Shown here one piece after another: positions 1-26,717 of a stretch of 26,717 bases of DNA; the first letter of the stretch is position 1, and every line of letters starts with the position of its first letter. Both the position numbers and the translations under genes were made by a program. The stretch lies in the IMG/VR virus record IMGVR_UViG_3300017774_005035, positions 1 through 26,717 of that record; one strand, given 5' to 3'. The notes below the pieces were generated by a model. It searched no databases and was not told the origin of the DNA. It saw only the letters and a program-made list of their open reading frames with translations. Origin of the DNA: a virus (lineage: Duplodnaviria > Caudoviricetes).

Positions 1-404
1 CTTTTATTCTAGAAGGTTCAGTAAGAATACCCTTTACTACAGGATTTCCATTAACAAGCGTAAATGTATAGTGGTTTCCACAAATGATTAATTACTTCAT
101 TGAAGTGTTAGCATACCAGACACATATATAAATTTATTAATTAACAATCTTTTCTATTCTTAACCTTTTTTTAGGTAGATTGTCAAGTGAGTTAACTATT
201 ACTTTTTAATTAATATTTTATATGTACCTATTTATTACAACTGCTCATTCTTGGGAATTGATTAATGATTTCATGCCCCAGATTGATTACTGTATCATGC
301 TCAATTAATTAGGTAGTTTTACATCTTAGTATAGCTCAAGGCTAATTTGGTACTAAGAAGTCTTTATATCTACATGAGTTATGGTGCATTAACAATAAAT
401 ATTT

Positions 405-439
405 AAATAAGGGGGAATATTTCTACTCCCCCATTATTT
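405..439 (-). terminator. Stem-loop / intrinsic terminator after ORF 457-840
   Basis: Minus strand GGGGGAGTA-GAAA-TATTCCCCC (9-bp stem with one G-U, GNRA loop) followed by TTATTT, about 20 nt after the stop codon. Confidence 0.7.
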
Positions 440-456
440 CTTACAACATTATTGGA

Positions 457-840
457 TTATGCTCCAACAGCTGTTGCTGGCTCAGTTGCAGCAACTTCAG
501 CACCAAGGCCAAAGATATCTGCACTAACACGCTCACCATAAGTCAAATGAGAAACAGTAAACAACATGTTACCATTGTCACCTGCAAATCCTTGAGTAAG
601 GAGATTTTTACCAATTAGGTCAAATTCACCATTTGCTGATGCTTCTTTTGCCAATTGATAATTTGCCTCATTCATCATTGCACCTGATGTGTAGGTTTTT
701 CCATTAACTTCAAAAGAAATTCCGCAATTACGGTAGCCTTTTCCATTTGAATTTTCTCTTAGTTCTGAAGAGATTGATGTCAATGTAGCACCAAATTCTT
801 TGCCTTTTTTGCCTGTTACAGCGTTTGTAATGTCTTTCAT
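457..840 (-). CDS. Hypothetical early protein, 127 aa, beta-rich (possibly OB-fold-like)
   Basis: Clean ORF with A-rich leader and downstream hairpin; the fold is only a guess from alternating beta-strand pattern. Confidence 0.8.
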   Translation of the reverse strand: MKDITNAVTGKKGKEFGATLTSISSELRENSNGKGYRNCGISFEVNGKTYTSGAMMNEANYQLAKEASANGEFDLIGKNLLTQGFAGDNGNMLFTVSHLTYGERVSADIFGLGAEVAATEPATAVGA

Positions 841-893
841 AATACTGATTTTTTTAAATAAATTAATTAAATTACTGATTTTTTAGGACTTTT

Positions 894-1160
894 TTAGATA
901 GTAGTGTGTCCTAGATAAACTACTGATTTGTCAACATATTGTGTATTACCAATCACAACTTGGTTGCTTTTAGTTGGATACATAACATTGATTTTGTTTA
1001 GTTGATTGTGAGGTACTCCTAACCAAACAGTTTTGATGTCGTAAAAAGATTTCTCTTTTACATACGTTTGTTTTTTGTCTTTTGGATTCCATTTTGATGC
1101 CCAATAAAGGACTTCATAACCACCAAATACTCTTTTAACATTGATTACTTGAAAGCGCAT
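894..1160 (-). CDS. Hypothetical protein, 88 aa
   Basis: ATG start, same orientation and tight packing with neighbours. Confidence 0.7.
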   Translation of the reverse strand: MRFQVINVKRVFGGYEVLYWASKWNPKDKKQTYVKEKSFYDIKTVWLGVPHNQLNKINVMYPTKSNQVVIGNTQYVDKSVVYLGHTTI

Positions 1161-1171
1161 AATTTATAGCT

Positions 1172-1399
1172 TTAAGCGTTTGATGAGCCAATTGTAGGCA
1201 GGCTCAGAATTCCTTTTTTTAGCCAATTTTTAACAGTGTCATTGACTGTTTTGTCAGCTGTACTGAATACACCAAATGTTTTTTTATTTGTAGAACTGTC
1301 AACTGTTTCTACAACTTTGAATGTGATTATTTCATCAAATTCTAAGTCTATATCAAAACATCTGCTGTATTCAATTAGTTTAACATTTTTTACTTCCAT
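1172..1399 (-). CDS. Hypothetical protein, 75 aa (MEVKNVKLIEY...)
   Basis: Start moved from TTG 1405 to ATG 1399, which overlaps the upstream stop as TAATG. Confidence 0.7.
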   Translation of the reverse strand: MEVKNVKLIEYSRCFDIDLEFDEIITFKVVETVDSSTNKKTFGVFSTADKTVNDTVKNWLKKGILSLPTIGSSNA

Positions 1400-1548
1400 T
1401 ACCAACGGTGTTGAAGTTTGAAGTGCCCAAACAATAAACCATTTTTTACAGTGTAGTATATTGATACTACTGCAAATTTGGTTTTTAGTTTGTGATACAT
1501 TTTAATTAAATGATCGTAAGCTCTGTTTACAAAGTTGATTGTTTTCAT
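1399..1548 (-). CDS. Small hypothetical protein, 49 aa (MKTINFVNRAYDHLIKMYHKLKTKFAVVSIYYTVKNGLLFGHFKLQHRW), absent from the ORF track
   Basis: Translated by hand; A-rich leader CCCTAAAAA-ATG; stop overlaps next start (TAATG). Confidence 0.6.
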   Translation of the reverse strand: MKTINFVNRAYDHLIKMYHKLKTKFAVVSIYYTVKNGLLFGHFKLQHRW

Positions 1549-1693
1549 TTTTTAGGGATTTTAACTAATTAATTAAGCGCATTATTATCCAGGTCTCGTT
1601 AGGACATCTATTTGCTAAAAACTTTTTCTCTTAATTTAATTAGTTTGGTTAACTAGTTTTGGTTTTAGATCTTTTATGTGTATTGTATTTAAA

Positions 1694-1738
1694 GCAAATT
1701 GACCCTAAAGTAGATTATTCTACTCTAGAGTCTTTTGC
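1694..1738 (-). terminator. Long hairpin, probable terminator or processing stem
   Basis: Minus strand GACTCTAGAGTAGA-ATAA-TCTACTTTAGGGTC is a continuous 14-bp stem only with G-U pairs on the minus strand; followed by AATTTGCTTT. Confidence 0.6.
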
Positions 1739-2031
1739 GCCAAATAAAACAAAACACGAAAACAATATTTTTATTAACTTTTTGGTTAAATATTTTATAG
1801 CTAATCAAGGATGGTTTTACTTGATTTCAAAGGTCTGATTACCTTCATTGAGTACTAATTTCCCACTTTAGTATACTAACTCTCTGTTTGCCAGTCTCTG
1901 TTATTAGTCTATAAAAGATTCTGTAGGATCAAGAAAAGACCCCTCAAGTGTGCGTTTTAAAGTGCCTGAGAGGTGTATTCATGTGAGCGTATGTATTATC
2001 TCACTACCACACTATTAAGTGAATTTTGTCT

Positions 2032-2244
2032 TTATTTGTCTAAATAGTCTTTTTCTATCAAGAACATGATTGTTGCTATGAATATTACTATTATGTGTAA
2101 TCCCCACAACATTGCAGTTTGAACTTGGTTAAATTGGCAGTCAAATATTAAGCTGAAAATCCAATTAAGGAATTTTCCTCCTAATAATAATACAAAAACG
2201 GCAATTGTTAATATGCCCATTACTTCTAATGTTTTACTTTTCAT
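2032..2244 (-). CDS. Small membrane protein, 70 aa, two hydrophobic segments
   Basis: ATG 2244 after an A-rich leader preferred to TTG 2292; VMGILTIAVFVLLLGG and MLWGLHIIVIFIATIMFLI are TM-like. Confidence 0.7.
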   Translation of the reverse strand: MKSKTLEVMGILTIAVFVLLLGGKFLNWIFSLIFDCQFNQVQTAMLWGLHIIVIFIATIMFLIEKDYLDK

Positions 2245-2504
2245 AATATTTTTTGTTATTTGGGTTTTGGTTATAAAACGAAGAAAAAACAACTTTCCCA
2301 GGTATTTAATAGCGTTATTTGGCTATTTATGTGGATGAAGTTGGATATATTGTATGTAGTAGATGATTAGTATTAAGTGTCTAATGTACTACATATCAAC
2401 AAGTTAACAGCACTATATTTCAACAAATCAGCGAAGATTTAGCGAAAGAATGGCGATAGAATACAGTAAATACTGTAATGTATTTTGGATGAAATGAATT
2501 ACAA

Positions 2505-2541
2505 TTAAAACAAGAAGAAAGAGAGGGAATGATCCCTCTCT
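2505..2541 (-). terminator. Intrinsic terminator after ORF 2547-2819
   Basis: Minus strand AGAGAGGGA-TCAT-TCCCTCTCT followed by TTCTTCTTGTTTT. Confidence 0.8.
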
Positions 2542-2546
2542 CGCTA

Positions 2547-2819
2547 TTATATCTCAAATAGCACTTCTTTAGGCTTGCTAACGGCAAGGTAATAGATAAT
2601 TTCGCCTTCATCCGTTTCCCATTCGCTAATGCGTGCTTCAGGGTTAATAGCGCCATCTTGCACAGCATTATCGGAAATCCCAAAGGCTCTCTGGTTAGTG
2701 GCTTTATTAACCGCGTAAAGCTTGTTTTTAGCGCTCTTGCAAACGAGAAGGGCTTCGATGCCGTGAGCTTGTTTAAAGGCTGCAAGGGTAACACCTTCTT
2801 CAGTGGTAATTCTTTTCAT
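2547..2819 (-). CDS. Hypothetical protein, 90 aa, first gene left of the G-rich control region
   Basis: ATG start, protein-like composition, own terminator 5 nt after the stop. Confidence 0.8.
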   Translation of the reverse strand: MKRITTEEGVTLAAFKQAHGIEALLVCKSAKNKLYAVNKATNQRAFGISDNAVQDGAINPEARISEWETDEGEIIYYLAVSKPKEVLFEI

Positions 2820-2913
2820 GACAATGTAAATTTTATTTGGTAAATGAACAATATAAACACAAGGGAGTACTAGCCCCCCAATATGGAAGATGGTGGAGTG
2901 GAGAAGGGGTTAG

Positions 2914-2997
2914 GTCTAATATTGACTTTGTTAGCTTTATTAAGTCTAATACTGACTCTATGGGGAATCTAATATTGACTCTGTAGTATTGACTCTA
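2914..2997. repeat. Four direct repeats of TCTAATA(T/C)TGACT
   Basis: Copies at 2915-2927, 2945-2957, 2968-2980 and degenerate TGTAGTATTGACT at 2982-2994. Confidence 0.85.
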
Positions 2998-3168
2998 TAA
3001 TACTTGTACTAATAAAAAATTGTTCTATAAAATAAGGGGGTACTAAAATCTACAAAATAAAGGGTAGGGGGTATGTATCCCTATTTTTACTTAGCCCAGG
3101 GGATCTTTATATTACAAAAAAACTAAGGAAAATTTACCCGAAATTACATTTTTTCTAAGGAAAGTAAT

Positions 3169-3354
3169 TTACTTAAATCTTCTAATGTAAGACAAACAAC
3201 TAGAAATCAATAGTATACCCAATATAGCCAAAAAACACTTAACTGCCAAAGGCTCTTTAAAAACCACACTAAATAATATAAGAATTAATATAAAACAGCT
3301 TGGCCATAAATGGTTTTTGTAAAAATAAGTTAAAAAAGATATAGAGTTTTTCAT
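3169..3354 (-). CDS. Small membrane protein, 61 aa, two hydrophobic segments
   Basis: ATG start, hydrophobic stretches, TATATTTG box about 30 nt upstream on the same strand. Confidence 0.65.
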   Translation of the reverse strand: MKNSISFLTYFYKNHLWPSCFILILILFSVVFKEPLAVKCFLAILGILLISSCLSYIRRFK

Positions 3355-3384
3355 GTTAAAATAAATTAGTTTAGTTATTAGCTA

Positions 3385-3392
3385 CAAATATA
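3385..3392 (-). promoter_or_regulatory. Bacteroidota-type -7 promoter box TATATTTG
   Basis: Matches TAnnTTTG; intergenic, upstream of ORF 3169-3354. Confidence 0.6.
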
Positions 3393-3565
3393 GGTCAAAT
3401 ATTTAACTACAGCTTCATTATAAGCTTATAATAGTGTTATAAGTATATACTGTGGTAAGATAATTTGAGTGTCTTAAATGGGCTAAAATTAAATAGGCAA
3501 ATGCTTTTCTACGACAGTAGAAAATAAATAAACTACTACACCAAGTATAACCTAAATTTAGTTTG

Positions 3566-3573
3566 TATCTTTG
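3566..3573 (+). promoter_or_regulatory. Bacteroidota-type -7 promoter box TATCTTTG
   Basis: Matches TAnnTTTG; upstream of the RepL-like gene. Confidence 0.6.
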
Positions 3574-3639
3574 TATATGAAAAGTCTCTCTAAGAATAAA
3601 GAAGGAAATCTTCTAGAGGCCCAGTAAACACTGAACACG

Positions 3640-3680
3640 TTTGGTCAAATTTGGCCAAATTTTGGTCAAAAATGGCCAAA
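3640..3680. repeat. Four tandem near-palindromes TTTGG(T/C)CAAA with 10-11 bp period
   Basis: tttggtcaaa 3640, tttggccaaa 3650, tttggtcaaa 3661, aatggccaaa 3671. Confidence 0.85.
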
Positions 3681-3713
3681 ACTATAAAATTTAAGACTTA
3701 AAAATTGACTAAA

Positions 3714-4211
3714 ATGGGATACGAAAAAACCATAAAATTAGAACATGATGAGGTAGCTGCTAAGATAAATTTAGCATCTGGAGAGATAATTACTTTAGAG
3801 GATAAAGTCAAAAAGTTTAAGCAAGGGTATGAAAGAGTAAACGGTAATACAGTTAAATGGAGTAGATCTTATAATAAAGCCTGGGCATTGCTTGCTGAAT
3901 TAACAAATGACAGAGAGTTTAAAGTGGCCCATAAGCTTGCTACCAGAGCAAATTACAGAGATAACAGTCTATGTCCATTAGATGATGATATGAGTTGTAC
4001 TGAGCTAGGAGAAGAGCTAGGAGTAAATAGAAAAGAGGTAGATAAGATTATAAATAAGCTATTTAGACTAGGTGTAATAGGTAAATGGGAAGTTTATCAA
4101 GCACATGAAGTACATAAAAAGTATTGGGTATTTAATCCTTACCTATCTTTTAACGGTAATTGTGAGGAAACAGGTATGAGAAGTTTATTTAAAGACACTT
4201 ATTTTGCTTAA
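3714..4211 (+). CDS. RepL-like winged-HTH replication/maintenance protein
   Basis: HTH-like MSCTELGEELGVNRKEVDKIINKLFRLGVI followed by YWVFNPYLSFNG (YxxNPxxxxxG-type motif of RepL-like proteins); ATG 3714 preferred to TTG 3705. Confidence 0.65.
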   Translation: MGYEKTIKLEHDEVAAKINLASGEIITLEDKVKKFKQGYERVNGNTVKWSRSYNKAWALLAELTNDREFKVAHKLATRANYRDNSLCPLDDDMSCTELGEELGVNRKEVDKIINKLFRLGVIGKWEVYQAHEVHKKYWVFNPYLSFNGNCEETGMRSLFKDTYFA

Positions 4212-4216
4212 AGTAT

Positions 4217-4666
4217 ATGAAATACAAAATAAAAATAAAAGAGGACTTTAAAGATTTAGAAGATATACACAAATATCAAAGGTACTTAGCACATTCTAAT
4301 CCCAAATTAGTACAAAAAGCAAAAGAAAACTCTAAAGCGTTATCTGACAACCTAACTTTACCAGAAAAGTACATAAAACAATTATTATACGAAATCGGTT
4401 TAGAATACGAATTTCAAAAGATAGTGTACTTTCCTTCAGGAGATTTCTGTATATTAGACTTTTATATACCTACTTTACATCTAATAATAGAATTAGATGG
4501 ATTACAGCATTATAATGTAATAGGGGAAATAAAAGATTTGCACAGAAATCAGAAACTTTGTAAAGTTGGATTTGACAGGGAAGTAAGAATCCCTAATAGT
4601 AAAGCAATTCTACTAAATACAGAAAGTATCAATAATGTTCTAGTACCATTCTACGATAAACCTTAA
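4217..4666 (+). CDS. DUF559 / Vsr-like PD-(D/E)xK endonuclease
   Basis: Motifs TLPEK..., FQK, ILDFYIP, IIELDGLQH, D..RNQKL...G....RIPN. Confidence 0.8.
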   Translation: MKYKIKIKEDFKDLEDIHKYQRYLAHSNPKLVQKAKENSKALSDNLTLPEKYIKQLLYEIGLEYEFQKIVYFPSGDFCILDFYIPTLHLIIELDGLQHYNVIGEIKDLHRNQKLCKVGFDREVRIPNSKAILLNTESINNVLVPFYDKP

Positions 4667-5028
4667 AAAAAACCTAATTCTAATAGATATTTATAAAGTC
4701 TAAACTTAGTTTTTCTAGCATTATCTATTGCATCTTTTTCTAAAGGATTGTTTTTATAACCAAAATACTCATCCATTGCATTGTATATTTCTATTTTCTG
4801 AGTACTATGATATACCTCATGCAATAGAGTATCTAATATATCCATTACAGATTTATGGTTTAAAAGGTATAAAGTAATTGTATTATTATCAAAATTATAC
4901 TTGCCCATAAAGTCAGTAGTCAAACTTTTAGATTTAACTAACCTTAGTTTTGGCATTTTCTCTTTAGGTATATTATACTCAGATCTGCACCAAAACATTG
5001 CTGCAACCAATGTTTTTCTTTTTATCAT
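4663..5028 (-). CDS. Small zincin-like (HEXXH) metallopeptidase-domain protein
   Basis: DTLLHEVYHSTQ plus downstream YKNNPLEKDA (third-ligand Glu), preceded by GxY..ITLY strands. Confidence 0.7.
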   Translation of the reverse strand: MIKRKTLVAAMFWCRSEYNIPKEKMPKLRLVKSKSLTTDFMGKYNFDNNTITLYLLNHKSVMDILDTLLHEVYHSTQKIEIYNAMDEYFGYKNNPLEKDAIDNARKTKFRLYKYLLELGFF

Positions 5029-5396
5029 TATAAATAAAATTCAACTTTACCAACATCTTCCATTGCTTTTTCCACAGAAGCCTTAAAAGTTTCAAATGTT
5101 AAATAGTTAGTTATTGCCCAATTCCTATAATTATTCTGAAATTGGCAACCAGATATATCCCATCTTGAAAGGTCTTCCCAATTGATTTCTAGCACTTTAC
5201 CTATTTTAATGTCGTTATCTATACAATAGTTAAAGAACTCTAAATGAAGGTCACTTCCATTTGATGTAGATAAATCAAACCTTGCAATACCATAAAAGTT
5301 TTCTATGTCTAACTTACTGGAAACAGGTAAGATAGGTTTTGAAATCATACTAAAGCTAGTATAGATCCAATTATTATTTGTTAAATCTCTTGACAT
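5028..5396 (-). CDS. Hypothetical protein, 122 aa
   Basis: ATG start, stop overlaps next start (TAATG), promoter box upstream. Confidence 0.7.
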   Translation of the reverse strand: MSRDLTNNNWIYTSFSMISKPILPVSSKLDIENFYGIARFDLSTSNGSDLHLEFFNYCIDNDIKIGKVLEINWEDLSRWDISGCQFQNNYRNWAITNYLTFETFKASVEKAMEDVGKVEFYL

Positions 5397-5413
5397 TGGC
5401 GAAAAATAAGTTG

Positions 5414-5421
5414 TATATTTG
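5414..5421 (+). promoter_or_regulatory. -7 promoter box TATATTTG for the exonuclease operon
   Basis: TAnnTTTG match in the intergenic region. Confidence 0.6.
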
Positions 5422-5455
5422 TATCGTAGTTAAGGCAGTTAGCTTTAATCACATA

Positions 5456-5463
5456 CAAATATA
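5456..5463 (-). promoter_or_regulatory. -7 promoter box TATATTTG for ORFs 5396-4663
   Basis: Plus strand caaatata is TATATTTG on the minus strand. Confidence 0.6.
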
Positions 5464-5533
5464 GGTTTTCTTTTTAGTATAACCAACTGAATATTGATAT
5501 TAAAAAACCTAAATATTACCAACAAACAGATAA

Positions 5534-6274
5534 ATGAAGAAATTATTTTTTGACATTGAAACCAGTCCTAATATTGGATTATTTTGGGAAGCAGGTTGGA
5601 AGAAAACTATAGACTCTTCTAATATAATACAAGAAAGATCCATAATTTGTATTTGTTATAAATACGAGGGCAGTGATAAAATCTACAAATTGACTTGGGA
5701 TAAAAATCAATGTGACAAAAGTATGCTTGAGAAATTTTCCAAAGTTCTCAATGAAAGCGATCTTAGTATTACTCACAATGGAGACAGATTTGATATTCCC
5801 TGGGTGAGAACAAGGGCATTATACCACGGTATTACTGACCTTGCTAACTGTACTTCTCTAGATACATTATTAGGCTCTAGAAACAAGCTTAAATTCAATT
5901 CTAACAGACTTGATTATATTGCTCAATTTTTTGGAGTAGGTCAAAAACAAGAAACCACTTATGGATTATGGAAAGACATTCTTTTAAAAAATGATAAAAA
6001 GGCCCTTAGTACAATGACAGAATACTGTGCTAACGATGTAGTTATATTAGAAAAAGTATATAACAAACTATTACCAGTACTAAGTCCTAAAGTGCATTTT
6101 GGAGTTTTAGCTGGCCAAGAAAAGTGCTCTTGTTCTAATTGTGCATCAGTAGATTTAAAACTTTCTAAGGTAAGAATTACTGCCGCTGGAACTAAAAAAT
6201 ATCAAATGAAATGCTCAGACTGCGGATCTTATACAACAGTATCTGAAGCAAGTTATAATAAATTTAACCAATAA
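5534..6274 (+). CDS. RNase H-like DEDD(y) 3'-5' exonuclease with C-terminal zinc ribbon
   Basis: ExoI FFDIETS, ExoII HNGDRFDIP, ExoIII YCANDV; C-terminal CSNC...CSDCG. Confidence 0.85.
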   Translation: MKKLFFDIETSPNIGLFWEAGWKKTIDSSNIIQERSIICICYKYEGSDKIYKLTWDKNQCDKSMLEKFSKVLNESDLSITHNGDRFDIPWVRTRALYHGITDLANCTSLDTLLGSRNKLKFNSNRLDYIAQFFGVGQKQETTYGLWKDILLKNDKKALSTMTEYCANDVVILEKVYNKLLPVLSPKVHFGVLAGQEKCSCSNCASVDLKLSKVRITAAGTKKYQMKCSDCGSYTTVSEASYNKFNQ

Positions 6275-6298
6275 TTTAATTTTTAATCAACAAACACA

Positions 6299-6466
6299 AT
6301 GAATACACTTATTAAATTCTTAAACTCAAAACCAAGTTACCTAAAATCTAGTACAACTATGATAGCTGCCAAAGCTGGAGTAGCTGAAAGCACTGTTATT
6401 AGATTTAAAAAGTCTAGTCAATTTAAGACTATGCGAACTATGTATGTAAACTCTTTGGTAAAATAA
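6299..6466 (+). CDS. Small HTH protein, 55 aa (MNTLIKFLNSKPSYLKSSTTMIAAKAGVAESTVIRFKKSSQFKTMRTMYVNSLVK), absent from the ORF track
   Basis: Translated by hand; fills the gap exactly, TAATG overlap with next gene; TTMIAAKAGVAESTVIRF is a classic HTH signature. Confidence 0.75.
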   Translation: MNTLIKFLNSKPSYLKSSTTMIAAKAGVAESTVIRFKKSSQFKTMRTMYVNSLVK

Positions 6467-6753
6467 TGAGTACCAATATAACCAACGAAACTGATAATTA
6501 TCCTAGAACCATTGAAGGAGTGACTGCTGTTAATACAGCAGCTACTTCTTACATGGGGTTTGAAGATGCATTAAAATATTCTAAAAACGGCTATAAAATA
6601 TCAAGTCCAAGTATTTGTCCTAATCAATATTTTAAATACTCAAATGGAAACAAAGTTGAATTTTATGATAAAGCAACTAGAAGCCATTCTACTTCTGTAG
6701 ATATGATTTCTGTCAAAATGCTTTATGCTCAAGACTATTTTATATTTGACTAA
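6466..6753 (+). CDS. Divergent Tad2 / DUF2829-like protein (putative immune-signal sponge)
   Basis: MGFEDALKYSKNGYKIS and C-terminal MLYAQDYFIF resemble the MxFxxAlxxxKxGxKv...(D)lLAxDW termini of the family. Confidence 0.55.
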   Translation: MSTNITNETDNYPRTIEGVTAVNTAATSYMGFEDALKYSKNGYKISSPSICPNQYFKYSNGNKVEFYDKATRSHSTSVDMISVKMLYAQDYFIFD

Positions 6754-6999
6754 ATGGAAATAAATAAAGAACTTACATACGGACAAGAGTTAGTAGAAAT
6801 AAATAATATTTCTGATAGTGCAGAAGTAATAGAAATAAAAGCAAAATTTGCAACTATTATAGACCAACTTTACACTTTAAAAAATTATTCTACTGATACC
6901 AGTTTAATAAGTATGTTTGATATTGGAATAAGAGAAACTTTAAATGCTTTAAATTGGGCTAAAAAGTCTATTGAATGGAAATTAATTAAACACCCTTAA
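6754..6999 (+). CDS. Divergent Acb2/Tad1-like helical-hairpin protein (putative immune-signal sponge)
   Basis: LTYGQELV...EVIEIKAKFATIIDQL...IGIRETLNALNWAKKSIEW resembles the LTfG..V...K..FA..ID.....AIte...AqmWAvKA.tW pattern. Confidence 0.55.
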   Translation: MEINKELTYGQELVEINNISDSAEVIEIKAKFATIIDQLYTLKNYSTDTSLISMFDIGIRETLNALNWAKKSIEWKLIKHP

Positions 7000-7001
7000 T
7001 A

Positions 7002-8090
7002 ATGATTGAAACTTTAAAAAGGTTAGGCTTACCTGAAAATGCAGCCTCATGGGATGGATGGATGTCCTCTACTGGTAAAAACAGTTTTATTTTAAAAGAA
7101 ACTTATGAAAGAAAATTTAATGTCCAAAGTAAAAAATGGATTCAAACTCTAGTATCTACAGAATTTATTCCAACTTCTGTGCCTTCTAGTCACCCTGCTA
7201 TCTTTCACGGTTTAAATTACTTATGTGACCAAGTAAATGCTTTTGGTTTGACACAAGTAAATGAAAACCAATATTCTATTGGCCCAATGTCTGCTACAAT
7301 TACAGTAGGACCTTATGCTGGTAAAACATATTGGTATATGGGTAAGACTATTACTAAAACAGGTGACACAGTAAAAAGAGAATATACTTCTATTTATATG
7401 AATGCAGAAAAAGACGGCAATCCTAGTGAAGGTATTGTTAATGTAACTGTAAATGAAGTAGTTAACTTTGTATCTAGCAAGGGAACAAGGCTTTCATCAT
7501 CTTCTTATAATAAAGTAAGAGAGTTTAGAAAAGGCCAACTAGAGGCTTTGACAGGCAAAACTTCAGAAGAACTTGCAGCGTATTGTTATGAAATATTCAC
7601 ACTGACTCCTAAAAACAATGATATTTATTTGACTAGTATTTCTACTGAGTTAGAAAAGATTGAAGAGAATGTTTATTGGCCTAATGTTTATTTAAACAGT
7701 AAAGATGATAATCTATTTAACTTTAGAGCTTTGATTCCTCACTGGGCTACTTCAACAAATGATTTTGTAGTTAGAATCTTTGGTTATGATGATAGAACAA
7801 ATGCTGATTTCCCTGGAGTAAATTACTCAGGAATGGGTAATGGAGGTAAGTTTATGGATTTACCATTTGAAAATGAAACAGTAAAGCCTGTAAGAGTAGA
7901 TTTTATTGACGGTAACTCAAGACCAGAAAATACTGAAGACGAACTTGTAATTTATTTTAATAGAGCTTCTGTTAGAAAAATTATTGGAATGGAAATAGAG
8001 TTCAAACCTCTTACTGGTAAAGGTAACTGGTGTAGATCTTATGTAGACATTAACACTGGAGAATTCTTTTTATCAGAAAGGAATTTTTAA
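7002..8090 (+). CDS. Hypothetical protein, 362 aa, beta-rich
   Basis: Long intact ORF in the operon; no motif recognised. Confidence 0.85.
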   Translation: MIETLKRLGLPENAASWDGWMSSTGKNSFILKETYERKFNVQSKKWIQTLVSTEFIPTSVPSSHPAIFHGLNYLCDQVNAFGLTQVNENQYSIGPMSATITVGPYAGKTYWYMGKTITKTGDTVKREYTSIYMNAEKDGNPSEGIVNVTVNEVVNFVSSKGTRLSSSSYNKVREFRKGQLEALTGKTSEELAAYCYEIFTLTPKNNDIYLTSISTELEKIEENVYWPNVYLNSKDDNLFNFRALIPHWATSTNDFVVRIFGYDDRTNADFPGVNYSGMGNGGKFMDLPFENETVKPVRVDFIDGNSRPENTEDELVIYFNRASVRKIIGMEIEFKPLTGKGNWCRSYVDINTGEFFLSERNF

Positions 8091-8119
8091 TTTTGCTTGA
8101 TTGAGTAAAAATAAAGATG

Positions 8120-8127
8120 TATATTTG
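8120..8127 (+). promoter_or_regulatory. -7 promoter box TATATTTG ahead of the packaging operon
   Basis: TAnnTTTG match with TTG elements about 17-25 nt upstream. Confidence 0.65.
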
Positions 8128-8200
8128 TATTGTAAACCAGATCCTATTTCCCCACTATTAATAATAGATTTAGAGATCTCGTAAGAACAAATAATTAGAA

Positions 8201-8232
8201 AGAGTGGGAGAGCAATCTCCCCTTTTTCTTTT
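8201..8232 (+). terminator. Intrinsic terminator-like hairpin in the leader of the packaging operon
   Basis: GGGAGA-GCAA-TCTCCC followed by CTTTTTCTTTT. Confidence 0.7.
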
Positions 8233-8245
8233 AACCAACAGGCAA

Positions 8246-8653
8246 ATGTATAAAACAATAAATATCAAAGTAGATGATGAATCTATTCATCTTTACTATC
8301 TAACAGTAATAAATTCTTTAATAGGAAGTAATAGTGAAAGTGGCTTTAAGCCAGATCCACTAACTACTAAAGAGTTAGAATTATATTCAGAAATATTAAA
8401 GATAAACCAAAAATTTATATCTTTGTCTCCAGAAGCTAGAGCAGAATACATTCATTCTAATACAGTTAGAAAATCAATTAGAACAAAACTTGATACTTCT
8501 GTAGCAAATTATAATAATGTATTGTCTAGACTATCTTCTAAAATAACATTAACTGGTCAAAAATTATATAATTTAGGAGCAGTACCAAAAGACTTTGAAA
8601 ACATACACAACTATGAAGGTATCCAGTACAGATTATTCAGAGAAAAAGTATAA
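8246..8653 (+). CDS. Helical, probably DNA-binding protein upstream of the HU/IHF-like gene
   Basis: ATG 8246 after leader box preferred to GTG 8204, which lies inside the hairpin; HTH-like VRKSIRTKLDTSVANYNNVLSRL. Confidence 0.7.
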   Translation: MYKTINIKVDDESIHLYYLTVINSLIGSNSESGFKPDPLTTKELELYSEILKINQKFISLSPEARAEYIHSNTVRKSIRTKLDTSVANYNNVLSRLSSKITLTGQKLYNLGAVPKDFENIHNYEGIQYRLFREKV

Positions 8654-8894
8654 AACTTATTATAATAAAAAACAACTTCAATTGTTTTCTGACATTGCTA
8701 AAAAGCATGGAGTAGATGAATCTAAAGTAAGACAGATTATGCTTGCTTATGGTAATTTTATAGAGAAAATAATGAAAGAAGGAGAAGAGTCAGTATTTGT
8801 GCCTAACTTTGGCAAGTTTATTTCAAAAAAAGATTATATTGCAAATCTAAATAGTAATAAAAAAGATACTGAAGAAAATGTTACTGAAGATTAA
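8613..8894 (+). CDS. HU/IHF-like DNA-binding protein
   Basis: LFSDIAKKHGVDESKVRQIMLAYGNFIEKIMKEGEESVFVPNFGKF matches the HU/IHF helices and (F)GKF strand; IHF-like genes are typical of crAss head modules. Confidence 0.75.
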   Translation: MKVSSTDYSEKKYKTYYNKKQLQLFSDIAKKHGVDESKVRQIMLAYGNFIEKIMKEGEESVFVPNFGKFISKKDYIANLNSNKKDTEENVTED

Positions 8895-9135
8895 AGACAT
8901 AGTATGGGAAAGTTTTAAAATTCCATTTAAAATGAATGACCTTGTTTGTGTATCTACTTCTGCTATGACAGATAGACCAATACTTGGAATAGTGGTTGAT
9001 ATACAATTAAATGTTAGAGGCAGGGTAATTCAATATCTTGTAAGTTATGAAAATCAAAAAAGCTGGTTCTATGAAGAAGAGTTATTGGAAGTACAACAAG
9101 ATAAAAATAATGATGCTAAAATAGGATTTAAATGA
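8878..9135 (+). CDS. Small hypothetical protein, SH3-like beta-barrel pattern
   Basis: FKMNDLVCV...GIVVDI...YLVSY...WFYEEEL; ATGA overlap with next gene. Confidence 0.7.
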   Translation: MLLKIKDIVWESFKIPFKMNDLVCVSTSAMTDRPILGIVVDIQLNVRGRVIQYLVSYENQKSWFYEEELLEVQQDKNNDAKIGFK

Positions 9136-9650
9136 TATTAGATTTTAATCAAAACTTTTGGAAAGCAAATCCATCTACTGAGGCAATAGAGTTCTTCTAT
9201 AAGCTTAAAAATGCAGATGAGAGTAAAGACAAACAAGAGACCTCTAAATTAATGTGGGCCTGTGCTCTTTGCTTGCATCCTAAATCTTTGATATATCCAA
9301 TACCTAGTAAATGGGAAGATGTAAAAAAGACAGTATTAAAAAATGAAAAGTTTAACTGGAATAGTAAAGAAAACAAAGAAATAGTAGAAAAATTTACTGA
9401 CTTATGTTTATCAGTACCAGAAAAAAGTTATCATTTTTGGTGTGAGTATATGGTAAAAAGAGAAGATTATTGCAATAGTATAAATTTTAAAACAGCGGAT
9501 TTAAAAGAAATAGATATGGTAGAAAAAATGAGATCTGGAACTCCTAAAGCTTTCCAAGAACTTGCCATTATCAAAGGACTCCTTAGAGATGAGGATAGTA
9601 AGAAAAAGAAACCTAAACCAACTTCTTCTTCAGATGAAGGGAGGTTATAA
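9132..9650 (+). CDS. Putative terminase small subunit (crAss-type)
   Basis: Helical 172-aa protein two genes upstream of TerL with basic C-terminal tail; call rests on synteny. Confidence 0.45.
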   Translation: MILDFNQNFWKANPSTEAIEFFYKLKNADESKDKQETSKLMWACALCLHPKSLIYPIPSKWEDVKKTVLKNEKFNWNSKENKEIVEKFTDLCLSVPEKSYHFWCEYMVKREDYCNSINFKTADLKEIDMVEKMRSGTPKAFQELAIIKGLLRDEDSKKKKPKPTSSSDEGRL

Positions 9651-9661
9651 TCAACAAACAA

Positions 9662-10105
9662 ATGTCAGAAGAAAAAAAATCAAGATTAGATGTATTAACT
9701 AGAAAAGCTAATGAAGCTGAAATAGTTATAATGGAATTATCTAGTTCATTGCTAGATATGAAAAATAGATATGAATATTTAATTGACTATTTACTTGATA
9801 GACAAGATATAAAGCAATTGAAAGAAGTGGACATGACTACTGAAGAAGTAGAAAAATATGTACATTTATTAGGATCTTATTTTATGAGTAAAGACACACT
9901 TTTGCCTACAAAAATTGAAAGTATTTTTAAAGGATGGATTCTAAATAAAGAACAATCTGATTTAGTTACAGGTAATCTTGTATATGACAATATAGAACTA
10001 GGATCAGTAACTGCTAAAGGTTTTACTAAAGAGGAAGTAAGTAACTCTCTTAGAGAATCTATAAAAGCATTAAAACCTAAAAGCATTATTATTACAGATA
10101 TTTAA
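9662..10105 (+). CDS. Hypothetical protein, 147 aa, N-terminal coiled coil
   Basis: Intact ORF, TAATG overlap with TerL. Confidence 0.8.
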   Translation: MSEEKKSRLDVLTRKANEAEIVIMELSSSLLDMKNRYEYLIDYLLDRQDIKQLKEVDMTTEEVEKYVHLLGSYFMSKDTLLPTKIESIFKGWILNKEQSDLVTGNLVYDNIELGSVTAKGFTKEEVSNSLRESIKALKPKSIIITDI

Positions 10106-12294
10106 TGATTAATAATTCTGAATTTCTTTTAAAATCTATTGAGGACATAAATCCTTTCTTAAATGAGTACGAGTATATTGATTACTGGAAAAGCATTAAA
10201 AGAAGGATTTTTGAAGGAGAAAGAATTGGCGGTAAATGGATGCCAGGCCCTTTGTGGTATGGCTGTAATTTTCATAAAATACCGTTAGAAGAAGATGAAG
10301 GAAATCAGTCTTATGGAAATGTATTTGTAAGAGATATTGATTGGCCTATTTACTATTATTATGAGGAAGCTAGAGGATTCTCTGGCTTCACTCATTCTAC
10401 TAAAAGCTCAAATAGGTTATTACTTGAAGGGTTAACTGATGAGGAATTAGTTGAAAAATGCTCCTTTAGAGGAATACTAAATAAAAAATTATATGATAAT
10501 TTATTCTTACCTACTGGACAAAGAAAAGAATACGTAAGCGCTAATGAGGAATTAAATAGAACTCAATCAGATTGTGGTAAAGCAGTGTACTATAATAGTG
10601 CAAAAAACTTTATGACAATGGGAAGTCGTGGTTGGGGTAAAACTGTAATAGCTAGTGTATTGTGTAACCACAATATTATAACTGATGGTATGACTGATTA
10701 TGACTTATACTTAGAAAATTTATCTGCTAAAAAAGTAATGAGATCTACTACATTAGTTAGTTCTCAAGAAACAAAATATGTAAGTCAAATCAAAGATTAT
10801 ATAAAAGCAGCATTAGAACAGTATCCTGGAATGTATGTTTATGGGGAACAATCTAAACCTTCTCCACTTGAAAAGGGTTACTTAGGTTCTTGGGATAAAA
10901 ATAATGAATCAGGTATAAAATTTAATTCAGGTTCTTCTTTAATATGGAGGGTGTTTGGAGATAATAGTTTTTCAGCTAACTCAGGAAGACCTAATTTATC
11001 TATTATAGATGAGTTTGCATTTGTAAGAAATATCAAAGATATTTTATCCTCTATTGAAGGGGCAGATGCTTCTAAAAGAAGGAAGAACAATGTAATTTGG
11101 ATGCAAGCTACTGGTGGTTATGCAAAGGGAGATACTGTTAGATATGCAGAAAGTTTGTACTATAATCCAGATGCATTTAATTTTATGTCATTTGAAGATG
11201 AGTGGGAAGGTAGAGGGAAAATAGGACATTTTACTTCTGTATTACAAGGATCTATGGCTTATAAAAAAGGAGAAAATTTAATAACAGATTTAGACCTTGC
11301 CTCAAAAACTGAACACAGAAAAAGAGCAGATAAAAAAGGAGACAGAGATGCATTACAAGGATATATAGTAAACCATCCTATAGTGCCTAGTGAATGTTTC
11401 CTTCTTGGCGATAATAACATATTTCCATCTACTGCTTTAAAAGAGCAGTATGCAGCTCTTATGGAAGGAGGAGTTAGTCATCATAAATTAGATTTAAGTT
11501 TTAAAGGTTATTTTAAGAAAAATGTAGAAGGCAATATTGAGTTTGAAATAACTAATGATAATCCTATTAGAGAGTACCCTCTTATAAATTCTAATGAATA
11601 CAAAAGAAAAGGCGTTTTTGAATTATTCCAAAAACCAATAACAGATGTAAATGGAGTAATAAAAAAAGGTAGATATATAGCTTCTGCTGACGTTGTGAGA
11701 AATGATGATCCTGGGCAATCAGAGTCCTTGCCCTCTTTATTTATTTTAGACAGGAATACTAGGCAAATAGTAGCTGAGTACACAGGTAGAACTAATAATA
11801 CTAAAGATTTTTATGAACAAGTGCTATACTCTCTTTTATACTATAATGCTACAATTATGTATGAGCAAAATATTAAAGACATGTTTACATATTTTGACCA
11901 GAGAAAATGTCTTCATTTACTAGCTGATACTCCTTATCAACTAAGGAATAAAGAAGCCCCATTTATAGAAAACATGAATACATCAAAAGGTATTAATAAT
12001 CAAGGTAGGGCTATTATTGAGGGAGGTTTAAAATACATAAATAGTTGGTTAATGGAAAGATCTTTTGTAGATAATAACAAATATCAAGTAGATCATATAG
12101 ATTCTCCTGCATTACTTCTTGAGTTAATTAAGTATAATGGTAACAATAACTGTGATAGGGTAAGTTCTTTAATAATGTTATTTTGGTATGACGAAACTAT
12201 GGAGCAAGATAGACTAAAAGAGAGTAAACAAAAGAGAGAAGATTTTACATCTGCTTACTTAAAATACGCACAAGATAGAAAAATGGTATCTTAA
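10105..12294 (+). CDS. terL: Terminase large subunit
   Basis: Walker A GSRGWGKT, Walker B LSIIDE, coupling motif ATGG, nuclease motifs YIASAD, MYEQN, NCDRVSS; 729 aa; directly upstream of portal. Confidence 0.92.
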   Translation: MINNSEFLLKSIEDINPFLNEYEYIDYWKSIKRRIFEGERIGGKWMPGPLWYGCNFHKIPLEEDEGNQSYGNVFVRDIDWPIYYYYEEARGFSGFTHSTKSSNRLLLEGLTDEELVEKCSFRGILNKKLYDNLFLPTGQRKEYVSANEELNRTQSDCGKAVYYNSAKNFMTMGSRGWGKTVIASVLCNHNIITDGMTDYDLYLENLSAKKVMRSTTLVSSQETKYVSQIKDYIKAALEQYPGMYVYGEQSKPSPLEKGYLGSWDKNNESGIKFNSGSSLIWRVFGDNSFSANSGRPNLSIIDEFAFVRNIKDILSSIEGADASKRRKNNVIWMQATGGYAKGDTVRYAESLYYNPDAFNFMSFEDEWEGRGKIGHFTSVLQGSMAYKKGENLITDLDLASKTEHRKRADKKGDRDALQGYIVNHPIVPSECFLLGDNNIFPSTALKEQYAALMEGGVSHHKLDLSFKGYFKKNVEGNIEFEITNDNPIREYPLINSNEYKRKGVFELFQKPITDVNGVIKKGRYIASADVVRNDDPGQSESLPSLFILDRNTRQIVAEYTGRTNNTKDFYEQVLYSLLYYNATIMYEQNIKDMFTYFDQRKCLHLLADTPYQLRNKEAPFIENMNTSKGINNQGRAIIEGGLKYINSWLMERSFVDNNKYQVDHIDSPALLLELIKYNGNNNCDRVSSLIMLFWYDETMEQDRLKESKQKREDFTSAYLKYAQDRKMVS

Positions 12295-12351
12295 AACGAA
12301 TGTAATTTAAAAAATTAATTTACTTTATTTTAATATTTAATTTTAAATCAC

Positions 12352-12359
12352 TAAATTTG
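12352..12359 (+). promoter_or_regulatory. -7 promoter box TAAATTTG, 5 nt before the portal ATG
   Basis: TAnnTTTG match in an AT-rich spacer. Confidence 0.5.
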
Positions 12360-12364
12360 TATTT

Positions 12365-14761
12365 ATGAGTGAACCTATCCAAAAGCTTTCTAAAAATAAA
12401 AAAACCAGGCAGTGGTATATAGATAATGTAGAAGCAGCTTGCAATATGACAAGGCAAGATTCTAATTTATTAAATACCTGGAGAAATCAAATAGAAAATC
12501 ATAATCTTTCTATTGGTATATTAGATGTTCACAAAGTTGGAAGAGAACTTGATTTTCAAAATCAGGGAATGTCTTCTTATCCAGTAAAACTAAAACATTT
12601 AGGTATAGGTAATGCTAAATTAAATGTATTACTAGGTGATTATTTTTCAAGACCATTAGATTTTAAATGCGTTATTTCTGCAAAAGACGAAGATTCTATT
12701 GGTAGAAAAGAAGACGATTTAATGAAGCAACTTATAAACAAAGTATCTATTGTTGTTAAAATGCAATATGATATGGGTAAAATTGACCAAGAGGCTTTGC
12801 AAGTGGAAATGGAAAAGATTAATCAATGGGCCACATACGATTATCAAGATATTGCTGAAATTACAGCAAATAAAATATTAAAGTATGAAATAATTAAAAA
12901 TGATATTAGATACACTCTTTCTATGGGATTTAAAGATCTTTTAGTTAGAGGTAAAGTAGCTTTTCTTATTGATGATTATAATGGAGATATAAAGTTAATT
13001 AAACTAGACCCAAACTCAGTAACTGCTTTAGGCGGTGGAACTAATTTTATACATGAGAAAGATAAAATTATTATTGAAGAATATAAATCAGTAGGCCAAA
13101 TATATGATGATTATTATGATGAGCTTAGTGAAGAAGATAGGAAAAAACTAGAAGACAGAGTAACTGCTGTAGATATACACTATGAAAGACCTAATGTCTT
13201 TAAAGGAGATATATTAACTACAGATACTTATGGAAATATCTTCCCTTTAAATGATTCTAGTAATGAGGAAATGAACAGATCTTCTGATATTTTCCCATTA
13301 GTACAAGGTGGAGGAGGGGTTTTGTTTAAGAAACCTTATAGTACAAATAATGGAGAATATTTAGTAACTACTGTGTTTTGGAAATCAAGAAGACTTATAT
13401 ATGAAGTTACAAGTTTAGATGAATTTGGTAACGAGCAAATAGACTTTTTGGGGGAAGCTTACTCACCAGATATTTTTAAAGGTGAAACTGTAAGAAAGTT
13501 TTGGGTAAATGAATGGTGTAGAGCTACTAAAATTGCAGAAGATATTTATGTAAGATTAGAGCCAGTAAAAGCAAGTGCTAAATCTTTGACTAATTTATCT
13601 ACTGGGATTCCTCCAGTAGTAGGAGTAGAAGTAGATTACTCTATGTTTGACAGTATAAAAGAACTCGATTTAGAGTATGATAAAGCATTTTGGAAAAGAA
13701 GTATGCTTATATCACAAATGCAAGGTTCTAAGACAGGTGTAAATGCATCTATGATTCCTAATGGATGGAAGCCTAATGAATGGCTTCACATGGCTAATAT
13801 AGATCAAATATTATTATTAGATCCTACTCAAGAAATTTTAAATGGCCCTATGGCTAATAAAATAGCTGCACAAGCTACTAATACTTTTGTTACCCAAGAA
13901 GTTAGATTGGGTGCAAATCATGAGCACATTCAAGCTTTAAGTGACTATATGATGAATATAGAATACACTATGGGTAAAATATGTGGGGTAAATGGGACTA
14001 GAGAGGGAGAGATTGGTGAAAGACAGGCGGTAAGAAATACTCAATTTGAAATTACACAATTTTCTAAAATTACCGAACACTGGTTTCAATTGTATGATCA
14101 ACTTACAAAGATTATATTAAAGAAGTATTTAGAAGTATGTAAAAAAGTTTATAAAGAGTATCCAGTAAAAGGCTCGTATATATTAAGTGATTTAGGACAA
14201 GAATTTGTTAAAACATATAGTGAATTTGCAGAATCTGAATTTGATTTACATACTAATAGACCAACAGAAGATAGAGAATTATTTGAAAAACTTAAAGCAG
14301 GTGTTGAACAAGCAATTGCACAAGGCAGTGCTCAACTTGAGGATCTTATTACTGTCAATAGTTCTGGAAGCATTCAAGCTATATCTCAGAAACTCAAAGC
14401 TAATAGAAATGCTACTATGAGAGAACAACAGCAAATAGAAAAACAAAGAGCAGAGCAAATGGAAAGAATGGAGCAATCTAGATTAAAAGAAGCACTAGAA
14501 GTAAGAGCACATGAAAAAGAAATGTTAAATATGGAGTTAGAAGCCCAATATTATAAAGTAGACAAAGATTTTGAAGCTAAGACAATGATAGGTAAAGGCC
14601 AAATAGATTTATCAAATGATAGAGAGTTAGATGTATCTGATATTGTTTTAAGAACAAGAGCACAGAATGAAATAGAAAGGTCAAATAAAGTCAAAGAGTC
14701 TTTAGCAAAAGAAAAAAATGATATTAGTAGAAAGAAAGCCAATACTACTTCAAAGAAATAA
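12365..14761 (+). CDS. Portal protein (crAss-type)
   Basis: 798 aa after TerL; PIQKLS..KK...W N-terminus, WVNEW, GVNGTREGEI and long C-terminal coiled coil as in crAss-like portals. Confidence 0.85.
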   Translation: MSEPIQKLSKNKKTRQWYIDNVEAACNMTRQDSNLLNTWRNQIENHNLSIGILDVHKVGRELDFQNQGMSSYPVKLKHLGIGNAKLNVLLGDYFSRPLDFKCVISAKDEDSIGRKEDDLMKQLINKVSIVVKMQYDMGKIDQEALQVEMEKINQWATYDYQDIAEITANKILKYEIIKNDIRYTLSMGFKDLLVRGKVAFLIDDYNGDIKLIKLDPNSVTALGGGTNFIHEKDKIIIEEYKSVGQIYDDYYDELSEEDRKKLEDRVTAVDIHYERPNVFKGDILTTDTYGNIFPLNDSSNEEMNRSSDIFPLVQGGGGVLFKKPYSTNNGEYLVTTVFWKSRRLIYEVTSLDEFGNEQIDFLGEAYSPDIFKGETVRKFWVNEWCRATKIAEDIYVRLEPVKASAKSLTNLSTGIPPVVGVEVDYSMFDSIKELDLEYDKAFWKRSMLISQMQGSKTGVNASMIPNGWKPNEWLHMANIDQILLLDPTQEILNGPMANKIAAQATNTFVTQEVRLGANHEHIQALSDYMMNIEYTMGKICGVNGTREGEIGERQAVRNTQFEITQFSKITEHWFQLYDQLTKIILKKYLEVCKKVYKEYPVKGSYILSDLGQEFVKTYSEFAESEFDLHTNRPTEDRELFEKLKAGVEQAIAQGSAQLEDLITVNSSGSIQAISQKLKANRNATMREQQQIEKQRAEQMERMEQSRLKEALEVRAHEKEMLNMELEAQYYKVDKDFEAKTMIGKGQIDLSNDRELDVSDIVLRTRAQNEIERSNKVKESLAKEKNDISRKKANTTSKK

Positions 14762-14831
14762 TTAACACGTTAAACGAAAATCCTTTACATTAAGGAATTA
14801 TATTATATAATATAATAACAGATTTTGTTAT

Positions 14832-14839
14832 TATATTTG
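14832..14839 (+). promoter_or_regulatory. -7 promoter box TATATTTG for the capsid operon
   Basis: TAnnTTTG match 33 nt upstream of ATG 14873. Confidence 0.65.
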
Positions 14840-14872
14840 TATTTGAAACTAACAACAAACACAATTTTAGTT

Positions 14873-15937
14873 ATGTCAATAGATTATTCTAAATTTCAAA
14901 TTGAAGAAGCTCCTGATTATTCAGCATTATTAAATAGTGCAACTAATCCAGAAACACCTGGAGAAGATGTAGATAATGATGGTGAGGGTAGTTCAGAAGA
15001 AGAGGATGCGGATGATGATACTTCTGTAGATCCTACTATTTATAAATCAGTATTAAACACTTTTGTTACTAGAGAAGGTATTGAATTGCCCGAAGACTTG
15101 GAAATTAAAAGTGCAATTGAGTTTGAAGAAAAACTTGAAGAACTAGTTATAAATAATAGGATAAAAAAGAAAGAAGAGGAAAGATATGCAAATGCTTCTC
15201 CAGAAGTAAAACTATTTTTAGATATTAGAGAGCATTTTGACAATGATACAAAAGCAATTTCTTTTGCTAGAACTAAATCTGCATTAGAAGGGTTTACCGA
15301 TGAACAGTTAGATGATGAAGAATTGCAAAAAACAATTTATTTAGATTATTTAACTAGTATAAAAAACATGACTCAAGAAGAAGCTGAAGAAGAAATTGAA
15401 GAAGCGGAAACTTTGGGAAAATTAAAAGACAAAGCTAGTACAGCAAAAGATAAGATAGTAAGCCATTTAGATCACCAAATAGATCAATTTAAAGCTATTA
15501 AAGCTAATAAAGAGAGAGACGAAGTAGCTAATACTACTAAGAAATTTGAATCCCTTATTGATGGCTTTAAATCAATTGAATCAGCAGGTGAATTAAAAAT
15601 AACAGATGAGCTAAAAAATAAGATGAAAGAAAATCTTACTAAAGTAGTTCATGTTGAAGGTAAAAAATCTTTTAATGATTTTTCCTTAAAGCAACACAAA
15701 TATTCAGACGAAATTACAATAGCAATAGAGTATTTTAATACTTTAGGACTATTTAATGTAGATAACAAAACTGGAAAATGGCATCCTGATTTTTCAAAAT
15801 TAAGTAAGTTATCTGCGAAAAATATAAAAAGCAAACTAGATGAAGTCATAGTTGATGCCCAAAGAACAGGGAAGGTAGGAGTTTCTGAACCTTTGAACAA
15901 CAAAGATCGTATAAAGAATCTAGGTTATAATGTTTAA
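14873..15937 (+). CDS. Acidic helical scaffold-like protein between portal and MCP
   Basis: D/E-rich N-terminus, coiled coils, position; ATG 14873 preferred to TTG 14825, which lies upstream of the promoter box. Confidence 0.7.
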   Translation: MSIDYSKFQIEEAPDYSALLNSATNPETPGEDVDNDGEGSSEEEDADDDTSVDPTIYKSVLNTFVTREGIELPEDLEIKSAIEFEEKLEELVINNRIKKKEEERYANASPEVKLFLDIREHFDNDTKAISFARTKSALEGFTDEQLDDEELQKTIYLDYLTSIKNMTQEEAEEEIEEAETLGKLKDKASTAKDKIVSHLDHQIDQFKAIKANKERDEVANTTKKFESLIDGFKSIESAGELKITDELKNKMKENLTKVVHVEGKKSFNDFSLKQHKYSDEITIAIEYFNTLGLFNVDNKTGKWHPDFSKLSKLSAKNIKSKLDEVIVDAQRTGKVGVSEPLNNKDRIKNLGYNV

Positions 15938-15961
15938 CAATTTAATAATTAATTTTTAACT

Positions 15962-17494
15962 ATGAGTAAATTTCTCAACGGGTTGCAGGTGTATGAGCCT
16001 AAAACCTTTAAAGGCGCTTACGCCCAAGAAGACACACTCAACTCCATGATGATGCTAGATCCAAAGGGTATTAACTACACTTTGAATAAAGTATATGCAA
16101 ATAACCCTGCAATGGAGTTGATTAATTTTGTAGAAAGCTTTCCTACCATGACAGTAAATGGTGAGAATGACATGTTTTACTATAAAGTAAAGGGAAAAGA
16201 TTCCAATACTTTAGTATTAACTGATGTTGAAACTGAAGCAGGTGCAAGCTTACAAGCTGGTACTTTGACAGTTCCAATTAGTTCACAGGAATATTTTTAT
16301 GTAAGATTTGAAAAGCCATTAGCTTCACAAACTCAAATCCTTCGTAATCCTTCAACTAATTACCAATTCCATGTAATTAGTGAGCAAAAAGATGCTACTG
16401 GTACTAAATACCAAGTAGTTGCTAATACAGAGCCAGGTCAGAGTTTTAATATCCCACTTGATGAACTTCAATTAAAAGGTCGTTGGGTAGTTATTGGCGG
16501 TACTGCTGCTGATCACTGGTCTGATAAAGGTATGGAGCTTGGTCACTTTGCTACCAACTATGAAATGGCTTTCCGTATTTCTAAAATGCGAATGCAATAT
16601 GCAGTTTCTGGTGCAATGATTGAACAAGGTAAAAATTATCCTTTGCGTGTACCTTTTGCACTTACTAACTTGAAAACTGGTAAACCAGAAGAAGTTCAAG
16701 CTTATGTAAACGCACTTGAAATAGCTGCAATGATGGAGTTTAAATACATCAAAGCTAAATCTGAATTGTTCTCTAAGAAAAACTGGGATGTAAATAACAG
16801 AGTATCTTTCTTAGATGCAAATGGTCAAAAATGCCCTACACCTTATGGTTTGTTTGAGCAAGTAGTTAACTATAACAAATTGAAGTACAATACTTTTGAT
16901 TTGGATTACTTGACAGACGTAATTTTGACTAGAATGATTAATAAGCGTTCTAGAAACAACAGAAAAGTAAAATTGGTAACTAGTGAATTTGGTGCTATCC
17001 AATTCCACAAAGCAGTAGATGCTAAAGTAGGTACTTCTAATGTAACAATTATGAATGACCTTTATTTGAAGTCAGCTTCAGCCTCTAATACAGGTGCAAG
17101 TAATCCTACTGGTTTTGGTTATCAGCATACTACATATAGATCTGTAAATGGTATTGATTTTGAAGTAGTTATCGCAGATTGGTTGAGCGACCGTGAGTTG
17201 TTCCCACAACCTCACCCTAATGGTGGTCTTGGTAATGCAGAAGGTTATACTTACTACATTATGTCTGGTGATATGGGTTCTGAATCAGGTATCTATAAAC
17301 TTCGCCCAAATACTACTTCATTGCCTTCTATGGGTTATATTGCTGGTATGAGAGACCCATTCTCCGCAGGTGGTAAGGACAAAGCAAAAGTAATGTCTTC
17401 TCCTATTGATGGATACGAAGTGCATTACATGGATGTAGCTGGTCTTGCAATGCTTGACCCAGATGCACTTATTGAATTGAAATTAGCTGTATAA
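15962..17494 (+). CDS. Major capsid protein (crAss-type, HK97-like fold expected)
   Basis: 510 aa, position after scaffold, highly expressed codon style (CGT, TTC, AAC), GLFEQ, TSEFGAIQFH, GMRDPFS and DGYEVH motifs, strong downstream hairpin. Confidence 0.85.
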   Translation: MSKFLNGLQVYEPKTFKGAYAQEDTLNSMMMLDPKGINYTLNKVYANNPAMELINFVESFPTMTVNGENDMFYYKVKGKDSNTLVLTDVETEAGASLQAGTLTVPISSQEYFYVRFEKPLASQTQILRNPSTNYQFHVISEQKDATGTKYQVVANTEPGQSFNIPLDELQLKGRWVVIGGTAADHWSDKGMELGHFATNYEMAFRISKMRMQYAVSGAMIEQGKNYPLRVPFALTNLKTGKPEEVQAYVNALEIAAMMEFKYIKAKSELFSKKNWDVNNRVSFLDANGQKCPTPYGLFEQVVNYNKLKYNTFDLDYLTDVILTRMINKRSRNNRKVKLVTSEFGAIQFHKAVDAKVGTSNVTIMNDLYLKSASASNTGASNPTGFGYQHTTYRSVNGIDFEVVIADWLSDRELFPQPHPNGGLGNAEGYTYYIMSGDMGSESGIYKLRPNTTSLPSMGYIAGMRDPFSAGGKDKAKVMSSPIDGYEVHYMDVAGLAMLDPDALIELKLAV

Positions 17495-17505
17495 GCTTAA
17501 AATAT

Positions 17506-17549
17506 GTAAAGAGGAGTGGAAATATTAATTTATTTCCCTCCTTATTTAC
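17506..17549 (+). terminator. Hairpin / partial terminator after MCP
   Basis: GTAAAGAGGAG-T-GGAAATA-TTAATT-TATTTCC-CTCCTTATTTAC. Confidence 0.65.
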
Positions 17550-17582
17550 TGATAAAATAACCAACAAACAAATAGAATTATT

Positions 17583-18482
17583 ATGATGAATCATCCTTAT
17601 TTAGAAGATAAAATTATCAAAGTAAAACCTGCTCCAAGCAAGGGTCACTGGGGTAAATTTGTAAGTCCTGACCAAGCTGGTAGTTTGGCTACAGCAGCCC
17701 CTTTTCATCCAGGAACTGTTAGAACTTACGTAGTACCTCCAAGAGCAGTTTATTCTTTTGTAGACGATGTTACTCCAAATCCTTGTCCAGATTTTAATGG
17801 AAAAGAAATGACAGAAAAAGCATACTTTGAAGCTAAACTTGGAATCAATCTTAATCCATACGATCATAACAATTGTATGATTAAAGAGTATAATACAAAT
17901 ACTGGTAAGTTAGAAGTAACTTACGTTCAAGTAGAAGATGAACTTATTTTGGATTTAAAAAATCCAATTGATAAAATCAAGTACAAAGTACTTTGTCAAT
18001 ATCCTTCTGAAATAGCTAGATCTAAAGCTGTTTATGATCAAGAAAGAAGACTTGGACTTTTGTATGTTATGGTTGATGATAGCCCTGTAGATGAGGCTAA
18101 AATTGAAGCAGTAGATTTAAAAACTAAGGCTTACATGAGATTCTCAGAAATTACTCAAGATAAAGAGTCTATTTTGAAGTTTTTAAATGTAGCTGGTAAA
18201 GTTTATGATCATAAAACTGATTTAGGTATTCTAAAAATTAAAGTAGTAGAGTACTTAGAATCTGATCCTGCTAAATTTATAGAACTTGCAAATGATAAAG
18301 ATGCAGATCTTAAATGGGTAATTAACCTAGCAAGAAAGAAAAATATATTAGATTACGATAGTACTTCTAAGTTGTATAAAACTAAGAATGGTGCTGCATT
18401 AAAATATGATGAATTGGTTGGATATTTTAAAAATATTAAAAACCAAAAAGAAAGACAAGAATTAATTGACTCTGTTGCCTAA
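17583..18482 (+). CDS. Conserved crAss head-module protein following MCP
   Basis: 299 aa; LDLKNPIDKIKYKVL motif and synteny (MCP+1). Confidence 0.65.
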   Translation: MMNHPYLEDKIIKVKPAPSKGHWGKFVSPDQAGSLATAAPFHPGTVRTYVVPPRAVYSFVDDVTPNPCPDFNGKEMTEKAYFEAKLGINLNPYDHNNCMIKEYNTNTGKLEVTYVQVEDELILDLKNPIDKIKYKVLCQYPSEIARSKAVYDQERRLGLLYVMVDDSPVDEAKIEAVDLKTKAYMRFSEITQDKESILKFLNVAGKVYDHKTDLGILKIKVVEYLESDPAKFIELANDKDADLKWVINLARKKNILDYDSTSKLYKTKNGAALKYDELVGYFKNIKNQKERQELIDSVA

Positions 18483-19189
18483 TGACTGCTAACGAAATGG
18501 CTGATAAAACTGAGCTTCTTTTAAATTTAAAAGATGCAGAATTTGCTTATGAAGATATAGAATTATCATCTGTATTAAATAAAGCACAAGTCATGTACGT
18601 TAATCAGTTTATAGACAATAGACTAAATTATAAACAAGAAGGTTTTGAAGAAACTGAAATAAGGGGATGGGGATTAGCACCACTAATACAACCATCCACT
18701 TTATCTCAGTCTGGTTCTCAAGCTAATATTTTTCCAAACGGTAAGTATTATGATCTTCCTGCTGATTTTTGGGTAATGATTACTGAAACTCCTACTTCAG
18801 ATAAAAATTACTGCAATTCTAATGTTAAAATAATACCTAGAGTATCTATTGTTACACATGATGAATACAATAAATTAATCAGGAATCATTATAGAAAGCC
18901 CTACATTAATCAATACGATGGTTTAGTATGGAGAATGTATGACAGTAATAGAAGGGTACAGTTAATTACTAATGGTGCTTTTAATATTACCTCTTACAAA
19001 ATCAAATACTTAAAATCAATCCCTGATATAGTAGTTAACAGATCTTCTCCTGGAAGCCAAGTTAATTGTATATTAGAAAGTACTACTAAGGAAGTACATG
19101 AGGCTATTGTAGAAATTGCTGTTAGAATTATTAGAAAGAGTAATTCAGAACCAAATATTCCTGATTTAGGAATAGAACAATTAAATTAA
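18482..19189 (+). CDS. Tail ring / head-tail connector protein (crAss-type)
   Basis: MTANEM...ELSSVLNKAQ...GFEETE.R...L..L, YKIKYLK..P, C.L....HEAIVEIAV; synteny. Confidence 0.7.
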   Translation: MTANEMADKTELLLNLKDAEFAYEDIELSSVLNKAQVMYVNQFIDNRLNYKQEGFEETEIRGWGLAPLIQPSTLSQSGSQANIFPNGKYYDLPADFWVMITETPTSDKNYCNSNVKIIPRVSIVTHDEYNKLIRNHYRKPYINQYDGLVWRMYDSNRRVQLITNGAFNITSYKIKYLKSIPDIVVNRSSPGSQVNCILESTTKEVHEAIVEIAVRIIRKSNSEPNIPDLGIEQLN

Positions 19190-19208
19190 TTATATACTTT
19201 TATTAACA

Positions 19209-20480
19209 ATGAGTTTTAACAGTTCAATGTATTCACGTAAAATGGGTTTTGCTTCTTTTGTAATACCTGCTTCAAACGTGGCTAGTTTGCCAGCTGCTGG
19301 TGCAGTGGTAACAAATATTAATTTACCTAGAGGTGCTGCTGTTTTAGTAGACAAAGCAGGTAAAAGACTTGCTGCAATGCCAACTACTGGTGTAGCTAAG
19401 TTTGCTTACTCACACGGTTCTACTAAGCCTCTTATTTTTACTCAACTTTTTGATGTAACTAAATTGGTTTTAACTAAGCAAAAATTTATTTCAGATGCTG
19501 AACAAGTAACTACACTTGGTTATCAGGGTTCTGGTAGTGCTAACTTGCCAGTAATCAATAGCTCTAACTTTGGAATTTACATTCGTCAAGAGCAAGATGA
19601 TTATGTATACGGTGGAAATGCTTCTATGGCAATTCACATGCAAGGTCAATTTAATACCTCTGCTTCTTCTTCTGCTAGAGAATTTGCTCTTAGAGCTGCT
19701 GATGCTATTTTTGAATCAGTGAATAACTGGGTATCTGAAACTAGTAATTCTAAGCCTTCTTATGCACGTATTAAAGTTATTACTGATGGTACTGTAGGTG
19801 CTGCTATTGCAGGTGGTGCTATTGTTTCCAATGGTTCTAAAACTATTGTAATGAACACAGGTGTAGGTACTATTGTTGCTGGTGACACCATCAGCATTGG
19901 TTCTACTACTGATGCTTATTCTGTGGTATCTGTAAGTGGTTTGACAATTACTCTTGGTGAAAAATTTAGAGGACCAAATGCAGCTGCTGAGACAGTTAAT
20001 GAAATTACTACTGTAGGTGGTTTGTATGGTATTCAGTTTACTGGTATTAACAATGAATTTGACCCATACTTGTTCTCTAATTATAGCAAAAACTCTTTCA
20101 GTGTAATTATCCAAAAGGAAGGTGTACCAGTTGTAATTACAAATAGTACTACACAACCTAAATTTGGTGTAGGTACTTATGAAACTGTAGTAATGGAAGA
20201 AAAAGCATTTATGGAAAATAACACAGATGCTACTTTGACTACATTTATCCCAAATAAGCCTGTAGAACTTTTAGCAGATCCTACTAAAAATTATTCTATC
20301 TTGGATATTAAATGGACAGATCAAGTAGATGCTGATACTCCACTAGGTACTTTAGGTAGAACATTTGGTAATGTTAGATTTATGCTTGAGTTGACAGGAG
20401 CTTCAGTAGCAGCTTCAACTGTTGGTGATGCTTTGGCCGAGACTGTATTAGGTACAGCTTACGCTACTGGCGATCTTTAA
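19209..20480 (+). CDS. Auxiliary (decoration) capsid protein-like structural protein
   Basis: 423 aa, A/G/S/T-rich, highly expressed codon style, follows ring protein, ends at a strong terminator; call by synteny with crAss-like phages. Confidence 0.55.
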   Translation: MSFNSSMYSRKMGFASFVIPASNVASLPAAGAVVTNINLPRGAAVLVDKAGKRLAAMPTTGVAKFAYSHGSTKPLIFTQLFDVTKLVLTKQKFISDAEQVTTLGYQGSGSANLPVINSSNFGIYIRQEQDDYVYGGNASMAIHMQGQFNTSASSSAREFALRAADAIFESVNNWVSETSNSKPSYARIKVITDGTVGAAIAGGAIVSNGSKTIVMNTGVGTIVAGDTISIGSTTDAYSVVSVSGLTITLGEKFRGPNAAAETVNEITTVGGLYGIQFTGINNEFDPYLFSNYSKNSFSVIIQKEGVPVVITNSTTQPKFGVGTYETVVMEEKAFMENNTDATLTTFIPNKPVELLADPTKNYSILDIKWTDQVDADTPLGTLGRTFGNVRFMLELTGASVAASTVGDALAETVLGTAYATGDL

Positions 20481-20485
20481 TTTAT

Positions 20486-20536
20486 AAGAGCCTTGGGGAG
20501 TGCTGTTTGTTGGTTACTCCCCTTGGTTTCTTTTTT
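20486..20536 (+). terminator. Intrinsic terminator with a large GU-rich loop
   Basis: GAGCC-TT-GGGGAGT-[GCTGTTTGTTGGTT]-ACTCCCC-TT-GGTTTC followed by TTTTTT. Confidence 0.85.
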
Positions 20537-20561
20537 ATTAAAACTTCTTTAAAACATTTCA

Positions 20562-21440
20562 ATGAGCCAACTTTACTCTTTTTATTCCCCTATAAACAAA
20601 GGATTTGCCTATACTGGTGAACTAGACGAATATGCAGTATTGCCATATACTGATGTTATTTATAACAATGATCTTATTAGACCTGCATTTGATAAGGTAA
20701 CTTCTACTTGGATTGAAACTATTACTCAGGAAGCTATTGATTCTAATAAGCCCCCTGAAATTACTATATTAGAAACTCTTTGCATTTTAAATGGTATACC
20801 TGTTCAAAAAGCTACAGAAATACAATATGATAATTTAAGTTTCTTAAAACCTAAAGAAGCTGTTTATGGATTAAAAGGTGAAAAAATTTATAAAGATTAT
20901 GTTTTTGTTGAAGAAGATTTGTCAGAGACATTAGTAGTTCGTCAATTATATAATACTGTAATTGAAGAAAAGACTCATGAAGGTATAACTGTGGATGTAA
21001 TAACTGGATTAAAAAAGACAATACAGTTTTTTAAAAGAGAAGAATCCCCAGAAGAGAAATTTATGTACACTCTTGATTTTAATGTATTTCCAATTAGTAC
21101 TAAAAATCCAGTTACTGGCGAAGACATTGTATTATACTCTTCTTCTAAGTTAGAAGAATTTTTAGAAAATAGAAGATATAAAGCAGATAATATGCTAAAA
21201 TCTTTTAACCCAAATCTTTATAATTGGCTTTATTCTGCTTACGGAGATTTGTATTTAGGTTATTTAAAAACTGGAAATTCTTTAAACTTAATAAGTGCAT
21301 TTGATAATGAAACTGATCCTACTAATTTAAGTATATTAAATAAAATAGTAGAAGAACAATTTTTAGTTATTTTATTTGGAGTAATGGATGTTTATCCAGA
21401 GATAAGTGTAAAAGATCTTATAGTAATGAATTTACAATGA
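20562..21440 (+). CDS. Hypothetical protein, 292 aa, N-terminus resembling tail-fibre assembly proteins
   Basis: YTGE...YTDV...LIRPAFDK...WIETITQE pattern; remainder unrecognised. Confidence 0.6.
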   Translation: MSQLYSFYSPINKGFAYTGELDEYAVLPYTDVIYNNDLIRPAFDKVTSTWIETITQEAIDSNKPPEITILETLCILNGIPVQKATEIQYDNLSFLKPKEAVYGLKGEKIYKDYVFVEEDLSETLVVRQLYNTVIEEKTHEGITVDVITGLKKTIQFFKREESPEEKFMYTLDFNVFPISTKNPVTGEDIVLYSSSKLEEFLENRRYKADNMLKSFNPNLYNWLYSAYGDLYLGYLKTGNSLNLISAFDNETDPTNLSILNKIVEEQFLVILFGVMDVYPEISVKDLIVMNLQ

Positions 21441-21892
21441 ACTTTTTCAATGAGTCTTTAGAAATTTTACTGTATAAAAGAAATTTACTAATACAAGTAT
21501 TAACTGACTACGAGTTTAGTGAAAATTCTATTTTAAATTTTTTAGAAGCTTTTGATTATTTTATAGTTTTTCCAGGAAAATTTGATGGGGCAACTATAGT
21601 TAGAGATAGTTACTTAATTAAAGAATTAGATTTGTGTGCAATGGTGCACGATTATATGTATGTGAAATACAATCTACCTGTTAATTTTAAACATAAAATA
21701 AAGGCAGATATATTTTATTGTAAACTACTTAGGAAATTTAATATTTCTTGGTGGTCAGTATGGGTAGTTAGATTTTTAGGATTATTAATAAGTACTCCTT
21801 TTTACGGTCTTTATAAGAAAGTAAAGTATAATCAAACTCATTCATTACAGAATTCTTTAGAATTTAATATTTATATAAACAAATTTAGTTAA
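21437..21892 (+). CDS. DUF1353-like (phospholipase A2-like HD motif) protein
   Basis: FDGATI...CAMVHDYMY...KIKADIFY...ISWW...FLG pattern. Confidence 0.6.
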   Translation: MNFFNESLEILLYKRNLLIQVLTDYEFSENSILNFLEAFDYFIVFPGKFDGATIVRDSYLIKELDLCAMVHDYMYVKYNLPVNFKHKIKADIFYCKLLRKFNISWWSVWVVRFLGLLISTPFYGLYKKVKYNQTHSLQNSLEFNIYINKFS

Positions 21893-21908
21893 TATAAAAT
21901 TTTAACTT

Positions 21909-21916
21909 TATCTTTG
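21909..21916 (+). promoter_or_regulatory. -7 promoter box TATCTTTG for the fibre/lysis genes
   Basis: TAnnTTTG match 15 nt upstream of ATG 21932. Confidence 0.6.
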
Positions 21917-21931
21917 TAAACACAAAAATAT

Positions 21932-24343
21932 ATGGGTCAATCTTCATTTTATAGTAGAAAAGTCAGCTTTCCAACAATTCCTTGGATGGAAGCAATTGAT
22001 GCAGAAAATTGGCCCAAAAATGAATTAGGTCAGATATTATACAGAGCAAGAAATAGTGACATTTCAAGAAATGTTATTTATGATAATTATTACTGGGTAG
22101 ATGCTAATAAAAATCACTTACCCTTTTTTACAAATGAAATACAGATAGGCCAAAATCCACCTATTGAAGATGCAGGACCTTTAGGTCCATTTGTCTATTT
22201 AGATTCAATTACAGGCGCAATTTATTCATGGGAAATTACTACTAATTCATGGGTAATTGTTACTGGAGGAAGTTTGAATATATATAATTCAAATGGGACT
22301 CTTACTGGTAATAGAAATGTAAATGGAGGAGGATTTAATTTAAGTTTTGATAACTTAACTAAAATTTCATTTGATGGAGTAGTAAAAATAAACGATTTAC
22401 CATTAACTAATAACTCTAATATATCTTTACTTACTAGAAATGATATTACTGGAGAAATAGAAATTAAAGAGTTAAGTTCGTTACCTACTTCTAATGATAT
22501 AGAATTTCAAAATCAAGGACTTCTTTTTGGAAATTTATCTGACTTTCAATATTTAAATGTTGAGGGAGATTTAGTTCAATTTACTGATCAAGGTTCAGGA
22601 GTAGCAAGAATAAAAGTTAATGCTCAAAATATTACAGGAACTTCTTCTAGTACTAGTTATCTTTTAAATATTGATTATGGGACTAGTGCAGTTATACCTT
22701 TAGCTACTACTGTTATATCAGGTCTAATGTCACCTGGTGATAAAATTAAATTTAATTTCATAACAGTAACTCAAAATGTTGATTTAGATTTTATAGAAGC
22801 AGCATTAGTAAATTTAAATATACTTACTGGAATTTCTGCTGTTCAATTTGATTTAGGGACTTTTACAGGAACTACTATTTCTGATAATGTTAGTATAAAA
22901 ACAGCTTTACAACAACTAGAAACTGCTGTAGAAAACAGACAAGTTAAATTACAATGGCAAGATGAGGGAGTAAATCAAGGTACTCTTGGAGGAATAAGTA
23001 CTATAAATATTACTGGATCAGGGGCTACTGCTACTGCTTTAGGTAGTGTTTTAACAATAGATATTACTGGAGGGGGTGGTGGAAGCCACCAAAGTCTTAT
23101 TCAATGGCAAGATGAAGGTGTAAACTTAGGAGCTACTGGTACAGTAACTTCAGTAGATTTTGAAGGAAATTTAATTAAAGCTACAAGGACACTTAATAAA
23201 ATTACAGTAAGAACTCCTAATTTAGGAGAATATTTTGTATTACCTTCTTTAGACCCCTCTAACACATTATCTTTAAAAGTAGGAGCACTAGTAACTAATA
23301 TAGCAGAAGCTACTGCATCAGGAAGAATAGTTGATGTAAGTTTATCAGGATTTAATGATGCTTGGAATCCTGCTACAGGATTAGGTAAGTCTTCTTTAAT
23401 TTTATTTAAAGCAACTGCTCCTGCAATATGGACTTCTCTTTTAGGTGGAGAAGAGGGTAAATGGGTTAGAATATTAAATATTTCAAATACTTTATTACTG
23501 TTAGAAAACAACAGTACTTCTGGTACAGCTAGTGCAGGATTTATAAATGGTAACGGTAAAGCTGTACCTATATTAACAAACCAAAGTATTGACTTAGTTT
23601 ACACTAACAGTAAATGGTATATGGTAAATTTACCAACTTATGATTCATTTGATGATTTTATAGGAATACCTACTGGTATTGGATCTGGTACTTGGTTAAC
23701 AGCAAATCATGCATTAGTTAGCGCTGTAGGAGGAAACTGGGCAGTCGGTCTTAATGGGAATAGACATGGTATTGCAACAGCAGAAGCAACAGCTAATAGA
23801 GCTTCTATTGGTGAATCTACTTCTAATAAACTTGTTCCAAATGCTGTAGGTTTATTTTACTTTGATAGATTTAATATAGCTACTACAGCTAATATTAATC
23901 AAAGGTATTCTAGAGGAATAAACAGGGCATCAGCTGTAAATACTAACTGGACAGCAGCAGCTGGAGCATCTGCTATAGAAGGAGGCAGTTTAGTTTATTT
24001 CCCAGATTCTGGATTAGTTAATGCTACAACTAATTGGTTTTATTATGTAGGAACAGGTGTATTGGCAGATTATACAGCTAATGCTGTAGATTCTGGAATA
24101 ACAGTAGCATCTACTGTTGCTAATCCTCAAAATTTAATAGTATACTATAACGGAACTAATTTTGATTTTACTTTTATAACAAGTGACAATAATAGAGATT
24201 ATACAATAAGAACAACTATAAACAGAGGAGTTCCTTCAGGAACTAATACTGCCTCACTTATACATAATAGGGTAAGTGGTTCAGGAGGTATACCTGGTTT
24301 GGATTGGTTATATATTCACACTCCTACTAAAATTAATAGATAA
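21932..24343 (+). CDS. Tail fibre / receptor-binding protein
   Basis: 803 aa, G/T/N/S-rich; fibre-type motifs IPLATT..SGLMS..DK, LGTFTGTTISDN..IK.ALQ.LETAVE and repeated QWQDEGVN.G..G modules. Confidence 0.75.
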   Translation: MGQSSFYSRKVSFPTIPWMEAIDAENWPKNELGQILYRARNSDISRNVIYDNYYWVDANKNHLPFFTNEIQIGQNPPIEDAGPLGPFVYLDSITGAIYSWEITTNSWVIVTGGSLNIYNSNGTLTGNRNVNGGGFNLSFDNLTKISFDGVVKINDLPLTNNSNISLLTRNDITGEIEIKELSSLPTSNDIEFQNQGLLFGNLSDFQYLNVEGDLVQFTDQGSGVARIKVNAQNITGTSSSTSYLLNIDYGTSAVIPLATTVISGLMSPGDKIKFNFITVTQNVDLDFIEAALVNLNILTGISAVQFDLGTFTGTTISDNVSIKTALQQLETAVENRQVKLQWQDEGVNQGTLGGISTINITGSGATATALGSVLTIDITGGGGGSHQSLIQWQDEGVNLGATGTVTSVDFEGNLIKATRTLNKITVRTPNLGEYFVLPSLDPSNTLSLKVGALVTNIAEATASGRIVDVSLSGFNDAWNPATGLGKSSLILFKATAPAIWTSLLGGEEGKWVRILNISNTLLLLENNSTSGTASAGFINGNGKAVPILTNQSIDLVYTNSKWYMVNLPTYDSFDDFIGIPTGIGSGTWLTANHALVSAVGGNWAVGLNGNRHGIATAEATANRASIGESTSNKLVPNAVGLFYFDRFNIATTANINQRYSRGINRASAVNTNWTAAAGASAIEGGSLVYFPDSGLVNATTNWFYYVGTGVLADYTANAVDSGITVASTVANPQNLIVYYNGTNFDFTFITSDNNRDYTIRTTINRGVPSGTNTASLIHNRVSGSGGIPGLDWLYIHTPTKINR

Positions 24344-24354
24344 TACATAATAAC

Positions 24355-24576
24355 ATGGCAGTAGATAAAGTAGGAACAGGAATTGCAGATGCAGGATATT
24401 TTCTTTACATAGGTTTAGTAGACTTTGACACTATGATAAAAATAAGTTCTGCAATAATATTAGGTACTCTTATGGTAATTGTAAAAATACAAGAGTACAG
24501 ATTAAAAAAACGGGAAATAAAATTAAAAGATTTAGAAATTAAAAAACATGAAAAAGAAAGTTTTAAAGCCACTTAA
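24355..24576 (+). CDS. Holin-like membrane protein, 73 aa
   Basis: Hydrophobic segments followed by a highly charged tail; upstream of the lysin candidate. Confidence 0.55.
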   Translation: MAVDKVGTGIADAGYFLYIGLVDFDTMIKISSAIILGTLMVIVKIQEYRLKKREIKLKDLEIKKHEKESFKAT

Positions 24577-24766
24577 CCAACTTTTTTCTCCAGGTACTAC
24601 TAGAATAGGAAAACAATTTAGTTTTGCTTTTATAACTATAGGTACTACTTTGACTACTGTAGCAGCAGTTACAGAAAGCAGTAAATTACTAACTATAATT
24701 AGTGCAGTTTTAACAGTAGTAGGAAGTTTACTTGGTAATTTAATGAAAAGAGATAACGAATTATGA
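24548..24766 (+). CDS. Holin/antiholin-like membrane protein, 72 aa, two TM segments
   Basis: Basic N-terminus, FSFAFITIGTTLTTVAAV and LLTIISAVLTVVGSLLG; ATGA overlap with the lysin candidate. Confidence 0.55.
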   Translation: MKKKVLKPLNQLFSPGTTRIGKQFSFAFITIGTTLTTVAAVTESSKLLTIISAVLTVVGSLLGNLMKRDNEL

Positions 24767-25179
24767 TAGTAAAAATAAAAAGACAGCCAAATACTAAAAA
24801 TACACCAGGCCATCTTGCTGTTTACAATAATGATTGGACAGAGGTTTGGAATTGTAAATCATTAGAATTACCTTGGAATAATAACAAAAAACAAAAGTCT
24901 TGTATACCAACAGGTACTTATACTGTAGTAAAAAGAAATTCAGTAAAATTTAGTAATCATTTTCATGTTACTAATGTTCCTAATAGAGATTATATACTAA
25001 TACATACGGGTAATTATGCAAGTATTGATAATGATACTGATGTAATTGGTTGTATATTAGTAGGTACTGCTCACAAAGATATTAATGCAGATGGTTATGT
25101 TGATATAATTAATAGTAAAAAGTGTATGAAAAAATTACTATCTTTGTGTCCTACTGGTTTCAAATTAATTATAGAATAA
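24763..25179 (+). CDS. DUF5675-family protein (L,D-transpeptidase-like His/Cys motif), putative endolysin
   Basis: CKSLELPW.NN....SCIPTGTY, VPNR.YILIH.GN, GCILVG. Confidence 0.8.
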   Translation: MIVKIKRQPNTKNTPGHLAVYNNDWTEVWNCKSLELPWNNNKKQKSCIPTGTYTVVKRNSVKFSNHFHVTNVPNRDYILIHTGNYASIDNDTDVIGCILVGTAHKDINADGYVDIINSKKCMKKLLSLCPTGFKLIIE

Positions 25180-25182
25180 CTT

Positions 25183-25608
25183 ATGAACAAATTTTTAAAA
25201 GATAATCTACCTTGGTTACTATTGACATTAATATTTGTCATTTTAATAATTGTAAATGTTCCTAAAAAAAATAAAAACACAAAAATAAATCCAACAGAAA
25301 AAAGACTTATTGAATTAAATGACAGTTTAGAAAAAAAAATTGCACATGATGGCACTATTATCCAATTTCAAAAAGACTATATCCAAAGAATTAAAGACAC
25401 TGTGTTTGTTTATAACAACAAAACTAATACTATAATCAAAAATCATAATGAAAACATTAAAGATATTAATTACATTAGTACTAATGGGGAGCTTATTAAA
25501 AGGGTCAATAGCGCAATACACACCCTCGACAGTATTGATAAAAGTACAGGATTCTTTATACGTAGGGATACCAATAGAACAATGGTTTCTTATCCCAAAA
25601 GTAACTGA
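25183..25608 (+). CDS. Inner-membrane spanin-like protein
   Basis: Single N-terminal TM (LPWLLLTLIFVILIIV), predicted periplasmic coiled coil, follows the lysin candidate. Confidence 0.5.
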   Translation: MNKFLKDNLPWLLLTLIFVILIIVNVPKKNKNTKINPTEKRLIELNDSLEKKIAHDGTIIQFQKDYIQRIKDTVFVYNNKTNTIIKNHNENIKDINYISTNGELIKRVNSAIHTLDSIDKSTGFFIRRDTNRTMVSYPKSN

Positions 25609-25909
25609 GGCTTTTAAATCTTATGAGGCCCTTTATATAAATGAGTACGAACTTAATAAATATAAAGACCAAATGATTATTGCTTATAGTGATATATTAG
25701 GAGTGCAAGCAGGTTCTATTGAAGATTTAAGAACTTTAGCAGCTAATAAAAGGGCAATAGAAGCAGCTAAAATACAAGACCTTCAAAACACTATAGATGA
25801 AGGAAATAAAGCCCTTAAAAAGGCTAATAGAAAGAAAGTAAAGGGTACTGTAATAGGTACTTTGATTGGAATAGGAGCTGGTTTTGTAACAGCTTCTTTT
25901 ATTAAATAA
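25448..25909 (+). CDS. Overlapping second spanin-like protein (signal peptide, coiled coil, C-terminal TM)
   Basis: MKTLKILITLVLMGSLLKGSIAQ signal-like start, C-terminal GTVIGTLIGIGAGFVTASFI; overlaps previous gene by 161 nt in the +1 frame. Confidence 0.5.
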   Translation: MKTLKILITLVLMGSLLKGSIAQYTPSTVLIKVQDSLYVGIPIEQWFLIPKVTEAFKSYEALYINEYELNKYKDQMIIAYSDILGVQAGSIEDLRTLAANKRAIEAAKIQDLQNTIDEGNKALKKANRKKVKGTVIGTLIGIGAGFVTASFIK

Positions 25910-25930
25910 ATTAATTTTATAACTAACAAC

Positions 25931-26122
25931 ATGAGTGAAGAAACTATTGTTTTAAAAATGACTAAAGACCAATTAACTAAACTTGAAACTTATTTAGTTG
26001 AATTGCCTTTTAAAATTAGTAATCCTATTATTAATTTTTTAAATGTATGTAAAGTAAAAGAAGACGTAATTGCTAATACTGAGGAAGATAACACAGTGCC
26101 TGTAAGCACAGAACAAGAATAA
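25931..26122 (+). CDS. Small hypothetical protein, 63 aa
   Basis: Intact ORF; YLVELPFKISNPII helix pattern and acidic tail. Confidence 0.7.
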   Translation: MSEETIVLKMTKDQLTKLETYLVELPFKISNPIINFLNVCKVKEDVIANTEEDNTVPVSTEQE

Positions 26123-26125
26123 TAA

Positions 26126-26716
26126 ATGATTATTGCACCTAAATTAAAATTTTGTATAAAAGGTAAATGTGACAAAATTACATTAACCGATAATACAGGT
26201 TTGTATAATAATACTACTAATCTTAATGCTTGGAGTAATAACCAAGTATTAGGAAATATACCAGTATCTTTAATAATTAGCGCTAAAGTAGCTTTTAGTG
26301 ATATTAACGGAGTACAAAAAGCTTTATACATACTTAAAAACACTTCAGGTGTAAATTTATATCCTGCTCAAGCTACAAATTCTTTTGATTTTCCAGAACA
26401 GTCTTATAATTTAGAAGATGGTATATATGATATAATTTATGCTGTTGGTGTTCTAAATCCTGATGTTGCTGTTGACTATAAAGATAGGGTTTTAGTAACT
26501 TGTAAAGCAGAAGCTTGTATATCAGGATTGTGGATTAAATATAACAACAGTGGTTCAAAAGAAGACCAGGAAACTGCTTTATTAGCTGAAAGTTTATTAA
26601 AGGGAGTAAAAGCTTCTTTTGTTTGTAATAAATTTACTAATGTATCTAAAATAAATGAAACTTTGGCAAAAGTGTGTGCTTTGGCAAATGGAGACTGCGG
26701 TTGCGGCTGTAGTTAA
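26126..26716 (+). CDS. Cys-rich crAss-type virion protein (possibly tail hub/collar)
   Basis: 196 aa, Ig-like N-terminal half (LEDGIYDIIY), helical C-terminal half ending DCGCGCS; function inferred from synteny. Confidence 0.5.
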   Translation: MIIAPKLKFCIKGKCDKITLTDNTGLYNNTTNLNAWSNNQVLGNIPVSLIISAKVAFSDINGVQKALYILKNTSGVNLYPAQATNSFDFPEQSYNLEDGIYDIIYAVGVLNPDVAVDYKDRVLVTCKAEACISGLWIKYNNSGSKEDQETALLAESLLKGVKASFVCNKFTNVSKINETLAKVCALANGDCGCGCS

Positions 26717-26717
26717 A

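Follow-up and report, generated by a model that had tools for sequence, protein, structure and literature searches.

CpxQ, SroC, and DapZ are base-pairing sRNAs derived from mRNA 3′ untranslated regions (UTRs), which occur as separate RNA species requiring both Hfq and RNase E; GcvB is also Hfq dependent, and P1 c4 and P4 CI are further examples of phage antisense RNAs. To our knowledge, the Bacteroidota lack Hfq. Here we describe a predicted terminator hairpin that closes the capsid operon of an uncultured crAss-like phage, represented by a fragment of 26.7 kb and 30% GC (the whole stretch of DNA analyzed, hereafter the window), and that bears an antisense seed for boxes at the starts of selected phage genes. 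As with CpxQ, SroC, and DapZ, the regulator would have its terminator in common with an mRNA and reach other starts in trans, but a discrete RNA form of it is putative and its main targets lie within the parent operon.

In Staphylococcus aureus, initiation on the icaR mRNA is blocked when a short motif in its 3′ end pairs with its own initiation region, and the choice between action in cis and in trans was left open there as well (PMC3868564). The phage element similarly places complements of initiation regions at the 3′ end of the same, predicted, transcription unit. The icaR case concerns a single gene whose long UTR bears an anti-Shine-Dalgarno (anti-SD) motif, with formation of a 40-nt RNase III duplex (PMC3868564). 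In the phage, by contrast, the operon is polycistronic and 5.7 kb long, the seed measures 8 to 16 nt and lies within or next to the terminator hairpin, the several targets are non-SD, and the seed has turned over in sequence. Neither the anti-SD motif (UCCCC) nor a long RNase III substrate is present, the predicted helices being 8 to 16 bp long, and a TTCTCC segment in the flank of clade B hairpins (clades A to E are described below) is SD-complement-like and secondary. GcvB is likewise a multi-target regulator, which silences translation by pairing with ACA elements in leaders (PMC3879156) that resemble the clade A boxes, but it is a stand-alone host sRNA, whereas here no dedicated promoter is evident and the boxes of clades B to D are not ACA repeats. 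In Bacillus subtilis, long-range folding brings distal 8-nt complements onto ribosome binding sites (RBSs), repressing translation and promoting decay (PMC12697547), and we group the hbs 5′/3′ interaction (PMC5737220) with this likeness; the short helices predicted here are plausible because 8-nt distal complements are repressive in that system. The B. subtilis complements are, however, selected against and act over hundreds of bases (PMC12697547), whereas those of the phage appear to be selected for and lie 2.9 to 5.7 kb from their targets.

Phage RNAs that control phage genes by pairing include lambda OOP and aQ and P22 sas, but these have their own promoters and act in lysogeny, immunity, or exclusion (PMC12197685). 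Unlike OOP, which is encoded on the opposite strand with full complementarity, the element lies on the same strand as its targets and kilobases away from them. In the excerpted text of PMC12197685 the words "capsid" and "crass" do not occur and no morphogenesis-operon terminator is among the phage RNAs, and the excerpts of a second phage RNA review (PMC10884466) contain nothing similar. In Escherichia coli, the effects of a terminator loop on fepA probably do not involve pairing (PMC11979758). We found no description of such an element in crassviruses in a largely open-access full-text collection, and nothing relevant there on P22 scaffold autoregulation. Rfam 15 gave no matches at or above the gathering threshold in the window or in seven relatives spanning clades A to E (the best weak score is 17 bits against a cutoff of 81), and no Rfam family fits the element, which motif catalogues outside Rfam might still contain. 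As proposed, the element works like icaR, GcvB, and the distal anti-RBS 8-mers but is a member of none of these kinds, because its seed is not anti-SD, it has no match in Rfam, and a discrete sRNA form of it is putative.

The capsid operon and its 3′ hairpin

The window codes for terminase, portal, major capsid (Crass_capsid, PF23898), and ring (PF25710) proteins, and the conserved order of these genes places the phage in the Crassvirales. Its capsid protein is 21 to 28% identical to those of the named phages listed and forms a branch of its own in a quick capsid tree. We infer a Bacteroidota host from TAnnTTTG motifs and SD-poor leaders. The gene order 14873 - capsid - 17583 - ring - 19209 parallels gp31-gp32-gp33-gp34/35-gp36 of crAss001. 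The first gene (14873..15937, + strand) is a homolog of crAss001 gp31 (hhalign, 99.2%) and likely codes for the capsid scaffold, as suggested by its position and its acidic, helical model; it is followed by the major capsid protein gene (15962..17494, +) and a homolog of gp33 (17583..18482, +; 99.8%). Structure models of the gp31-like and gp33-like proteins have no match among solved structures. The start of the tail ring protein gene (18482..19189, +) overlaps the gp33-like stop, and in 22 of 24 phages it lies within −4 to +9 nt of that stop, an arrangement suggesting that the two genes are translationally coupled. The last gene ahead of the hairpin (19209..20480, +) likely codes for an auxiliary capsid protein of the gp36 family (profile-profile 96.8%, E 2e-10), a homology visible only with deeper profiles, shallow comparison giving nothing. 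For crAss001, a 1:1 ratio of gp36 to capsid protein and dodecameric ring proteins are described; gp31, gp33, and a scaffold are nowhere named in the main text of that paper, as excerpted (PMC10172136).

The gene at the gp31 position of Azobacteroides phage ProJPt-Bp1 (L131:5829-6983) is annotated as a VIP2 toxin-family protein, which, judged by position, may be a misannotation. In one contig (G005:C1:5236-5614) the gp31-like frame looks broken after 36 codons, possibly by an assembly error, and four loci of clades C and E (L054, L059, L063, and L082) have an extra small ORF or a long gap between the post-capsid hairpin and the gp33-like gene.

The motif TATATTTG at 14832..14839 (+), which resembles a Bacteroidota-type −7 promoter, puts the box at 14853 at the predicted 5′ end of the operon mRNA; TAnnWTTG lies at most 60 nt from the gp31-like ATG in 21 of 24 phages. 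A hairpin between the capsid and gp33-like genes (17506..17549, +), present at this place in 23 of 24, may be a partial terminator or a stabilizer. The operon is a unit predicted from promoter motif and terminator, with read-through of the 17506 hairpin assumed.

The predicted intrinsic terminator that closes the operon (20486..20536, +) has a GC stem formed by 20495-20501 and 20516-20522 together with an outer stem; a U tract is also present, and the fold is of −24.9 kcal/mol (z −4.1, 0 of 200 shuffles). A GC-rich stem with a U tract behind it, on the strand that is transcribed, defines such terminators and is seen here; a consensus terminator scan missed the hairpin because the scan permits loops of at most 8 nt. 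The antisense seed, GCTGTTTGTTGGTT (20502..20515, +), spans a 5-nt open loop and a weak wobble upper stem: by prediction only UUUGU (20506-20510) is fully open, with GCUG and UGGU pairing on either side, and a 12-bp helix on this loop therefore requires the upper stem to melt. The hairpin is near-identical in the loci L002 and L027, at 48% protein identity. A promoter-like motif occurs in the last 300 nt before the element in only 6 of the 28 phages compared below, at unrelated positions, and since no conserved promoter precedes it the element is most simply the 3′ end of the operon itself. Among contigs assembled from an RNA run, one ends at 20472 and none spans the hairpin, which says nothing either way.

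The initial annotation had placed a 12-mer, TGTTTGTTGGTT, in the terminator loop at 20504-20515 and complementary boxes before a series of start codons, and all of these coordinates hold. The 9-mer CAACAAACA occurs five times on the + strand, each time 1 to 12 nt ahead of an ATG, and its sole − strand copy lies in the loop; with wobble variants, six of seven sites are at starts and the seventh is the loop. The six boxed genes take ranks 1 to 6 among 36 starts for predicted pairing with the hairpin (−13.1 to −5.4 kcal/mol, from a purpose-made ungapped, accessibility-corrected model). The strongest predicted site in the window is that of the exonuclease gene (5518..5529, +; rank 1, −13.1), followed by a box matching at 13 of 13 positions in the gp33-like leader, right after the post-capsid hairpin (17558..17570, +; rank 2, −10.9), and by one with two G-U pairs at the first gene of the HU/terminase/portal block (8233..8244, +; rank 3, −9.2). 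The others precede a 55-aa ORF at 6299-6466 (6285..6296, +; rank 4), the gp31-like gene, just 3′ of its promoter-like motif (14853..14861, +; rank 5 of 36, −6.1), and a gene upstream of the large terminase (9649..9660, +; rank 6, −5.4). A partial box at a 63-aa ORF (25920..25930, +; rank 8, −3.1) is a weak and doubtful target, and the starts of the major capsid (0 kcal/mol) and auxiliary capsid (−0.2 kcal/mol) genes are not targets.

These sites differ in their conservation, and the "phage-wide" control suggested by the initial annotation is overstated. The conserved core is of two or three genes, namely the gp31-like and gp33-like genes and often the ortholog of the gene at 8246..8653 (+), which is a partly conserved target (6 of 9 clade contigs score −5 or lower). 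The exonuclease box at 5518 is patchy among relatives, being at or below −10 in 3 of 7 clade contigs, as is the 6285 box, which is absent from the L027 ortholog; the same-position gene in L027 as that behind the 9649 box is also boxed (G010 13845, −6.2), by a comparison of position alone. Seeds are conserved within clades, and further candidate targets lie in other predicted same-strand units. The 8233 box is immediately preceded by a hairpin and U tract (8197..8232, +), with a promoter-like motif at 8120-8127.

The boxed genes at 6299-6466 (by eye) and 8246-8653 resemble those for small helix-turn-helix proteins, and the element may therefore feed back on transcription regulators; the label of the 8246 product, a putative helix-turn-helix protein and a lead only, comes from automatic cluster names without a common Pfam family. 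Elsewhere in the window, two TATATTTG promoter-like motifs on opposite strands (5414 + and 5463 −, within 5410-5470) sit in an inverted repeat between divergent gene blocks. At 3645-4666, inserted among − strand genes, short TTGGCCAAA-like repeats sit immediately before a + strand ORF of 168 aa that belongs to no known family, and a DUF559/HNH-like nuclease comes next; this could be an origin with its initiator or a mobile unit.

Judged within the window, the pattern stands out from chance only modestly, and it is the relatives that decide. With up to two mismatches, the 12-mer has 10 matches against a chance mean of 5.1, a number reached in 2 of 100 shuffles. Shuffling the 14-nt loop gives an equal or better top-six pairing sum in 2 of 400 cases, and the window-alone P value is therefore about 0.007. 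The seed (20502..20515) is the best of 67 non-coding loci for pairing with the gp31-like and gp33-like starts together.

Covariation of seeds and boxes among relatives

Single-protein scans of viral contigs returned no relatives, and alignment-based scans returned 86 loci besides the window's own record (L001, dropped). From these, 27 non-redundant loci were hand-picked, each covering one target start or more as well as the last operon gene's 3′ end; together with the window they make 28 carriers of five sequence types (2 of type A, 20 of B, 3 of C, 2 of D, and 1 of E), with L052 and seven named phages as outgroups. Because 20 of the 28 representatives are of clade B, independent sequence replacements number only about four. 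In a quick capsid-protein tree of 33 rows, clades A to E form one branch with support of 99, apart from phi14:2, crAss001, L052, Fpv3, and four Suoliviridae, and each of A, B, C, and D forms a single supported branch. The capsid proteins of the carrier lineages are only about 30 to 55% alike.

Directly 3′ of the auxiliary-capsid stop, each type has a seed unrelated to the others, with its complement present at the gp31-like and gp33-like starts. In clade A, the loop elements GTTGGT and GCTGTTT face CCAAC and AACAGC boxes, with GCTGTTT(TT)GTTGGT set against CCAACAAA and AACAGCA, and a 2-nt loop insertion in L027 is mirrored in its own leader. The clade B loop TTGCTGTC faces GACAGCAA, the clade C linker GCTCTAGCTCTTTTGTTTA, between two hairpins, faces TAGAGC, AAAGAGC, and AAACAAAAGA, and the clade D loop TCTGCCA faces the start ATGGCAG itself. 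We also note that the hairpin 5′ flank in five clade B loci (L006, L015, L065, L073, and L077) has a second, pyrimidine-rich complementary segment, in which TAATTCTC, TTTTTCTCC, and TTTTTCTCTCG match and covary with GAGAATTA, GGAGAAAAA, or GAGAGAAAAA in the gp33-like leader; in L077 this segment entirely substitutes for the loop site.

Cross-matching of clades supports pairing of the starts with their own elements. The own element beats every foreign-clade element at 22 of 24 gp31-like and 23 of 28 gp33-like starts, and among 120 permutations the true pairing of clades scores best, with capsid and auxiliary starts scoring near 0. Mean own-element energies at gp31-like and gp33-like starts, respectively, are −8.0 and −10.2 for clade A, −9.9 and −11.1 for B, −5.2 and −7.1 for C, −11.2 and −9.7 for D, and −5.2 and −5.3 for E, and 0 and 0 for the outgroups. 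Ranked across whole contigs, these two starts come 1 and 2 of 30 in G010, 2 and 1 of 93 in G001, 1 and 4 of 93 in G002, 3 and 2 of 91 in G003 (scored with the element of a near-identical relative), 2 and 4 of 104 in G007, 16 and 3 of 79 in G006, and 9 and 3 of 44 in G009; the gp33-like start of G005 is 2 of 72, and in outgroup G008 the ranks are 4 and 44 of 80, with weak energies. In a reciprocal scan of non-coding DNA on both strands, run without G005 since its gp31-like frame is apparently broken, the 3′ locus heads the ranking in 6 of 8 carrier contigs and comes second and third in the others, against 189 of 287 in G008.

With bulges allowed, the gp31-like, gp33-like, and 8246-ortholog starts of clade C rank 1, 2, and 3 of 44 and 5, 1, and 3 of 79, although this gapped model was picked after seeing the data. 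Chance pairing sums in the outgroup scans reach down to about −18, and clade C (−13.6 and −9.8) therefore relies on the ranks and this post hoc model; its 7-mer cores are too common to inform (6 of 113 and 4 of 51 at starts). Pairing in clade E, a single phage, is not significant (P = 0.36 and 0.12), and L016 has no gp33-like site.

A hairpin pattern scan, selecting on the loop, yielded 119 new loci, of which 40 follow an auxiliary-capsid gene, as do 2 more missed by the profile. Another 40 of the 119, examined by eye, were chance matches lacking the hairpin context, and in the remaining 37 the flanks are too short to judge. Among the 40 linked loci, a set that overlaps the earlier contigs in part, GACAGC is present at 20 of 21 gp31-like and 28 of 30 gp33-like starts and at none of 26 capsid and 29 auxiliary starts; a wobble variant or the 5′ flank provides the pairing in the three exceptions.

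The boxes could in principle be mere A/C-rich translation enhancers with a fortuitous complement in the loop, in keeping with the enhancement of translation by ACA motifs (PMC3879156) and with the modest significance in the window, but this is scarcely credible and largely refuted by the four unrelated boxes, each matching the 3′ element of its own clade only. We found no relative that keeps the box while losing the loop: both are replaced together, and both are absent in the outgroups. The initial proposal that the capsid operon's 3′ end pairs with initiation regions as RNA thus finds strong support in cross-clade covariation, and as loop and tags vary in concert among distant relatives, the hairpin very probably base-pairs with the boxed starts.

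Concerted change of all copies, and hence covariation, would also be seen if the boxes were protein-binding sites on RNA or DNA, with the inverted copy serving as a minus-strand decoy RNA or a second DNA site, and the phage does code for putative helix-turn-helix proteins. The initial annotation had regarded wobble-preserving substitutions as independent evidence for RNA pairing, but this argument is weak because the box contains only A and C, so that any transition is G-U compatible; flanks across clades have 10 G-U versus 18 A-C combinations (94 flank positions at 47 sites), which do not discriminate. A protein site is nonetheless highly improbable, given that G-U pairs, the U tract, and the fold energy all favor the + strand. 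The + strand fold is the more stable in 20 of 28 elements, with 48 versus 27 G-U pairs, and a U-rich tail is present in 24 of 28, the elements of clades D and E having no clear U tract. In 25 clade B hairpins, 99.1% of cells are paired, with many G-U, and compensatory changes are seen in 6 of 8 unconstrained stem pairs, the 5 outer pairs being fixed by the search pattern. Also against a protein site, clade C matches require bulges, different targets use different sub-segments of one element (L027 and L077), and the clade D "box" is the start codon with the first codons.

Codon use suggests that a box at a start has a cost. The Met-Thr-Ala start of the clade B ring gene uses ACA, which would create a box, in none of 47 distinct sequences (which are related to one another), compared with 43 of 95 Thr-Ala pairs at internal positions and, in other clades, 6 of 9 ring starts; 5 of the 47 use ACG, which can still pair by wobble. 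Sites on the opposite strand, which would be reached strictly in trans, are few (e.g., G001 11686 and G010 2616) and not conserved among orthologs, and 3 of the 6 in clade B are plain Met-Thr-Ala starts.

The seven named crassviruses have no pairing at the 3′ position after the capsid operon, and whole-genome scans of non-coding DNA in phi14:2, crAss001, and Fpv3 gave no convincing same-strand hairpin partner. As a separate observation and the one lead in a cultured phage, phi14:2 has a 14-nt complement, with two wobbles, of its gp33-like start at L274:1441-1454 (+, non-coding), scoring within the chance range; its gp31-like leader and gp33-like start have GGAACTGA in common, and the surrounding region (1280-1620) is non-coding and may be structured. 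Our overall verdict is that the carriers share what appears to be a real, conserved, covarying RNA element, whose function we infer below.

Predicted mode of action

The anatomy of the element, its choice of targets, and the joint replacement of seed and boxes across clades are read from the sequences, and we consider them best explained, with fair but by no means full confidence, by a hairpin acting as a base-pairing translational repressor of selected phage genes. Transcription of the operon to its end would expose a stable 3′ hairpin, either as the mRNA end or as a decay-resistant fragment, which would pair over 8 to 16 nt with the gp31-like and gp33-like starts and block 30S loading. The coupled ring gene would fall along with the gp33-like gene, while the major and auxiliary capsid proteins, coded by the same operon, would remain fully translated. 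The outcome would be a setting of high-copy versus low-copy output and a late feedback, with boxes in upstream units (5518, 6285, 8233, and 9649) hit in trans as the RNA accumulates. Action on the operon genes could be in cis or in trans, and on units behind predicted terminators it would be in trans.

The conserved targets are the first gene of the operon and the first gene after the internal hairpin, and never the two high-copy shell genes. Initiation in Bacteroidia requires unstructured upstream adenines (PMC13000457), and because this region must be open and adenine rich, pairing should occlude initiation. The sites span −24 to about +18, and the AUG is covered in clade D and in L076, which makes repression likelier than assistance; if the pairing is real, it is probably repressive. 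The initial annotation had offered both late repression and a 3′-to-5′ bridge that aids initiation, and it is the former that we favor, there being no fixed spacing and no sites at the high-copy genes.

Pairing that is real but positive, as a bridge that stabilizes the mRNA, opens the leader, or recycles ribosomes, would fit the covariation equally well. The conserved boxes mark predicted 5′ ends or closely follow hairpins, positions at which looping of the RNA could protect it from decay, and the hosts are inferred to lack SD pairing (PMC7797042). We nonetheless regard such a bridge as unlikely, as the spacing varies from −24 to about +18 with the AUG covered in clade D, the genes of highest demand are without sites, and the leaders are already unstructured.

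Alternatively, the pairing might act on the 3′ element itself, with an untranslated upstream box capturing the nascent loop and altering termination or processing, and so how far transcription continues into the tail genes beyond 20562. In clade A the seed takes in part of the upper stem, and in clades A and B it is in the terminator loop; the boxes lie upstream on the same predicted transcript. Such control is very unlikely, however, in that clade C carries its seed in a linker beyond the terminator stem, the strong GC stem would stay intact, and the extra boxes in other units are unaccounted for.

Returning to translational repression, it is quite possible, although we would put this forward only tentatively, that a deep lytic clade of crassviruses uses the terminator of its capsid mRNA as a protein-free controller of a regulon, setting stoichiometry within the operon, shutting off scaffold, packaging-block, and regulator genes late and in trans, and having had its code rewritten at least four times. 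It is poorly understood how phages of the Bacteroidota, whose hosts do not use SD pairing, make capsid subunits by the hundred but scaffold, ring, and accessory proteins in small numbers when all come from one operon, and a terminator doubling as a multi-target antisense regulator would, if true, be a new answer to this stoichiometry question. It would also be a rare natural instance of long-range 3′-to-start pairing under positive selection. The four seed-box codes provide ready-made specificity controls and, if indeed rewritten, would be natural orthogonal seed-box pairs. Control from the capsid-mRNA terminator would then be a phage translational strategy in hosts that do without Shine-Dalgarno pairing.
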